The translations under genes were made by a program, and so were the position numbers. From NCBI GenBank assembly GCA_964347045.1, contig CAYFXC010000003.1:70701-134700 (forward strand): 64,000 bases of DNA. The letters run 5' to 3'. This document shows, in pieces, positions 1-64,000 of the stretch (position 1 is its first letter; every line of letters begins with the position of its first letter). Below the pieces are notes generated by a model. The model did no database searches and was not told the DNA's origin. It saw nothing but the letters and a program-made list of their open reading frames with translations. Source of the stretch: an uncultured archaeon. Its GTDB lineage: Archaea > Asgardarchaeota > Hermodarchaeia > Hermodarchaeales > Hermodarchaeaceae.

Positions 1-599
1 GCGTTACAATCTCCTTTTCAGCCCCGGCACAAATTATTGACACTCAGATTTCACTTCCCTCAAATATTGCACTGCTGGAAACATTGACCATTCCCCTTGG
101 ATCAAAGAAGAAATTCAAGATTCCATTCTCACTGGAACCCCGGTTACCAGGCACCTTTGATGTCGGGCCACTGACAATCCTTTTTCAAATAGATCATCAG
201 CAATTTCAATTTAGATCCAATCTATCCCAATTGAAAATCACTGCTGCCAAACCTCGAATTAACCTGGTCGCAAAACCGGTCATTTCTCCTCATTCTCAAG
301 AGGAATTCGAGCTTTCTCTACGTGTTGAAAACACCAGCCATGGCGATGCCTCTGATTTAGCTATCAATATAAGCCTACCACCTACTCTTCTTCTCAAAAC
401 TGGGACACTAGAAAAACGTATACTCGCTCTTCCTGCCCAACAGCATGTCCAATTCCCCCTATTCCTTATTGCTACCAAAGCAGGCACTCATGAAGGCGTA
501 ATGACGTGTATATTCCAAGGTCCAAGTGGACGAAGCCAAAAAATAGAGAATAAGTTTTCAGTAGAAATTTTACCCCGGGTCCGAAAGGAAAAAGATTAA
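1..599 (+). CDS. 5'-partial protein with tandem beta-sandwich (Ig/CARDB/BatD-like) domains
   Basis: The frame is open from position 3 to the stop at 599. Beta-strand patterns (ELSLRVENTSHGDASDLAINISLP; FLIATKAGTHEG) are typical of Ig-like domains. Confidence 0.55.
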   Translation, partial: VTISFSAPAQIIDTQISLPSNIALLETLTIPLGSKKKFKIPFSLEPRLPGTFDVGPLTILFQIDHQQFQFRSNLSQLKITAAKPRINLVAKPVISPHSQEEFELSLRVENTSHGDASDLAINISLPPTLLLKTGTLEKRILALPAQQHVQFPLFLIATKAGTHEGVMTCIFQGPSGRSQKIENKFSVEILPRVRKEKD

Positions 600-644
600 T
601 GAACTGCCTTAGCCGCTGTCAACTATGAATAGGGGTTAACAACT

Positions 645-1943
645 ATGCGAGCACTTCTTCTAGCAGGCGGTGAAGGCAAACGCATGTGGCCACTTGTTGA
701 TACATGCCCTAAACCACTAATCGATATCGGTGGTAAACCAGTCATAGAGTGGATAATTAAAGATATGCGTGCAGCAGGAATTCGTGACATCGTCGTATCC
801 CTCGGATATCGCGGGGAGCAGATTCGCGATTTTCTAGGACAGGGTCACAAATTCGGTGTAAAAATTGAATATGTAGTTCAGAAAGAACCTCGAAGTGTCA
901 CAGATTCTATTCTTGTCGCGAGAGAAGAATTACAGGGTGAAGATGCATTTTTCATCGTCAACGCGGATATCCTGGGCGAACCTACAATGTTTCGGCGTGC
1001 CCAACGACATTTCAAAGATCTTGGTGCCGAAGTTGTCATCAGCCTCACTTTAACAAACAATCCTCAGTTCTATGGAATTGCAGAAATTAACGAACGTGCT
1101 CGAATCAAACGTTTGGTCGAAAAGCCTCAACCTTCTGAAATCCAAAGTCGCTATGCAGTCGCGGGGATTTACGTGGTTCAGTCTAATATATTCAATTTGC
1201 TCGAAAATACAAAGGATTTGACCACCACCTTTCAACAGCTTATTGATAAGAGGAAAGAGGTCTATGGTTCCGTTTGGGAACGAGATTGGGTGGAAATATC
1301 TTACCCCTGGGATCTCATTCGTGCCAATCGGTTCGTTCTCGATAAAGTGTTAACAGGTAAAGGGTCTTTTATCGCCTCATCTGCTGATGTACAACAGCCC
1401 AGTAGAATCGAAGGTTCCGTTCACATCTCTGAAGGCGTTGTAATTCGTCCCCATTCAACAATACGAGGACCCACCTATATTGGTCCTAACACCTACATTG
1501 GAAATAATGTACTAGTTCGAGAATACACCGCTTTAGGCTCCAATGTCTTAGTGGGGTTTGGTGTTGAAATCAAAGAAAGTCTCATCTTTGATGAAACCAA
1601 AATTGGCCGCTTATGTTTTGTGGGTGACAGTGTAGTGGGACGTAACGTGGATATTGGGGCAGGCGCACAGCTTGTTAATCGTCCGGTTGCTGGAGAATCA
1701 ATTTCATCTGTCATAAAAGGTAAATCAGAAGTTGTACCTCGAGTGAAATACGGCGCGGTGATTGGAGATAATGCCATCCTGAGTCCCAATGTTTCCATAT
1801 ATCCTGGAGTGAAGGTTGGAACTAATTCTATTGTGCTACCTGGCACCATTCTTTCAGGGGATATTCCTGCTGACACAGAAGCAAAAACTACTCACAAAGT
1901 TGCATTTCGTGCTTTAGGTCAAAGAAAAGAGAAAAAGACTTAA
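645..1943 (+). CDS. Bifunctional sugar-1-phosphate nucleotidyltransferase/acetyltransferase (GlmU-like)
   Basis: LLAGGEGKRMWPL..PKPL nucleotidyltransferase motif, VEKP, and C-terminal hexapeptide left-handed beta-helix repeats. Confidence 0.9.
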   Translation: MRALLLAGGEGKRMWPLVDTCPKPLIDIGGKPVIEWIIKDMRAAGIRDIVVSLGYRGEQIRDFLGQGHKFGVKIEYVVQKEPRSVTDSILVAREELQGEDAFFIVNADILGEPTMFRRAQRHFKDLGAEVVISLTLTNNPQFYGIAEINERARIKRLVEKPQPSEIQSRYAVAGIYVVQSNIFNLLENTKDLTTTFQQLIDKRKEVYGSVWERDWVEISYPWDLIRANRFVLDKVLTGKGSFIASSADVQQPSRIEGSVHISEGVVIRPHSTIRGPTYIGPNTYIGNNVLVREYTALGSNVLVGFGVEIKESLIFDETKIGRLCFVGDSVVGRNVDIGAGAQLVNRPVAGESISSVIKGKSEVVPRVKYGAVIGDNAILSPNVSIYPGVKVGTNSIVLPGTILSGDIPADTEAKTTHKVAFRALGQRKEKKT

Positions 1944-1980
1944 AGGCTTTTAGGATGTCCGTCCCAAACGGTGATTCGGA

Positions 1981-2211
1981 GTGGCTGTAGTTCTTGCCTA
2001 TGTCCTTATCTTAGCAAAATCCGGACGCGAATTTGATATAATCGAGAGCCTAAAAGAATTCAAGCAAGTCAAAGAGGCACGAACCACGTTAGGTTCATGG
2101 GACATCATTGCCGCTGTGGAATCTGATTCCATGGAAGATCTCTATGTGCTTGTAGAACGAATACGAGCCCTTAGAAACGTCGAACGTACATCTACCCTCA
2201 TTACGAGATAA
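1981..2211 (+). CDS. Stand-alone Lrp/AsnC ligand-binding (RAM) domain protein
   Basis: 76 aa; AYVLI..., GSWDIIAAVE, VERTSTLI pattern. Confidence 0.85.
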   Translation: MAVVLAYVLILAKSGREFDIIESLKEFKQVKEARTTLGSWDIIAAVESDSMEDLYVLVERIRALRNVERTSTLITR

Positions 2212-2334
2212 TTAAGCCGCCTCCCGTTCTTTATTTCCAACCAGCCCATTTTTATCATCACATTCCTCAGGAACTAATTAACAAAAGAGTGCCTTTTTGG
2301 GGCTTCTTCCTTCCCCCTGACGAGGTAGAATTTC

Positions 2335-3375
2335 ATGACTGATGCATTTCCACCTTCAACAGAAGAATTCGATACAATTGAGGAACGGGCGGGAGATGCG
2401 AAATTCTTCCTAACTCTTGGAAGTGGAACCTTCTTAATCTTAGGCGCTCTCCTACTTCTACCTCATCTCGCCAATTATTTTGGTTTAATTCTCCTTCCTC
2501 CAAATGTAGCCCTTGCTTCGCTCATGGCTGGATTAGGTTATCTCCTTCCCGGATTTGTTCTATTCGCCTGGGGTTTAGGAAAAATCTTTCGTGGAAAGGA
2601 TCTGACTTTTCAGCAAGTTTGGCAAGCCCGAGTGCAAATTGGGGATGTCAAGCGAACCCTTCGCTTCCTCGTCTTTGTTACATTCTTTATCATCCTGCTT
2701 GTAGTTCCCGTGCTCATCGGGCTGTCTATCCTTGACATTATGAATGCCATCATTATGTGGGCACTTACTGTCTTTGGACCATTAGGAATTTATGTCGGAG
2801 TTTTCATTATTAGTATCTTTGGTAATTTCACTGTCATTTTTCCCGTTCCTTACTTGTTTATTATTCTCTTAATTGCCCTCCAACCAGGATTCACACTGTT
2901 AGATGCTCTGCTGCTTGGCATAGTGGCTGGCGCCGGAGCAGCTATTGGAGAAACAGTTGCCTGGCTACTCGGGCGTAGTCAGAGCGGATCCTTGGAAGAA
3001 TCACCTACTGGGCAAAAGATTTTAAAAATCCGTGGACAAATCGAACGCGGCTATGGGGGGCTATTGATCTTCATCTATGCTGCAACACCACTACCTGATG
3101 ACATCCTCCTCATCGCTCTTGGGGCAACGAAATATCCGCTATGGAAAGCTCTCGTTTTTTGTTTCTTCGGAAAAGTTGCACTTGCATTATTAATTACTTT
3201 GGGAGCGCAGTTACCCTTTCTACAACCCATTTTGTTCCAAATTTTTGGAGGAGGTTCAGATCCTCTCATGGATACCCTCTATCTCATTCTCGGTATCGCT
3301 TTGATTGGTCTATTCTTTTTACCATGGGGAACCCTGCTAAGGAAGATTCGTGGCACATCAGAGGAGACGAAATAA
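2335..3375 (+). CDS. DedA/VTT-family membrane protein with extra N-terminal TM segments
   Basis: Multiple TM helices; FPVPY, GAAIGE..AWLLGR and ATPLPDD motifs. Confidence 0.75.
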   Translation: MTDAFPPSTEEFDTIEERAGDAKFFLTLGSGTFLILGALLLLPHLANYFGLILLPPNVALASLMAGLGYLLPGFVLFAWGLGKIFRGKDLTFQQVWQARVQIGDVKRTLRFLVFVTFFIILLVVPVLIGLSILDIMNAIIMWALTVFGPLGIYVGVFIISIFGNFTVIFPVPYLFIILLIALQPGFTLLDALLLGIVAGAGAAIGETVAWLLGRSQSGSLEESPTGQKILKIRGQIERGYGGLLIFIYAATPLPDDILLIALGATKYPLWKALVFCFFGKVALALLITLGAQLPFLQPILFQIFGGGSDPLMDTLYLILGIALIGLFFLPWGTLLRKIRGTSEETK

Positions 3376-4113
3376 ATAGATTCGCTCTAATAAGCCAAAA
3401 ATACGGCCCTTAGCAATGATCTGAATTTTGAAGCCGACATTTTTTGTAAGTGAAATTATCCGTGGCAATAAAGCAGCGGAACTTAGCAGCATCTGGATTT
3501 CACCGTTTTTGGCTAGCACTTGTCGTGCATTGCTAAGAAACTGATCAAATAGCTCGTACTTAGAACCAGCACACCATCCTTTTGCCATCCAGCTTTGAGC
3601 ATCAAACCGGAAATAAGGGGGGTTGAATAAGATGATATCAAATGTTTCGTCCTTTACTGGAGAGAATAAATCACCTAAAAGGACTCTAACTCGGCTCTCA
3701 ATTCCATTTAGTCGCAAAGTAGCTTGGGCACATTGAACCGCTAAGGGACTGATATCCGTTGCTGTCACAGGTTGTGTTATCTGTGCCGCCGCGGCTGCGA
3801 TGGCTCCTGACCCAGTGCCAATTTCAAGCACCCGTCTTCTAGGTTTTAATTTCATGTGTCGAATAAAAAAGGAGGTTGTTTGACCCAAAATCGGGTTGAA
3901 CACTTGGGGGCAAATCTGTACGCGAAGTCCGTTAATCATTGTTACTTTTTCATAATGTACTCGACGATGGAAGAGTTCCAATAACCATGCGATTAGCCTT
4001 GGATATTGTGATTGGGCTAACATGATTAGATATCCTTCTTTTGTTTCATTCACAAGAGCATAATTGTTTAGTTTTCCCCTAAAACAACTAGGAGCTGATA
4101 TGCTACCCCACAA
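3358..4113 (-). CDS. HemK2/PrmC-like class I SAM methyltransferase (true start probably the ATG near 4023)
   Basis: VLEIGTGSG, DIS, GDLFSP and FDIILFNPPY motifs. Confidence 0.85.
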   Translation of the reverse strand: MWGSISAPSCFRGKLNNYALVNETKEGYLIMLAQSQYPRLIAWLLELFHRRVHYEKVTMINGLRVQICPQVFNPILGQTTSFFIRHMKLKPRRRVLEIGTGSGAIAAAAAQITQPVTATDISPLAVQCAQATLRLNGIESRVRVLLGDLFSPVKDETFDIILFNPPYFRFDAQSWMAKGWCAGSKYELFDQFLSNARQVLAKNGEIQMLLSSAALLPRIISLTKNVGFKIQIIAKGRIFGLLERIYLFRLL

Positions 4114-4152
4114 GGTTTTAAACTATTCAATCTAAGGTGACACTGATGCAGA

Positions 4153-4617
4153 ATGGCGCTCGGCGGATTTGACTTCTTAGCAGCTGAAAAAGACACCTCT
4201 AAGAAAATTGAGGAACTTGCGCAAGTTCTTGAAAGGGTGGCAACCATTTTTCTCAACGGCGTTGGCTCACTTGAAAAACAAATAGATGATTTGCGAAATC
4301 GGTTATCTATAATTGAAACACAAGTTGATACAGTTCTTCGTATGGGTGGACCCAAAGGAGCACCAACAGTTACCGCCGCCACCAGTGTAGGAGAACCGCC
4401 TAAAGCCGGACCAACTCCTAGTCCTGGAATGCCGCCTTCACAAGCTAGTCCCGGTTCTTCTCCAGGTCTGGCAGCACCTCCTCAAGCGCCAACATCACCG
4501 ATGGGTGCTGCGGCCTCCGGCGGGCTAGGAATTCGTGCTCAAATGCAAGGTGAACTTCAATCATTTCTTGCTCGACGCCGTGCGGCGCTTGAATCCATGA
4601 TGGAAAATGAAGAATAG
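4153..4617 (+). CDS. Coiled-coil / proline-rich / basic-helix protein; candidate actin regulator
   Basis: N-terminal heptad helix, PP-rich low-complexity linker, C-terminal GGLGIRAQMQGELQSFLARRRAA. Confidence 0.55.
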   Translation: MALGGFDFLAAEKDTSKKIEELAQVLERVATIFLNGVGSLEKQIDDLRNRLSIIETQVDTVLRMGGPKGAPTVTAATSVGEPPKAGPTPSPGMPPSQASPGSSPGLAAPPQAPTSPMGAAASGGLGIRAQMQGELQSFLARRRAALESMMENEE

Positions 4618-4629
4618 CAGCGTCTTGCC

Positions 4630-5268
4630 CTATTCATTTTTAAAGAATTGGCTTAAATCCTGTTGACCTTTCTGTGGTTCGGAATTTAATTTTTCACGAG
4701 TATTAAGCAGGCGTTTTAGTTTTTGCATATCTGCTTCCATCTCTGGGGTTAGATTTTGATTATACAATCCTGCCGCAGGGTGATACATTACAAAATAGGT
4801 GCGTCCTCCGCGTTTGAAGGTTTTTCCATGCATGGTTCCCATTCTTACAGTTGTTTCAAGAATGGTTTCTGTTGGAACTCGACCGACCAACGCAATAACT
4901 CGAGGTTTTATAAAATCTAATTGGCGTAAAAGGAATGGAAAACAGGCTTTTCGTTCATCAGCGAATGGTTGTCGATTTTCTGGAGGACGACACTTTACGA
5001 TGTTTGTGATGAAAACCATCGCTCTCGGGATTCCGGCTTCTTCTAGCAATTTGGTAAGTAATTTTCCTGCCGCTCCAACAAACGGCTCACCTTGAAGATC
5101 CTCTTGTCTTCCTGGTGCCTCGCCGATTATAACTAATTGGGCTTCTTGAGGCCCAACTCCCGGCACTGCTTGTGTCCGGGATTTCGAAAGTATACATTTA
5201 CGACATTCTAATATCTCGTGTCGTAGAAGGATCCATTGGTCTGAACTCATCGTCTCACCACTTACCAA
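4630..5268 (-). CDS. udg: Family 4 uracil-DNA glycosylase with C-terminal PCNA-interacting (PIP) box
   Basis: CRKC, GEAPG, PFVG, KCRPPENR, HPAA; C-terminal QQDLSQFF matches QxxLxxFF. Confidence 0.93.
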   Translation of the reverse strand: MVSGETMSSDQWILLRHEILECRKCILSKSRTQAVPGVGPQEAQLVIIGEAPGRQEDLQGEPFVGAAGKLLTKLLEEAGIPRAMVFITNIVKCRPPENRQPFADERKACFPFLLRQLDFIKPRVIALVGRVPTETILETTVRMGTMHGKTFKRGGRTYFVMYHPAAGLYNQNLTPEMEADMQKLKRLLNTREKLNSEPQKGQQDLSQFFKNE

Positions 5269-5307
5269 GCATCAACAGGGTGGAGAGGGTACATCTTCCT
5301 CTTAATG

Positions 5308-6156
5308 CTATTCGGTTGGGGTTGTTGCACGAACTCGTCGTCGCTTGCGGAATGCATAGAAGAGAACTAAGCCTAGAAAAATCCCTGCAGGTAAAATGAT
5401 GGTTACAATCTTGTTAACCAATGATGTATCAACAGGAATGGTAATGACTTGACTACTGATGAATTCGTCAAAATAATACATTGAAACGTTTGCAGGGAAC
5501 ATACCGAAATCATATACGTGAGTAACATTAGGCATTAGTGGAATTGCTACTGTATTCGATCCAGGTAGAATTTCGACTTCTTGTGAAGAGTTTACAAATT
5601 TTGATCCAAATACTTCAATACGAACTGATTTTATCTCGTTGACGCGATTTTCAATTGAGACCAAAAGGAGTCCTATTTGGTTCTGTGAAAAGACGCTTCC
5701 AGGCACAACATTTGTGATGCTTGCAACAGGAATCACAGTGATCGGGTATTGCTCGTATAAGAACGAGAAATCACCAACACTAATCTCAAAGGTAGCAATG
5801 TGAACTCCCAAAGTAGCGGTCTCATTTACTTTGTACTCAACGACGACAGTCATTGACTCTTCAGGTCCGATTGTGAAGTTCACAAGTTCTATGAGTGGAT
5901 TAATTGGGCTTTGGCTTCGGATTTCGCCTATTTGGTCAGAAAACCGTGCCCACCCATCAAGTGAGATATTTAACAAGTTATGGACGGTTGCTTGTACTTG
6001 CCCACTTGATGCTTGAGGTATTTCATAGGGGACTTGAACATCGGTGATTTGGATATTCGGTTGAGCCGCAACCGGTGTGTAGGCGGGTAAACCCAGAATT
6101 GAGGCGATGAACAACGTTGCAATCAAAAGGGTACAAATGCGAAGTGAGAGTTTCAC
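5308..6156 (-). CDS. Secreted, C-terminally anchored surface protein (Ig-like repeats)
   Basis: N-terminal signal peptide, beta-rich body with several N-x-S/T sequons, C-terminal TM helix followed by RKRRR. Confidence 0.7.
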   Translation of the reverse strand: MKLSLRICTLLIATLFIASILGLPAYTPVAAQPNIQITDVQVPYEIPQASSGQVQATVHNLLNISLDGWARFSDQIGEIRSQSPINPLIELVNFTIGPEESMTVVVEYKVNETATLGVHIATFEISVGDFSFLYEQYPITVIPVASITNVVPGSVFSQNQIGLLLVSIENRVNEIKSVRIEVFGSKFVNSSQEVEILPGSNTVAIPLMPNVTHVYDFGMFPANVSMYYFDEFISSQVITIPVDTSLVNKIVTIILPAGIFLGLVLFYAFRKRRRVRATTPTE

Positions 6157-6305
6157 TAGTTAGCCACCTTGTTGTTTACTGGTCTTGGGGTTCAGAGCCA
6201 ATGTCTAATGTGTCTTTTAAAGTCTTTCTGCCTAGGACGGAACGAAAATCTTCTCCCTCCTTAGACATGCTCGAAGGCAGTTCTCCAAGTAACTAATTCG
6301 GCATG

Positions 6306-6360
6306 TTTAAATAAAGCAGTATTACTGCTTTGCCGGACTATATATAGTCACACGATATAT
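6306..6360 (+). promoter_or_regulatory. Promoter of padR-cdc48 with inverted-repeat operator candidates
   Basis: TTTAAATA at 6306, then AAAGCAGT-att-ACTGCTTT (6313-6331) and the perfect palindrome GACTATATATAGTC (6336-6349). Confidence 0.55.
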
Positions 6361-6375
6361 TCGGAGTAGAGTTGA

Positions 6376-6798
6376 ATGACTGAAGCACCTACCGACAAAA
6401 CAAATGATAAGATTCGAGAATGGTCTCGTGAAATCAATCGTGGCATTCTTGAGTTCTGGGTACTCACCTTATTGCGGCAAGAAAGCCTTTATGGAGCGCG
6501 TATCAGCGCTCTTATCGATGACATGTCGGCAGGGCACATTCAAATGGAACCCGGAACCATCTATCCCTTACTCAATCGTCTTGCAGAAAAAGGGTGGATT
6601 GTTGGCAACACCAAAATCCACAGTGAAGGTCGAGGGCCCTTGCGTCGGTACTATCGGTTAACCAAAGATGGTGATCAATTACTCCAAGCAATGATCGACC
6701 ATTACTTTGATACATGTGAAGCCCTCTTCCAATTAATGGCATCTGAGTTCCAGTCTGTCCGTAAACGCTTATCTTCAATAACGGAGGAAATTGATTAA
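6376..6798 (+). CDS. PadR-family transcriptional regulator
   Basis: RGILEFWVLTLL, YG, GTIYPLLNRL..KGWI, RRYYRLT..G. Confidence 0.92.
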   Translation: MTEAPTDKTNDKIREWSREINRGILEFWVLTLLRQESLYGARISALIDDMSAGHIQMEPGTIYPLLNRLAEKGWIVGNTKIHSEGRGPLRRYYRLTKDGDQLLQAMIDHYFDTCEALFQLMASEFQSVRKRLSSITEEID

Positions 6799-9051
6799 AT
6801 GTCAGCAAAAATTCAACTTCGTGTAGTCTCTCTTCCAAGCGATGAAGCTGGACGTGGAATTGTCCGTGTTGACCCCAAGGTCATGGAACGCCTTGGCGTG
6901 ACGTCGGGGGACATAGTTGAGATTACAGGAAAAAAGAATACTGGTGCTCGCGTTTGGCGTGGTCAATCCATTCATGCGGGTTCAGGAAAAATCTTCATGG
7001 ATGGTCTGGTCCGAAGCAACGCTGGTACTGGGATTGGAGAATTTGTCGAAGTCAAACGAATTGATCCATCACCTGCTAAAGGAGTCGAACTTGCACCTGC
7101 ACAACGAGGTGTTCGAATTGTCGCGGAAGGCGATGCCGTAAAACCGAGCTTAAATCAACGACCAGTTGCTCAAGGTGATATTGTTAGTACTGCGGGATCA
7201 GGCACCATTCGGAGTGGCGATTATTCAGTTTTCGAAGCTATGATGCGTGGTGCAGGAGCACCCTTTGCCCTTGGAGAAATCAAGTTCGTGGTTACTAAAA
7301 CCACTCCTAAAGGCATTGTTAAGATTACCGAAGATACGGTTATTCAGATTCAACCCGAAGCCGTCGATATTACTGTAAAAGCTCCCATTGTCACCTACGA
7401 AGATATTGGAGGGCTTGATGAGGCTATTGACCGCGTTCGCGAGATGATTGAACTTCCTTTGAAACACCCGGTGCTCTTTGATCGATTGGGAATTGATCCA
7501 CCAAAAGGAGTCCTACTATTCGGACCACCTGGTACGGGTAAAACTCTTCTAGCACGTGCTGTAGCCAATGAATCTGATGCAACATTCATTTCCATTAATG
7601 GTCCTGAAATTATGAGTAAATTTTATGGCGAATCTGAAAAACGCCTACGGGAACTATTTGATAAAGCATCTGAACGTGCTCCTAGCATCATCTTCATTGA
7701 TGAAATCGACAGCATTGCTCCTAAACGTGAAGAAGTACAAGGGGAAGTAGAACGTCGTGTTGTAGCCCAGCTCCTTGCACTCATGGATGGTCTTCAAGCC
7801 CGAGGCCGAGTCATCGTCATTGCGGCCACTAACCGCCAAGATGCATTAGATCCAGCGTTACGTCGCCCCGGTCGCTTTGACCGCGAAATTGAAATCCCAG
7901 TACCAACACGCACGGGACGCAAGGAAATTCTTCTTATCCACACACGTGGTATGCCCTTAGCTAAAGATGTGAATCTAGATACACTTGCTGATTCCACACA
8001 TGGAATGGTAGGCGCTGATTTGGCTGCAATTGCCCGTGAAGCGGCAATGAATACGTTGCGCCGGATTCTTCCACGAATCAATTTGGATGAGGATCAACCT
8101 CTTCCATCAGATATTATTGAAAGTCTTGAAGTCACAGGTGAAGATTTTGACGAATCATTACGACGTGCAGAACCTTCTGCTCTTCGCGAAGTGTATCTAG
8201 AAATCCCCAAAGTATCATGGGAGGACGTGGGAGGACTAAAAGAAGTAGAAGATGAATTACGCGAAGCTGTTGAGTGGCCTCTAAAATACCCTGCTAAATT
8301 TGAAAAAGTCGGGGTTCAACCACCTAAAGGAATTCTTCTCGTTGGACCACCTGGTGGTGGAAAGACATTACTAGCAAAGGCTGTTGCCACCGAAAGTGAA
8401 GCCAACTTCATTGCCATCCGAGGACCTGAGATTTTCAGCAAATGGGTGGGAGAATCTGAGAAAGGAATTCGGAAAATCTTTCGCAAAGCACGACAAGTTG
8501 CGCCTAGTATAATCTTCTTTGACGAGCTTGATAGCCTTGCTCCCGCAAGAGGTCAATGGCAAGGAAGCCACGTCTATGAATCCGTTCTTAATCAACTCCT
8601 TGCAGAGATGGATGGAATGGAAGAGCTCAAAAACGTCGTTGTAATTGGTGCCACCAATCGACCTGAAATCATTGATAAGGCACTCCTCCGCCCTGGACGC
8701 TTTGACCGAATCATCATGGTCCCAGCACCAGACATGGAAGCTCGGATAGAAATTCTCAAGGTTCATACACGAAAAATGCCCATCGATGACGATGTAGACC
8801 TTATAAAAATCGCTAAGGAAACCGAAGGCTACTCTGGTGCTGATATCGCAAACCTTATCCGTGAAGCTGGCATGTACGCAATTCGAAACGAAGAAAAACT
8901 GACTACTGTCAATGCCAAGCACTTTGAAGCAGCTAGGGCTAAAATCAAACCCAGCATCACTCCTGAAATGCTCAAAGCCTACAAAGATTACATCGACGTG
9001 ATGTCCACAAAACGTGATGCTATCGACACCACGCCTGGTCCTTATACCTAA
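6799..9051 (+). CDS. cdc48: Cdc48/VAT (p97-family) AAA+ ATPase
   Basis: N-domain plus two AAA modules (GPPGTGKT / IIFIDEID / RRPGRFD; GPPGGGKT / IIFFDELD / RPGRFD). Confidence 0.97.
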
Positions 9052-9062
9052 AAACTTAAACA

Positions 9063-9100
9063 TCCGGCTCTCCCTGAGCCGGAAATCCCTTTCTTTTCAT
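9063..9100 (+). terminator. Hairpin plus pyrimidine tract after cdc48
   Basis: TCCGGCTC-tccct-GAGCCGGA (9063-9083) followed by CCCTTTCTTTTC. Confidence 0.6.
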
Positions 9101-9120
9101 CAAAATGGCGCTTGCCAGCC

Positions 9121-9181
9121 CTATAAAAGGTTTATAAGGGCAATGGCTACGTTATAAACAGTCTTTAAAAAGTTTATAAAG
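9121..9181 (+). promoter_or_regulatory. Cluster of TATA-like boxes upstream of tbp
   Basis: TATAAAA, TTTATAA, TTATAAA, TTTAAAAA and TTTATAAA within 60 bp. Confidence 0.55.
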
Positions 9182-9211
9182 CACACTCCGCCGGTCTGGG
9201 AGGTATTCATC

Positions 9212-9763
9212 TTGCCAAAGAGACCTAAATACAAAATAGAAAATGTAGTTGCAAGCGTCGAAGTCGACGCAAAAATTGATCTCAATCTTCTTGCCCGTAA
9301 ACAGCGGGATGCTGAATATAACCCCGAACAGTTTCCTGGGTTGATGCTCCGTGTGAAAAATCCAAAGGCTACTATTCTCGTCTTTAATAGCGGACGGATG
9401 GTCATCACAGGATTACGACGAGAGAGCGAAGCAGAGAAGGCCGTCGAAAACGTGATTGCCAAGATACGGAAAGCAGGGATCACAGTCTCCGGTAAACCCA
9501 AAATTACTATCCAAAATATCGTCGCTTCAGGTGATTTACACAGCCGCGTGGATCTCGATATGGCACAGATGGCCCTAGAACGCTGTTTGTATGAACCCGA
9601 AGTCTTCCCGGGGCTTATCTACAGAATGAAGACTCCTAAAGCCGTTTTCCTAATCTTTAGTAGTGGAAGGATTGTTTGCGCTGGTACAAACAAAGAGACA
9701 ATCACCCGCAAAGCAATCTATCTTTTAGCAGATCACATGCGTGATCTTGGGCTAATCGAATAA
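9212..9763 (+). CDS. tbp: TATA-box-binding protein
   Basis: Two TBP repeats: IENVVAS..YNPEQFPGL..LVFNSGRMVITG and IQNIVAS..YEPEVFPGL..LIFSSGRIVCAG. Confidence 0.98.
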   Translation: MPKRPKYKIENVVASVEVDAKIDLNLLARKQRDAEYNPEQFPGLMLRVKNPKATILVFNSGRMVITGLRRESEAEKAVENVIAKIRKAGITVSGKPKITIQNIVASGDLHSRVDLDMAQMALERCLYEPEVFPGLIYRMKTPKAVFLIFSSGRIVCAGTNKETITRKAIYLLADHMRDLGLIE

Positions 9764-9796
9764 ATTGGAAGCCACTTTTTGGATCAAAAATATGGG

Positions 9797-10855
9797 TCAT
9801 TCGTAAAGCTGACCAAGGGACTGTACACATTCTACTACTAATTGAACCGTTGATTCCAAATCTGAAAACTGAATCATCGAGTTCGTCGTATGGAAATAAC
9901 GTGTCGGCACAAGCAAAGCCGTTGTTTTACTGCCGGCTTTTGCTATTTCAACGGCTGCGGCATCAGTGCCAAAATGAACGGGCGCACGTAATGCGACCTC
10001 CTGCAATGGTATTCGATGCTTCTCAGCGATTTTAGCAATCCATGTATTCATCGTCTGAGAGGTCACATGATATTGATCCGCTTTCAACAAGGTGGGTCCT
10101 TGACCCAGCTTAACAGGAATCAGACCCGGTTTAATGTCAGGATGATCCTCTGTTGGTGACACATCAAAGGCGATTCCAAAGTCTGGTTCAACCCTGAATG
10201 CCACAGATTTCGCTCCACGAGTTCCCAGTTCTTCTTGAACCGAAGCTACACCCACTACTTGCATTGCCAACTTCTCATTTTGGATTCGGCGAAAGGTTTC
10301 TATCATGGCCACCAGCCCTACCCGATTATCAAAACAGTTACCGAGAAATCGACCATTTGCGAGTTCAATAAAATGTTTCTCTGCTGTAACATACTGCCCA
10401 ATTTCAAATCCCATTGATTGCGCGTCATCAAAACTGTCTGCCCCACAATCAATGAACATTTGATCAAATTCCGGTCGATAACCCTGTTGTAATTCTTTCA
10501 TCGGAATAATGTGTGGGGCGACCAGGCCCACAACACCAGGTTTTTTCCCTTGATTTCCATGGACGATTACCCGTTGCCCAAGAATGTTCCATCGGTGACC
10601 GACAAGTCGAGTAAACCGAAGGTATCCGTTATTGTCAATGTGAGTCAAAAGGAGTGCCCAATCTTCATCTTGATGGGCAATCAGCATCAATGATTTTGCT
10701 TCCCTTCCATGTCGATTTACAATCACATTACCAAGGGCATCAACACGAAGTTCATCAACATAGGGTTCTAACTCTCGAGTGACAATCTGCCGAACTTCAT
10801 TTTCACGACCTGGAGGCGCATCAGCAAGAACTAACTCATGTAACAAATCACGCAT
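9797..10855 (-). CDS. M42 family (TET-type) metalloaminopeptidase
   Basis: DALGNV, AHQDE, DNRVG, VQEELG, GTDA, RYFHT. Confidence 0.9.
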   Translation of the reverse strand: MRDLLHELVLADAPPGRENEVRQIVTRELEPYVDELRVDALGNVIVNRHGREAKSLMLIAHQDEDWALLLTHIDNNGYLRFTRLVGHRWNILGQRVIVHGNQGKKPGVVGLVAPHIIPMKELQQGYRPEFDQMFIDCGADSFDDAQSMGFEIGQYVTAEKHFIELANGRFLGNCFDNRVGLVAMIETFRRIQNEKLAMQVVGVASVQEELGTRGAKSVAFRVEPDFGIAFDVSPTEDHPDIKPGLIPVKLGQGPTLLKADQYHVTSQTMNTWIAKIAEKHRIPLQEVALRAPVHFGTDAAAVEIAKAGSKTTALLVPTRYFHTTNSMIQFSDLESTVQLVVECVQSLGQLYE

Positions 10856-10858
10856 TTC

Positions 10859-11557
10859 TTATCTATCCTTACGATTGAGAATTTCAATTAACCGCGGAGG
10901 AAAATCAGTAATGATCCCATCAACACCGAAATCAATGAACTGATGCATCTCCTCAGGTTCATTTATCACCCACGGATTAACCTTCAACCCCATTCGATGA
11001 GCTATACGAACAAACTGAGCATCAACCAAATGCAACTGAGGATTAATCGCAGAGCAACCCAATCCTTTTGCAACATCGACTGGGTTCTGCAAATCATACT
11101 CATACAAAAGGGCTGTAGCAATTTCATCGTTTAGGTTTCGGATCTTTTTCAATACCGGCTGAATAAAAGAAGAAATCATTATTCGATGAAGCAAATCATA
11201 TTCTTGGATGAGATGTAGAAGTTGTGATTCGATATCGACTATTTTCACATCCAGATTGATTCTTAACTCATCGTATGATCTTACCAACTCAAAGAATTCA
11301 ACCAAGGTAGGAATTCTTTCTGTGTCACTAACTTTCAAACCTTTTAGCTCATCCCAGGTGTGCTCTGCTACCTTACCGACTCCGTTGGAAAGACGTTCCA
11401 ATGAAAAATCATGAATGAGAGCGAGTACCCCATCACTTGAACTACGGACATCACATTCAATACAATCTACTCCCCAAGAAATGGCGGTTTGAAATCCTGT
11501 GAGGGTGTTTTCAAACGGGCCCGTTCCGACTCCTCGATGGGTAATCACCTGAACCAT
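10859..11557 (-). CDS. Glycerophosphodiester phosphodiesterase
   Basis: HRG..ENT, IECDV, HD, IPTL, GVDGIITDFP. Confidence 0.93.
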   Translation of the reverse strand: MVQVITHRGVGTGPFENTLTGFQTAISWGVDCIECDVRSSSDGVLALIHDFSLERLSNGVGKVAEHTWDELKGLKVSDTERIPTLVEFFELVRSYDELRINLDVKIVDIESQLLHLIQEYDLLHRIMISSFIQPVLKKIRNLNDEIATALLYEYDLQNPVDVAKGLGCSAINPQLHLVDAQFVRIAHRMGLKVNPWVINEPEEMHQFIDFGVDGIITDFPPRLIEILNRKDR

Positions 11558-11771
11558 AGGATTACCTCGCGAATAATACGCGCGTTTATTATTTCAAATG
11601 ACTATCAGTTTTAACGCTTATGTGATATTGCTGATATGCAAGATTAAAGGTGCTCCCATTTCAAAGGCCGTCAAATTCAATATAGATTTTTTAGAATATC
11701 GCTGAATGAATATTATTTCGACTGAAAAGTCAAAACTAACGTAATTTCGAATGAAATGGTTGAAAAAACAA

Positions 11772-12167
11772 CTACTCTTCAGTTTTTTCCGCCTGCTCTG
11801 GCTCCTCTGATACTACGAATAAATGCTCATCATTCAAGGTGAAAGCGGCTAATTCAAACTTACCTGTCATGGTTATTGCTTTCTTTGGGCAAACCGCCTC
11901 ACAGGTTCCACACCAAATACAGCGGTCGAAGCGAAATTGGGGCTTCTTTTTGGTTTTAGTCTTCGTGGCTTCAACCATTTCGATGGCTGTTGCAGGGCAG
12001 TCGCGGCTGCAGAGTCCGCAGCCGGTGCATTTTTCGATATCGTGTTCGATTTTACCGCGGAGGCGTTCGGGGCGAACGGCTTCTTGAAAAGGATAGCGAA
12101 TCGTGGCAGTTTTTCGTCTGAGGACGGTGCCAAGAATTTCGCCTTCCATTGCTCCAGGTCGTGGCAT
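11772..12167 (-). CDS. NuoI/MbhN-like 2x[4Fe-4S] subunit of a membrane-bound hydrogenase
   Basis: TIRYPF..RG, CTGCGLCSRDCP, CIWCGTCEAVCP. Confidence 0.9.
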   Translation of the reverse strand: MPRPGAMEGEILGTVLRRKTATIRYPFQEAVRPERLRGKIEHDIEKCTGCGLCSRDCPATAIEMVEATKTKTKKKPQFRFDRCIWCGTCEAVCPKKAITMTGKFELAAFTLNDEHLFVVSEEPEQAEKTEE

Positions 12168-12179
12168 TTTTTTACACTC

Positions 12180-13361
12180 CTAAGGTAAGATGGCGACAAT
12201 CCAGTCCATGATGAATGGCCAGGCTAAAAGGATGCCGACCATGAGGAGGCTGAAGGGAATAACCCATTTCCAGCTATCACGGGCGATTTGGTCAATTCGC
12301 CATCGAGAGAAGAGGGCTTTCATATTGGATAGGATCAAGACAATGGCGGTGGTTTTGACGATGAACCAGAAAGCGTAGTAAATGGCTGCAATTGCAGGAT
12401 TGAGTAATAAGGGCATATTGGTGATAATCCAAGCCATATAATGTCCAGAGTTGATGGTGATCCCATGCACGAAACCACCATTGGCAATGAAGATGAAGAA
12501 GATTTCTGGTCCAAGAGGGCCTCCCAGGAAAACGGCTGTACCCAATGCGGAGGCGAGGAGAACTTCAAAGTTATTGGAGAGTCGGAAGAAGGCAAGTTTC
12601 TTCCCGGAGAATTCGGTTTCCCAACCGCCAACAATTTCAGTTTCAGCAATGGGTGCATCAAAGGGTATGCGTTCGGCTTCTGCTTGTGCAGCGATCAGGA
12701 AGACAATGAAGAGTCCAATGAATGCTGGGTTAAAGATTAGGGGTAACCCAAGGTTTGCTTGGTATACGACGACGCCTGTAAGGCTCAAACTCCCTGCTAC
12801 CATTCCCGCCGCAAACAGTGCGAGGAGTAACGGAATTTCATATGCGAGCATCTGGACGATGCCACGTACTGCTCCAGTAAAGCCAAACCGGTTTGACGAT
12901 GACCAGCCGGCGATAAACAGCATTATGGTGAACATAGTGCTGAAGAAGCCGATCATAAGTAAATCGCCTTCAAAATACATGATGCCCGTTACTGTAAAGA
13001 ATGGCGTCTGAGAAATCGCTATCGGAACTAGCATAAGCACGGAGATGGGAATTGCCAAAGCTAGAATGGGGGTCAGCGTAAAGCCGATTTTATCTGCGGC
13101 TACTGGGGTTACATCCTCTTTAGCCATCAACTTGACAAAATCTGCGAAGGGTTGAAGGATGCCTCGCCAGCCTGTATGTAATGGACCGATGCGGTGGTGT
13201 TGGTCGGCATAGAATTTGCGGTCAATCCATTCAATATAGAAGGCATATCCTGTTAGGAACAGGAACCCAGGAAAGATTATAATCATCAGTAGTGTGACGA
13301 TTGCATTCAATGGTGGGGGTAATAGCACCTGCACATTGCGCACTCTCCAGTGGGTCATCAA
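12180..13361 (-). CDS. NuoH/MbhM-like (complex I subunit 1) membrane subunit
   Basis: DRKF..HRIGP..GILQPFADFVKL.KE, QMLAYEIP, RIPFDAPIAETEIVGG, RWRIDQ. Confidence 0.93.
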   Translation of the reverse strand: MMTHWRVRNVQVLLPPPLNAIVTLLMIIIFPGFLFLTGYAFYIEWIDRKFYADQHHRIGPLHTGWRGILQPFADFVKLMAKEDVTPVAADKIGFTLTPILALAIPISVLMLVPIAISQTPFFTVTGIMYFEGDLLMIGFFSTMFTIMLFIAGWSSSNRFGFTGAVRGIVQMLAYEIPLLLALFAAGMVAGSLSLTGVVVYQANLGLPLIFNPAFIGLFIVFLIAAQAEAERIPFDAPIAETEIVGGWETEFSGKKLAFFRLSNNFEVLLASALGTAVFLGGPLGPEIFFIFIANGGFVHGITINSGHYMAWIITNMPLLLNPAIAAIYYAFWFIVKTTAIVLILSNMKALFSRWRIDQIARDSWKWVIPFSLLMVGILLAWPFIMDWIVAILP

Positions 13362-13384
13362 TATGATTCGCTTCTGCTAAAAAA

Positions 13385-13439
13385 GCCTTTTACTACCACA
13401 AGATTTTGCAGACACACAAGTTATACGATACTTATAACC
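13385..13439 (-). promoter_or_regulatory. Upstream motif of the nuoH-like gene, similar to the one upstream of the hydrogenase large subunit
   Basis: gcctttt..cc..aaga..ca.aca.agttatac..ttata aligns with 23105-23163 and contains the palindrome GTTATA-N7-TATAAC (13420-13438). Confidence 0.5.
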
Positions 13440-13552
13440 AAGAAAATTATAGAATAGTTCAAGCTGTGGTGAAACAATTGCTCGACTTTCTCCAAGCTGG
13501 GCAATGAATGGGTATCCTCTTTGAAAAGCGATAATGGGACGTCGAATAAGAA

Positions 13553-14086
13553 ATGAGTGGTGTTCAAAATTCTCGACTTGAAACGCTTCTCCTCATGGGC
13601 AGTAAAGCCTTCAAAGCTCAGACTTTACCTGTTGAAATTATCACTCGTCTCAACGCGGCCCTGGATCGAAATATGAGAATCATTGTTGGTGAAGCGCCTG
13701 GTGCAAATCATGTCTTCCAAGACTATTTGGCATCACAAAACTACCGCAACGTACTCGTTGGTCATGCACGAAGCATTCGCTACAATGCAGGAAACTGGGA
13801 GACTAAACAATATGGCGACAATGTTCGTGAACGGGAAAAAGGAATGATTTCCGAATGCGATGAAGCCATCATCATCTGGGTCAACAACAGCAGCGTCATC
13901 GCCACCAACCTCGAACGCCTTAAAGAACTCGGCATACCCACCTTTCTCTACGAATATTCTCAATCAACACAAAAAGCCCAAGCAGGTATGCTCGATCCCT
14001 CTCGTACCTATGACCCTAACTACCGCCGGTACAAATACTTCAAACGAAAAAATGCAAGCAACTACGATATGCCCCTAAACGGTTAA
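13553..14086 (+). CDS. Putative SLOG-superfamily (YspA-like) protein
   Basis: LMGSK..., IIVGEAPGAN, RE..MI..CDEAIIIW resembles the SLOG Rossmannoid pattern. Confidence 0.5.
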   Translation: MSGVQNSRLETLLLMGSKAFKAQTLPVEIITRLNAALDRNMRIIVGEAPGANHVFQDYLASQNYRNVLVGHARSIRYNAGNWETKQYGDNVREREKGMISECDEAIIIWVNNSSVIATNLERLKELGIPTFLYEYSQSTQKAQAGMLDPSRTYDPNYRRYKYFKRKNASNYDMPLNG

Positions 14087-14253
14087 TACTGATTTAACTT
14101 TCGAGTATTTTCATGGCTTCGTTTGGTCAAAAACGTCTTTTCATGGTAATGTGAAAGTGTGTTGTTCCATCCCAACCAAAAGTTACTCTTTTTACCGTAA
14201 ATACAGTAAAATTTATATTTAATGGAGTAATTTCGCAAAATGGTGAAAGCCAA

Positions 14254-14952
14254 GTGAAACGTTGGCCTCGAGTAAAAACTGTTGCTATCGCCGCCTTGAT
14301 ATCATTGGCAATTTTTTCTATAACGATTCTCAATTACCCTGAACCGTTGGTCCGTCGATTATCTTGGCTGACTCATCCAGGTGCCTATGCTATCTATACA
14401 CGAGGACGGACCTACGAATTGACCAATGGGTCAATCCGTATGGACGTCATTGACGGCACACCAATTACCACATCTATCCAAGTTTCAACATGGAACGGTT
14501 CACATTGGTGCACTCCAACCATTTTCCATGATCTCCCCATCCATCATTCTACCTCTTTTTGGGTAGCCAATGATCTTCTTGTCGGTGGTAGGCTCAACAA
14601 CCTTATCATTAATCACACTTCGGAAATCCTTGAAATATGGCACGATTATGATGAAGCTGACGAAGGCAACTCCGGACAATACGTTGTAAGTGTCAAATCC
14701 GTCACCCCAGGCCTCAGCCTCTTCGTTGGACGCTTTGCCGTCGAATGCGGATTAGTTACCGGCTGGTACTACCCCGAATTCTACCGCCTATACGAAACCA
14801 ACCTATTCCTCGGCATCTACACCCTCTTTATAGGCTACCCCATCTTCGGAATACTCGTCTTAGCCCCTGTCATCCTCATGATTACCTCAATCCTTCTCAT
14901 CTACGAAGGCTTACGCTACCTCCAACACTTACCACGCAAATCCTTGAAATAA
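14254..14952 (+). CDS. Hypothetical membrane protein
   Basis: N-terminal and C-terminal hydrophobic segments flanking a soluble beta-rich domain. Confidence 0.6.
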   Translation: MKRWPRVKTVAIAALISLAIFSITILNYPEPLVRRLSWLTHPGAYAIYTRGRTYELTNGSIRMDVIDGTPITTSIQVSTWNGSHWCTPTIFHDLPIHHSTSFWVANDLLVGGRLNNLIINHTSEILEIWHDYDEADEGNSGQYVVSVKSVTPGLSLFVGRFAVECGLVTGWYYPEFYRLYETNLFLGIYTLFIGYPIFGILVLAPVILMITSILLIYEGLRYLQHLPRKSLK

Positions 14953-15059
14953 AACTGAATTAAATGAACCATCGATGCTAACTCATCAAAAGAAAATCTA
15001 ATTTTGTAATCACTTGAAAGCGTAGAATCCAAAAACCCTGGAAACCTATAACTTACAGA

Positions 15060-16103
15060 ATGAAATGTCCACTCAAGGATCAAGGACTTGAACGCGGAGC
15101 CTGTCAAACCAGAACCTGTGATGGTCAGTCACAGCCTGCCTGTCAGGTAACCCTTCGAAAAAACAAAAACGGAATGTTCGAACGACTTATACGATCTATG
15201 CATCTCAGTCGACCGGAAGACTACTTTTCCGTATACCAGAGTGGATGCAATCACACGTGTTTGAAATGTCATTCGGCGGAGTTCAGTAAAACAGCAAATG
15301 GCGAATGGATTTCCACACATGAATTAGCCCTCATTTCAAAAGACTATCGTCAAGAAGTAACTGTTTGGGAACCTCGAGAACGGGCAACCATGTGGCACGC
15401 AGGAACCCTTTGTAAGCATTGTGGATCCTGTCGACTCACCGGTCTTCACTCACCCCAATGCCCACAGACACTAGACCCAACGCAAATTACCCGATCTGTC
15501 CAAGGCTATGGTCCTGCACGCAATATCATCGCCTTTACTGGGGGCGACTTAGGTTGTCACCCTGAGTATTACGCTGAAGCAGCCCACGCCATCAAAACCG
15601 CTGCAGGAAACAATATGTGGGTGCTCTTCGAAACTAATGGGTATGCCTTAACACAACCGAATCTACAAATTCTCAAGGACGGTGGTGTCGATGCCTTCTG
15701 GCTCGACATCAAAGCCCACAATCCCAAGATATACAAAAAACTCTGCGGCACCTCCAATAAAACAGTCTTAGACTCCATATCGTTGAGCCATGATGCAGGG
15801 TTTGTGCTTGAAATCCTCACCCTCTACATCCCCGGATGGGTGGAAACCGACCAACACACCGCCATTGCCCAACTCATCGCTGAAACTGACCCCACCATTC
15901 CTACAACACTCCTCGCCTTCTTTCCAACCTACCACCTTTCCCACGAAAAACCTCCTTCTCTTCAAGAAATAGTCCAAAGTGCCCAAGCCATGCAACAACA
16001 AGGCCTAACCAACCTACGTCTAGGCAACATCGGCGTTTTTGTCAAAACCCAGTACGACTACGAATTTCTCACCACAAACTTGACAGACATATCCATCGGG
16101 TGA
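15060..16103 (+). CDS. Radical SAM protein (PFL-activase-like fold) with extra Cys motifs
   Basis: CNHTCLKC, AFTGGD, ETNGY, WLDIKA; extra CKHCGSC. Confidence 0.88.
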   Translation: MKCPLKDQGLERGACQTRTCDGQSQPACQVTLRKNKNGMFERLIRSMHLSRPEDYFSVYQSGCNHTCLKCHSAEFSKTANGEWISTHELALISKDYRQEVTVWEPRERATMWHAGTLCKHCGSCRLTGLHSPQCPQTLDPTQITRSVQGYGPARNIIAFTGGDLGCHPEYYAEAAHAIKTAAGNNMWVLFETNGYALTQPNLQILKDGGVDAFWLDIKAHNPKIYKKLCGTSNKTVLDSISLSHDAGFVLEILTLYIPGWVETDQHTAIAQLIAETDPTIPTTLLAFFPTYHLSHEKPPSLQEIVQSAQAMQQQGLTNLRLGNIGVFVKTQYDYEFLTTNLTDISIG

Positions 16104-16169
16104 AACAAAAAATCTAATCATAGCTATCGGCATACTCGATGTTCACGACCCGATAAGGCCACCAAGCTA

Positions 16170-16276
16170 CTACCGACCCCAAGCTTTTCCTCTTTCAACT
16201 CTTCACGATTCTGCTCCTGAATCCACGTCCATGGCTTCTTCTCCTCCAATCCATAAAAATACCCAAAGATAATTCC
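16170..16276 (-). pseudogene. Decayed duplicate of the 3' end of the hydrogenase large-subunit gene
   Basis: Translates as GIIFGYFYGLEEKKPWTWIQEQNREELK/(frameshift)/GKAWGR*, versus RIILSYPDGKQEEKPWAWFQEKSREERNRIKAWRR* at 21857-21964. Hand count is ~69/108 nt identical with one 1-nt gap. Confidence 0.8.
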
Positions 16277-16397
16277 GTTCAAACTGAACACGTAGCCTAA
16301 TTAGCCATCACCATAAACACCCCCATTTTTCTGCCATAACATTTAACAACTGATGCTAATCTGAAACATCATCATCACAGATTATTAGGGTAAGTCC

Positions 16398-17669
16398 ATG
16401 GTTCACCAAATCTTCAGACGGAATCTCGATAAATGCTGGAATTGTGGGTTTTGTACTGAAACGGTAGATTGTCCGAGTCCCCAAGTATGTATTGGATGCC
16501 AAGCATGCTACTTGGCATGCTATAGAGAAGCTATCGAACCAATTGAACAAACATTGGACAATGAAATTACAATTATGCTGGATGAAAAGCCTGTTACTGT
16601 ACCAAGCCAAGTCACTATTAAAACGGCTCTTGAAACGCTGGGCATCCGATTTTCCCGGTTTCCTGATTCACACGACCTATTTACCCCTTGCCAGACTGGT
16701 GGGTGTTATTCCTGTTTAGTTTCCGTTGATGGTGAAATTCTTCCCTGCTGTCACACACCAGTAAAATCGGGTCAACACATTCGAACAAAGATAGCCGACG
16801 ATTTCGTACCCCGCAGAATTGTTGGATGGTATAGCCCTCACCCAGTTGGCGGGGTTGGAACTCCGTGGAGTGCGAAAAATCTTGGCAGAACCCGGCACTC
16901 ATACATTGAAGTAGCTTGTTTCAGCGCAGGGTGCAACCTTAGATGTAAAACTTGTCAGAACTTTGATACAACCTATAATAGTCGTGCACCAGCCGTCACG
17001 CCCAATGAAGCTGCCGAAATCCTAACGAAACTTCGTCAGAAATCCCATGTCAACCGTCTTGCTATTTCGGGTGGTGAACCGACCCTCAACCGAAAGTGGC
17101 TGATCGAGTTTTTCAAGGAACTCAATCATCTCAACCCAGACCCGAAAGCCCGGTTGCATTTGGACACTAATGCCTCAATTCTGACTCCCGATTACATTGA
17201 TGAACTAATATTGGCAGGTATAACTGACATTGGACCTGATCTGAAAGCCGTTCAGGTTGCTACTTACCAAACAATCACAAATATTTCCGACCCTAATCTA
17301 GCCCAAAAATATCTGGATACATCTTGGGCCGCTGTCAAACATCTGGCCAATCATTATTATCCAAATCAAATCTTCATGGGTGTTGGATTACCTTACAACG
17401 CGGCATTCTTTCCCTCTCAACAACAGAAAGAAACCGAACTTCACCAATGGGGAACCCGACTACATGCCATTGATGATCGAATCCAAGTTTGCATTCTCGA
17501 TTACCGTCCAACCTTCCGACGCCGAGATATCCACCGTCCAACAATTGAAGAAATACGAGCTGTCAAGAAGTTACTCGAAGGAGTAGGACTCCAAACAGTC
17601 ATCGCCCAAACACAACTCGGTCACCTACCTCCCAAACAACCAGCGCCTGATCGTACACTGCCTCGATAG
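16398..17669 (+). CDS. Radical SAM protein with N-terminal 4Fe-4S and 2Fe-2S ferredoxin-like domains
   Basis: CWNCGFC/CIGCQACYLAC, CQTGGCYSC..CC, CNLRCKTC, ISGGEPT, DTNAS. Confidence 0.88.
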   Translation: MVHQIFRRNLDKCWNCGFCTETVDCPSPQVCIGCQACYLACYREAIEPIEQTLDNEITIMLDEKPVTVPSQVTIKTALETLGIRFSRFPDSHDLFTPCQTGGCYSCLVSVDGEILPCCHTPVKSGQHIRTKIADDFVPRRIVGWYSPHPVGGVGTPWSAKNLGRTRHSYIEVACFSAGCNLRCKTCQNFDTTYNSRAPAVTPNEAAEILTKLRQKSHVNRLAISGGEPTLNRKWLIEFFKELNHLNPDPKARLHLDTNASILTPDYIDELILAGITDIGPDLKAVQVATYQTITNISDPNLAQKYLDTSWAAVKHLANHYYPNQIFMGVGLPYNAAFFPSQQQKETELHQWGTRLHAIDDRIQVCILDYRPTFRRRDIHRPTIEEIRAVKKLLEGVGLQTVIAQTQLGHLPPKQPAPDRTLPR

Positions 17670-17782
17670 GGGCGTTCGAACTCACTGATGCATTCTAGCG
17701 AGATGAATGAAATCAGAGGCGCAGATAGACCTCTACCTTTCCAACCATTTAATTAGCTTTTTAGATAAAAGCGAAAAAAGAA

Positions 17783-18184
17783 CTACTCCTCTTTATCAAA
17801 ATTGAGGGAGACCGAATTAATACAATAGCGTAACCCCGTCTTTTCTCTCGGGCCATCATCAAACACATGTCCAAGATGCCCCCCACAATTCTTACATAGG
17901 ACTTCTATTCGTCGCATACCATGCGAAAGATCGAGTTTCTCTTCAATTTTGTCTTTATCCAAGGCCTCATAGAAGCTCGGCCAACCACAACGCGAATCAA
18001 ATTTGGCTTCCGATGAAAAGAGTTCCACACCACACCCCGCACACTTGTAAGTACCCTTCTCTTTATAGTTCCAATACACACCACTAAAAGGTCGTTCTGT
18101 GCCCTTCTCGCGCAATACCCGATACTCTTCTTTTGATAATTTCCTCTTCCACTCTTCTTCGGATAACTCTCTTGCCTTCTTCAT
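17783..18184 (-). CDS. msrB: Peptide-methionine (R)-S-oxide reductase
   Basis: GTERPF, CAGC, CGWPSF, CKNC.GHLGHVF.DGP, RYCINS. Confidence 0.97.
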   Translation of the reverse strand: MKKARELSEEEWKRKLSKEEYRVLREKGTERPFSGVYWNYKEKGTYKCAGCGVELFSSEAKFDSRCGWPSFYEALDKDKIEEKLDLSHGMRRIEVLCKNCGGHLGHVFDDGPREKTGLRYCINSVSLNFDKEE

Positions 18185-18201
18185 TTCAATCTATTATCTA
18201 G

Positions 18202-18591
18202 CAGCGACAAATCACTAATTGCCTTTCGCAATTACTAGCACCAACTGACTCGGAATCCTTCCTCAGCTGGTATGATTCAAGGAGATCCGAACTTGATGAG
18301 TGGTTCTTCGAAAGCCTAGAAAGAATGAAACTAGAAGTAAGCGAATCTGGCTACGGCAATGTGAAACTATCACGACCCTTCGATATTGAATATATACGGC
18401 GATTCTTCCAAGACATGGACGTCTATACAGAAGCCAACCTGGCCAGCATCATCGTGAAAAAGAATAGCAATATCTTCATCTATGCAGAACCAAACGACAG
18501 CCAAAGAATCGCCTTCGGCCCAGTCATGGACTATGAGCTCCTCGTCTTAGTCTTCAAATACATACGACAGGTCATGACCCGCAACGCATAA
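18202..18591 (+). pseudogene. Hypothetical protein, probably 5'-truncated
   Basis: The ATG ORF 18325-18591 continues in frame upstream to 18202 (..SESFLSWYDSRRSELDEWFFESLER) with no start codon, reaching almost to msrB. Confidence 0.4.
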
Positions 18592-18649
18592 AGCCCAAGA
18601 AGATCTAATCCTTCTCTAAGTTCACTTTCAGACATTGGTCAAAGTTCCT

Positions 18650-19615
18650 CTAGGAGAGTTTGGTTTGACGTAGTTTTGTTGAAGGTGTTTCACTCAGTTC
18701 CTCTTCATTCATGAGATTGCTGATAGAAAGGTTGATGTCATCTACCGCGGTGCGATTGAAGGTGACTAGGCCGGCTTCCCAGGATTGTCCTCCGGTTGAT
18801 GTTGGGATGAAATTCATTGATGTGATGAGTGCGATACGTCGATCGATAAGGATAATTTTTGCATGAACCCTGTCATTCTTAATCAAATTTACTCCTGCCT
18901 TCTGGAGCCGGTTATGGCATTTCATTTTTGCAGTCTTATAAACCTCGACTCGGTCAAGTTCTGGTGGACGAGTGATAAGAGTCACGTTTTTACCCTTCTG
19001 GGCTGAAAAACGGATTGTATCACTGAGATCACAATCTTGGACAAAAGGATTTACAACAATAACTTCTGTTTTCGCTAAGTCAATGAGATTTTTAGATAGC
19101 TGATCCAGCTTCGACCCTGTCAGGTAAAAATGCTCTGCGTTCATATCGAATTGAAGTTTTAAAAGATGAATCCACTTCTTGATCCAAGCAATGAGCTCGT
19201 CTTGTTGTTCCTCCTTGAAAATGCCTTGAACAGGTTTCTCAATTTCTTCTTGCGGTTCTTCTTCTAATGGTTGAGTATGTATCTTCAAGAATTGTTGATA
19301 TTCCCTATTAAGCTCAGCGCGAAGTGTGTAGGTCTCATTGGGTTGCTTTGTAATCTCTTTGGCATCAGACAGCTCTTGCAGGACATCATTAAGGGTTTGA
19401 CGTGAGAGGCCTGTAATATCGCGAATTGTTCCCCAGGGAAGCGGACCATATTCCGCAAGAACTCTAATCACCCATCCCTTCCACGTGCCCCAATAGGTTG
19501 GTTTTTCTCCCTCGTGGCTTTTTCCCAGTATGTTTCGCCAGTCCGCAATGATTTTTTCTTTAATCTTCTTCGCGCCTTCAACAATTTGCTTACGTGGACC
19601 CACCATATTCCACAC
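18650..19615 (-). CDS. Winged-helix + phospholipase D (HKD) nuclease-like protein
   Basis: N-terminal HTH (WGTIRDITGLSRQTLNDVLQEL); C-terminal VVNPFV and HAKIILID..TSMN. Confidence 0.75.
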   Translation of the reverse strand: MWNMVGPRKQIVEGAKKIKEKIIADWRNILGKSHEGEKPTYWGTWKGWVIRVLAEYGPLPWGTIRDITGLSRQTLNDVLQELSDAKEITKQPNETYTLRAELNREYQQFLKIHTQPLEEEPQEEIEKPVQGIFKEEQQDELIAWIKKWIHLLKLQFDMNAEHFYLTGSKLDQLSKNLIDLAKTEVIVVNPFVQDCDLSDTIRFSAQKGKNVTLITRPPELDRVEVYKTAKMKCHNRLQKAGVNLIKNDRVHAKIILIDRRIALITSMNFIPTSTGGQSWEAGLVTFNRTAVDDINLSISNLMNEEELSETPSTKLRQTKLS

Positions 19616-19859
19616 ACCTCACATCTAGTACTTTTCTCAACGAAAATACTATAAGAAACTGCTTACAGCCACTTCACACTCTACTGGTAGTTGAAAAATC
19701 ATTAGCTCCTCTCCTTTTTTCGATAAAAGTGTGTTAATGCTCCTCTAATTCTGGAAAACCAGCCGTAACGCATATAAAATAGTCAAAATACGCGCACCAC
19801 TCGCACTCCTCTCATCCGAATTTGGCGTCTTAAATACGCCACTAAGAGGTCACCAGTGG

Positions 19860-21830
19860 ATGACCGATTCCCAAAATCAACCTCAACATGCTCCGCATCC
19901 CCCAACTTCTTTTCTTCCCCGTTCTACACACAGCCCCGAAGCTCAACACCTTCTCAATATCTATGGATTCACCGCTTGGAATACTCTCGAACGCGACCTC
20001 AACCGCCACCCCTATCTTAGACACCGCACTACCTTCCCCCTAGCCTACACACACGCCCTCTGGCACCGTATCCTCACTGCTGCTCGTAATGACGGACACC
20101 TCACCGACACCACCTACAAATCCCTCGAAACTATCACCGGCATCCCCGCTGGACGACTCCGCGACTGGCGTCTCGGCGAAAAAGAACCCCACCTCGAACG
20201 CACTCTCCAAATCCACGAAACCGCCCGACAATACTGGGAACACACCCTCCCCCAAGAAGCCAAACAACACCTCATTGATCCCTCCCTTGTCTACACCACC
20301 TTCCACCCCCTCCTTGACCACACCGAAACACATACTCTCGAAGCCCCTACCACCGGCATCAAAACCCTCTATCACCACAACAAAAACCAACGCCTCATAA
20401 TCGCCGAACTCAAACCCTACCACAAAACCGGACCCCAACAACTCCGCACCATCGCCCACGCAATCATTGAACATCGATCTGAACTCGAACACAAACTCAC
20501 CAAACGGCTAAATCTCCCCAACACCCACGAAGAACTCCGGATCGCCGTCGACCACGGCACCCTCTACCTCTGGCGCAAAACCACCCACCCCGACCACTGG
20601 CTCAACACCTATAGAAACGAACTCCTCTACCTTACACCCAAAATCAAAGAAGACCTCATCAACAAGGCACGACGCCACCTCAACGTCAATACCCAACAAC
20701 TCGGACAACTCCTCGCCCAACTCACCGACCACAAAGGTGAACGAAGCCACACTCCACGAGCCGCACCCTACGAACTCACACACTTCAGTCCCAGTCTCCA
20801 CGGCAACACCCTCCACCTTCTCCTCGACGCAGCCGACCAAACGGTCGATGCAATCAAACCGTATATTACCCAAATCGGACGCATCGCCAACCACGAAAAA
20901 GGTGGAGGTATCCAAAATCCACGTTTCCCCCAAGGCAGAGAACTCGACATATTACGCGCACGTCTTCTTGCTATCGGACTCAGCGATTGTCATATCCACA
21001 AAGACACTCGTGTAATGTCTTATCATGAAAACGATCTAAATCGCATTAGGTATGTGACTAGTTTATTCCGAAGACTAGGGGATTGTACTTACAAACTTGA
21101 ATTCCTCCGGGGAAATCGCACCCGTCTAACCATAACTGCTCCTGTGGGACGGCTTCTCGAATATTGGGGCGTCCCACGCGGCGATAAGCATCTTTACCCT
21201 AATGCTAGATTACCCGAAGTGGTTCGTTTGGGGAAACCCAAAGTGAAGCAAGCCTACCTCGCTGAAGTAATCCCCGAAGATGGATTTTTTGTCAATCGCG
21301 CAGGTGCTTACAAATTTGGGATTAAACGAGCCCAAATTCTCGACGCCGGTTTAAAATCAAAAATTTATGGCTATCCTACAAAAATTACTCCGAAACATAC
21401 AGGTTTGATTAAAAAATATGGAGTAAAGCGAAAACAAGCAATACGGGACAATAGACCACGAAACGAAATAACATTGACAAAAGGGAGGTTAAAAGAATTA
21501 ATCAGAAAAGGAGAAACGCAAAAAGATCAACACATAGCTCAACAATTGGAAGTAATAATCAAGACAAATCCTTCTCAGTTACTTAAAGACGAAAAGGAGC
21601 TGGCAGAAAGCTTAGGGATCAAGATGCAAATGATTTTCAAAGAACTTAAACTCCAAGAATCTGGGCGAGTCTCTACCCTCTGGGAAATCTATACCAAATC
21701 CTCAACAGACACTCTTCAATGGGCAACCCTTGCAGAACCAAGCTCTGGAGAAAAACAGAGTGCAGTGAGAGATTGGATTATCAAATACCAAGGAAAGAAT
21801 TCTATAGATTCTACTAAGGCGGAGCTATAG
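19860..21830 (+). CDS. HTH + LAGLIDADG (DOD) homing-endonuclease-like protein
   Basis: HTH-like YKSLETITGIPAGRLRDWRLG. Two LAGLIDADG-like helices (LLAIGLSDCHI and AYLAEVIPEDGFF), the second preceded by the intein-endonuclease-type K....RLPEVV..G.P.VK linker. No splicing domain. Confidence 0.6.
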   Translation: MTDSQNQPQHAPHPPTSFLPRSTHSPEAQHLLNIYGFTAWNTLERDLNRHPYLRHRTTFPLAYTHALWHRILTAARNDGHLTDTTYKSLETITGIPAGRLRDWRLGEKEPHLERTLQIHETARQYWEHTLPQEAKQHLIDPSLVYTTFHPLLDHTETHTLEAPTTGIKTLYHHNKNQRLIIAELKPYHKTGPQQLRTIAHAIIEHRSELEHKLTKRLNLPNTHEELRIAVDHGTLYLWRKTTHPDHWLNTYRNELLYLTPKIKEDLINKARRHLNVNTQQLGQLLAQLTDHKGERSHTPRAAPYELTHFSPSLHGNTLHLLLDAADQTVDAIKPYITQIGRIANHEKGGGIQNPRFPQGRELDILRARLLAIGLSDCHIHKDTRVMSYHENDLNRIRYVTSLFRRLGDCTYKLEFLRGNRTRLTITAPVGRLLEYWGVPRGDKHLYPNARLPEVVRLGKPKVKQAYLAEVIPEDGFFVNRAGAYKFGIKRAQILDAGLKSKIYGYPTKITPKHTGLIKKYGVKRKQAIRDNRPRNEITLTKGRLKELIRKGETQKDQHIAQQLEVIIKTNPSQLLKDEKELAESLGIKMQMIFKELKLQESGRVSTLWEIYTKSSTDTLQWATLAEPSSGEKQSAVRDWIIKYQGKNSIDSTKAEL

Positions 21831-21856
21831 AAAATGCTGAGAGGCAATCAAGGCAA

Positions 21857-23062
21857 TTAACGGCGCCAAGCTTTGATTCGGTTCCGTTCTTCTCGACTCT
21901 TCTCTTGGAACCATGCCCAGGGCTTCTCTTCTTGCTTCCCATCGGGGTATGAAAGTATAATTCGGTCAGTGCAGGAGAAGCAGGGGTCTATCGAAGCCAG
22001 GGCGATGGGGATGTCGGCGATTTTGCCGCCTTTGAGCATTTCGATGACGCTGGGGATGTTGGCGTAGGTGGGGGCGCGGGCTTTGTGGCGTTCGGGTTTG
22101 TCGGTGCCGTTGCTGACGACGTAGTGGAGGACTTCGCCGCGGGGGGCTTCGAAGGTGCTGAGGGCGTGGCCGGGTGGGATGCGGCGGGGGGTGCGGGTGC
22201 TGATGTCGCCTGTGGGGAGGGTGGTGAGCCAGTGGGTGACGGTGGTGCAGGCGTCGAGGGTTTCGAGCATGCGGACGACGACGCGGCCGGCGACGTCGCA
22301 CATGTCGGAGGTGCGGACTTCCCAGGTGGTGCCGAGGGTTTCTTGGTAGGGGGTGCGGGGTTGGGTGGCGCGGACGTCCCAGTCGATGTTGGAGGCGCGG
22401 GCGGTGGGTCCGGTGGCGCAGAGGGCTTTGCCGACGTCGGTTTTGAGGATGCCGACGCCGATGGCGCGGTCGAGGATCGTTTGTTCGGCTAACACGAGTT
22501 TGATGTAGTGGTTGACGCGGTCTTTGATTTTTTCCAGGCGGTCTACCATGCTGGGGATTTGGCTTTTCTCGATGTCGTGGCGGACGCCGCCGATGATGTT
22601 GTTGGCGTAGTTGACGCGGTTCCCACAGATTTCTTCGATCATGTCCATGCTTAATTCGCGGTCCCGCCAGGAATAATGGAACAGGGTATCCCAGCCGATT
22701 TCGTGGCCGGCTATGCCGAGCCAGAGGATGTGGCTGTGGATGCGGTTGAGCTCGTTCATGATGGCACGAATGTACAAACCCCGTTTGGGAACATCCAAGT
22801 CCAGAATCTCTTCGACGGCTTGAACATATGTTGTGGTGTGGGCTTGAGAGCAAATCCCGCAAATGCGTTCGGCGAGGTAAATGTTTTGGCTAAAACTTCG
22901 ACTTTCAAAGGCTTTTTCGATGCCGCGATGGACATAGCCGATTCGCGCTTCGACGTCGACAACAATTTCTCCGTCGACGGTGATGGTGAAGTTTTCCGGC
23001 TCCTTGAGTGCGGGGTGTTGGGGACCGATGGGGATGGTCATCGTTGTGGGTGGTTTAGCCAT
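21857..23062 (-). CDS. Group 4 (Ech/Mbh-type) [NiFe]-hydrogenase large subunit
   Basis: GPQHP, GYVHRGIEK, L1 motif ERICGIC, EAPRGE, L2 motif DPCFSCTDR, plus a C-terminal extension. Confidence 0.95.
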   Translation of the reverse strand: MAKPPTTMTIPIGPQHPALKEPENFTITVDGEIVVDVEARIGYVHRGIEKAFESRSFSQNIYLAERICGICSQAHTTTYVQAVEEILDLDVPKRGLYIRAIMNELNRIHSHILWLGIAGHEIGWDTLFHYSWRDRELSMDMIEEICGNRVNYANNIIGGVRHDIEKSQIPSMVDRLEKIKDRVNHYIKLVLAEQTILDRAIGVGILKTDVGKALCATGPTARASNIDWDVRATQPRTPYQETLGTTWEVRTSDMCDVAGRVVVRMLETLDACTTVTHWLTTLPTGDISTRTPRRIPPGHALSTFEAPRGEVLHYVVSNGTDKPERHKARAPTYANIPSVIEMLKGGKIADIPIALASIDPCFSCTDRIILSYPDGKQEEKPWAWFQEKSREERNRIKAWRR

Positions 23063-23113
23063 AGTGGGTCAACTACCTGAAAGCTTTCAGTGTAGTCACT
23101 TCATGCCTTTTTC

Positions 23114-23148
23114 TTCCTTAAGAAATTAACCGTCAAACAAAGTTATAC
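23114..23148. repeat. 35-bp direct repeat, copy 1 (hydrogenase upstream region)
   Basis: ttccttaagaaattaaccgtcaaacaaagttatac; 29/35 identical to 24321-24355. Confidence 0.75.
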
Positions 23149-23301
23149 CCGGCTTTATATACCACGGCTGGGCTTTGAAGACCATCAACGAGGCCGAAAT
23201 GATTCCAAACTTTGAGGTTAGATTGCTCTGTAAGAGTGGTTGGATGGGTGTCCCACATTTCTTTGAATCGAGAAAAAGCATGGTATTCAAAATGCAAAAG
23301 A

Positions 23302-24129
23302 TTAGTTGTTTGGTTTTTTAGATAGGCGTGTGTAGCCGTAGATAATGACTAAGGTGATGCTGTAGATGGAGTACAGTATAATGATAGCAAGAAAGTACCA
23401 TTGTAACTGAATGAGACCTAAGATTTCTACGAATAGGGCAAGTGAGAAGTTGAACGAAGCGTGGAAAATAATGGCGCCCAATACGCTGCCATTGGTGTTA
23501 TTTACAATCCATGTGATAATGATGGATATGAACACAATTAATATGATGAAACCTAGAAAATTAAGGAAATCAAATTGTCCCTCCTCAAGTCCAAGTAGCA
23601 GATAAATGGGTAAATGCCAGAATCCCCAGAATACCCCAAGAATGAGGCTTGACCCTAAGGCGTTAAACCGTGATTGCAGGCGTGGTAATGCGAATCCCCG
23701 CCAACCCAGTTCTTCTCCAGTAGCACCAATCACCACACTACCAATTAACCAAAACAAACCAATAATCCCGTCAAAGGGCATATGAGGTCCAGGGATTGGA
23801 TTGCCAAGACCTATGTATAGCCCTATGGTAAGAAGAGCAATCGCGAAAGGAGAAAAAGCTGCAAGATACCAACCAATTCCGATTCTCCATATCCCCATTT
23901 TTCCTACTAATTTCCTGATTCCGTTCCATTCTTTCAGAATTAATAATATCACGATGAATGCGGCAATGCTTGGAGCCCAGGGAGGAAGAAGTTGGAGCAC
24001 AGGAAGTGGTATTACTACCGCAATACCACTTGCCCCAATAAAAAGTACAAAAGTTAGAACAAAGAACCACAAGAGAACAGATCCACTCGAGGATATCCGT
24101 GTTTCAGTGGCGGTCGTTTCAAGTGTCAT
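23302..24129 (-). CDS. CPBP (CAAX/Abi) intramembrane metalloprotease
   Basis: EELGWRG, FWGFWH and HASFN motifs; multi-TM. Confidence 0.92.
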   Translation of the reverse strand: MTLETTATETRISSSGSVLLWFFVLTFVLFIGASGIAVVIPLPVLQLLPPWAPSIAAFIVILLILKEWNGIRKLVGKMGIWRIGIGWYLAAFSPFAIALLTIGLYIGLGNPIPGPHMPFDGIIGLFWLIGSVVIGATGEELGWRGFALPRLQSRFNALGSSLILGVFWGFWHLPIYLLLGLEEGQFDFLNFLGFIILIVFISIIITWIVNNTNGSVLGAIIFHASFNFSLALFVEILGLIQLQWYFLAIIILYSIYSITLVIIYGYTRLSKKPNN

Positions 24130-24320
24130 AATATTTCAAGGCAAAACAATTGAAAGTTATTCAAATACCTTCATAAACCGGCTAGTTCAGAATTTTCTAT
24201 GACAAATCTAACCTTCTTTACAAGTTTTATTACTGTAACCTAGGTGTTGGTCTGAAAAATTTCGAAACGATCTATTGTCTGGCTTTTTGGTACCAAGGTA
24301 ATTTGGATTTGGCCAATGGT

Positions 24321-24355
24321 TTCCCTAAGAAATTAACTGTCAGACTATGATATAC
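24321..24355. repeat. 35-bp direct repeat, copy 2
   Basis: ttccctaagaaattaactgtcagactatgatatac; matches 23114-23148. Confidence 0.75.
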
Positions 24356-24450
24356 TTGATTATTTTTAGGGCGCATTCTGGTCATGAAACCCCTAGAACC
24401 CTTTCTCGTCTTTCTAAAATTTAGATAACGAGTATTTTACTAGTTCATAG

Positions 24451-24486
24451 AAAAAAGATTGACAGGTGCCCCCAAGAGGGGACACC
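24451..24486 (-). terminator. Hairpin plus T-tract after the 24508-24888 gene
   Basis: GGTGcCCCC-aaga-GGGGaCACC (24465-24486), followed on the minus strand by TCTTTTTT. Confidence 0.5.
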
Positions 24487-24507
24487 AATGAAGGAAGTTC
24501 CCTTAAT

Positions 24508-24888
24508 CTACCTAAAAGCGTCTCTGACGAAGAAAAGATAGATGACGATGATGAGCGGGATGGCCACGACGATCAATTGTGAGAAGTCAAGAAAACCAGA
24601 ATTATAGAAACCATAGATGCCAATGATTAGGGCAATAATGTTGTAGAACATTGTGATCATCCAGGCCCACCCTTTCAGACCCCAGAGTCCCCAGAAGAGA
24701 ATAAGACCAATGATTCCCCAGATAATCATGAATGCACCGATTGCCATTAAGATTATCCCAATAATTGGGATGGCTAAGCCAGCCATCAGTGAGAGAGCAC
24801 CAATCGCAAGCATTGCAATTGCGCCAAGTAGTTGTAGAATGGCGATGATAGTTACGCCCGTTGGACGTTCAGCCATTTTTTTCACCAA
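24508..24888 (-). CDS. Small 4-TM archaeal membrane protein (RPxGVTIIA family)
   Basis: RPTGVTIIAIL start, GLWGLKGWAW, IVIYL...VRDAF. Confidence 0.7.
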   Translation of the reverse strand: MVKKMAERPTGVTIIAILQLLGAIAMLAIGALSLMAGLAIPIIGIILMAIGAFMIIWGIIGLILFWGLWGLKGWAWMITMFYNIIALIIGIYGFYNSGFLDFSQLIVVAIPLIIVIYLFFVRDAFR

Positions 24889-25253
24889 TTTAGTTTTGGA
24901 CTATGAATTACCTTACAACAGAAGCTACTTCTGTTATAGAAGTAATTATCCCTCGGTCCTACTATTCTCCTTATAAATTAGGCAGGTCCGTCAAAGGATT
25001 CAAAGAAAAGCTTCTTTTTTTCTTAAACACAAGAGTTTTTCTCACAAATATTTCTCAACGTAGTATTCTGAACACCAACCAATTTGAATTCAACAAGTAA
25101 TACTTGATGCGGATTCAAATGGGGTCCAGAAATCTGAGAAAGACATTTGAGCGATACCTCATTTAATGCGTCTCCCCAGAAGCTTTTGTTAACTCTCAAG
25201 CGTCTTAAATAGGAGATAATCCTAACAGTCTCTAGTCGTGGAGAGTACGAAAT

Positions 25254-27650
25254 ATGCCTGAATTAACACCAAACCAACTTCGCGCCAGATGTAAATCAAA
25301 GGACTTTGAATGCAAAACGAGTGCTGAGCTATCTCTCCTAGAAGGGGTCGTGGGTCAACCACGGGCTCTAAACGCGCTAAAATTTGGTTTAGAGATTCCC
25401 GATAAAGGTTTTAACATTTATGTGGCTGGAAGCCCAGGCACAGGTCGACACACGGCGACGAAACGGTACCTTGAAGAACTTAAGGCTCAACTGCGTGAAG
25501 TCCCTTCAGATTGGTGTTATGTGACCAATTATAAGAATCAGTTCAGACCGAAAGCCTTGGAGTTTCCTGCCGGAATGGGGAAGGTGTTTGTTGCGAAGAT
25601 TGATCAATTTATCGAGGCGGCGCGAACATCGATTCAACGAATGTTGGAAAGCGAAGAATACGCTCAGCAGCGTGAAGAACTTACTCGTTCGTTTGAAACT
25701 CAACGAGATGAATTAACTGAAGAGATGCGTGGAAAAGCTCAAGATGCTGGCTTTATGTTGCAAGGAACACAGACGGGATTGCTGATGGTGCCAGTAATTC
25801 AAGGAAAACCGATTGGACCTGATATGATTCCTAAGTTGAAGCCCGAAGTTCGGAAGGAAATTGAAGCTAAACGGAACGCCCTTGAAACTGAGCTTCGTTC
25901 GGCTTTTCGAAAATTACGCCAGCTCGAACGAGATTTATTTGAACAGCTTCGTCAAATGGAAGAAAAGGCTGTGCGCTTTACACTTGAACCATTAATCAAC
26001 GAAATTGAAGAAGAATTCACTGGCAATGAAAAATCCGTGAGCTGGATTAACGAATTAGCTGATGATATGATTGAAAATTTGAATCAATTCATTGGGCGAC
26101 AACCTCAAGGGATGCCTCCTGAGCTTCTGATGCGCATGCCCTCACCTGAAGATTTTGCCAATCGCTATAAAGTCAATCTAATTGTGGATAACTCAGAAAT
26201 AGAAGGTGCTCCGGTAGTTACTGTAACTAATGCTGCGTATAATCGTCTCTTTGGGTTAATTGAAAAAGAGCCCCGATTTGGTGCGTTGGTAACAGATACT
26301 ACTATGATTCGTGGAGGTTATTTACATCAGGCAAATGGTGGTTATATTGTAATTCCGGTTCGTGAACTTCTAATGGCACCTGCATCATATCAGGCATTGA
26401 AACGGGCTTTACAAAATGATCAGATTGTCATTGAGGAAGCCTCAGAAGCAATGGGGTTTCTTACTGTGAAAACATTACATCCTGAGCCAATACCACTGAA
26501 AATAAAGGTAGTTTTGATTGGTGAGCCACTGTGGTATCAGCAATTGTATCAGTTAGATCCTGATTTTCGTGAATTGTTCAAAGTTAAAGCAGATTTTGAT
26601 ACATCCATGGAACGCAATGAACAAACTGTCAAAATCTATGGAGACTTTGTTTGTACACTCACTGAAAAAGAAAATCTTTTGTCGCTTGATGCTGAAGCGA
26701 TTGCGGAAGTAGTCGATTTCAGTTCAAGACTAGCGGATGATCAAAATAAACTGTCAACCCGTTTTGATATTGTCGCAGACATTATCCGCGAAGCAAACTT
26801 CTATGCAAAGAAATCTGGGAAAAATACAATTGGTTTATCGTATATCAAAAAGACCGTGGATGAACGGTTCTTCCGCTCGAGTTTGTATGCTGAGAAAGTT
26901 CGTGAATATATCAAGAAAGGTGTCATTTTAATAGACACAAAGGGTGAAAAAGTCGGGCAAATCAATGGCTTGTCCGTGCTTTCTCTAGGAGATTTTAGTT
27001 TTGGGCAACCTTCGCGTATCACTGCTACAGTCGCACCGGGGCGGGGACAAGTCATAGATATTGAACGTGAAGCACAACTCAGTGGACCAATCCAAATTAA
27101 AGGGGTGCAAATCCTCACAGGATTTCTTCATGAAGTATTTGGCCAAGACAAACCCTTGAGCCTTTTAGCTCGTATTACCTTCGAACAAAGTTATGGTGGA
27201 GTTGATGGTGACAGTGCAAGTAGCACTGAGTTATATGCCATGCTCTCGGCGTTATCCGATGTTCCGATTCAACAACGATTTGCTGTCACGGGTTCAGTCA
27301 ACCAACATGGACACGTCCAAGCAATCGGTGGAGTAAATCAGAAAATTGAGGGCTATTTTGCTGTTTGTAAGGAAATGGGCTTAACTGGTGACCAAGGAGT
27401 GTTGGTTCCTGAATCAAACGTACAAAATCTCATGTTGAAAGATGAAGTGATTGAGGCTGTACAAGCTGCTAAGTTTCACATCTACTCGGTGAGAACCATC
27501 GAGGAAGGAATTGAATTGCTCACAGGTGTTCCTGCGGGTAAAACGCAAGCAGATGGAGCCTATCCTGAGAATTCGATATTCGGGCGTGTCGATAAACGGT
27601 TACAGGAAATGGCCAATATCATGCGAGAACATAATCGTCCCGCTAACTAA
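25254..27650 (+). CDS. Lon-like (LonC/AAA_32-type) S16 protease
   Basis: GQPRA, degenerate Walker A GSPGTGRH, coiled-coil insert, LHQANGG, Ser-Lys dyad DGDSAS...GGVNQKIEG. Confidence 0.92.
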   Translation: MPELTPNQLRARCKSKDFECKTSAELSLLEGVVGQPRALNALKFGLEIPDKGFNIYVAGSPGTGRHTATKRYLEELKAQLREVPSDWCYVTNYKNQFRPKALEFPAGMGKVFVAKIDQFIEAARTSIQRMLESEEYAQQREELTRSFETQRDELTEEMRGKAQDAGFMLQGTQTGLLMVPVIQGKPIGPDMIPKLKPEVRKEIEAKRNALETELRSAFRKLRQLERDLFEQLRQMEEKAVRFTLEPLINEIEEEFTGNEKSVSWINELADDMIENLNQFIGRQPQGMPPELLMRMPSPEDFANRYKVNLIVDNSEIEGAPVVTVTNAAYNRLFGLIEKEPRFGALVTDTTMIRGGYLHQANGGYIVIPVRELLMAPASYQALKRALQNDQIVIEEASEAMGFLTVKTLHPEPIPLKIKVVLIGEPLWYQQLYQLDPDFRELFKVKADFDTSMERNEQTVKIYGDFVCTLTEKENLLSLDAEAIAEVVDFSSRLADDQNKLSTRFDIVADIIREANFYAKKSGKNTIGLSYIKKTVDERFFRSSLYAEKVREYIKKGVILIDTKGEKVGQINGLSVLSLGDFSFGQPSRITATVAPGRGQVIDIEREAQLSGPIQIKGVQILTGFLHEVFGQDKPLSLLARITFEQSYGGVDGDSASSTELYAMLSALSDVPIQQRFAVTGSVNQHGHVQAIGGVNQKIEGYFAVCKEMGLTGDQGVLVPESNVQNLMLKDEVIEAVQAAKFHIYSVRTIEEGIELLTGVPAGKTQADGAYPENSIFGRVDKRLQEMANIMREHNRPAN

Positions 27651-27709
27651 TCGTCGTATCGCAATTCACTTTTAAGCAACATCCACACAAGCCCTTTTAG
27701 GGAAGCCGG

Positions 27710-30583
27710 ATGTCTTCCAGCGGAGAGACTCAACTTGCACCAAAGACCATTCTCAACCCACACAGTCAGTCAGTCTCCAAAATAGCTCAACAACTGAACA
27801 CCGATTTAAATCATGGACTTATGAGTGGTGAAGCACAAAGACGTTTAGAGTTCTTTGGACCAAATCAGCTCCCCAAGATTCGAGGTTCCTTTTGGCGTGT
27901 ATACCTCGCTCCAATTCTTAATGGTTTAATCCTCATCTATTTGGTTGTAATTGTTATCTTATCTGCCATTGTCATCTTCTTTAACACACCAGGAACCTCC
28001 AATGTAATAATCTGGATCATTATCATCGCCTTTAACGCATTCTTAGCCATTATTCAACAATTTCGGGCGCAGAAGAAATTGGAAGCGCTCCATTCGTTGA
28101 CGACTGATACAACAATGGTTATACGAGAAGGAATAAAGAGTGAAATTCCTGCGCACACGGTTGTTCCTGGCGATATAGTCGTATTAGCACAAGGTGACCG
28201 AATACCTGCAGATGGACGGCTTTTAGAAGCAAATCAACTCACCTCTGTGGAAGCCTCACTAACTGGTGAAAGTGCCCCTGTCACAAAAATTGTTTCACAT
28301 TCCCCCTTAGAATTAGAAACACCACTACATGAACGCTATAATATGGTTTATAGTGGGACATATGTAGCTACAGGTTCAGGTAACTTTGTTGTAACGGGAA
28401 CGGGGGAAGCAACTGAAATTGGGGAAATAAGTCAAGGTTTGGAAACATTAAACACCGGGGATATTCCACTTCGCCGGAAAGTCAACCGCCTAGCAATTTA
28501 CCTTGGAGCCGCTGCCATTTTTCTAGCTGTGTTAGGTTTTGCTTCATACCTAGTCTTCCCCCGACCTATTGATGGTGTCATTCTTACTCCACCTGAAGTT
28601 GCTGTTGAAGCAATAATTAACGCGATGACAGTGATGCCGATTAATATCCCTCTCCTTACCACTATTGTCTTACTCACAGGGGTATTAGCCATGGCCGGTG
28701 TCGGTGTCATTGTTAGTGATCTTTCTGCCGTTGAGAGTTTGGGTCGGGTTAGCATAATCTGTACAGATAAAACCGGTACCCTCACCCGCAGCGAGATGAT
28801 GGTAAGCCTGATCTGGGATTCCTCTCATCTTTTTCAAGTTACCGGCGAAGGCTTTGAACCCAAAGGGGAGATTTTACTTGTTAGTGATCCTAACTCCAAC
28901 CCAAATGTTGTATCCGCGTCATCAATTGAAATTGAAGATTATAACCAACTGGCATTATTAATTCGGGCTGGAGTGCTCAATAATGATGCCCAAATCGTGC
29001 AAGAAGAAGCAACGGAAGGTGGAACATTACAATGGCGGGCTATAGGTGATCCAACTGAGGCGGCTCTCCTCGTCTTACTCAATAAGAGCGGCATTGACGA
29101 AAGTTCCTTACGGGCCGCATACACCTTCAAACAAGATTATCCCTTCGATTCTCGGCTCAAACGAATGACACGGATATTTTCTCATCCAGAAGGTGGATAC
29201 ATTGCCTTCATTAAAGGAGCGACTGATATTTTGCTTTCGCGATGTAAACAAATAGGCGATGATCGGAAAGCTCAGCGGCTCACTAAGAAACAAGCCAAAG
29301 AAATTGAGCGTTATGCCAATAAATTTGCCGCTGGGGGTTATCGCGTTCTTTCCTTTGCCATCCGACGATTTAATCAGTTGCCTAAAGGTCGAGGACAAGC
29401 CCTCAGAAAGAATATCGAGAAGAATCTGACATTTGTGGGGTTTGTATGTATTGTAGATCCACCTCGTGAAGGGGTTCGTGAAGCAGTCGTTGAGGTGTCC
29501 AATGCAGGCGTTAAAACTGTCATGATCACTGGTGATGCTGCAGCGACCGCGGAAACTATTGGCCGACAACTAGCAATCGTTGGAAAAGATGATCTTGTTA
29601 TCGAAGGCAAAGATGCTACTAATGTATCTGATGAAAAATTCGATCGAGTAAGCGTTTTTGCACGAGTTGATCCAGAAGATAAGCAAATTATTGTTGAACG
29701 CTACAAGAAAGCAAAACGTGCTGTCGCTGTTACTGGCGATGGCGTTAACGACGCGCTCGCTTTAAGCATGAGTGATGTTGGAATTGCCATGGGAATCACT
29801 GGTACAGATGTGGCAAAAGAAGCATCAGACATGATCATCGCTGATGATAGCTATAATTCAATCGTGGACGGCGTTCGTCAGGGTCGAGGGCTCTTCAGCA
29901 AGATTCGGGTGATGATCTTTTTCTATATTTGTATTAATGTTGGTGAATCTATTCTTTTCTTTGGAACATTTCTCCTAGGAATCCCCTTCCTTACACCAAC
30001 TCAACACATCTTTTTGACTATCTCTAGCCACACATGGCCTGGTCTTGCTTTAGTGTTTGATCGTACGGCAAAATATATCATGGAGGAAAAGCCCCGTGAC
30101 ACTGAATCCATTATCACAAAACGAATTGGATATTATCTGCTCCTAAATGCGCTACTCATTTTCATTGGTGCAGCAAGTGCATTCTATTTCACCTTTAGTT
30201 CCTTGCTTCTCGGAAGCACCTTTCTTGAGCCATATAGTCCAGAGGCTTTTTACAAAAGCCTTACAATGACTATAGCTGTTCTCCTCTTTGCAGAATCCCT
30301 GATGATTTTAAGCATTCGCCGAATTAACCAATCCTTATGGCGTTCAATTCGCTTTGAAAGCTTTTGGCTTATTTATATCCTGATCGGACTTGTCTTTCTC
30401 ATGTTTGCGGGGTTGATGTATATCCCCGAAGTCAATATCTTCCTAGCATCTCTGGGTATCGATTTTCAATTCATACCATTAGCTCCCATCGACTGGCTTG
30501 TTACGTTCCTTCTTGCATCGCCAGCAATCTTCGGTATGGAAGCTGTAAAATGGGTTTGCCGTAAACGAGGTATCATTTTCTAA
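27710..30583 (+). CDS. Type II (Ca2+-type) P-type ATPase
   Basis: LTGES, DKTGTLT, KGA, DPPR, TGD, GDGVND; multi-TM. Confidence 0.95.
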   Translation: MSSSGETQLAPKTILNPHSQSVSKIAQQLNTDLNHGLMSGEAQRRLEFFGPNQLPKIRGSFWRVYLAPILNGLILIYLVVIVILSAIVIFFNTPGTSNVIIWIIIIAFNAFLAIIQQFRAQKKLEALHSLTTDTTMVIREGIKSEIPAHTVVPGDIVVLAQGDRIPADGRLLEANQLTSVEASLTGESAPVTKIVSHSPLELETPLHERYNMVYSGTYVATGSGNFVVTGTGEATEIGEISQGLETLNTGDIPLRRKVNRLAIYLGAAAIFLAVLGFASYLVFPRPIDGVILTPPEVAVEAIINAMTVMPINIPLLTTIVLLTGVLAMAGVGVIVSDLSAVESLGRVSIICTDKTGTLTRSEMMVSLIWDSSHLFQVTGEGFEPKGEILLVSDPNSNPNVVSASSIEIEDYNQLALLIRAGVLNNDAQIVQEEATEGGTLQWRAIGDPTEAALLVLLNKSGIDESSLRAAYTFKQDYPFDSRLKRMTRIFSHPEGGYIAFIKGATDILLSRCKQIGDDRKAQRLTKKQAKEIERYANKFAAGGYRVLSFAIRRFNQLPKGRGQALRKNIEKNLTFVGFVCIVDPPREGVREAVVEVSNAGVKTVMITGDAAATAETIGRQLAIVGKDDLVIEGKDATNVSDEKFDRVSVFARVDPEDKQIIVERYKKAKRAVAVTGDGVNDALALSMSDVGIAMGITGTDVAKEASDMIIADDSYNSIVDGVRQGRGLFSKIRVMIFFYICINVGESILFFGTFLLGIPFLTPTQHIFLTISSHTWPGLALVFDRTAKYIMEEKPRDTESIITKRIGYYLLLNALLIFIGAASAFYFTFSSLLLGSTFLEPYSPEAFYKSLTMTIAVLLFAESLMILSIRRINQSLWRSIRFESFWLIYILIGLVFLMFAGLMYIPEVNIFLASLGIDFQFIPLAPIDWLVTFLLASPAIFGMEAVKWVCRKRGIIF

Positions 30584-30658
30584 GAATTGATACCCTTAAC
30601 ACAAACTTTTTTTTCTCTCATACTTGTACACCAAGAACAATTTCAAGGTGAACATATT

Positions 30659-31771
30659 ATGGTTGATGAGCGCATTTCTCGGCTAGCTCAACTTACTGTT
30701 GAATATTCTCTCGACGTCAAAAAGGGTGATTTGGTTGGTGTCAGTGCACCCGCATTCGCTGAGCCTCTGGTCGTTGAATTAACCAGAGAAATCATGAAAG
30801 CTGGAGGGCATCCTTTTACTCGTATTTATCTTCCGCGTTCTCAAGAAATCTTCTACAGATATGCCCAAGACCACCAACTCGACTATCTTAACCCACTCCT
30901 TCTTGACATGGTTGATAAGCTTGACAACTACATCGTCATCTTCTCATCTGATAACCGGAAAGCCATGACTAATGTGGATCCAGCTAAACAAGCTCGTGTT
31001 GCCAAAGCGCAAACTGAACTCAATAAAAGATTCACAGCTCGACTTAAACAGGGTTGGTATGCTCTAATCCCTTATCCTTCAGCAAGCCTCGCGCAAGAAG
31101 GCAACATGGGAACTGAAGAATACGAAGATTTTGTTTATAGTGCTTGTCTAGTTGACAAACCCAACCCTGTCAAACTCTGGAAACAAATTAGTAACAAACA
31201 AGCGAAAATTACGGCGTATCTGAATTCAAAAAATATCCTCCGTGTTATAGGCGACGATATCGACTTGACAGCGAAAATCACTGGCCGAAACTGGGTCAAT
31301 GCAGACGGACACATGAATATGCCTGATGGCGAGATTTTTACAACGCCTCTTGAAGACAGTGTTGAGGGAACGATTCGCTTTTCCTATCCTGGTATCTTTA
31401 TGGGTAAGGAAGTTGAAGATATCTCATTAACTTTTAAGAAAGGCGTGGTAGCAAAAGCTACTGCTGAAAAAGGGCAAGATCTCCTTAATCATATTCTTGG
31501 GATTGACGAAGGTGCAAAGCGATTAGGAGAGTTCGCGATCGGAACGAATCCTGGTATAACGAAATTTACAAAAAACATATTGTTTGACGAGAAACTAACG
31601 GGAACCATTCACTGTGCTCTCGGAAACGCATTCGAAGAAAGTGGAGGGAAAAACGAATCAGCGATACACTGGGATATTCTCGCGGATATGTCTAAGGGAG
31701 GAAAAATCTTCGCAGATGATGAACTATTCTATAAGAATGGCAAGTTTTTGATGAAAGTAATTGATCAATGA
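30659..31771 (+). CDS. M29 (AmpS/PepS-type) aminopeptidase
   Basis: NMPDGEIFT, LGEFAIG, LFDEK..GTIH.ALG, SAIHWD; ATG at 30659 preferred. Confidence 0.92.
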   Translation: MVDERISRLAQLTVEYSLDVKKGDLVGVSAPAFAEPLVVELTREIMKAGGHPFTRIYLPRSQEIFYRYAQDHQLDYLNPLLLDMVDKLDNYIVIFSSDNRKAMTNVDPAKQARVAKAQTELNKRFTARLKQGWYALIPYPSASLAQEGNMGTEEYEDFVYSACLVDKPNPVKLWKQISNKQAKITAYLNSKNILRVIGDDIDLTAKITGRNWVNADGHMNMPDGEIFTTPLEDSVEGTIRFSYPGIFMGKEVEDISLTFKKGVVAKATAEKGQDLLNHILGIDEGAKRLGEFAIGTNPGITKFTKNILFDEKLTGTIHCALGNAFEESGGKNESAIHWDILADMSKGGKIFADDELFYKNGKFLMKVIDQ

Positions 31772-31784
31772 TATCCCCTGGCTC

Positions 31785-32015
31785 TCACTTTGTCGGCACA
31801 GACTCCATCTTGAAAATAACTTTGCAGCCTTTCAATGTGGCGTGGACTTGGTTAGCCACTTCAACCATGTCCTGTACAGAACCATTTTCATCCCACTCGA
31901 TAACGAAATCATAGTTGCCAGCGACAGGTTGAAATCCCATACGCATTAATCGTTCTGCAACTTCGCTAGGAGCAGCCCCCTCGCTACTCACATAGATTGT
32001 TAGGTAACTTCTCAT
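31785..32015 (-). CDS. Small conserved-looking archaeal hypothetical protein
   Basis: 76 aa with a GGAGG ribosome-binding site; SSEGA.PSEV..L..MGF.P..G.YDF pattern. Confidence 0.7.
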   Translation of the reverse strand: MRSYLTIYVSSEGAAPSEVAERLMRMGFQPVAGNYDFVIEWDENGSVQDMVEVANQVHATLKGCKVIFKMESVPTK

Positions 32016-32167
32016 GATTTTAAAGCCTCCAAAGTTATGTGAATCCTGTACGTAGGCTTTTTATTCCTACTCAATGCGGCATCATCTTTGAACATAATGT
32101 ATTGTGACGGAAAATCCGAAGGCTATATGTACACAAACCATGGCAAACCTTTGTTTGGGCGACTCTA

Positions 32168-32740
32168 ATGTCACATAAGCCACGTCTTCCCCCCGGTCAA
32201 CGTTGGATCACAGGGTTCCCCGTTCGTAATGTAGAACGGATGCCAGATTCCTTTGACCCGAACACTTGGACTCTGACTGTGGATGGCAAGATTGAAAAAC
32301 CCCACATCTTTTCCTATGAAGAACTCCGTGCATTGCCAGTATCCACTCAAATAAGTGATTTCCATTGCGTTGAAGGGTGGTCGGTGCCTGACAACAAATG
32401 GGAAGGTGTTCTCTTTAAGGAAATTGCTAAACATGTAAAACCCAAACTCTCTGCAAGATTTGTTTTATTTCATGCTGAGCATGAATATTCCTCTGCCATT
32501 GCCCTTGATGTTGCCATGGAAAATGATGTCATCTTAGCCTGGAATCGTAATGATGAACCGCTCCGCATTGAAGATGGCGGGCCTCTCCGTCTTATAGTTC
32601 CAAGATTGTATGCTTGGAAAAGCGTCAAATGGGTTCGTCGCATTGCCTTTCTCGAGGAAGTAGAACTTGGCTTTTGGGAAAAGCGCGGATATCACCAGGA
32701 TGCAGATCCCTGGCTCAACCAGCGATTTGCCGAAAGCTAG
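32168..32740 (+). CDS. Sulfite-oxidase-like molybdopterin oxidoreductase (YuiH/MsrP-like)
   Basis: RLPPGQ, DFHCVEGWS, GGPLRL.VP.LYAWKSVKW, GFWE.RGYH. Confidence 0.92.
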   Translation: MSHKPRLPPGQRWITGFPVRNVERMPDSFDPNTWTLTVDGKIEKPHIFSYEELRALPVSTQISDFHCVEGWSVPDNKWEGVLFKEIAKHVKPKLSARFVLFHAEHEYSSAIALDVAMENDVILAWNRNDEPLRIEDGGPLRLIVPRLYAWKSVKWVRRIAFLEEVELGFWEKRGYHQDADPWLNQRFAES

Positions 32741-32751
32741 GAGGTTTTTTT

Positions 32752-32915
32752 TAAAAAAAGAGGTTAAGGCCCTTGCGGGCCTTAAGGACTGGGACGAAGA
32801 GAAGTTTATCTCTTCATGATCCGTTGCGGATCTGGGAGAGCTCAAACACTTCTTGTGGTGGATTTGAGTATAAGGTTAGGTACTTCAATGGTATGTGTCT
32901 ACATATCACCTACTT
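32752..32915 (-). ncRNA. Candidate structured small RNA (four tandem hairpins)
   Basis: Stems at 32764-32785 (9 bp, GCAA loop on minus), 32794-32817, 32818-32832 and 32841-32868; T7 tract downstream on minus; TTTAAA at 32940. Confidence 0.4.
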
Positions 32916-33046
32916 CTAGGTCTGCATATTATGGGGGCATTTAAAGAAAAAGTCTACAAAGCGGGTTGTTAGTTGCAAAAGCTTTTGATGAGGATTATCT
33001 GTCCAGATGCTAGATGAATTGTTAGGCACCAAGAATTTATGGTCGT

Positions 33047-33763
33047 ATGCTGGTGTTAGTGTTTATGGCTGCGAAAACCGTTCGGAAAGTTTTAGATGAT
33101 TTCTACTGGATTGTTGCACGTGAAGGTATGTTGCCCGATAGCAACATATTCCTGGTTAAACATGGAAACTATTTTGTGCTATTTGATGCGGGCATTCATC
33201 ATTTTTTCAATGACACAGTCGCCGCGATTAACGAATTAGGATTGGAGCTAAAGCAAATGGATCGATTAATACTGACCCATACGCATTTAGATCATTCAGG
33301 GTCAACTCCTGAGTTTAAGGGTCGATTAAAAGATCTTGAAGTTTGGGTATCGGAAGAAGAAGGAGTTCTTCTGGAGCAAGGTGACGACACTATTGTTTTG
33401 GGAAACATGTTAGGGCAACAATTACCACCCATACCTGTGGCGAAAAAGCTCCACGACGGAGATGTCATCGAAGTGGGTCCCTATTCCTTTCAAGTTTTGT
33501 TGACGCCCGGTCATAGTGCGGGAAGTCTGTGTTTCTTCGAACCTAAGCATCAATTGCTGATTTCTGGAGATGTGGTTTTTCGCCATGGATCCTTTGGGCG
33601 TGTTGACTTTCCAACAGGGAATGGTACTGTTTTGAAGCAATCTATTGAACGATTAGCAGCCCTCCCTGTTGAAATGTTACTCCCTGGACATATGGGGATT
33701 GCTTTGAAAGACGGACAGCGAGAAATCAAGTTATCCCTTCAATTTGCCCGACAAGTACTCTAG
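33047..33763 (+). CDS. MBL-fold metallo-hydrolase (glyoxalase II-like)
   Basis: THTHLDH, TPGHS, LISGD, LLPGH. Confidence 0.9.
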   Translation: MLVLVFMAAKTVRKVLDDFYWIVAREGMLPDSNIFLVKHGNYFVLFDAGIHHFFNDTVAAINELGLELKQMDRLILTHTHLDHSGSTPEFKGRLKDLEVWVSEEEGVLLEQGDDTIVLGNMLGQQLPPIPVAKKLHDGDVIEVGPYSFQVLLTPGHSAGSLCFFEPKHQLLISGDVVFRHGSFGRVDFPTGNGTVLKQSIERLAALPVEMLLPGHMGIALKDGQREIKLSLQFARQVL

Positions 33764-33823
33764 CTAAATTCTGATAGAATGAGGCGAGGACTTAAGTGAG
33801 AATGAAAGGTGTAACCGGATAGT

Positions 33824-34621
33824 ATGGTGCTTGAGATAGGAAAAAACCGCAGTCGGATAGTCGCTTACTTAGCAGTATTCATGGCCTTAGTTACAGTTTT
33901 TGATGCCATTCCTATGCTTCCAGGGTTCTACGGTGGCATCTGGGACTCTTGGGTTTTTTTGCTCGCACCAATTATTGGAGCTTTGCTTGGTCCGCTTATT
34001 GGTATGATAGCAGTGGGATTGGGAAGTTTACTTGGTCATATGATTTACTTCCGAGACCCTTTCGAGCTTCTTTTCATGCTGGGTGCAGTTGTAGGAACAG
34101 CTAGTGCTGCGCTCATTTTTCAACGCCGCTGGAAGCCTGTCCTAATCTTTTACACAATACTACTCGGTGGATACTTTCTTTATCCTGTAACCTGGATGCT
34201 TCCTCTCATCGGAATCTGGGACATTCTTCTGGCGTATGTCTTACTCCTGCTTTTTTCGGTGTTAATAAGCAATCAGTGGTGGCCCACAGATCAATGGAAA
34301 GATATTTGGCTCCTGTTAATGTTTGCCACAGTTATTGGGCTCGAAGCAGACATTCTTTTCCGTGTTTTTATTCTCGTTCCAGGACAAACTTATTGGCTTT
34401 TTTATGGATTGACGCTCGACGCTCTCTACTGGATGTGGCTCACCGCAGGAATAATTACGCCTACTAAAGTTGCTCTGGGTACACTATTTACAGTCACTAT
34501 TGGTTATAGTCTTCTTCGTCTTCTTCCACGAACTGAGATTGGTCTGACCGAATATTATGGAACTCTAAAGACAGCTCCTCCTATTCATGAGGAAGAAAAA
34601 ACCAATAATAAACGAACATGA
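33824..34621 (+). CDS. Membrane protein, ECF S-component-like
   Basis: 7-8 TM segments; AYLAVFMAL, APIIGALLGP..G pattern. Confidence 0.6.
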   Translation: MVLEIGKNRSRIVAYLAVFMALVTVFDAIPMLPGFYGGIWDSWVFLLAPIIGALLGPLIGMIAVGLGSLLGHMIYFRDPFELLFMLGAVVGTASAALIFQRRWKPVLIFYTILLGGYFLYPVTWMLPLIGIWDILLAYVLLLLFSVLISNQWWPTDQWKDIWLLLMFATVIGLEADILFRVFILVPGQTYWLFYGLTLDALYWMWLTAGIITPTKVALGTLFTVTIGYSLLRLLPRTEIGLTEYYGTLKTAPPIHEEEKTNNKRT

Positions 34622-34780
34622 AAACATGTTTCATCTCAATCAATCCGTAACGATACATAATAGGATTTCAACGACTATTCTAGCTAATTTCCATGGAACA
34701 TTATTGTCTATCGTGACCCAGAAGGTTTTTACGGGTAGATTCCTAGCCTGAAGGCAGTCTCAGATTTATCGGTATCGAGG

Positions 34781-36397
34781 TTGACGGATATGGCTAAATT
34801 ACCTAAATTAAACACTAAAATTAAATCAGTCACGATTTACCGAAATGGTGCTAAAATCGAGCGGACAGGTGTAATTGAATTAAAACCAGGTATTCATAAA
34901 CTCGAAATTGCTAATCTAACACGCTTTTTAGACAAGGAAAGTGTTCGCGTTTCGGGTCGTGGACACGCCACTATCGTTGGCTTCGACACGGTTGACACAA
35001 CCGTCGAAGTAAGTGGATATTCCAAACTGGATACACTGATCAAGAAGCGAGAAAATTTGCAGAAACAACTTGCTCAAACCCAGAGTGAACTCGAACGTAT
35101 AACTCGGCGTGTGACCTTCTATTCCCAAGTACTTGAAAATTCTGCAGGTGAATTCTCTCGGTGGATTCCTGCAGGAGAAAGTAATGTTGATCAATTAAGC
35201 TCCCTTGAATCCTTGGTGACAACACAACTAGATACACTCTACAAGCATCAATTCAAATTACACGAGGACCGAGAAAAGATTCAAAAAGAAATTTCAATGG
35301 CAACTCGGGAAATCGATAAGTTCCGCAGCGAAGTCAACCAATATGAAGTTTCTAACAGCATTTTGATTAATGTTAAAGCTCATAAACTCGGAAAGTGTGA
35401 ATTCAACATTTCCTATTTTGTGGAAAACGCCTATTGGGAACCAACTTATGATTTTATCCTCTCTGAGGATTCAACGGATGTTACAATGTACACTGTTGTA
35501 CAGAATAATACTCAGGAAGACTGGGATGGTGTGAATCTAACAGTTTCAACTGCTTCAAGGCGTACAGCAAAAATTACTGAACCATCTCCGTACTTTGTGT
35601 CAATCTATACCCCTCCACCGCCACGCCCAAGGAGAACGATGGCAAAGGAAAGAAAACTAGCAGCTCCTGCCGCTACCGGGGCTATTGACGACGAATTAGA
35701 AGCTGAGGAATTAGCAATGATACCGGAGGAACCACTTCCAGAAATGGCTCCACCCCCCGTCACAGCTATGGCTATGGATATTGGCGGAGTATATGTGTTT
35801 GTACTCCCTAATCGAGTAAAGGTAGCTGCAGATGGAGAACCTCATGCATTTCCAACAAGCCATATCCAACTAGAAGCTGACAGGAAATTCTTCTGGAATG
35901 CCGTAGACTTCGCCGAAGCAATTGAAGCAACCACTATCGAAAATGCTGACACTGTTTTACTCCCCGGTCGAGCGCGAATCTACTTCTTGGACGAATATCT
36001 CGGTGAAACCCATCTTAACCTCGTAGCTCCTAATGAGAAAGTCGATGTGGGTATGCGCTTTTCGTATGATCTCAAAGTGGAAAAGAAACTAGTTGCGAAA
36101 AGTACAGAAAAGAAGGGATTACTCAAAGGGAATGTCGCACGAGATTACGCCTATGAACTGACCATTACCAACTACCGGAAGAAAATGAGTACTGTAAAGA
36201 TAATGGATCGCATTCCTCATAGCGATTCAGAAATCATCAAGATAGAAGACCGGAAATACTCTCCTCAACCCTCTAAAGATGAGCTTGGGATTCTCACTTG
36301 GGAAATTGAAATTCCAAAAGAAGGTGAAACAAAAATCATCTATTCCTTCAAAGTGGAGTATCCGCGTGGTGAAACAATCACGCCACCATTACCCTAG
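34781..36397 (+). CDS. DUF4140/DUF4139 (MuiA-like) protein
   Basis: IKSVTIY..GAKIER, SVRV, coiled coil, W.PTYD, QNNTQEDW..V.LT.ST, DRIP.S. Confidence 0.88.
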   Translation: MTDMAKLPKLNTKIKSVTIYRNGAKIERTGVIELKPGIHKLEIANLTRFLDKESVRVSGRGHATIVGFDTVDTTVEVSGYSKLDTLIKKRENLQKQLAQTQSELERITRRVTFYSQVLENSAGEFSRWIPAGESNVDQLSSLESLVTTQLDTLYKHQFKLHEDREKIQKEISMATREIDKFRSEVNQYEVSNSILINVKAHKLGKCEFNISYFVENAYWEPTYDFILSEDSTDVTMYTVVQNNTQEDWDGVNLTVSTASRRTAKITEPSPYFVSIYTPPPPRPRRTMAKERKLAAPAATGAIDDELEAEELAMIPEEPLPEMAPPPVTAMAMDIGGVYVFVLPNRVKVAADGEPHAFPTSHIQLEADRKFFWNAVDFAEAIEATTIENADTVLLPGRARIYFLDEYLGETHLNLVAPNEKVDVGMRFSYDLKVEKKLVAKSTEKKGLLKGNVARDYAYELTITNYRKKMSTVKIMDRIPHSDSEIIKIEDRKYSPQPSKDELGILTWEIEIPKEGETKIIYSFKVEYPRGETITPPLP

Positions 36398-36419
36398 ATG
36401 AATCTCTGTGGTTAATTAA

Positions 36420-37007
36420 ATGTCATATTACGATGAACCGAAGAAGCGTATTATCTCTTCAATGGATTCTCGTCAGACTCTCCATTATGTCCTCAAATCT
36501 TCTCTTCATCATCACGGATGGAAATTAGAAGTGAGGGAGTTGAAAGGGCCACTTCTTTTCAAGGTAATCAGACATCCAATACATCCTTCTTATTACAAGC
36601 TACAATCACTCAACTCACAGAAAATCAATCCGATGAAAATCAAATCCTTATTGTTCGAAGATACTTTTCGGTACGTTCTGTATGATGGAAATAAGGAGCA
36701 AGTATCAATTCTTTCCGACCAAAATTCTCCTGAGGTTTTGTTTCGTAATCACCAACGAAAAACCATTGCCCGATTCTCGCCCCTAAGCTCTGAGGTGGTT
36801 TTATTACGTACTCCAAGAGCAACTGTTGCTCGTCTTCGATTCAAAGAAAAACCAACGCCTTTGAGTTTTAAAGTCGAATGCGAGGCTGAAGTAGGTCTTC
36901 AATGGCTATTCGCTCTCATTCTCTATTCAGTCGCTCATATAGAAAATACAAAACCAACTCCACATCCAGAGAAAACAGAACTGGAAGAGGATGAAAAAAC
37001 TGAGTAA
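36420..37007 (+). CDS. Hypothetical protein, possibly tubby-C/LURP-one/scramblase-like barrel
   Basis: Series of short beta-strands ending in a hydrophobic helix (LQWLFALILYSV). Confidence 0.4.
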   Translation: MSYYDEPKKRIISSMDSRQTLHYVLKSSLHHHGWKLEVRELKGPLLFKVIRHPIHPSYYKLQSLNSQKINPMKIKSLLFEDTFRYVLYDGNKEQVSILSDQNSPEVLFRNHQRKTIARFSPLSSEVVLLRTPRATVARLRFKEKPTPLSFKVECEAEVGLQWLFALILYSVAHIENTKPTPHPEKTELEEDEKTE

Positions 37008-37084
37008 CACATCTGTAACTCCTTAATCTTTTAGAATAAGGAACACCCAACCTCTTCATTGAAGCTAGTATTCAGATAACCTGG

Positions 37085-37870
37085 ATGTGTAAGTTTCATA
37101 TGCAAATCGAAGTATTAGGAAGCTCATCCTTCATTCCCACCCTAAAAGGCAGCTGGTCTAGCTTCTTTGTTAATCTTGGAAAGGGTGATCGAATCCTCAT
37201 TGATGCTGGCACCCGACGCCTTCTCGGTCTACGGAAAGACGTTCTTTCTATAAACCACATCTTCATTACCCATCGTCACCCAGACCATGTCATGTTTCTC
37301 GGTGCATTATTACGTCGCATGAAACGAAACAAACGTAAAAAACCACTAACGATATTCTGCCCTGTTAATGCGTTCTATCATGTAATCGGATACATCCGCT
37401 TCTATAATCCGAAAGGTGTTCCAGATTTTGTTAATTTCGAAACTTTTACGCCTGGGAAACCCGAATATCTCATTTCACTTTCCAAATCCAACACGGAAAT
37501 GTGGGCTGCCGCTGCTTGTCATACAACGATGGCAGCAGGATATGGCATTATTCAAGGAGACACCAAAGTAGTTATTGTACCTGATACTGCTCCAAATTGT
37601 AAACCACTTTTGGCGTTGGCAAAGGGTGCCCGTGCACTATTTCATGATACCACGTTTCCCACTGCTAAATACGGCTTCGCAGTAGCAAAAGGACATTCAA
37701 GTCCAGAAGGTGCTGGCTTGGATGCCGAAAAGGCTAGAGTGCAAACATTAGTGTTAATTCATACTAGTCGCGCGCGTTCTCGTGACGCACATACTCTCTT
37801 TGCAGGTGCTGCGAGATATTTTGGTGGCGAAATTCAAGTAGGTTCAGATACTTCGACATTTACATTTTAA
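37085..37870 (+). CDS. rnz: Ribonuclease Z-like MBL hydrolase
   Basis: VLGS..IPT, LIDAG, THRHPDH, DTAP, HDTTF, GHSS, LVLIHTS. Confidence 0.75.
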   Translation: MCKFHMQIEVLGSSSFIPTLKGSWSSFFVNLGKGDRILIDAGTRRLLGLRKDVLSINHIFITHRHPDHVMFLGALLRRMKRNKRKKPLTIFCPVNAFYHVIGYIRFYNPKGVPDFVNFETFTPGKPEYLISLSKSNTEMWAAAACHTTMAAGYGIIQGDTKVVIVPDTAPNCKPLLALAKGARALFHDTTFPTAKYGFAVAKGHSSPEGAGLDAEKARVQTLVLIHTSRARSRDAHTLFAGAARYFGGEIQVGSDTSTFTF

Positions 37871-38889
37871 TGTACAAAGCAAGAAATGGTTCCTTGATGA
37901 CCTCTTCTCATTCAAAAAGAAAAATCCCGACTGTTGCTTGTTTAGGCGAAGTAATCATTGATTTTATTGCCGAAGAAATTGGAACCCTAGACACAGTCAG
38001 TTCTTTTTCTAAGTATCCAGGAGGCGCTCCTGCCAACGTTGCTGTGGGAGTTGCAAGATTGGGTGTTGCTACTGGATTCATCGGAAAGGTAGGTTTTGAC
38101 GCTTTTGGAGACTATTTAATTTCTATACTTAAACAAAATGGAGTGGACATAAGGGGCATCACTCAAACCAAGGACGCACCGACAGCAGTAGCTTTTGTGA
38201 GTCGTTCTACATCCAAAGACCGTGATTTCCTTTTCTACCGTAATCCGTGTGCTGATCTTCTTTTGAAAAAATCTGAGCTCCCACGGGACTGGTTGACTCA
38301 AATTAAGTATTTGCATATCGGTGGTGTGAGTCTAACCCAAGAACCAAGTCGACAAGCAACCATGTATGCAACAAAAGTTGCTAAACAGAGTGGGGTGAAT
38401 GTTACTTTTGATCCCAATCTAAGAGTAGATCTTTGGTCAAATGGGCTTCCTGAATGTCGTAAAGTGATTCACTCAATCCTTGAAAATACCGATGTCTTTC
38501 TTCCCTCTTATGAAGAATTACTGACGCTCATGGCCACTGATAATTTAAACAAGGCATTACTCCGTGCACACGATATGGGGCCTTCTATAATTGTTGTAAA
38601 AATGGGATCCGATGGGAGTTTAGTCTCAGAGACAAGTCATAAAGGGGAATATCGACAATTTACTCAATCTGCTATTGATGTGAAGGTAGTAGATACAACG
38701 GGAGCAGGTGATGCCTATGATGCGGGTTTCATTGTAGGGCTTGTTCACGAATTATCAATTGAAGAGGCAGTTCTATGGGGGACTGCTGTAGCATCTCTTG
38801 TGATTACAAAAATTGGTGCAATGACAGCTCTTCCAACAAAAACCGAACTAGCCAATTTCCTAGATGGCTTTGAGAGAATTGGTTGCTAG
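37870..38889 (+). CDS. PfkB-family carbohydrate kinase
   Basis: PGGAPANVA, GKVG.D.FG, FDPNLR, DTTGAGD. Confidence 0.93.
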   Translation: MYKARNGSLMTSSHSKRKIPTVACLGEVIIDFIAEEIGTLDTVSSFSKYPGGAPANVAVGVARLGVATGFIGKVGFDAFGDYLISILKQNGVDIRGITQTKDAPTAVAFVSRSTSKDRDFLFYRNPCADLLLKKSELPRDWLTQIKYLHIGGVSLTQEPSRQATMYATKVAKQSGVNVTFDPNLRVDLWSNGLPECRKVIHSILENTDVFLPSYEELLTLMATDNLNKALLRAHDMGPSIIVVKMGSDGSLVSETSHKGEYRQFTQSAIDVKVVDTTGAGDAYDAGFIVGLVHELSIEEAVLWGTAVASLVITKIGAMTALPTKTELANFLDGFERIGC

Positions 38890-39500
38890 GCAACACAATA
38901 TCGAAAAACGACATGACGACCGGCGGTTTCTGAATCACGAATTATCCGAATTACATCGCCAGGTCGGGCGCCAATTGCCTTTGCAGCAGGATCTCCTGCC
39001 TTGATTTTGGGTAATTGCATCCGGTCAATTCCATATTCTTTCTCAATCGCTTCAATTTCTTTTTGAGTAATAATATCGTGCTCTGGAACCAGATCATGTT
39101 GAAAAAGATCGATTGAAAGAAATCGGTGATGTAAAAGTTCAACATCCATTTCTTTGGCTTCACGTCGAGCGGCATAGGTGTATCGTTCTCCGCCAATGAT
39201 GATAGCGTGTGTAAACTCGCCAATATCTCGCGCTTTTATTGTATTTCGTAAAATTTCAACACCAACTGTGGGTGTATCGAGAATAACCCGAACCAATAGA
39301 TTGGCTTTCGATTTCTCGATTGTCTTTTTAGCATGGATATCAATAACCCCTTCTTTTTCTCCTTCAACTCGCTTTGTAATCTTATATCCTCGTCGCTCAA
39401 TAAGTCGCTTAAGGTAATTGAACTGCTTGTCTGTTAACACAAATCTCACCAAAGATTCCGGAGTTTTTCCCACGCTCGCTTCGCGACAGAGGATGAACAA
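38886..39500 (-). CDS. rpo5: RNA polymerase subunit Rpo5/H with an RPB5-like N-terminal domain
   Basis: C-terminal HDLVPEH..LPKI...DP..GARPGDVIRIIRDSETAG..FR.V, preceded by an alpha/beta domain of ~110 aa. Confidence 0.9.
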   Translation of the reverse strand: MFILCREASVGKTPESLVRFVLTDKQFNYLKRLIERRGYKITKRVEGEKEGVIDIHAKKTIEKSKANLLVRVILDTPTVGVEILRNTIKARDIGEFTHAIIIGGERYTYAARREAKEMDVELLHHRFLSIDLFQHDLVPEHDIITQKEIEAIEKEYGIDRMQLPKIKAGDPAAKAIGARPGDVIRIIRDSETAGRHVVFRYCVA

Positions 39501-39536
39501 CTTATAAACATTTGTATCCTCTGGGTTTCTCTTCTC

Positions 39537-40331
39537 CTAATGGACGGGTTTGAGTAAGGATTTCCGGTAATCATGAGGGTCAATCTGTGATGACAATATC
39601 TCGATTTCTCTCTCCGAAGGAGGCGCTGTTACTTCAAACTTATCAGGAATTTTAAACAAAAAACCAGTTTGTTCTTGCACTTGTCTCAGCCCTATACCTG
39701 GATGAATTGATTTTAGAAATATTCTTCTGTCACTCCTATTAAATTGAAAAACGCATAAATTTGTAACAATAACATCTGGCCCTCCGTGTCGGTGTCCCTT
39801 TGCTGCAGAAATCCATCCAGGGCTTGTTATAAATGGGACCTGCTTTACTAGGCTACGCTGGCTATGATTCGTTCGCCATGAAACAATCCGTCGAAAGCTT
39901 CGAATCATAAGTGGGCCACCCGCTCCTCCAGGCAAACGAACTTTTGGTTGTGTCGGGTCTTTGCCAATTATGCTCATGTTCAAATTCCCAAACTGATCAA
40001 TCTGAACACCACTAAGAAAAGCCACATCCATTCGACCGTTGTTCGCTAAATCAAATATCTCAGGGAAAGTAATTGCGTTCTCACAATCATCAAAGAGATG
40101 TGGATCACCAGTGGAAAAGGGTAGAGTATGAGGCTTTGGATTAATAGTTCCAAGAATTGTGAAATACAACAGGTTAGGTGCATGTGTTGCTTTAGCAAGC
40201 AGTGTTGCGAGCATTTGCACTGGGCTTGCCACTCCTGTAAAAACTCGGTCTCCATCTTTTAATTGACGGGCCAATGTTGACAAAATCAGTTCATCAAAGC
40301 TATAATCCCTAGATAATTTTGTCATTTGCAT
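39537..40331 (-). CDS. Family I CoA-transferase beta subunit (GctB/CatJ-like)
   Basis: LAKATHAPNL, FLSGVQIDQFGNLN, RLPGGAG, V.FITSPG. Confidence 0.85.
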   Translation of the reverse strand: MQMTKLSRDYSFDELILSTLARQLKDGDRVFTGVASPVQMLATLLAKATHAPNLLYFTILGTINPKPHTLPFSTGDPHLFDDCENAITFPEIFDLANNGRMDVAFLSGVQIDQFGNLNMSIIGKDPTQPKVRLPGGAGGPLMIRSFRRIVSWRTNHSQRSLVKQVPFITSPGWISAAKGHRHGGPDVIVTNLCVFQFNRSDRRIFLKSIHPGIGLRQVQEQTGFLFKIPDKFEVTAPPSEREIEILSSQIDPHDYRKSLLKPVH

Positions 40332-40334
40332 CCC

Positions 40335-41234
40335 CTAATTCACTGAATTAGCTTGAGGCGTTCTCCAACTAGGAGGTAGCCCCACTTTTTCCAAAAAGGT
40401 TTGATGATCAGAACAGGCATGGATATATTCTTGCAGATACTCATCGAAGCCTTTCTGAGTTTGAGCTTTTTCTTGGTAAAATGAAATATGTGCGGTATCT
40501 GTTTCGTATTTTTTATTGAGTGCGGTGGGTGTAGCACCGTACGGAACTATCGATATTGCATCAACAAGAAAATGAGGAATTGCGATTTGACTCGGTTCAA
40601 ATATTTCCGACTCTATGCCCTCTTCGACTGTGACTAATACTTTATTACATGCTTGGGCTGTGGTTAACGTGAAATTTGTCCATGGTTCAAGCAGGCGCAC
40701 ATTTCCTTTCGAGTCCGCTGAGTGAGCATGGAGCAATAAAACATCGGGACGTAAAGCTGGAACTATGATGATCGTTTCTTTTGGGTCATAGGGGGACTGC
40801 ATCAAAAGATAATCTTTACGAATGGAGAGTAAATCAGATCCCCGAAAATCTGGTAGTGGGATGAATGGAATACCAAATGCTCCTGCGCGTAGAGCCATGC
40901 AGATGGCATAACCCATACTTTCCTTTACACGAATCAATCTATTTTCGACAGCTTCTCGGAAACGGCGCATTGTTGCAAAACCATTTTGGGTCATAAAACC
41001 CAGAAAATAGAATTCGAGTTCTGAAACAGTACCAGCTCCAACGAGCTGATCTATGGCTAAACCATTAGGTGCACTAACAATTCGGAGATCTCGGAGCTCA
41101 GCGCGGATAATCTCATGAACTGCAGCCATAGGTAAGCGGTTGATCAGTAATCCTTCCAAATAGATATGGCTCTTATGAGAGATGTTCTGACGTACTAGCT
41201 GGTGTAGCGACGTGAACTTATGGGATTTAGACAT
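40335..41234 (-). CDS. Family I CoA-transferase alpha subunit (GctA/CatI-like)
   Basis: PMAAVHEIIR, LRAGAFGIPF.P..GSDL, PDV.LLHA..AD.KGN, VTVEE. Confidence 0.85.
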   Translation of the reverse strand: MSKSHKFTSLHQLVRQNISHKSHIYLEGLLINRLPMAAVHEIIRAELRDLRIVSAPNGLAIDQLVGAGTVSELEFYFLGFMTQNGFATMRRFREAVENRLIRVKESMGYAICMALRAGAFGIPFIPLPDFRGSDLLSIRKDYLLMQSPYDPKETIIIVPALRPDVLLLHAHSADSKGNVRLLEPWTNFTLTTAQACNKVLVTVEEGIESEIFEPSQIAIPHFLVDAISIVPYGATPTALNKKYETDTAHISFYQEKAQTQKGFDEYLQEYIHACSDHQTFLEKVGLPPSWRTPQANSVN

Positions 41235-41293
41235 GATTAATCCAACCAGGGCTTTTTTTCAAATGGTCGATTTTTTGGAGATGCGGCGCTTAG

Positions 41294-42331
41294 TTATTTG
41301 GTATTTTCTTTGGGTTCCGTAATGCGGATCCAGCCTTTCCTTATCACCCAAATTAGTGGGATGATAATTGCTGGAACAACAATCAGTAACTGAATTTGCC
41401 AAGTATACACAGGAATCCCGTATGGTAGATAGAATAGGGGCAAGGGCCAAAAGACGTTATACATCCCTAGGATGTTCGCAACAAGGGATGGAACCGCAAC
41501 GGTAACAGTAATTGCAGTCAAGATCACGATTACCCGGTTCAAGCGATTGGCGAGTAATATCGAATGTAATGAGACAAGGTCCGTTAGGTTGCGTGCATTA
41601 ATCTCCAGAGCTTGTTGTTGTCGTTCTAGTTCTGAAATAGTTGTGCTAAGAAGTGCTCTCAACTCATCTGTTAGTTGCAAATTGCGCGGAACGTGTTGAA
41701 GCATCATATCGATGAATTGACGCTGAGAGGTAAGATGTTGGTAAAATTCGTTTTGAAGAGAGCGAATTCGCTGGATTTCTGAAAGTAATGTATTGATGTC
41801 GATATCAGCGTATCTCGATTCCAATTCTTTGGTTGCTTCTACAATTTGATTAATTATTAGTGCGTTTCGCTCTATAATTTCTTGTACAATACGAACAGCA
41901 ACTAAAGATGGATTCACTTGTTGTCCGGAAGTCACAAGGTTTCTAAGGGTTTCTTCAACTTCAACAATGGCATCATCTGGGATTCTCTTGCCAACGGTAG
42001 CAACCATTTTCTCTCCTAATAATATCAGAACTGGTTCTGAATGCTGTATTGGTTCTAGAACTATGGTTGGTACATGAAATGCTGAGTAGTCATAAAATCT
42101 ATGATAACGACCTTTGTGTGATTGTTCTAAAACGCGGGAGAGGCTTTTTGAATCAACTGACAAGAACAAACCTAGTTCACTATACTCCTCTGCGATGGGG
42201 TCTACAGCAGAAAGCCAAATGAAATCAGTTTTCCTCCAGATTTTCTGGAAATCTTCACCTTTTGCTAGTTTATGAAACTCATTGTTTCTGGTATAGTACA
42301 CTTGTAGCATAGTGATCCTAAACCTCCACAA
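41294..42331 (-). CDS. CorA-family divalent cation transporter (atypical GMYN signature)
   Basis: Long stalk helices, NRLNRVIVILT..PSLVANILGMYN, two C-terminal TMs. Confidence 0.75.
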   Translation of the reverse strand: MWRFRITMLQVYYTRNNEFHKLAKGEDFQKIWRKTDFIWLSAVDPIAEEYSELGLFLSVDSKSLSRVLEQSHKGRYHRFYDYSAFHVPTIVLEPIQHSEPVLILLGEKMVATVGKRIPDDAIVEVEETLRNLVTSGQQVNPSLVAVRIVQEIIERNALIINQIVEATKELESRYADIDINTLLSEIQRIRSLQNEFYQHLTSQRQFIDMMLQHVPRNLQLTDELRALLSTTISELERQQQALEINARNLTDLVSLHSILLANRLNRVIVILTAITVTVAVPSLVANILGMYNVFWPLPLFYLPYGIPVYTWQIQLLIVVPAIIIPLIWVIRKGWIRITEPKENTK

Positions 42332-42397
42332 TTTGGCTGGACCAACAATTCATGTATTAGGAGGAGGGGGTATTAAAAGATTGAAAATTAGCACGAC

Positions 42398-43504
42398 CTA
42401 CTTCATTCGACGTGAAAGTGTTATAGTCTCACCCTTTAGTTCTAGAAGTCCTGCCCGGACAAGTTCTTGTACACGTCGTCGGGCTTCGTAAATACCCACA
42501 CCTAGAATCTTACTCATCTCTTCAAGGGTGCGTTGACCAGTTTCACGCACCAATAAGTAAATTCGATATTTAGAATCTTTTTCAAGAGCTTTTTTCAAAT
42601 GGTCCAGCTCAACTTCCAAATCGTTGACTCGCCGCCGTAAAACAGTTGTATCTTGCACGGCTTCTCGTTGTACAATTTCTACAGTTCGAAGTTTAGATGC
42701 CTCTTCTTGAGCGTCTTGAGCCAAATCCTTTTTCACAAGTATGTCTTTTTGCAGAGCAACCAGTTCTACATCGCGTTTTTTAATGACTTCACGTAACTTC
42801 CCAATCTGTTCAGCCATTGCCTCTAGCTGAATTAACAGGTGCTCTTCTCGCTCTTTTGATGTGTTTTCTAAATTTTTGTGATCTTTTTCAAGTTTCAGAA
42901 GCTTCTGTGTAGCCTCTGAAAGTTCCCCTTTTGTTCCTTTGAGCTTTTTCGTCTTATCTTTTTCGCTAATAGTGACCTTGTTCAATTCAGTTTCTAAGTC
43001 AGTTATCTGCTTTTGTAGTTCTGCGTTATCATTATTTGCTTGATCAAGTTGTTGAGTAAGGGAGGCTACCTGTTCATTAAGAACTGCTTTCTTAGTGCTA
43101 GTTTCATCAACTTGATTTAGAAGATCAGCAACCTGCTTAGAAATCTCTTGATTCTCATGTTTTACTTTCCTAAATTCAGCAGTTAACGATGTAATTTCAT
43201 CACGCAATAGAGCTGTTTCATCTTCGATTTCTTCACTTATTGCTTCAACATGTTCTGCTGGCGTTTCGGTGACTTCTTTCTCCGATAAAATTTCTGACGG
43301 GTCGTCAATTAGTTCAGTATTTGGTTCTTCTGTGGGTTCTTCTGTGGGTTCTTCTGTGGGTTCTTCTGTGGGTTCTTCTGTGGGTTCAGAAACGGGCTCA
43401 TCAACAGGTTCGATTGTGTATTCGCTTTTTTGTTCTCCTAGTTTTCGATATCTCCATTTCTTATCAGTTGAATTTGGTGAGTCCTCAGGCAGCTCAAATG
43501 GCAT
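42398..43504 (-). CDS. Acidic-repeat / long coiled-coil / C-terminal winged-helix protein
   Basis: (PTEE)n linker, ~210-aa heptad region, C-terminal TLEEMSKILGVGIYEARRRVQELVRAGLL. Confidence 0.75.
   Translation of the reverse strand: MPFELPEDSPNSTDKKWRYRKLGEQKSEYTIEPVDEPVSEPTEEPTEEPTEEPTEEPTEEPNTELIDDPSEILSEKEVTETPAEHVEAISEEIEDETALLRDEITSLTAEFRKVKHENQEISKQVADLLNQVDETSTKKAVLNEQVASLTQQLDQANNDNAELQKQITDLETELNKVTISEKDKTKKLKGTKGELSEATQKLLKLEKDHKNLENTSKEREEHLLIQLEAMAEQIGKLREVIKKRDVELVALQKDILVKKDLAQDAQEEASKLRTVEIVQREAVQDTTVLRRRVNDLEVELDHLKKALEKDSKYRIYLLVRETGQRTLEEMSKILGVGIYEARRRVQELVRAGLLELKGETITLSRRMK
43323..43387. repeat. 12-bp perfect tandem repeat (GGTTCTTCTGTG) x5.4 encoding PTEE
   Basis: Read directly from the sequence. 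Confidence 0.97.
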
Positions 43505-43618
43505 ACGAATTCCCCTTTTAGTACTAGATTATCAATTCAAATACGCAAAAAACTTTGTGGCGCTCTTATACAAGAGTATAGAATCTCGCGTAACACAAAA
43601 TGTCAAAACTACTTCTTT

Positions 43619-44812
43619 TCAGTTCTCATTTTCGAAACAATAGGTTGTGGTTTGAAATTTGTTGGTAAGCGCATGCACTTCTTTTTTGACTTGTTTACGA
43701 TCGGCTCCCTTAAGGCGTTTGGCGATTAATTGTGCAATAACTGGCATTTGCTCGTTTTTCATACCCCGCCGTGTAATTTCTTGTGACCCTAAGCGCACGC
43801 CTGCATCCGCAATGATATCTGCTGCTTCTAATTGGGCACAGAATTTTTGTCCCTGGGCATAGTTTTCTACTTGCAATAATACTTGATGTGACTTTGTATA
43901 TCCCCAATCTTCTCCAATTACCGGAATGTTCATCTCTACTAACGCTTGAGCTAACCTTTGTGAATTCTCGACAACCTGTTTTGCATAGTTTTTCCCAAAA
44001 GTGAGCAATTCAGCTAATGCAATAGCTAATGCTGCGACTCGATGATGATGGTAGTTATCAACTAGCACAGGATAAGGACGTAATGTCAAATCAATTTGCT
44101 CAGCTAGTTCTGGATCTTTTTTCACTAGTACAATTCCTCCTTGAGGACCAAAAAACGTCTTATGTGTACTCCCTAACATGATCTGTGCTCCTTCTTTGAA
44201 GGGGTTCTGGAACTGTTCACCTGCAATAAGACCAAGAACGTGTGATGCATCGTAAACTAATGTTGTTTCTACTTCTTTGCAAATTCGTGTAAGTTCAGCC
44301 ACGGGATGGGGTTTCAAAAAAAAACTTGCCCCTAAGATTACAAGACGTGGACGTACACGTTCAATTAGCTCAATAGCACGCTTTACGTTCATTGTATACC
44401 GATCTGATAGATATGGAAAATAGTGAACCTCAAGTGGAAAACGTGCTTGTAGGTTCAATGGATATCCGCCGTTATCAAAATGTGAAATAACGATCGGGTC
44501 ATTCGGTTGACACAAACCCATAATCACTGACATCAATGAAAGGTGTCCGGATAGGGGTCGAACATTAGCATATTGGGCGTGAAAAAGTTTCGTTGCGGCT
44601 TTAATTGCTAATTCCTCAACCTTCCTAGAATATTTTTGCCCACCATACCATGGTTCATCCCATGCATATCGGTGTCCAAAATCAGAAGCTAGCATTGCCC
44701 GGACTTGTGGGCTGGTTAAATTTTCTGAGGGAATTAGGTTCAAACAATTCTGTCGCCATTGCTCGTGTTCACGAACGATTGAATGGATTGTTTGAGCAAT
44801 TTCTGCACACAT
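43619..44812 (-). CDS. glyA: Serine hydroxymethyltransferase (archaeal type)
   Basis: LIPSEN, SDFGHRYA, NVRPLSG, YDASHVLGLIAG, STHKTFFGPQGG. Confidence 0.95.
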   Translation of the reverse strand: MCAEIAQTIHSIVREHEQWRQNCLNLIPSENLTSPQVRAMLASDFGHRYAWDEPWYGGQKYSRKVEELAIKAATKLFHAQYANVRPLSGHLSLMSVIMGLCQPNDPIVISHFDNGGYPLNLQARFPLEVHYFPYLSDRYTMNVKRAIELIERVRPRLVILGASFFLKPHPVAELTRICKEVETTLVYDASHVLGLIAGEQFQNPFKEGAQIMLGSTHKTFFGPQGGIVLVKKDPELAEQIDLTLRPYPVLVDNYHHHRVAALAIALAELLTFGKNYAKQVVENSQRLAQALVEMNIPVIGEDWGYTKSHQVLLQVENYAQGQKFCAQLEAADIIADAGVRLGSQEITRRGMKNEQMPVIAQLIAKRLKGADRKQVKKEVHALTNKFQTTTYCFENEN

Positions 44813-44926
44813 AATTACTCTACTCCGATTGAAGTTATTGTTGAATCTGGTTATATACTAATTAGAATGTATGTACTTGAACAAGCTTTTTCAATTGATA
44901 CATCTCAAAGCATTTTCTCATTGTAG

Positions 44927-46216
44927 TTGCAGGCGATGATTTTGACCGATGACGATACTTCCGAAGAGGCGCCTTTGAAGCAACAATCAGTCCGGATTTC
45001 TACTCTTTGGTCGTCTTGGCAAATCGGGGCAAATCTATTGTGGGCTTATACTGGGGCACTTGCAGTTGATTTAGGGGCTACTGGAGTTCAGCAAAGCACT
45101 GTAACTGGTGTTCAGACTCTTGGTAATGCTTCAATGCAATGGGCATGGGGAAGTCTGACCGACCGATTTGGACGACGCCCTTTTCTGTTCCTTGGGCTAC
45201 TCGCTATCGGCATGACTGCTGCTTTGGTTCCTTTCGCTCAAAATGCCTGGCAACTCATTTTGCTCTTATTAGTACCTACTATTATCGGAAGTGCCGCAAT
45301 CCCCGCTTGGAATGGCTTGCTCGGAGATATTACGACCATGCAGGGGCGCGGGCGGTTTGTGGGTATAATAACTGCTATTGGTACAATTGCTTCTGCTCTA
45401 ATTCTAGTAATTGTTGGTTTTGTTGCAGTATCTATTGGATTGATGGGTCTAGCCCAATTTCAAGTCCCCATGTATACAGCTGCCATCTCTATGGTAATTG
45501 CGGTAATTTGTGTCTTGGTTCTAACCGAAACTGTTCGCCCCTCAAAACGGCGAGTATTCGAGATACGTCAATCAATTCAGGGGACCCCTCGCTTTGTTCG
45601 GTTTTTAGGTATTAACACTCTCTTCTTCGCTGCTATGGGAGCGGCTTGGCCGCTCTTTCCGATAATTACCCGAGGCATCCTTCATGTTGATTTGTTTTTC
45701 ATTGCGATTTTCACCGCAATTTTTAGCATTAGCTCAGGAATTGCACAACTGTCAGGAGGTTATTTGACGGATCGTTATGGGCGAAAACCCATTATCATTA
45801 TTAGTCGTACTGTGATTTTTATTGCGCCTCTTAGTCATACTTTGGGTGCGATAACGGGGAACTTTTGGTTTCTATTACCAAGTAATATCACCGGGGGTTT
45901 TCTAACCGGATTATTTATTGTTAGTAGTACTGCATGGTTGCTTGATTCCGCACCAAAGATTCACCGGGGAACGATCGTGGCGCTCTTTAATTTCGCTACT
46001 GGCGTGAGTGCATTTTGCGCGGCAATGGTTTCAGGATTTGTGCTAGATTTCCTCGTGCTGTATGTTCCTTATGAAACAGTAGTAATCCTGATGATGCTTT
46101 CAATTGTGGTGATTCGAATCTTTGCTTCATTTGGCTACTTTGGCATTAACGAAACTCTTGTAAAAATCCCTGTACCAACTTTTCCTCATGTTCCAGAACC
46201 TGAAAAGGTTCCCTAA
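44927..46216 (+). CDS. MFS transporter
   Basis: ~12 TM; GSLTDRFGRRP and GYLTDRYGRKP motif A repeats. Confidence 0.92.
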   Translation: MQAMILTDDDTSEEAPLKQQSVRISTLWSSWQIGANLLWAYTGALAVDLGATGVQQSTVTGVQTLGNASMQWAWGSLTDRFGRRPFLFLGLLAIGMTAALVPFAQNAWQLILLLLVPTIIGSAAIPAWNGLLGDITTMQGRGRFVGIITAIGTIASALILVIVGFVAVSIGLMGLAQFQVPMYTAAISMVIAVICVLVLTETVRPSKRRVFEIRQSIQGTPRFVRFLGINTLFFAAMGAAWPLFPIITRGILHVDLFFIAIFTAIFSISSGIAQLSGGYLTDRYGRKPIIIISRTVIFIAPLSHTLGAITGNFWFLLPSNITGGFLTGLFIVSSTAWLLDSAPKIHRGTIVALFNFATGVSAFCAAMVSGFVLDFLVLYVPYETVVILMMLSIVVIRIFASFGYFGINETLVKIPVPTFPHVPEPEKVP

Positions 46217-47598
46217 GGGTTCGGAAACTGGTGTAGAGCGCGGACTAGCTCTGTATAAAATTTCGCGGTTTGCGGAATTGAATCAAGAAGTACATGCTCG
46301 TTAGAACCATGCACACCATATCCAATGGGACCAAAATCTATGGCTTGAATTGGACGGTCAGTAAAATGGCGCGTATCACTTGCCCCACCCAGTTCAATGG
46401 GTTCGGATTCTAGAGTGAGTTGAGTTGCGATAATCTGAGCCATTTGGACTAATTGAGAATCCTGAGGAGTGTTCATGAAGGCTTTGCCAACTCGTACAGA
46501 CATCTCATATTCGATTTGTGCAAGTTTCTCAGATAGAACTGTGTTCAGAGCCTTTTCAATTGGTTGACTGTCAGACGTCATTGCCCTTCCATCAAAATAA
46601 ATCTCCCATCGATTATTTTGCTCATATAACAAATTAGGGCAAAAGGTGATGCCATAATCACTGGGGTAGGTAGGGAATTGTATCCGAGTTATAGGTAATA
46701 GTGCTTGAAGAAGTTTTGTGAGGTTCTGATCACAAGTGCGAGTGTCTTCTTTTACCGAGTGAGTAGCATCAATTCCCTCAAATTCAAACCAATCTGGTAC
46801 TACATTGCTTTTAACGTAGCTTCCAGCGGTTGAAGAGATATTAATATTTGGGTTTTGAAGGAGAAAACTGGATGCAGCAAGTAGAGCGTGTTTATCAACT
46901 CCAGGCAAAAAATAGGCCGAATGCCGAGTTTGTCGTCCGGCATAATTTGTGGTGAATCGGTGTTTTTCGAATTTTCCATTACAAGGCTCCGGGTTTTGTG
47001 GAACCGAAACAGTGACCGAGACCGTGTTTCGTCGACGGGTGACTATTTGCATTCCAACTCCGTCAGCAGTAATTAGGTAATCAGGAAACAGGTCTTGTTT
47101 TTCTAGTCTAGCTCGGACAATCGGTGCTCCATTAATTCCCCCAATTTCTTCATCGCCTGTAATAACAAAAACTATGGTGCCTTCTATTTTGTGTTGAATT
47201 ATTTCTTCTGCTGAAAGGAGTAGAGCGGTTGTGTTTCCTTTGTCATCAGCGGTTCCACGTCCATATCCCATTCTGTCTCGCACCGTTAGCTCAAAAGGAT
47301 CAGTATCCCATCCTGGACCAATAGGAACTACATCAAAATGAGCTAGCAACAAGGTTACTGGACGACCCCTTCCGTGAATGGCAAGAACTGAAAAAAACCC
47401 GTTTTGTTCAAGAATCTGAGCATCATATCCCATCTCTGCTAGACGCTCATTCAGATATTCAGGGCATTCTCGTGTAGGCCGTATCATATTTCCTGGGTCA
47501 TTGACTGTGGGAAATGCGATAAGATGTTGCAATATATTGATGTAATCCAATCCATATTCACTCCATTTCATCAATGTCGTGCGGTTGTTACGGTGCAT
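46213..47598 (-). CDS. M20 family (ArgE/DapE-like) metallopeptidase
   Basis: AHFDVVP, GRGTADDKG, DEEIGG, GGASD, HGSNE. Confidence 0.92.
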   Translation of the reverse strand: MHRNNRTTLMKWSEYGLDYINILQHLIAFPTVNDPGNMIRPTRECPEYLNERLAEMGYDAQILEQNGFFSVLAIHGRGRPVTLLLAHFDVVPIGPGWDTDPFELTVRDRMGYGRGTADDKGNTTALLLSAEEIIQHKIEGTIVFVITGDEEIGGINGAPIVRARLEKQDLFPDYLITADGVGMQIVTRRRNTVSVTVSVPQNPEPCNGKFEKHRFTTNYAGRQTRHSAYFLPGVDKHALLAASSFLLQNPNINISSTAGSYVKSNVVPDWFEFEGIDATHSVKEDTRTCDQNLTKLLQALLPITRIQFPTYPSDYGITFCPNLLYEQNNRWEIYFDGRAMTSDSQPIEKALNTVLSEKLAQIEYEMSVRVGKAFMNTPQDSQLVQMAQIIATQLTLESEPIELGGASDTRHFTDRPIQAIDFGPIGYGVHGSNEHVLLDSIPQTAKFYTELVRALHQFPNP

Positions 47599-48506
47599 CC
47601 GTTTTTTTCTACTATTAATGTGTGTTCAGCCTGGGCAATAGGGCTTCCATCCTTTAATCCTAATACTGAATAATTATGAATGCATCCCTCTCGTTTAAGC
47701 ACGTTTAGTATTTGGGCTACTTTGTCTGGTTCTACTAGCTCAGCCATCCAACGGGACGCAAAAGGTAATTGACTAAATTTAATTTTCATCTGACTAAAAA
47801 GAGAGCGTAATTTGGGATCCTTTGGATTTCGCACGTGAGTAAATCCAAAAATATGCCCTGGTTCCAAATTATCAACATGAGGATTTTGGCTATAAGTGGC
47901 GAAGGGTTCAATAGCTACAACCATGTTTTCCTTTAACCGAGGCGAGCTTGTACGTTCCGTTGCGTATGTCACCGAAGGAACAGATATTCCAGCATGAAGA
48001 TTAAATTGTTCGATACTATGGCCTGTGAGGTTTTCAATCGGGCGCGTTTTCATCTGTTGCATTGCGGCTGAAATGGCTTTAGATACATTCCAAATGCGGA
48101 TTCCTGCTCGAACGGTGTTAATTGCTGCCTCCAAACCTGCTTCTGCTCCATCAATAAGCTGTTGAAGGCCTTCATCATCACCGACTAAAACAGTTCGAGC
48201 ATTATCTGCAACAAAACCATCTATGTGTACACCCAGATCAATCTTTACGAGAGCAATATCCGGAATTTGCGTAGAATCATCTAAGCTTGGTGTATAATGA
48301 GCCGCATGATGATTTATCGAGATGTTAATAGGAAACGCAGGTTTTCCACCAAGGCTTTGGATTTTAGTTTCTCCTGCTTCAGCAATTGAATATAATGGTT
48401 CACCTGCTTTTACGAGATCACAAGAAAATACTAGTGCTTCCGAAGCGATTTTTCCAGCACGCTGTAATTTTTCGCGTGTTCGTTCAAACATTGCCATATC
48501 ACGCAT
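47571..48506 (-). CDS. map: Type II methionine aminopeptidase
   Basis: AFP.NIS..AAHYTP, KIDLGVHIDGFVADNA, NLTGH, AIEPF, QAEHT. Confidence 0.96.
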   Translation of the reverse strand: MRDMAMFERTREKLQRAGKIASEALVFSCDLVKAGEPLYSIAEAGETKIQSLGGKPAFPINISINHHAAHYTPSLDDSTQIPDIALVKIDLGVHIDGFVADNARTVLVGDDEGLQQLIDGAEAGLEAAINTVRAGIRIWNVSKAISAAMQQMKTRPIENLTGHSIEQFNLHAGISVPSVTYATERTSSPRLKENMVVAIEPFATYSQNPHVDNLEPGHIFGFTHVRNPKDPKLRSLFSQMKIKFSQLPFASRWMAELVEPDKVAQILNVLKREGCIHNYSVLGLKDGSPIAQAEHTLIVEKNGCTVTTARH

Positions 48507-48637
48507 ATCAAATCGTTTCCGTTAAGTGGATTTGTCTAATTTCACGTGAAATTAAGACAAAATTTGTCGTTGACTTTAATTTAGGTATTACTCCTAGTTT
48601 AGCTAAAGGTCAAAAAGAGTTAAGAATAGACTTTCCA

Positions 48638-51382
48638 ATGGTTAAGAAAGGTGGATGTAAGCCACTTACCTCGGGGGCTCCGAATGTGACTACATTAGCA
48701 GAGCTTCGCAAGTACTACTCCATGCTAAAAGATATTAGTGCAAAATGTCGGACAATTATGGGTGGTCTCCCTTCTGAAATTAAAACCTCATTGGAAGATG
48801 TGGGACGGGAACTTGTAAGCCTAGAAGGTTTTGATAGGGATGCAAAAACGAGTTGGTCCCTAAGTCCGAAAAAACGTCGTCTTATAAAGCAAATTGATCA
48901 AGGGCTGCCAAAAATCGATGAAGATCTCTCTCGTTCACTTCGACTTCACATTGAGCTGTTGAAGACTTACATGACTGAGCTTGAAGAGCTAAAAGCAACA
49001 ATAATGACTTTTGATATTAAACTAGGACGTGATCTCAACAATCTCACCTTTCCTTCGACACAAGGGGGACATTCAGTTGTTTTGCCGGTTCTTTCACGAT
49101 TTGTAGCTAATTTTGAAGGTCTTTCTAAACAATTACGTGACGCTCTACTAAAGCAAACGAATGATATGCTTGAACAAAATCGGGCGTTGATTAAAACCTA
49201 CGATCGGTTTGTTGGTATTGACACGAGTGATGTTTCAATTAGTGCCGAGCGGGAAACTGTTGATGTGAGTACTATCCCGGAGCTTTTTGAAATTCGCAAG
49301 ACACTACGCCAAGAGCATGAATATCTCACAAGTCGACGTGGCGAAGTTGTTGATACATTACGAGCGAAACTGCAAGCTAGTATTGAATCCTCCGTATCCC
49401 TCTTAGAGACTGCTCGTAGTTTGAGTCTCAAAGTTCCTATGGCTATTTCTACATCACTTGAAGCGCTGAAAAAACAACTCAAAGGTGAGACTAATCTCAC
49501 CACACTTCTCGGGTTGGTTCAACAATATGATGGGCAAGTGTTAAAAGCCTCAAGTGAAGTCAGAAGCCAAATACTTGAATTTGGTCATAATCTTAACCGC
49601 ATTCTTGCTAGCGCTAATATCGCTAGTGAAGCCACTTTTCTTCCTCCTTTACCTCCTGAAGTTCCCAAAGATGCGGATTTAGCTGCGCTAGTTGCAAGCT
49701 ATGAACGCCTACAAGCATACCATACCAATGTTGAAACAGCTATCCGTGCTGAGATCATGCGTATAGTAGATGATTTGACTCGTGCTGTAAAACGGAATGT
49801 GCTTCCAAACACTGCGGAACTAGATAAATTCGTGAAAAATGAATCGAAAAAGGTAAAGAAAGGAGATCTGAAAGTTCTTGTCAAGGTATACTCCGAGGTT
49901 GCGGCTCAAATAATTGATGAACATGGAAAATTACTAGCTGAAATTAGAACTCAAGAAGCTTTACTAACTCGAATCTCAGAAACCGCTAGTACAATTCTTG
50001 ATAAAACCACAATGGGTGCAGCTCCTGCTCCTGTTCGAACCACAGACATTAGCTTCCCTGAGTTGGTTGAGGCGTATGCAAGACTACGAAAGCATGTTGA
50101 GAATCGGATCGATCTGTTCCGAAAAGCTTGGGAACGTGAACTCAACGCGCTTCTTGCTGAAATCCAAGTGATAAAACCAACCTATCGGGAATCTTTCAAA
50201 ACCATGGAAGAATTTTTGGAAAGTGCTATTGCACATATCCGCGCTAGTACTAGTTTCGAGGAAATTGAAGAAGTCGCCCGTGAGGCTCAAGGAGATGCTC
50301 TATATAAAGCGCAAGACGCCATTGAAAATCTCAAATATCGCCTAGATCTCAAACTGCGATTGGCGGTTTCAAAACTTTTAGGTATGGGGTTAACTATTCC
50401 TTCGGAAGTCCAGTCAGCCATTCAAGAACTGACAACGGTGGTCCCCGCTAGTGAAACCTATGAAGAAGCGATTCGTAAGGCCCATCACATTGTTGAACTT
50501 TTCGAAAAACGAATTGTGGGATACTTCAACCAGACTCTTAATGAACAAATCAAAGCCTTCTCAGAGTTAACAAGCGTGTCTGCTTCCTTGGGCATCAAAA
50601 CAGACTCTTATGTCAAAGAATCAATGAAACTGCAGGACAAATTACCCGCAAATATTGAGGAACTCCCTGACCGGTTCGACGAACTTCGTGAATTACTTAC
50701 CGACCCTAAGTTGCTTAAGGATATCCGTTCGAAAGCCAACGAAGTCTGGCGAAATCTCAATTCAGTTACTGATCTTCTTGAACGTCATGGACAAGCCGAG
50801 ATTGTAGCTAAACTAAAGGATCTGCTCGCTCGTGTTCCCGACGCCTTAGAAGCTGAACAAGTAAACACTGTTCTTGAAATTTGTATGGCTCTCATTGAAG
50901 CGCAAAATAGTGTACTTGATATTCTTCGCAACATGGAGCAAAAGACTGGACAAGCATACGAGCAGTTATTAGAAAATACTACCGAATACTACTCAACGAT
51001 TAAAAGAGTATACGCGGCACGACCGCTTGAATTTAGCAAAATCATATTTCCGTTAGATACTTTGCAGAATTTGCGTGGAAAATTAGAAACCGTTAATTCT
51101 CTACCCGAATCTATTGATATATTCACAACCATCCGCAGTTTAGAACAGCAATGGTTAGAAAAAATCAAAGAGCTTGATGAATGGCACAAGGCGCTCCGCG
51201 TTTTCCTCGCTGACTTTAATCCAGCGGCGCCTAAAGCTGAACGTAATCGTCAACTCAACGAAATCGAAAAAAGAATTCGCGAAACCTATACGCGCGAGGA
51301 TACTGCAAACTACCTCACTTGGGCTGCCAGAGAACTTGCAGCTGTCATGATCGAACAAAAAACAAAAGCAAAGAAAAAATAG
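48638..51382 (+). CDS. Large all-alpha / coiled-coil protein (~900 aa)
   Basis: Continuous amphipathic helices, no TM, no NTPase motif. The ORF-track start at 48386 overlaps map, so ATG 48638 or GTG 48686 is preferred. Confidence 0.75.
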   Translation: MVKKGGCKPLTSGAPNVTTLAELRKYYSMLKDISAKCRTIMGGLPSEIKTSLEDVGRELVSLEGFDRDAKTSWSLSPKKRRLIKQIDQGLPKIDEDLSRSLRLHIELLKTYMTELEELKATIMTFDIKLGRDLNNLTFPSTQGGHSVVLPVLSRFVANFEGLSKQLRDALLKQTNDMLEQNRALIKTYDRFVGIDTSDVSISAERETVDVSTIPELFEIRKTLRQEHEYLTSRRGEVVDTLRAKLQASIESSVSLLETARSLSLKVPMAISTSLEALKKQLKGETNLTTLLGLVQQYDGQVLKASSEVRSQILEFGHNLNRILASANIASEATFLPPLPPEVPKDADLAALVASYERLQAYHTNVETAIRAEIMRIVDDLTRAVKRNVLPNTAELDKFVKNESKKVKKGDLKVLVKVYSEVAAQIIDEHGKLLAEIRTQEALLTRISETASTILDKTTMGAAPAPVRTTDISFPELVEAYARLRKHVENRIDLFRKAWERELNALLAEIQVIKPTYRESFKTMEEFLESAIAHIRASTSFEEIEEVAREAQGDALYKAQDAIENLKYRLDLKLRLAVSKLLGMGLTIPSEVQSAIQELTTVVPASETYEEAIRKAHHIVELFEKRIVGYFNQTLNEQIKAFSELTSVSASLGIKTDSYVKESMKLQDKLPANIEELPDRFDELRELLTDPKLLKDIRSKANEVWRNLNSVTDLLERHGQAEIVAKLKDLLARVPDALEAEQVNTVLEICMALIEAQNSVLDILRNMEQKTGQAYEQLLENTTEYYSTIKRVYAARPLEFSKIIFPLDTLQNLRGKLETVNSLPESIDIFTTIRSLEQQWLEKIKELDEWHKALRVFLADFNPAAPKAERNRQLNEIEKRIRETYTREDTANYLTWAARELAAVMIEQKTKAKKK

Positions 51383-51394
51383 GGTTGGATTAAC

Positions 51395-52744
51395 ATGGAA
51401 GCAACTGATGAAGGACCGCGAGTCGCGGAAGTATTTGCCATCGGAATTGGAGAATGCGGAAGCAACCTCGTTGGGGCCTACCTCAAGCAAGCGCGTGAAC
51501 GCATGCTACCACCACGTATCCGCGGATACTTGTGCATGAATACTGATCGATCCGACATAACGAAGCTCCGTCAAAAATATGACATTCCCAAAGAAAACAC
51601 TCTCCTTTATGGCGCATCAGATATTGGTTGTGGCGGGAATTTTACTGATGGTTATAATTACGTTCATGACTTTAAAGATGTCATCATGGGTCAGTTGACG
51701 CAACTGGGGTTTGAGGGAGTCTCTGGGTTTGTCATATTTACGTCATCGGGCGGTGGAACTGGCTGTGGAGGCGCCCCCGCTTTAATTGAGATATTAAAGG
51801 AAAGATTTCAAGAGGAAGAAGGCCGTCGCATTTTCGTCTACGTCTTTACCGTACTTCCTTTCAAGGATCAAACCTCTGAAGCTCTCAACACTATGTGGTC
51901 GCTCTCCAAACTTCTGCGTGGGCAATTAGAAGATCGCGGAGCTGATCTTGTTTGTCTCCTTAGTAACCGCGCTATGCTTCGACGTATTCTGGCTTGGCGA
52001 GAAGGCGAAGTAGCTGATTTCTTACAAAAGCAGTTACAAATTGATGTGGCTAAAGTTACCGATGTTGAAGGAATGGTTCCTTCAACTGTCGATGGTGCCG
52101 ATGATGTGTCCAAGGCACAAGAATCAGCTTTTGTGGAACTCGTGAATCCTCTTGCGCTTAGGTTTGTTGAGCACATGCTAAGTCCTGGCGTCGTTGAGCC
52201 GGGTAAAGAAGTTTTTCCGACAACGGACATCGCAGACTACGCAAGGAAACTGGATCCTATTGTGGTGCCCTGTCTATATACTGATGTAAGTCTAATTCCC
52301 TCTGCTGGAAACATTCCGACGCAACTAAAAACAATGGTCAAATATGCCGTTGAACATTGTAGCTTTGCCGAAATCGGTTCAGAGCCAGGGGCTTCATCGA
52401 CATATTATACCTTCTCAGGAACTCGTGAATATGCACGAGCTGAATACGATCCACATATTAAACAGGCGCTTCGCCCTTATATTGCAAAGGGCGCAGCGAT
52501 TACACCCTGTTTTGTGTCCTATGATGAGGACACCCATCCATCTGATTTACTTCTTCTTTTGGGACTTCCTCAGATTCCTGAAATTGAGGATTTGGTAAAT
52601 TCAGCTACTGAACTTGTGGATCTTCATGCAGGTCCCTCGCCACTTCGAAGAGGTTGGTTTAAGAAATCTAAGGGTGTCGGTGAAGAAGTTCTTCGTGCAT
52701 CCATCCGTGATGTTGCTGAATTATTCAATCTCGAAATGAAGTAA
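51395..52744 (+). CDS. Divergent tubulin/FtsZ-superfamily GTPase with tubulin-like features
   Basis: GIGECGSNL, MNTD, GCGGNFTDGY, GFVIFTSSGGGTGCG, LLSNRAM, T7-like TTDIADY, and C-terminal helices. Confidence 0.9.
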   Translation: MEATDEGPRVAEVFAIGIGECGSNLVGAYLKQARERMLPPRIRGYLCMNTDRSDITKLRQKYDIPKENTLLYGASDIGCGGNFTDGYNYVHDFKDVIMGQLTQLGFEGVSGFVIFTSSGGGTGCGGAPALIEILKERFQEEEGRRIFVYVFTVLPFKDQTSEALNTMWSLSKLLRGQLEDRGADLVCLLSNRAMLRRILAWREGEVADFLQKQLQIDVAKVTDVEGMVPSTVDGADDVSKAQESAFVELVNPLALRFVEHMLSPGVVEPGKEVFPTTDIADYARKLDPIVVPCLYTDVSLIPSAGNIPTQLKTMVKYAVEHCSFAEIGSEPGASSTYYTFSGTREYARAEYDPHIKQALRPYIAKGAAITPCFVSYDEDTHPSDLLLLLGLPQIPEIEDLVNSATELVDLHAGPSPLRRGWFKKSKGVGEEVLRASIRDVAELFNLEMK

Positions 52745-52771
52745 ATTAAGCATTAGTGGAGAAGAAGAAGG

Positions 52772-53782
52772 TTGATAACAGCAGAAGAATTGCTGGAACG
52801 CATCCTCATTCTCACCACAGTCAACTCCACTCTTATTCATGCTCTTATTACCATAGAAGCCGAAGGAGATCTTAATCCTAAACAAATCAACCAGCTTGCT
52901 AGAGGAGTCCGGGCGGTTCGAGAATCGGTTGAGCAAGCACTAGTCGACTCAAAAAATAACAATATTTCTTCAGGTTCGTCCTTTGTGGATGACACCATCA
53001 AAGTTATTCTCACTCATCTTGAACGCATTGAAGCAGCCTTGGACTCATATGCGAAATCGCGAAAGAGAAAAATCTCAAAAGTGGAAGTAAAAGAACCCAT
53101 TATTGCTACCCAACAACTAGTTGCTGAAGCTAGCGAGGATCTTGCGGGACTTACTAGTAAGCCATTTCAACGTCGACTTTCTGTTTTTGATCCGGATAAG
53201 CTTCTTCCACCTATTCAGCAGTTATTGGATAAGTATTCCAGCAGGAGTCACCTTCTTTTACCCAATTATTGGTTCGAATCATGTCGGGAGCTATTCCGAT
53301 ACAGTGAACCACGTGAGGTGATCAAAGAAGTTACGCGTATAGCAAGTCAAATTTTCTACTCTCTTACACGCCGATTTCTTGCTGAAGCACCCTGTGCAGG
53401 TCTGCTTCAAGAACTTTCACGAAAAGGTTCACTAGGCAACGAATTAAACAGCCGTGAACGGAATAAAATCGCGGGAACTAGTAGTGAGTTCTATGATCAG
53501 CTTGCTAAAGCTCTAAAAGAAAATTCAGTAAAATCGAGTATTTCAGATGCTAAACGGAGTCTTCGCTCCTTTGATTGGGGTCCGGCTGACGTAGAGAAAC
53601 GGGTAGTTGGTGTAATTCATCGCAGTGCACGAGAACTTGTGGACCAAGCTGCAGATGGTAAGACTCTTTCAGTCCTAGAACGAATTATCCACGCTGAGCT
53701 TAGTCGCTACATCTCTGCGTTAGCTACGAATCTCCATAACTTACCGCGATTAAACAAATTGTTAACCGATATGAAGGTCTAA
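52772..53782 (+). CDS. Hypothetical alpha-helical protein, co-oriented with the tubulin-like gene
   Basis: 336-aa ORF 27 bp downstream with a purine-rich RBS; helical pattern. Confidence 0.7.
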   Translation: MITAEELLERILILTTVNSTLIHALITIEAEGDLNPKQINQLARGVRAVRESVEQALVDSKNNNISSGSSFVDDTIKVILTHLERIEAALDSYAKSRKRKISKVEVKEPIIATQQLVAEASEDLAGLTSKPFQRRLSVFDPDKLLPPIQQLLDKYSSRSHLLLPNYWFESCRELFRYSEPREVIKEVTRIASQIFYSLTRRFLAEAPCAGLLQELSRKGSLGNELNSRERNKIAGTSSEFYDQLAKALKENSVKSSISDAKRSLRSFDWGPADVEKRVVGVIHRSARELVDQAADGKTLSVLERIIHAELSRYISALATNLHNLPRLNKLLTDMKV

Positions 53783-54390
53783 GTTGGGTATAGTCGCTTC
53801 TTTAATTGTGCGTTCCCTGTTTCAACGTCATAATCAATCAAATCTGCTCGAGAAAGGTCGCCCAATGCTTTTCTGATTGCAGTAGCTTCATGTCCGGCTG
53901 TTTTTGTAATCTCGTCGCGGGTCATCTTTTTCTTCTTTCCATGCAAAAGGAACAATGTCTTCGCATGGGGTTGAGCATAAAAGACGTCTTCAAGTAACGC
54001 AATGTATAGGGCTAACAATTCCTGAACCGGGATTGATGTTTCTTGTTCAGCTACCAGCTCTTTGTAGGTGTCAGACATCTTCTCTAATTGTGTCTTAATG
54101 GCGTTAAGTTCTGATTCTAAAGCTCGGTTCTTGACCATCAAATCAGTTGATTTATCCGCTGATTCCTTCAGTTCATTGATTGTTCTTTCCAATCTGTCAA
54201 TGGTCGCATTCTTGTTTTGAAGGTCACTGGTTAATTCCTCTATGCGTGCTTCTGCGGTTTTATTCCGTTCACGTTGCTCTACAAGCTCTTGGTTCATGTC
54301 ATTGACAATTTTTTGAACTTTTTTTACAGTCTTTGTGGCTTCAGCAGGATAATCCTTTTCGGGTGGTTTCTCAGTTGCCATTCTATTCAC
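53779..54390 (-). CDS. Coiled-coil + C-terminal winged-helix protein
   Basis: Heptads over ~aa 20-115; MTRDEITKTAGHEATAIRKALGDLSRADLIDYD. Confidence 0.75.
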   Translation of the reverse strand: MNRMATEKPPEKDYPAEATKTVKKVQKIVNDMNQELVEQRERNKTAEARIEELTSDLQNKNATIDRLERTINELKESADKSTDLMVKNRALESELNAIKTQLEKMSDTYKELVAEQETSIPVQELLALYIALLEDVFYAQPHAKTLFLLHGKKKKMTRDEITKTAGHEATAIRKALGDLSRADLIDYDVETGNAQLKKRLYPT

Positions 54391-54448
54391 CTTCTATTGT
54401 CACTTTACATTGCTTAGGGTTTCTTGTATTTATGGCTAGAGTTTTCAT

Positions 54449-55480
54449 CTACTTAGTGTTTTTTTGTTTGCGAGTTGCAATACGGTTGAGTTGAGGTGGT
54501 GGCGGAGGTGCTACAATTGATTCTTGGGTAAAATCGAAAATAGTTATCACGTCATTTTCAAACGTTGCCTTCAGTTGTTGTGTAGAATCCACAGTTCCCA
54601 ATGAGGTGGCTGTTAATTTATGTTCTTTAAAGATGGATATGACCGATTTAACATTATCCGGAATAGTCGTGACGATAAACCCTGTCGAGATGTACATTTT
54701 CAACCAAGTAGTTAAATCAAGATTCTTTGGAACAGGTATAGCCGCAAAATCGATGGTTGCGCCCTTTTGCGCATACTCCAACATTAGAAGGCTTGTCCCA
54801 ATAATGCCTCCGTTGCTCAAATCCTTTGATGCGGTAAGAAGACATCGTTCTGCAAGAACTCGCATTGCTTCATATCGTTTGAGAACATCCTTCGACTTCT
54901 TAAGGGCGGTAGTGTCCCATCCAAACTCATAATTCGGAGAAACACGTCCTTCTAAATCGACTGCTAGAATGAGCTGATCACCTGGCTGAGCTCCACCCGC
55001 ACTGATATAGGCTTCTCTGGGAACTGTTCCACAAATTGATGCACTTACTCCATTAATCGGGGCATTGGGTGTCGTATGTCCTCGGACTACTTCAACTTTG
55101 AACTTTTGCCCCGCGTCACAGATTCCTTCCATAAACTTCACACCTGCTTCCATTTCAGTGAATGCGACGTTAACCATAGCCACAATTGGGCGTCCACCCG
55201 CTGCATAGATATCATTCACATTAACAAGGATAGCAGCATACCCGGCAACATACGGCTTAGACTCCGCTAGTTCTGGGATGACTGCATCTGTTGAAAGCAA
55301 AATAAGATTATCTCCACCCAGGTCAATGGCTGCGGAGTCCTCTCCAATTGAAGAGAGAACATGTGGGCATTTGAACCCTTCATTTCGAAGAATTGTTACC
55401 AGTTGACCAATTGGTTGTTTACGGCGTAATCCCCAATAGTCTTTTACATCAGAAACGATAGTAGACAACTTTTCAGGCAT
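54449..55480 (-). CDS. AIR synthase (PurM)-related protein (methanogenesis marker 2/Sll0787-like)
   Basis: GEDSAAI, LVNVNDIYAAGGRP, GHT, SKDLSNGGIIG. Confidence 0.85.
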   Translation of the reverse strand: MPEKLSTIVSDVKDYWGLRRKQPIGQLVTILRNEGFKCPHVLSSIGEDSAAIDLGGDNLILLSTDAVIPELAESKPYVAGYAAILVNVNDIYAAGGRPIVAMVNVAFTEMEAGVKFMEGICDAGQKFKVEVVRGHTTPNAPINGVSASICGTVPREAYISAGGAQPGDQLILAVDLEGRVSPNYEFGWDTTALKKSKDVLKRYEAMRVLAERCLLTASKDLSNGGIIGTSLLMLEYAQKGATIDFAAIPVPKNLDLTTWLKMYISTGFIVTTIPDNVKSVISIFKEHKLTATSLGTVDSTQQLKATFENDVITIFDFTQESIVAPPPPPQLNRIATRKQKNTK

Positions 55481-55586
55481 CTAAATGCAGGCTCCTCAAA
55501 TAGAATCGAGTATGTAGGTTTCGATAAAACTTGTGGTTACAACGCATTATAGAACGAAAAAAGCTATGAAATCATGTGAATTGAAT

Positions 55587-56978
55587 TTAACCAGTTATTG
55601 AAACTCCATCAATGAGCAGGCTTGGGGTTGATACAAATAATGAAGTAATTTCAATATCACTCCCGATTTCACGCAACTGCTCTAATCCTGTATAGAAGTT
55701 GCCTGCAATCGACACAGGTTCAAGAGGATGCTTCTTTTCTCCGTTTTCTATTAGAAACACCGAATTTGCCACTGCTGAAAATTCGCCCGTTGCAACGGTA
55801 CTATGAAAGATTCCAATTGGAATATCCATTATTAGCAATCCTTTCCCGTCAATTGAAGCAATGAGGTCTTCCTGAGATTTCTTCCCTTGTCTGACTTCAA
55901 GATTCTTTCCAAATATTGTGGGGGCATGTTCATAGGGTAAACGGGACCCAAATGGTCCTCCTGAACGAGCACTATTACCTGTTGATCCGGTTCCTGCAAT
56001 CCGCCCATAGTATGAATCAAAAAGGAAGCCTCTCAAAACACCTTTCTCGATAATGGTGGTTTTTCCTTGCGGATGACCCTCCGCATCAATTGCCTCAGTC
56101 GAGATTCCCAGAGGATCTTGCCCATCATCAACGAGTGTTAAACTAGAATGTGCGATTTTTTCTCCAAGCTTATTACTTAATGGGGACACGCCTTCAACAA
56201 CTGCTTGTCCCTTGGCGGATTGTTGAAGACTTGCTAAAATGTAGCTTGCTGCCGCCCAAGGTACCCATAAAGTAGGCAATTTAGTGGTTTGATTCAATCT
56301 CTTTGTTCCTAGCATGCTTATGGCTTTGTCAGCTGCTTTTTGTCCAATACCAGTAACATCGAGTGCCTTCTCTCGAGTGATTAATTCCTCTGAAGCTGTT
56401 CTTCGTTCCTCTCCCTCAATCGCCATAGCGTAAGCACTACAGGCGTTATGTGCTGAGGTTGATGCCTGCTGCAGACCTAGCGAATTGCCAATGGCAAAAC
56501 CACCCCACGTTCTTAGACATTCAACTGCTGCTAGTATACGACCATTTGCTTTGGTCACGTCTCCAATTAATTGGAGAGACGATTTTACCAAATCCTCTGT
56601 TGTTATCTCAAGAATCTCATTGGAAAATTTACCTTCTTTTCCAGGAGGTTTTGGTTCGCAAAATCCCTTGAAGCGTGTGTCTTTTTCTGAAGTTGCCTTC
56701 AAACTTGCTAAAGCGTCTTTTATGCTTCTTTTTATCTGGTTGGCTGCTATTCCACTCGAAGAAGAAAAACTAACACGTTGGTCTTTTGACATTCGTACGG
56801 CATTTCCTGCTACAATTCCATCGGTTGCTTCTACAATCCCCTGTTTAATTTCCACATTCGACTCACTTCGGTAATACAAGAACAATTCAAAGTCTGCAGT
56901 CTTATCCAAAGATTGCGCAAATTTAAGACCCGAATCCACTTCCGCCAGTAATGTATCCTTTATTTTCTCATATTCCAT
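55587..56978 (-). CDS. pmbA: TldE/PmbA family protein
   Basis: DAEG.P...IEKGVL..FL.D.Y, STGNSAR, TGEFS, IAGN; no HExxxH. Confidence 0.88.
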   Translation of the reverse strand: MEYEKIKDTLLAEVDSGLKFAQSLDKTADFELFLYYRSESNVEIKQGIVEATDGIVAGNAVRMSKDQRVSFSSSSGIAANQIKRSIKDALASLKATSEKDTRFKGFCEPKPPGKEGKFSNEILEITTEDLVKSSLQLIGDVTKANGRILAAVECLRTWGGFAIGNSLGLQQASTSAHNACSAYAMAIEGEERRTASEELITREKALDVTGIGQKAADKAISMLGTKRLNQTTKLPTLWVPWAAASYILASLQQSAKGQAVVEGVSPLSNKLGEKIAHSSLTLVDDGQDPLGISTEAIDAEGHPQGKTTIIEKGVLRGFLFDSYYGRIAGTGSTGNSARSGGPFGSRLPYEHAPTIFGKNLEVRQGKKSQEDLIASIDGKGLLIMDIPIGIFHSTVATGEFSAVANSVFLIENGEKKHPLEPVSIAGNFYTGLEQLREIGSDIEITSLFVSTPSLLIDGVSITG

Positions 56979-56998
56979 CAGAGTTCATCTCCGTTCTT

Positions 56999-58435
56999 CT
57001 AGGCTTTTCCTCCGAACGTCACATCTCGAATGAGGAGTTTCGGTCCTCCAAGACCCGTAGGTAATGGGCGTTGCCCGCTCTTTCCGCAACCTCCAAAATA
57101 TGTCCCCCACAAATTAATATCTCGTGTAGCTCCCTCTACACGTTGAAGTAATTGTAGAATATTCCCTGAAAGTGATACCTCTCGGATTGGATGTTGGATT
57201 TTACCATTTTCTACCCAATATCCTCTATTTGCTTTGAAAAGGAAACTGCCATCTCCTTCCACTTGTCCACCCATCGTTTGTATTGCATAGATACCGGTTC
57301 CCAATTGCTCAAGTGCTTCCTCTTCTGTAAGATCGCCAGGTGTGAAGAACGTGTTTGTCATACGTGGGATAGGCATGAACCCAAAGTGAACCGCACGACA
57401 ATTTCCAGTAGGTTTTTGTTCTAATTTCTGTGCAGTCCCTCTGCTATGAAGAAAATGCTTGAGAACGCCTTTTTCAAGAATTGTTGTCATATCGGCTGGA
57501 GTGCCTTGATCATCAAAGGGAAGCCAAAGCCCTCCTATTTTATTAATATCAGGAATTCCCCCATCAATAATAGTGGCATGTTTAGTTCCAAGTCTTTTTC
57601 CAATTTTTCCTGCTAATGGCGAGACTCCGATTGTAACGAAATCACCTTCGCTGAGGTGGCCAAAACTTTCATGAGCTAGCACGCCGGTTAAGGCATTATC
57701 AATAAGTGTTGAAAATTTTCCCGCGGGGCATGCCTTTGCTTTGAGTTGCTCTGAAGCAAGTTCGCCTGCTGTTTTCCCAATCTCTTCTGGTGTAGTCTCT
57801 TTTTGAGTATAAACTTCTAGACCAAAACTTCCTGCTTTTCGCTCCGATGCAAATACGAGTTCGCCAGAACTGGTTTTTGATATAACACGACAGGTTAAAT
57901 CGATTACAAGAAATTCCCAATCGATATTTGTTTCTTCACTATTGGTAAAGATTTTTTGACCATATAATTCGCCATAGGCTCCTGTAATATTTTCAATATT
58001 TTTTCCGTGATCAGAAGCGTTCTCCACCATTCGGTTGATGAGGTTCATTTTAAATTCTTGGGATTCTGTTTTTGGGTGGATTTTCACAGAGCGTGTATCT
58101 GTCGGTTTACTTTTCACCCTTGATCTTCTTTCAAAATTTAGCTTTAGAGACGCTGCTGTTGAAGCGGCTTTTGCCATTTTAAAGGCACGATTAACTGTTT
58201 CTTCAATATCATTAACAACTTCACTAGCTGTAAAGGAATAACCCGCTGTTCCACCAAAATAACAAGTAACTCCAATCCCTGTACGGAATTTTGAAAGGAT
58301 ATCCTTCCAGGTGTCATCTTTTTTTGTCTTGATTCGCCTTAATGTATGGAGGGTAAAATCATCAAAACGGGCTTCAACAAAATCTGCTCCAAGTCTCTCG
58401 CCCAATGAGACTGCATCTTGAAGTTTATCTAGCAT
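56999..58435 (-). CDS. tldD: TldD metalloprotease
   Basis: GVLAHESFGHLSEGD, FDDQG, PRMTNT, GCGKSGQ. Confidence 0.92.
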   Translation of the reverse strand: MLDKLQDAVSLGERLGADFVEARFDDFTLHTLRRIKTKKDDTWKDILSKFRTGIGVTCYFGGTAGYSFTASEVVNDIEETVNRAFKMAKAASTAASLKLNFERRSRVKSKPTDTRSVKIHPKTESQEFKMNLINRMVENASDHGKNIENITGAYGELYGQKIFTNSEETNIDWEFLVIDLTCRVISKTSSGELVFASERKAGSFGLEVYTQKETTPEEIGKTAGELASEQLKAKACPAGKFSTLIDNALTGVLAHESFGHLSEGDFVTIGVSPLAGKIGKRLGTKHATIIDGGIPDINKIGGLWLPFDDQGTPADMTTILEKGVLKHFLHSRGTAQKLEQKPTGNCRAVHFGFMPIPRMTNTFFTPGDLTEEEALEQLGTGIYAIQTMGGQVEGDGSFLFKANRGYWVENGKIQHPIREVSLSGNILQLLQRVEGATRDINLWGTYFGGCGKSGQRPLPTGLGGPKLLIRDVTFGGKA

Positions 58436-58548
58436 ACATTTTCAACCTCAACATCTAATATTAGCTCAGGAGTAGCAGATTTATACTATATAAGCCGTCC
58501 TCAGCAACCGAGTTTAGATTTCTTTCAAAAACGTAGAGGTGACTGTGT

Positions 58549-59490
58549 TTGGAATTTGGTGTACAAATAGAGCCGCAGTTTGGATATTCCTTTGATGACA
58601 TTATTTCAGTAGCTGATGTTGCATTGAAAAATGGTTTTTCGACAATTTGGTTTTCTGATCATTTCATGCTTGACAAGGATTCAGTCGATCGGGTATTACT
58701 TGATCCTTGGTTAATAATGACTGCACTTACTCAACACAACGCGAAGGTGCGAGTTGGCAGCATGGTATTCTGTCAAAGTTACAGGAATCCTGCGCTTACA
58801 GCAAAAATGGCTGCATCTCTTGATGTTTTATCAAATGGACGCTTGGATTTTGGAATTGGGGCTGGTTGGAAAGAAATCGAATACCATGCTTATGGTTATC
58901 CTTTTCCTTCTGCCAAAACACGGATTAAACAACTTGAAGATGCTGTTCAGATTATCCGTGGTATATGGCAGAATGAACGGTTTACTTTCAGGGGGAACTA
59001 TTATCAAGTTGAAGACATTATTTCGGTTCCTAAACCAATTCAAAACCCAATGCCTATCTGGATTGGAGCCCAACAGGGTAAAGAAATGATGCTTCGGGTA
59101 ACCGCTAAATATGGAGATGGAATTAACATCGCATGGATGACCACACCAGATGATTTAGATCAACGCTTCCAACTATTAACAAAATTTACGAAAAAATATG
59201 GTCGTGAAAGTAGTAATATCATGAAATCAGTTGGATTATGGACTAGGCACTTTGATTCCCTAGACGCAATGGAAGCTGCCCTCATTGAGAGTGCGAAATC
59301 AAGAAATGTTCCTCTCAAAGATTATCGAACGCGAGTTTCTCAAGCTTTATGGGGGACACCAGATCATATGATTACACGTCTTCGCGAATTTGAACAAATC
59401 GGGGTCTCTCATGTTGTTCTCATGTTTCCTCATGGGGAAGAAATCAACCATATCAAATCTTTAGGAAAATCCGTTCTTCCAAAGTTGTAA
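58549..59490 (+). CDS. Luciferase-like (LLM), probably F420-dependent oxidoreductase
   Basis: WFSDHF, YRNPAL.AKMAASLDVLS.GR..FGIGAGW...E, PKPIQ. Confidence 0.9.
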   Translation: MEFGVQIEPQFGYSFDDIISVADVALKNGFSTIWFSDHFMLDKDSVDRVLLDPWLIMTALTQHNAKVRVGSMVFCQSYRNPALTAKMAASLDVLSNGRLDFGIGAGWKEIEYHAYGYPFPSAKTRIKQLEDAVQIIRGIWQNERFTFRGNYYQVEDIISVPKPIQNPMPIWIGAQQGKEMMLRVTAKYGDGINIAWMTTPDDLDQRFQLLTKFTKKYGRESSNIMKSVGLWTRHFDSLDAMEAALIESAKSRNVPLKDYRTRVSQALWGTPDHMITRLREFEQIGVSHVVLMFPHGEEINHIKSLGKSVLPKL

Positions 59491-59668
59491 CAAAGATTTT
59501 GTATGTTCACGTTATCATTGCATGATTCTCCGCTCGCGCAATCTGATCAATTACTATTCATTCTGCAGATACCGGAAACTTCTAATGAAGAATCTTGTAC
59601 ATGCCACTCACTTAACACTCGAAACAGTAATGTCGATTCCATTCCCGGCATAAATCCGTTCCTGCTGG

Positions 59669-60418
59669 TTGGCCACGGTGTCAAGATTGACTCATAAATC
59701 CATCGTAGTCAAATGTGATAATGTTTTCAAGACGTATGAGGATGGAGAACTTAGAGTCGAAGTACTAAAAGGCCTCGATTTTTCTGTAAACACAGGTGAA
59801 TTTGTCGCTATCGTAGGGGCTAGTGGAAGTGGAAAAACAACACTCATAAATCTTATCGCACTTTTAGACTCAGCCACAGCGGGTGAAATTAGCATTGATG
59901 GGCAATCCGTAAATGGTTTGGACGATAAAGCCCTATCATACCTTCGTCGTGATAAAATTGGGATAGTATTTCAGGGTTTCTACCTTTTGGAAATTATGAA
60001 CGCGCGAGAAAACGTTGAAGTTCCAATGGTATTTGCAGACATATCTAAGGAGGAACGTATTACCCGGGCACTCGATCTTCTTGATTTAGTAGGAATGCGA
60101 GATTTTGCGGAACAATATCCGACTGAGATGTCAGGTGGGCAAATGCAACGAATAGCATTTGCAAGGGCCATAGCAAATGACCCCGTTTTGCTACTTGCTG
60201 ACGAACCGACAGGTAACTTAGATACTGCAACGGGAATTGAAATCATCCGATTGTTTCAGGAATTAGCTCATAATTATCGAAAAGCTGTTGTGGTAGCCAC
60301 TCATGATCCTGAGGTTGCCAGCTCAGCCGATAGAATTCTAGTACTCCGTCATGGAAGACTCCACACAGATACATCTATGTATGGACGTGATAGCGATTCC
60401 GAGGAGGAGCAGTCGTGA
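59669..60418 (+). CDS. ABC transporter ATP-binding protein (LolD/MacB type)
   Basis: GASGSGKTT, MSGGQMQR, LADEPTGNLD, ATHD. Confidence 0.95.
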   Translation: MATVSRLTHKSIVVKCDNVFKTYEDGELRVEVLKGLDFSVNTGEFVAIVGASGSGKTTLINLIALLDSATAGEISIDGQSVNGLDDKALSYLRRDKIGIVFQGFYLLEIMNARENVEVPMVFADISKEERITRALDLLDLVGMRDFAEQYPTEMSGGQMQRIAFARAIANDPVLLLADEPTGNLDTATGIEIIRLFQELAHNYRKAVVVATHDPEVASSADRILVLRHGRLHTDTSMYGRDSDSEEEQS

Positions 60419-63324
60419 GCAAAGATCCTACTCCTCCTATAATTGCACCAAAGGCTCATGGGAGCCGCCTATATGTAGCCAATTATGTTGGAACCAGCCT
60501 TCGTAAAAACAAAACCCGTTTCTTCAGTTTGCTCATCGGTATAATGATTGGAGTTGCATTAGTTGCTTCTGTTTTTGTATGGACTGATACCGACTCTCAG
60601 GTTGCAGCGGTTGACTACTTTGAATCCAATCTTTACCAATACTATGTTCAACAAGTATACGAATCTCCCGTTGATACCCAGCTCATCTTTGATGTAAAAA
60701 ATTGGTTTTCTGGACAAATAGAGTATCAGGCATCAGATATCATATATCATTCAGTGGGGTTCCTCAACGGAACCAATTGGAATTCATCAACTACCTATCT
60801 CCCATATCCATATTCTCAGGGGATAAAAGACTTTCAAACCTTCTTTGTTGATAACCCTTTTCTTGAGAGGGTCGCGCCCCAGTTCGAATTTAATGGGGCT
60901 TTCGAATTATCTACTGGTGAGTGTCTAATAAGCACAAAAGTAATTGAAGACGCTGAAGCACTTTTCAATCAAACAATTTCTATTGGTAGCTATATTAATC
61001 TCAATATAGCTTCGGTTTATAATGAACCAACTACACTTGGTGATTTACAACTTTTTAACAGTTTTAATCTCCTTGTAGTAGGTATCTACAACATCACCTA
61101 TAGTGACACAATTCTGTACTCGTCTGCCAGAGCGGCTATTCGGTCGAATTTTCCGGGATCACCTCAAACCAATGTTTTTGGTTGGAATGATAGCGTTATT
61201 ATGCACTATAACCAACTAGATTCGATTCAGCGAGATACACTTACAGCAAATTCCCTTTTTCCGAAACTTCTTGTTCAGCTAAATCCAATAGAAGTTTCCG
61301 CCGCTGGATTAGAGGATGTCTCAACTGTTATTCTTGAATTAAAATCTAATTTAGAATTTCAGTTTGCACAAAGAATTATCGTAGAAGGAGAGCACCAAGT
61401 TTTACTCCTTGAACAATATATTGCAGCCAGTCAGTCTCGGCGAACAATGGCTGTCATTACTTTACCGATTATCCTGCTCTCGGTAATTCTGACAATTTTT
61501 GCCACCAACATATTTCTTAGCGGACGACGATCTGAAGTTGCGATTCTACGAGCCAGAGGGGCTAGTTTCCGTCAACTCTATGCTGCTTTCATTTTAGAAT
61601 TCCTGATTGTTGCAATAACTGCGCTCTGTTTGGGAATGGTTCTCAGCATTTTCATAGGTTCCTTAATTCCCGCTTCGGTTGGTTTCCTACAATTTAATCC
61701 CATCATATTCTATCAATTTCTTTCTAATGCCAGACTTGAACCACTGATATGGGTAATTGCCTTTATTGCGTGTCTTCTACCTTCATTGATTTTTACAATG
61801 GTGTATGTACGCAACTTTCTACGAACTGAAATATACAAGGCTATAGTGGGCACTGCTCCACGTGCAGAAGCGGATCCTAGTATCACGATAATCTATGCCA
61901 TTGCCGTTTTTTCATTACTCGGGTTTCTCATTGTCGCGGTTCTACTACTTCCCGTTACTCCATTAATTGCCGTTTTCCTTTTTGGTTATGCTGTTGCAGT
62001 ATGGGCGCTTTTCAGTGATGTCGGTTCTCGTATAGTTCGTCAAATCATTGCAGGATTAACGCGTGGTTTTCAACCAATGTTTGGAGAGAAAGCCTTTATT
62101 TTTGAAAAAAGTATGCGAACTCGGCGAGAACGAATTGTACCACTCCTCCTGATACTGACTTTAACATTCTCCATTACTGTCTTTGCTGTAGTTGAAGCGC
62201 AAACAGTTCAAGATAACGTCTTCACACAAGTTGGCTATTTCATGGGTGCTGATTTACGGGTTGAAAGTAATTCAATTCATCACAATTATACGAATGAAAT
62301 CTTATCTATTCCTGGGGTTGTATCTGCTACTGCACTAATTTCCACAACAAGCACAATTGGCCCCATTTCTCTAACGATTATCGGAGTCGATGTGGATTCC
62401 TATACTAATACCGGCAATTGGGATCTTTCAAGTATGATAGGGGAAGATCCCATCGCAACCCTCCAAAAACTTCGTAACAACTCAAATGGAATTATCCTAC
62501 CTCGAACGGTTGCAGAACGACTTCGAAGAGTTGTGGGTAACAGACTAGTTATTTCCGTTCATCAACAGGGAGGTGGAATAATGGGAGATGTTTCATTCCT
62601 CATTGTAGGGTTGGGTCGTAGTGCTCCTGGGTTGGGTTATTTTGATCCGGATGACCCCATCCGACCACCAGATCCCACTGATGGTTTTCATTTTCAAGCT
62701 CCACAAGTCTTTGCCCTAGTTAACAGGAATCTCCTAATTAATCAGAATATGACGAACACACGACTTATGTTAGCTAGGCTTTCTGAAAATGCTGATATCA
62801 TAGAAATTCAGCATCAAATAAACAACCTTAATTTCTCATCAGCGATTTATTCGCCAAAAACCTATTCGATAGAGGAAGCCTATCCTGAAGGCTATCTTTT
62901 CAATAGGGGCGTAGTAAGTCTTCTATCAATTGGATTCATAGCCTGTGTGATTATTAGTATGATCGCGCTTATTCTTTTTGTGGGAATAATCGTCACGGAA
63001 CGTACAACTGAGTATGCAATCATGCGGGCTGTTGGCAGCACTCAGCGACAAATAAGTGCTATCGTTATTGGTGAATTTGTTGGGCTAATAGTCACCTCCT
63101 TTCTTGTGGCATTATTACTTGGCTTTTTCTTCTCTTGGCTTCTAATGATCATCTTACTCCGTCTCTTTCCCTTTCCCTACGTAATTCCCTTCCAACTTGG
63201 AGTTCCTCTGCTGTTACTGCTTGCAGTGCTAGCAATCGTAGTTATTGGAATAAGCATTGGAACCTATATTCCCGCCCGTCGAGCGGGGCGAACTAATGTT
63301 GGTAAAGCTCTTCGAAATCTCTAA
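60415..63324 (+). CDS. FtsX-like ABC permease (duplicated)
   Basis: Two FtsX modules (RRSEVAILRARGAS; ERTTEYAIMRAVGS) and large extracellular domains. Confidence 0.9.
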   Translation: MSKDPTPPIIAPKAHGSRLYVANYVGTSLRKNKTRFFSLLIGIMIGVALVASVFVWTDTDSQVAAVDYFESNLYQYYVQQVYESPVDTQLIFDVKNWFSGQIEYQASDIIYHSVGFLNGTNWNSSTTYLPYPYSQGIKDFQTFFVDNPFLERVAPQFEFNGAFELSTGECLISTKVIEDAEALFNQTISIGSYINLNIASVYNEPTTLGDLQLFNSFNLLVVGIYNITYSDTILYSSARAAIRSNFPGSPQTNVFGWNDSVIMHYNQLDSIQRDTLTANSLFPKLLVQLNPIEVSAAGLEDVSTVILELKSNLEFQFAQRIIVEGEHQVLLLEQYIAASQSRRTMAVITLPIILLSVILTIFATNIFLSGRRSEVAILRARGASFRQLYAAFILEFLIVAITALCLGMVLSIFIGSLIPASVGFLQFNPIIFYQFLSNARLEPLIWVIAFIACLLPSLIFTMVYVRNFLRTEIYKAIVGTAPRAEADPSITIIYAIAVFSLLGFLIVAVLLLPVTPLIAVFLFGYAVAVWALFSDVGSRIVRQIIAGLTRGFQPMFGEKAFIFEKSMRTRRERIVPLLLILTLTFSITVFAVVEAQTVQDNVFTQVGYFMGADLRVESNSIHHNYTNEILSIPGVVSATALISTTSTIGPISLTIIGVDVDSYTNTGNWDLSSMIGEDPIATLQKLRNNSNGIILPRTVAERLRRVVGNRLVISVHQQGGGIMGDVSFLIVGLGRSAPGLGYFDPDDPIRPPDPTDGFHFQAPQVFALVNRNLLINQNMTNTRLMLARLSENADIIEIQHQINNLNFSSAIYSPKTYSIEEAYPEGYLFNRGVVSLLSIGFIACVIISMIALILFVGIIVTERTTEYAIMRAVGSTQRQISAIVIGEFVGLIVTSFLVALLLGFFFSWLLMIILLRLFPFPYVIPFQLGVPLLLLLAVLAIVVIGISIGTYIPARRAGRTNVGKALRNL

Positions 63325-63345
63325 ACAGACAGGTGAAAAAAAATC

Positions 63346-64000
63346 ATGGCTACACGCAATAACCTCATCAGCGGTTTGGTCAAAGAAGAAGAATTCGCTG
63401 AGGTTCCAGAAAATCTAGTCTTGATGGCTAATGACGTCTATAAGATCTATCAAACTGGCGAATTTGAAACAGTCGCTTTACGTGGTGTATCTTTCCAAAT
63501 TTTTCAAGGTGAAATTGTGGCAGTTGTTGGGCCTTCAGGGAGTGGAAAAACTACACTCGTTAATCTTCTAGGTGGGACACTTCGTCCCAGTGCAGGTCAA
63601 GTTTATTGGTCAAATATCAAACAGGATATCGCTAAACTCGATCAACGAATTATAACCAATGCCCGTCGAGGGTTTATTGGCTTCGTTTTTCAAGTTGATA
63701 ATCTACTTCACCACTTGTCAGCTAGACAAAATGTGGAACTTAGTGCCCGTATCGCAGGACTTCCCAAAACTTGGAGGCAAGAACGCTCAACAGAACTTTT
63801 AGAAGCTGTGGGATTAAAAAATCGAATGAATCATGTTCCGGCAAAACTATCCGGAGGGGAACGTCAGCGTGTAGCTATCGCCAGTGCTCTTATGAATAAT
63901 CCCGCTCTTGTTCTCGCTGATGAACCGACTGGTGATCTTGACCTCATCAACGCTGAAGAAATTCTTGATCTCTTTAAAAAACTCAATGAACAGTATGGAA
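63346..64000 (+). CDS. Second ABC ATP-binding protein (3'-partial)
   Basis: ATG at 63346; GPSGSGKTT, LSGGERQR, LADEPTGDLD; runs off the window. Confidence 0.92.
   Translation, partial: MATRNNLISGLVKEEEFAEVPENLVLMANDVYKIYQTGEFETVALRGVSFQIFQGEIVAVVGPSGSGKTTLVNLLGGTLRPSAGQVYWSNIKQDIAKLDQRIITNARRGFIGFVFQVDNLLHHLSARQNVELSARIAGLPKTWRQERSTELLEAVGLKNRMNHVPAKLSGGERQRVAIASALMNNPALVLADEPTGDLDLINAEEILDLFKKLNEQYG

Follow-up and report, generated by a model that had tools for sequence, protein, structure and literature searches.

A mosaic GTPase of the Asgard Asg.Tub lineage with predicted C-terminal helices resembling those of tubulin and two linked genes for helical proteins

How FtsZ-like ancestors gave rise to tubulin is still unanswered in research on eukaryotic origins, and true tubulins have recently been found in Asgard archaea. 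The stretch of DNA analysed here (the window; 64,000 nucleotides from an uncultured archaeon of the Hermodarchaeaceae, GCA_964347045.1, contig CAYFXC010000003.1, positions 70,701 to 134,700) contains a gene whose product was described in an initial annotation, made from the sequence alone, as a GTPase with tubulin-type rather than FtsZ-type signatures. To which lineage does this protein belong, which of its parts resemble tubulin, and with which proteins might it act?

The GTPase gene and its signature motifs

The gene (51395..52744, + strand) is a real open reading frame of 449 aa encoding a GTPase of the tubulin/FtsZ superfamily, an assignment drawn from the ORF, its Pfam match, its homologs and an AF2 model. 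Residues 12–195 match PF00091 (67.3 bits compared to a cut-off of 33, E = 2.8e-18, Pfam profile search), and more than 120 Asgard homologs display 48–94% identity to it. All strings quoted in the initial annotation occur in the translation: GECGSNL (residues 20–26), NTD (49–51), GCGGNFTDGY (78–87), SGFVIFTSSGGGTGCG (110–125), GAP (126–128), EALNTMWSLSKL (162–173), SNRAM (190–194), TTDIADYARKLDP (276–288) and GWFKKSKGVGEEVLRASIRDVAEL (420–443). Most motif positions are invariant among the 59 members of the family (Asg.Tub, see below) that were compared. These include G17, G19, E20, G22, N24, N49, T50, G78, G80, G81, F83 and G86 between T1 and T3; G119–G123, G125, G126, P128, E162, N165, W168, S190 and N191 from T4 onward; and N251, D278, D281, W421, F422, K426, G427 and L443 between H7 and the tail.

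The N-terminal GTP-binding domain (residues 12–195, 51428..51979, +) was delimited from the Pfam stretch, the invariant residues, segment profiles and a motif table, and contains the loops T1 (GIGECGSN), T3 (78–87), T4 (GGGTGCGGAP, 119–128) and T5 (LPF..E..N, 154–165) and the SN pair at 190–191. The T4 signature GGGTG[ST]G takes the form GGGTGCG (119–125), in which Cys replaces Ser/Thr, and this residue, C124, is kept in at least 90% of Asg.Tub members. The nucleotide contacts in T1, T3 and T5 and at N191 and N251 are invariant in the 59 members, and the NTD and GAP motifs are retained in FtsZ/CetZ-like form, as had been suggested. Core helix H7 (residues 237–262, 52103..52180, +), placed by DSSP and its invariant column, carries N251, an Asn common to CetZ and tubulin H7 in the motif table. 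It is followed by the T7 loop and H8 (residues 275–285, PTTDIAD, 52217..52249, +), where the acidic T7 residues that the initial annotation described as kept are the invariant D278 and D281, with the D..D spacing of FtsZ NxDFAD. In FtsZ and tubulin the acidic pair of T7 triggers GTP hydrolysis by the adjacent subunit, and D278 and D281 may form the corresponding pair acting on the next subunit.

Membership of the Asg.Tub group

The GTPase is a member of the group for which Santana-Molina, del Saz-Navarro and Devos (2023, Front Microbiol 13:1100249; PMC9871819) introduced the name Asg.Tub in a study that included four sequences; the lineage was therefore already published in 2023 and is not new. 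In that study a C-terminal HMM of the group matched no other family, similarity to CetZ was limited, and Asg.Tub was judged closer to CetZ than to tubulins (PMC9871819). The published supplementary C-terminal alignment agrees with the GTPase block for block, the common blocks being AFVELVNPLAL, MLSPGV, FPTTD[IL]ADYARKLDP.VVP, LLGLP.IPE and GWF.[KR][SA]KG. The Heimdall LC-3 member OLS26264 is P0085 in our set, which carries the published C-terminal strings exactly, is 50% identical to the GTPase and lies with it in one 100/99 clade; one source labels this LC-3 member 'Tubulin-like protein CetZ'. The GTPase comes from a different genus than the published members and is 50–62% identical to them where this is measurable.

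All named homologs of Asg.Tub are Asgard, and a search of 1.84 billion proteins with the Asg.Tub profile returned only two full-length representatives of 50%-identity clusters, the next relative matching at E = 3e-40. The published description and ours agree that the family is confined to Asgard archaea, that neighbouring genes encode helical or coiled-coil proteins, and that its place between CetZ and tubulins is unstable. The name Asg.Tub was found in the literature only in PMC9871819, the recent papers on Asgard tubulin and FtsZ that we checked did not describe the family, and a literature search for experimental characterisation of any member found none. Beyond PMC9871819, the present analysis adds the match of the tail to tubulin H11'-H12, a structure model, a strict three-gene cassette, and a distribution (126 of 400 genomes) that does not overlap with that of true tubulins.

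A mosaic of FtsZ/CetZ-like, family-specific and tubulin-like parts

Profile-profile comparison of the whole protein ranked CetZ first (E = 1.6e-21), followed by FtsZ (1e-19) and then tubulin (2.5e-11), and the best sequence match among solved structures was CetZ 4b46 (E = 7e-10). In segment-wise hhalign comparisons, residues 10–76 matched FtsZ (P = 1e-10) and CetZ (P = 1e-8), with tubulin at P = 0.07; across residues 77–198 CetZ scored highest, with tubulin and FtsZ about equal; and the insert and C-domain segments matched none of the three profiles significantly. The GTPase is a mosaic, with an FtsZ/CetZ-like front, an insert and a C-domain sequence specific to the family, and a tubulin-like helical tail, and for this reason the initial description of its signatures as tubulin-type rather than FtsZ-type was overstated. 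At the family level T3, T4-H4 and T7 are FtsZ/CetZ-type, while S4 (GF.IFTS) and T5 (E..N) are tubulin-like. The proposed likeness of T3 to tubulin holds for the single sequence, in which GCGGNF can be set against GAGNNW, but GCGGNF is particular to this protein and the Asg.Tub consensus, GVGGkF, is CetZ/FtsZ-like.

None of the diagnostic C-terminal domains of the three known groups was recovered from the GTPase: CetZ_C (PF21011) was not found even at E ≤ 1, compared to 4.2e-49 in the control CetZ P0140; Tubulin_C (PF03953) was not found at E ≤ 1; and FtsZ_C (PF12327) was not found, with TIGR00065 reaching 26 bits compared to a cut-off of 295.2. The closest overall profile and fold match is to CetZ (Haloferax volcanii CetZ1/CetZ2, 4b46/4b45; Methanosaeta CetZ, 3zid), with which the GTPase shares a short FtsZ-like N-terminus with NTD, the T4 form GGGTG.GG.P and, following S10, an H11 helix. 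It differs from CetZ in lacking PF21011, in its place outside the CetZ clade, in its additional H6-H7 insert, in its gene neighbourhood, and in having two more C-terminal helices where CetZ has an acidic disordered tail. With tubulins (OdinTubulin 7evb, AtubA/B 9f6t, BtubA/B, and eukaryotic alpha, beta and gamma) it shares the S4 and T5 motifs; unlike them it lacks Tubulin_C and the tubulin-type N-terminal region with its H1-S2 loop, lies outside their clade, and has GECGSN rather than GQ[CA]GNQ in T1 and D..D rather than D..E in T7, the family T3 being GVGG rather than GAGNNW. The archaeal FtsZ1 and FtsZ2 resemble it in residues 10–76, the NTD motif, LPF and the T7 D..D spacing, but the GTPase lacks FtsZ_C and belongs to a separate clade, and the 50 best structural matches to the full model include no FtsZ.

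The family-specific part begins with an insert between H6 and H7 (residues ~199–236, 51989..52102, +), delimited from DSSP helices, the absence of a profile match and the 59-member alignment. The initial annotation had placed an insert of ~45 aa after SNRAM; an insert is present there, but its excess over tubulin is ~38 residues, N191 and N251 being separated by 60 residues compared to 22 in tubulin. All 59 members have it, in partly conserved form, and in the model it comprises two short low-confidence helices (205–214 and 218–227) and an acidic linker (pLDDT 50–55). The C-terminal (activation) domain (residues 263–394, 52181..52576, +) was defined by the lack of a Pfam C-domain, the null profile result and a fold match. 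Its sequence is specific to the family and its predicted fold is FtsZ/CetZ-like, the isolated domain of the model giving Z 10.4 with CetZ1 and Z 9.4–9.9 with FtsZ (rmsd ~3 Å). Homology of this domain to CetZ by sequence was considered and rejected: the full-length alignment runs through it, but the isolated segment gives P = 0.15. The S7-H9 loop within it is conserved (D297, P302, G305 and Q310 in the 59 members).

As modelled by AF2 (pLDDT 84.4, pTM 0.86), the GTPase shows the full two-domain tubulin/FtsZ fold joined by H7, with an intact nucleotide pocket and the invariant acidic T7 pair. The best Foldseek matches to this predicted structure were the CetZ chains 4b45 and 4b46 (E ~1e-19), and VIA-align returned a tie between CetZ (Z 34.0–34.4) and OdinTubulin (Z 34.0–34.3). 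Tubulins overall scored Z 32–34.3 over 353–362 residues, and CetZ and tubulins together spanned 325–362; the OdinTubulin alignment (Z 34.3, 362 residues) extends over the entire chain, tail included, and in the whole-model comparison the tail is covered only by tubulins.

Phylogenetic position

Asg.Tub, CetZ, FtsZ and tubulin were each monophyletic with support of 100/97 or better. CetZ (100/97) and FtsZ (100/100) both exclude Asg.Tub (100/99), so that nesting within CetZ/FtsZ was not observed, and the suggestion that the protein is distinct from OdinTubulin and the Loki AtubA/B proteins was borne out, as Asg.Tub lies outside the 100/100 clade containing OdinTubulin, AtubA/B-type Asgard tubulins and eukaryotic tubulins. 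These results support Asg.Tub as a lineage of its own within the tubulin/FtsZ superfamily, outside FtsZ, CetZ and true tubulins. That part of the initial proposal of an intermediate lineage stands; as to descent, the maximum likelihood (ML) tree places Asg.Tub on the tubulin side (95/77), with a very long stem to the tubulin clade, but a tree with Asg.Tub as sister of CetZ is only 1.73 lnL worse and is not rejected (p-AU 0.356).

The AU result leaves room for the reading that the GTPase is a divergent CetZ which controls cell shape as CetZ1 does in Haloferax. CetZ is also the best match by solved-structure sequence, by Foldseek and by profile-profile comparison, the published analysis placed Asg.Tub nearer to CetZ than to tubulins (PMC9871819), and the LC-3 member carries a CetZ label in one source. 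However, the CetZ-specific PF21011 that genuine CetZ matches so strongly is absent, CetZ is monophyletic without Asg.Tub, neither the isolated C-domain nor the tail matches CetZ significantly, and CetZ shows neither the H6-H7 insert nor the tail helices nor the cassette of three genes. We consider this reading unlikely, although it is the best surviving of the alternatives.

The C-terminal tail

Beyond the C-terminal domain the model continues with an H11-equivalent helix (residues 395–411, 52577..52627, +; DSSP and CetZ structural alignments), whose S10/H11 start aligns with CetZ in profile-profile comparison (P = 8e-4). It is followed by a predicted tubulin H11'-H12-like tail of two helices (416–426 and 430–443, 52640..52735, +), identified from pLDDT and from structural and profile alignment. 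The tail (pLDDT 80–95) carries the motif GWF.KSKG....L..A..D...LF at 420–447, and WF..KG....L..A..D...LF..Y aligns with tubulin HWY..EGM.E.EF.EAR...L...Y. The match to the tubulin profile is reciprocal and co-linear (P = 2.5e-5 to 7e-4). Its score of 27.7 (P = 2.5e-5) was reached by none of 200 column shuffles (mean 9.8, sd 2.1, maximum 16.4), and controls with the reversed query (10.5) and with unrelated helical profiles (13–21) also scored lower; rotation controls are uninformative here, as most rotations keep the matching segment intact. The isolated tail gave no significant match to the CetZ profile (P = 0.31).

Structural alignments agree in placing the difference at this point: those with CetZ stop at model residues 409–418, while those with tubulins reach 446–447, adding ~30–37 aligned residues. 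In the isolated C-half of the model tubulins cover the tail at an rmsd of 4.5–5.5 Å, with Z below that of CetZ or FtsZ. The H11-H12-like tail noted in the initial annotation is recovered as predicted helices that extend beyond the solved CetZ chains and align with tubulin H11'-H12 in both structure and profile, and judged from its sequence profile the resemblance of the last ~30 residues to H11'-H12 exceeds chance. At 27 columns the match is short (hhalign probability 27–75%), and it could reflect convergence between amphipathic helices. In tubulin, H11'-H12 form the outer surface on which partner proteins dock.

A conserved three-gene cassette

The GTPase gene lies between two genes on the same strand, both encoding helical proteins without a Pfam family. 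The upstream gene (48638..51382, +), recognised from homologs and synteny, encodes an all-helical protein of ~914 aa and ends 12 bp before the GTPase start; its own start was placed at 48638 from homolog lengths, the open frame beginning at 48386. Homologs are found directly upstream of the GTPase in contigs labelled Heimdall, Loki and Asgardarchaeia (BLASTP 7e-28 and 6e-47). The downstream gene (52772..53782, +), recognised by BLASTP and synteny, encodes 336 aa, starts 27 bp past the GTPase stop, and matches the downstream ORFs of loci L003 and L005 at 3e-14 and 5e-18. Across the family the upstream protein measures ~900–1170 aa and the downstream one ~300–360 aa.

Of 400 genomes of the phylum, 126 carry the GTPase, 123 the downstream partner (121 of these together with the GTPase) and 129 the upstream protein, and all three genes are confined to one shared set of taxonomic families. 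In the pairs checked the genes follow one another directly on the same strand, G387 being an exception for the downstream partner. The three genes are co-inherited and, with near certainty, predicted to be co-transcribed. True tubulins (PF03953) occur in 8 of the 400 genomes, in families that do not overlap with those carrying Asg.Tub, and no PF03953 match was found in the source genome of the GTPase. Most carriers have a single Asg.Tub copy.

Complex prediction for the GTPase with GTP and the 336-aa partner gave a weak signal, with a median ipSAE of 0.58 (runs of 0.70, 0.11 and 0.58) compared to 0.00 for the best control; in calibration, 58 of 80 solved complexes and 2 of 110 mismatched pairs attained the mark, but at values of 0.60 or below only 7 of the 80 did so, together with both of those mismatches. 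Contacts agreed between runs to at least 94%, the partner had a pLDDT of 76 or more, and no interface was returned. We count this prediction neither for nor against an interaction.

Proposed function and its alternatives

We propose that Asg.Tub is a GTPase lineage that probably forms a GTP-dependent filament working with the two partner proteins. The GTPase would bind GTP, like its relatives, and its subunits would join head to tail as protofilaments, with GTP hydrolysed once a subunit's T7 loop enters the pocket of the adjoining one. The three proteins would most likely constitute one dedicated cytoskeletal system in which the partners act as scaffold, bundler or regulator. It is the linkage of the genes that suggests binding of the partners to the GTPase, and as to the cellular role, organisation of shape, membrane or cargo rather than division would be our guess.

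Alternatively, the GTPase may not form filaments at all; it may instead bind the large helical partner and serve as a cap, nucleator or switch regulated by GTP. The H6-H7 region of tubulin lies near the longitudinal interface, and for this reason the insert could alter or block canonical polymerisation; the strict linkage to two partner genes and the co-resident FtsZ, which can cover division, would also fit. However, the invariant D278 and D281 make sense mainly for hydrolysis activation from subunit to subunit, the S7-H9 loop is conserved, and to our knowledge all close structural relatives polymerise, which together make such a non-filamentous role improbable. Very improbable indeed is a bona fide early-branching tubulin forming microtubule-like tubes, as OdinTubulin and AtubA/B do: the ML placement, the OdinTubulin tie that covers the tail, and the tubulin-like tail, S4 and T5 speak for it, but PF03953 is absent, Asg.Tub falls outside the 100/100 tubulin clade on its very long stem, residues 10–76 have neither a tubulin match nor the tubulin H1-S2 region, T3, T4-H4 and T7 are FtsZ/CetZ-type, the tubulin profile match is the weakest of the three groups, and most genomes carry one copy and therefore have no alpha/beta pair.

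A more far-reaching proposal, which we advance tentatively and think rather doubtful, is that Asg.Tub is the closest surviving sister of tubulin, combining an FtsZ/CetZ-type nucleotide domain with a homologous H11'-H12 tail, and that with its partners it forms a third, so far undescribed Asgard cytoskeletal system that takes the place of true tubulins in lineages without them. If this were true, the surface on which microtubule-associated proteins and motors dock would predate tubulin proper. Homology of the tail together with partner binding there would provide an intermediate stage in the building of the microtubule surface and a defined three-protein system for reconstitution. If the tail is not homologous, the cassette would still represent a widespread, uncharacterised archaeal cytoskeletal module, Asg.Tub being far commoner in the phylum than true tubulins (126 compared to 8 of 400 genomes).

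Further observations on the locus and its relatives

The source genome also encodes a canonical FtsZ (L001; FtsZ_C at 1.4e-25). A general replacement of FtsZ2 by Asg.Tub was considered and rejected, as other carriers have two FtsZs in addition to Asg.Tub. A scan for promoters and terminators across 48300–54500 gave 4 promoter-like sites compared to 10.9 expected, and being of bacterial type is uninformative for an archaeon. The convergent coiled-coil/wHTH gene at 53779–54390 (−) was considered as a fourth cassette member; the convergent genes of L003 and L005 are not similar to it (E = 1.5 and 24), and it is therefore not counted in the module. A candidate partner homolog beside the sister protein (BLASTP E = 0.003) was also rejected, as profile comparison gave a probability of only 3%. 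Beside P0125, which belongs to an orphan clade, the upstream helical gene was not found, and the neighbours there are SMC, ScpA and pyrimidine-synthesis genes.

Membership of a described lineage

The 449-residue reading frame at 51395–52744 on the + strand carries a tubulin/FtsZ GTPase domain (residues 12–195; Pfam PF00091, E 2.8e-18); no Pfam family matched its C-terminal half, where FtsZ_C, Tubulin_C and CetZ_C were all absent even at E ≤ 1, and for the NCBIfam FtsZ equivalog the score was 26 bits where 295 is required. More than 120 homologs were found at 48–94% identity, those with a name all being Asgard (Thor, Heimdall, Hod, Hermod, Asgardarchaeia and 'Promethearchaeota') and nearly all annotated as hypothetical. 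Across 59 aligned members, D278 and D281 of T7 and the residues that contact the nucleotide do not vary. The gene is genuine, and it is conserved and under selection.

The lineage has been published: Santana-Molina et al. (2023, PMC9871819) named it 'Asg.Tub' on the basis of four sequences, from Heimdall and Thor. The LC-3 sequence of that study is exactly our P0085, which shares 50% identity and a common clade with the window protein, and its supplementary C-terminal alignment agrees with the window protein block for block. Its authors reported an unstable placement, with tubulins or with CetZ, concluded that the family is nearer CetZ than tubulins, found that its C-terminal HMM matched no other family, and remarked on coiled-coil neighbours. 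Among the papers searched the name is used nowhere else, and the recent work on Asgard tubulins and FtsZ that we checked leaves the family aside. What is new here is the tail match with its controls, a confident model, the strict three-gene module and a wide distribution complementary to that of true tubulins.

A mosaic sequence with a tubulin-like tail

In whole-profile comparison the GTPase matched CetZ best (E 1.6e-21, 355 aligned columns), followed by FtsZ (1e-19, 162 columns) and tubulin (2.5e-11, 130 columns). By segment, residues 10–76 matched FtsZ (P 1e-10) and CetZ (1e-8) with tubulin not significant; residues 77–198 matched CetZ (1e-17), then tubulin (1.4e-13) and FtsZ (2.7e-13) about equally; residues 199–261 and 262–394 matched none of the three; and residues 395–449 matched tubulin only, at the co-linear position (4e-4). 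Strand S4 (GF.IFTS) and T5 (E..N) are tubulin-like, whereas T3 (GVGG across the family), T4-H4 (GGGTGCGG.P), LPF, NTD and T7 (D..D) are FtsZ/CetZ-like. Although every string quoted in the initial annotation is present in the translation, its claim that the signatures are of tubulin type and not of FtsZ type therefore fails for the protein as a whole, which is a mosaic.

Its observation of an H11-H12-like tail holds as far as the model and a short profile match reach. Overall, what it observed was confirmed, and its interpretation was right in part. Over 27 columns WF.RSKG....L..A..D...LF..Y in the GTPase aligns with HWY..EGM.E.EF.EAR...L...Y in tubulin, a reciprocal match scoring 27.7 (P 2.5e-5), against a mean of 9.8 (sd 2.1, maximum 16.4) for 200 column shuffles, 10.5 for the reversed query and 13–21 for unrelated helical profiles.

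The AlphaFold2 model (59-sequence alignment; pLDDT 84.4, pTM 0.86) predicts a core with the tubulin/FtsZ two-domain fold, an insert of low confidence that separates H6 from H7 (residues about 199–236) and three confident helices past the last strand (395–411, 416–426 and 430–443). Foldseek with the full model placed CetZ2 and CetZ1 on top (E ~1e-19); tubulins of Asgard, Odin, bacterial and eukaryotic origin followed at most a factor of ten behind, and the top 50 contained no FtsZ. VIA-align left CetZ (Z 34.0–34.4, 323–328 residues aligned) and OdinTubulin (34.0–34.3, 361–362 residues) tied, other tubulins scoring 32–33.4. The CetZ alignments stop at model residues 409–418, OdinTubulin extends to 447 and the other tubulins to 446–447; thus the last two predicted helices extend past the CetZ chains as solved and find their match in tubulin H11'-H12. 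When the C-terminal half was folded by itself (pLDDT 84.2), its sheet domain best fitted CetZ1 and FtsZ (Z 9.4–10.4, rmsd ~3 Å), and in the list of 50 entries long alignments extending to the last helix came from tubulins alone (Z 8.2–8.8, rmsd 4.5–5.5 Å).

Phylogenetic position

We inferred a tree in IQ-TREE (LG+C20 PMSF, 397 columns) from 60 proteins, comprising 14 Asg.Tub, 14 CetZ, 10 FtsZ, 18 Asgard and eukaryotic tubulins and four orphan tubulin-like proteins. Nine long-branch rows were omitted (orphans P0134, P0135, P0136, P0147, P0150, P0157, P0160 and P0196; FtsZ P0156); the tree is without artubulin, TubZ and gamma-to-zeta tubulins, and long branches are in play. Since each named group was monophyletic (at least 100/97), Asg.Tub falls inside none of CetZ, FtsZ and tubulins. 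The separate lineage proposed in the initial annotation is borne out to this extent, although it had already been published. A split of FtsZ and CetZ from orphans, Asg.Tub and tubulins received 95/77; however, a CetZ-side placement is not rejected, because constraining Asg.Tub and the orphans with CetZ cost only 1.73 lnL (p-AU 0.356). This ambiguity over the nearest relative agrees with PMC9871819.

The sister of Asg.Tub in the tree (99/98) was the orphan P0125, a singleton metagenomic protein (Logan SRR7811641 contig, L018:8001-9374) that is also the closest non-member (E 3e-40). Upstream of its gene are SMC, ScpA and pyrimidine-synthesis genes and no large helical gene, and the protein is without the WF..KG tail motif. 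A second unnamed tubulin-like clade (P0138, P0141, P0162, P0157, P0196; supported in the tree at 100/100 and without a Pfam match in the C-domain) has a terminal helix with [FY]R.IR.NLE.YL, similar to tubulin H12, and such a helix may therefore be common to several non-CetZ archaeal tubulin-like clades. A divergent, weak PF00091 match in a 442-aa frame (G011 C26:888-1427, E 1.7e-7), in a genome that also has FtsZ and belongs to a family without Asg.Tub, may represent yet another such lineage.

A three-gene cassette and its distribution

The GTPase gene is preceded by a gene for a helical protein (48638–51382, +, the start taken from homolog lengths) and followed by one for a 336-aa helical protein (52772–53782, +), with gaps of 12 and 27 bp; neither partner matched any Pfam or NCBIfam family. 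Across 400 phylum genomes the GTPase occurs in 126, the downstream protein in 123 and the upstream protein (~900–1170 aa) in 129, in an identical set of taxonomic families and none elsewhere. The GTPase and downstream partner occur together in 121 genomes, the former alone in five and the latter alone in two. In the pairs checked the three genes followed one another immediately on a single strand (as in G336 C84: 5511-8201, 8236-9588, 9620-10684), the single exception seen being G387, where the downstream partner lies 8 kb away. BLASTP confirmed that the flanking genes are homologous between contigs labelled Heimdall, Loki and Asgardarchaeia.

The predicted fold, intact nucleotide pocket, invariant T7 acidic pair and strict linkage to two helical proteins characterise this GTPase. 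By analogy with FtsZ, CetZ and tubulin it would polymerise head to tail in a GTP-dependent manner, contact between subunits triggering hydrolysis at their interface, and both helical partners would bind the polymer. A predicted complex of the GTPase and the downstream partner was weakly supported and is counted neither for nor against such binding. Our guess is a cellular role other than division.

True tubulins (Tubulin_C) occur in eight of the 400 genomes (families f9, f19, f26 and f27), all of them in families without Asg.Tub. The two are complementary by family, a pattern rather than a statistical test because the genomes are related to one another. The window's genome has one canonical FtsZ (C1:101583-102920), and none of the 14 genomes of its genus (completeness 72–91%) has more than one (FtsZ_C present) plus Asg.Tub; three other Asg.Tub carriers (G001, G320, G005) have two FtsZs as well. 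One FtsZ paralog may have been lost in the window's genus.

Eight genomes of genus g21, family f10 (G057, G061, G067, G068, G072, G073, G074, G077) carry a second, diverged Asg.Tub (E ~1e-204 to 1e-207; first copies ~1e-225 to 1e-231) directly beside its own diverged upstream helical gene (in G067, C1:2897428-2898738 (-) with 2898763-2900736 (-)); no second downstream partner was found in these eight. In the window a convergent gene (53779–54390, -) encodes 203 aa, coiled-coil in the N-terminal half and winged-helix in the C-terminal part, with weak matches to TrmB, TFIIE-alpha and Lrs14; other lineages do not conserve it beside the cassette. A gene for a small GTPase of Arf/Ras/Roc type, absent from the corresponding place in the window, immediately precedes the gene of the helical protein on an Asgardarchaeia contig (L005:3532-4113) and sits a few kb upstream on a Heimdall contig (L003:1-37).
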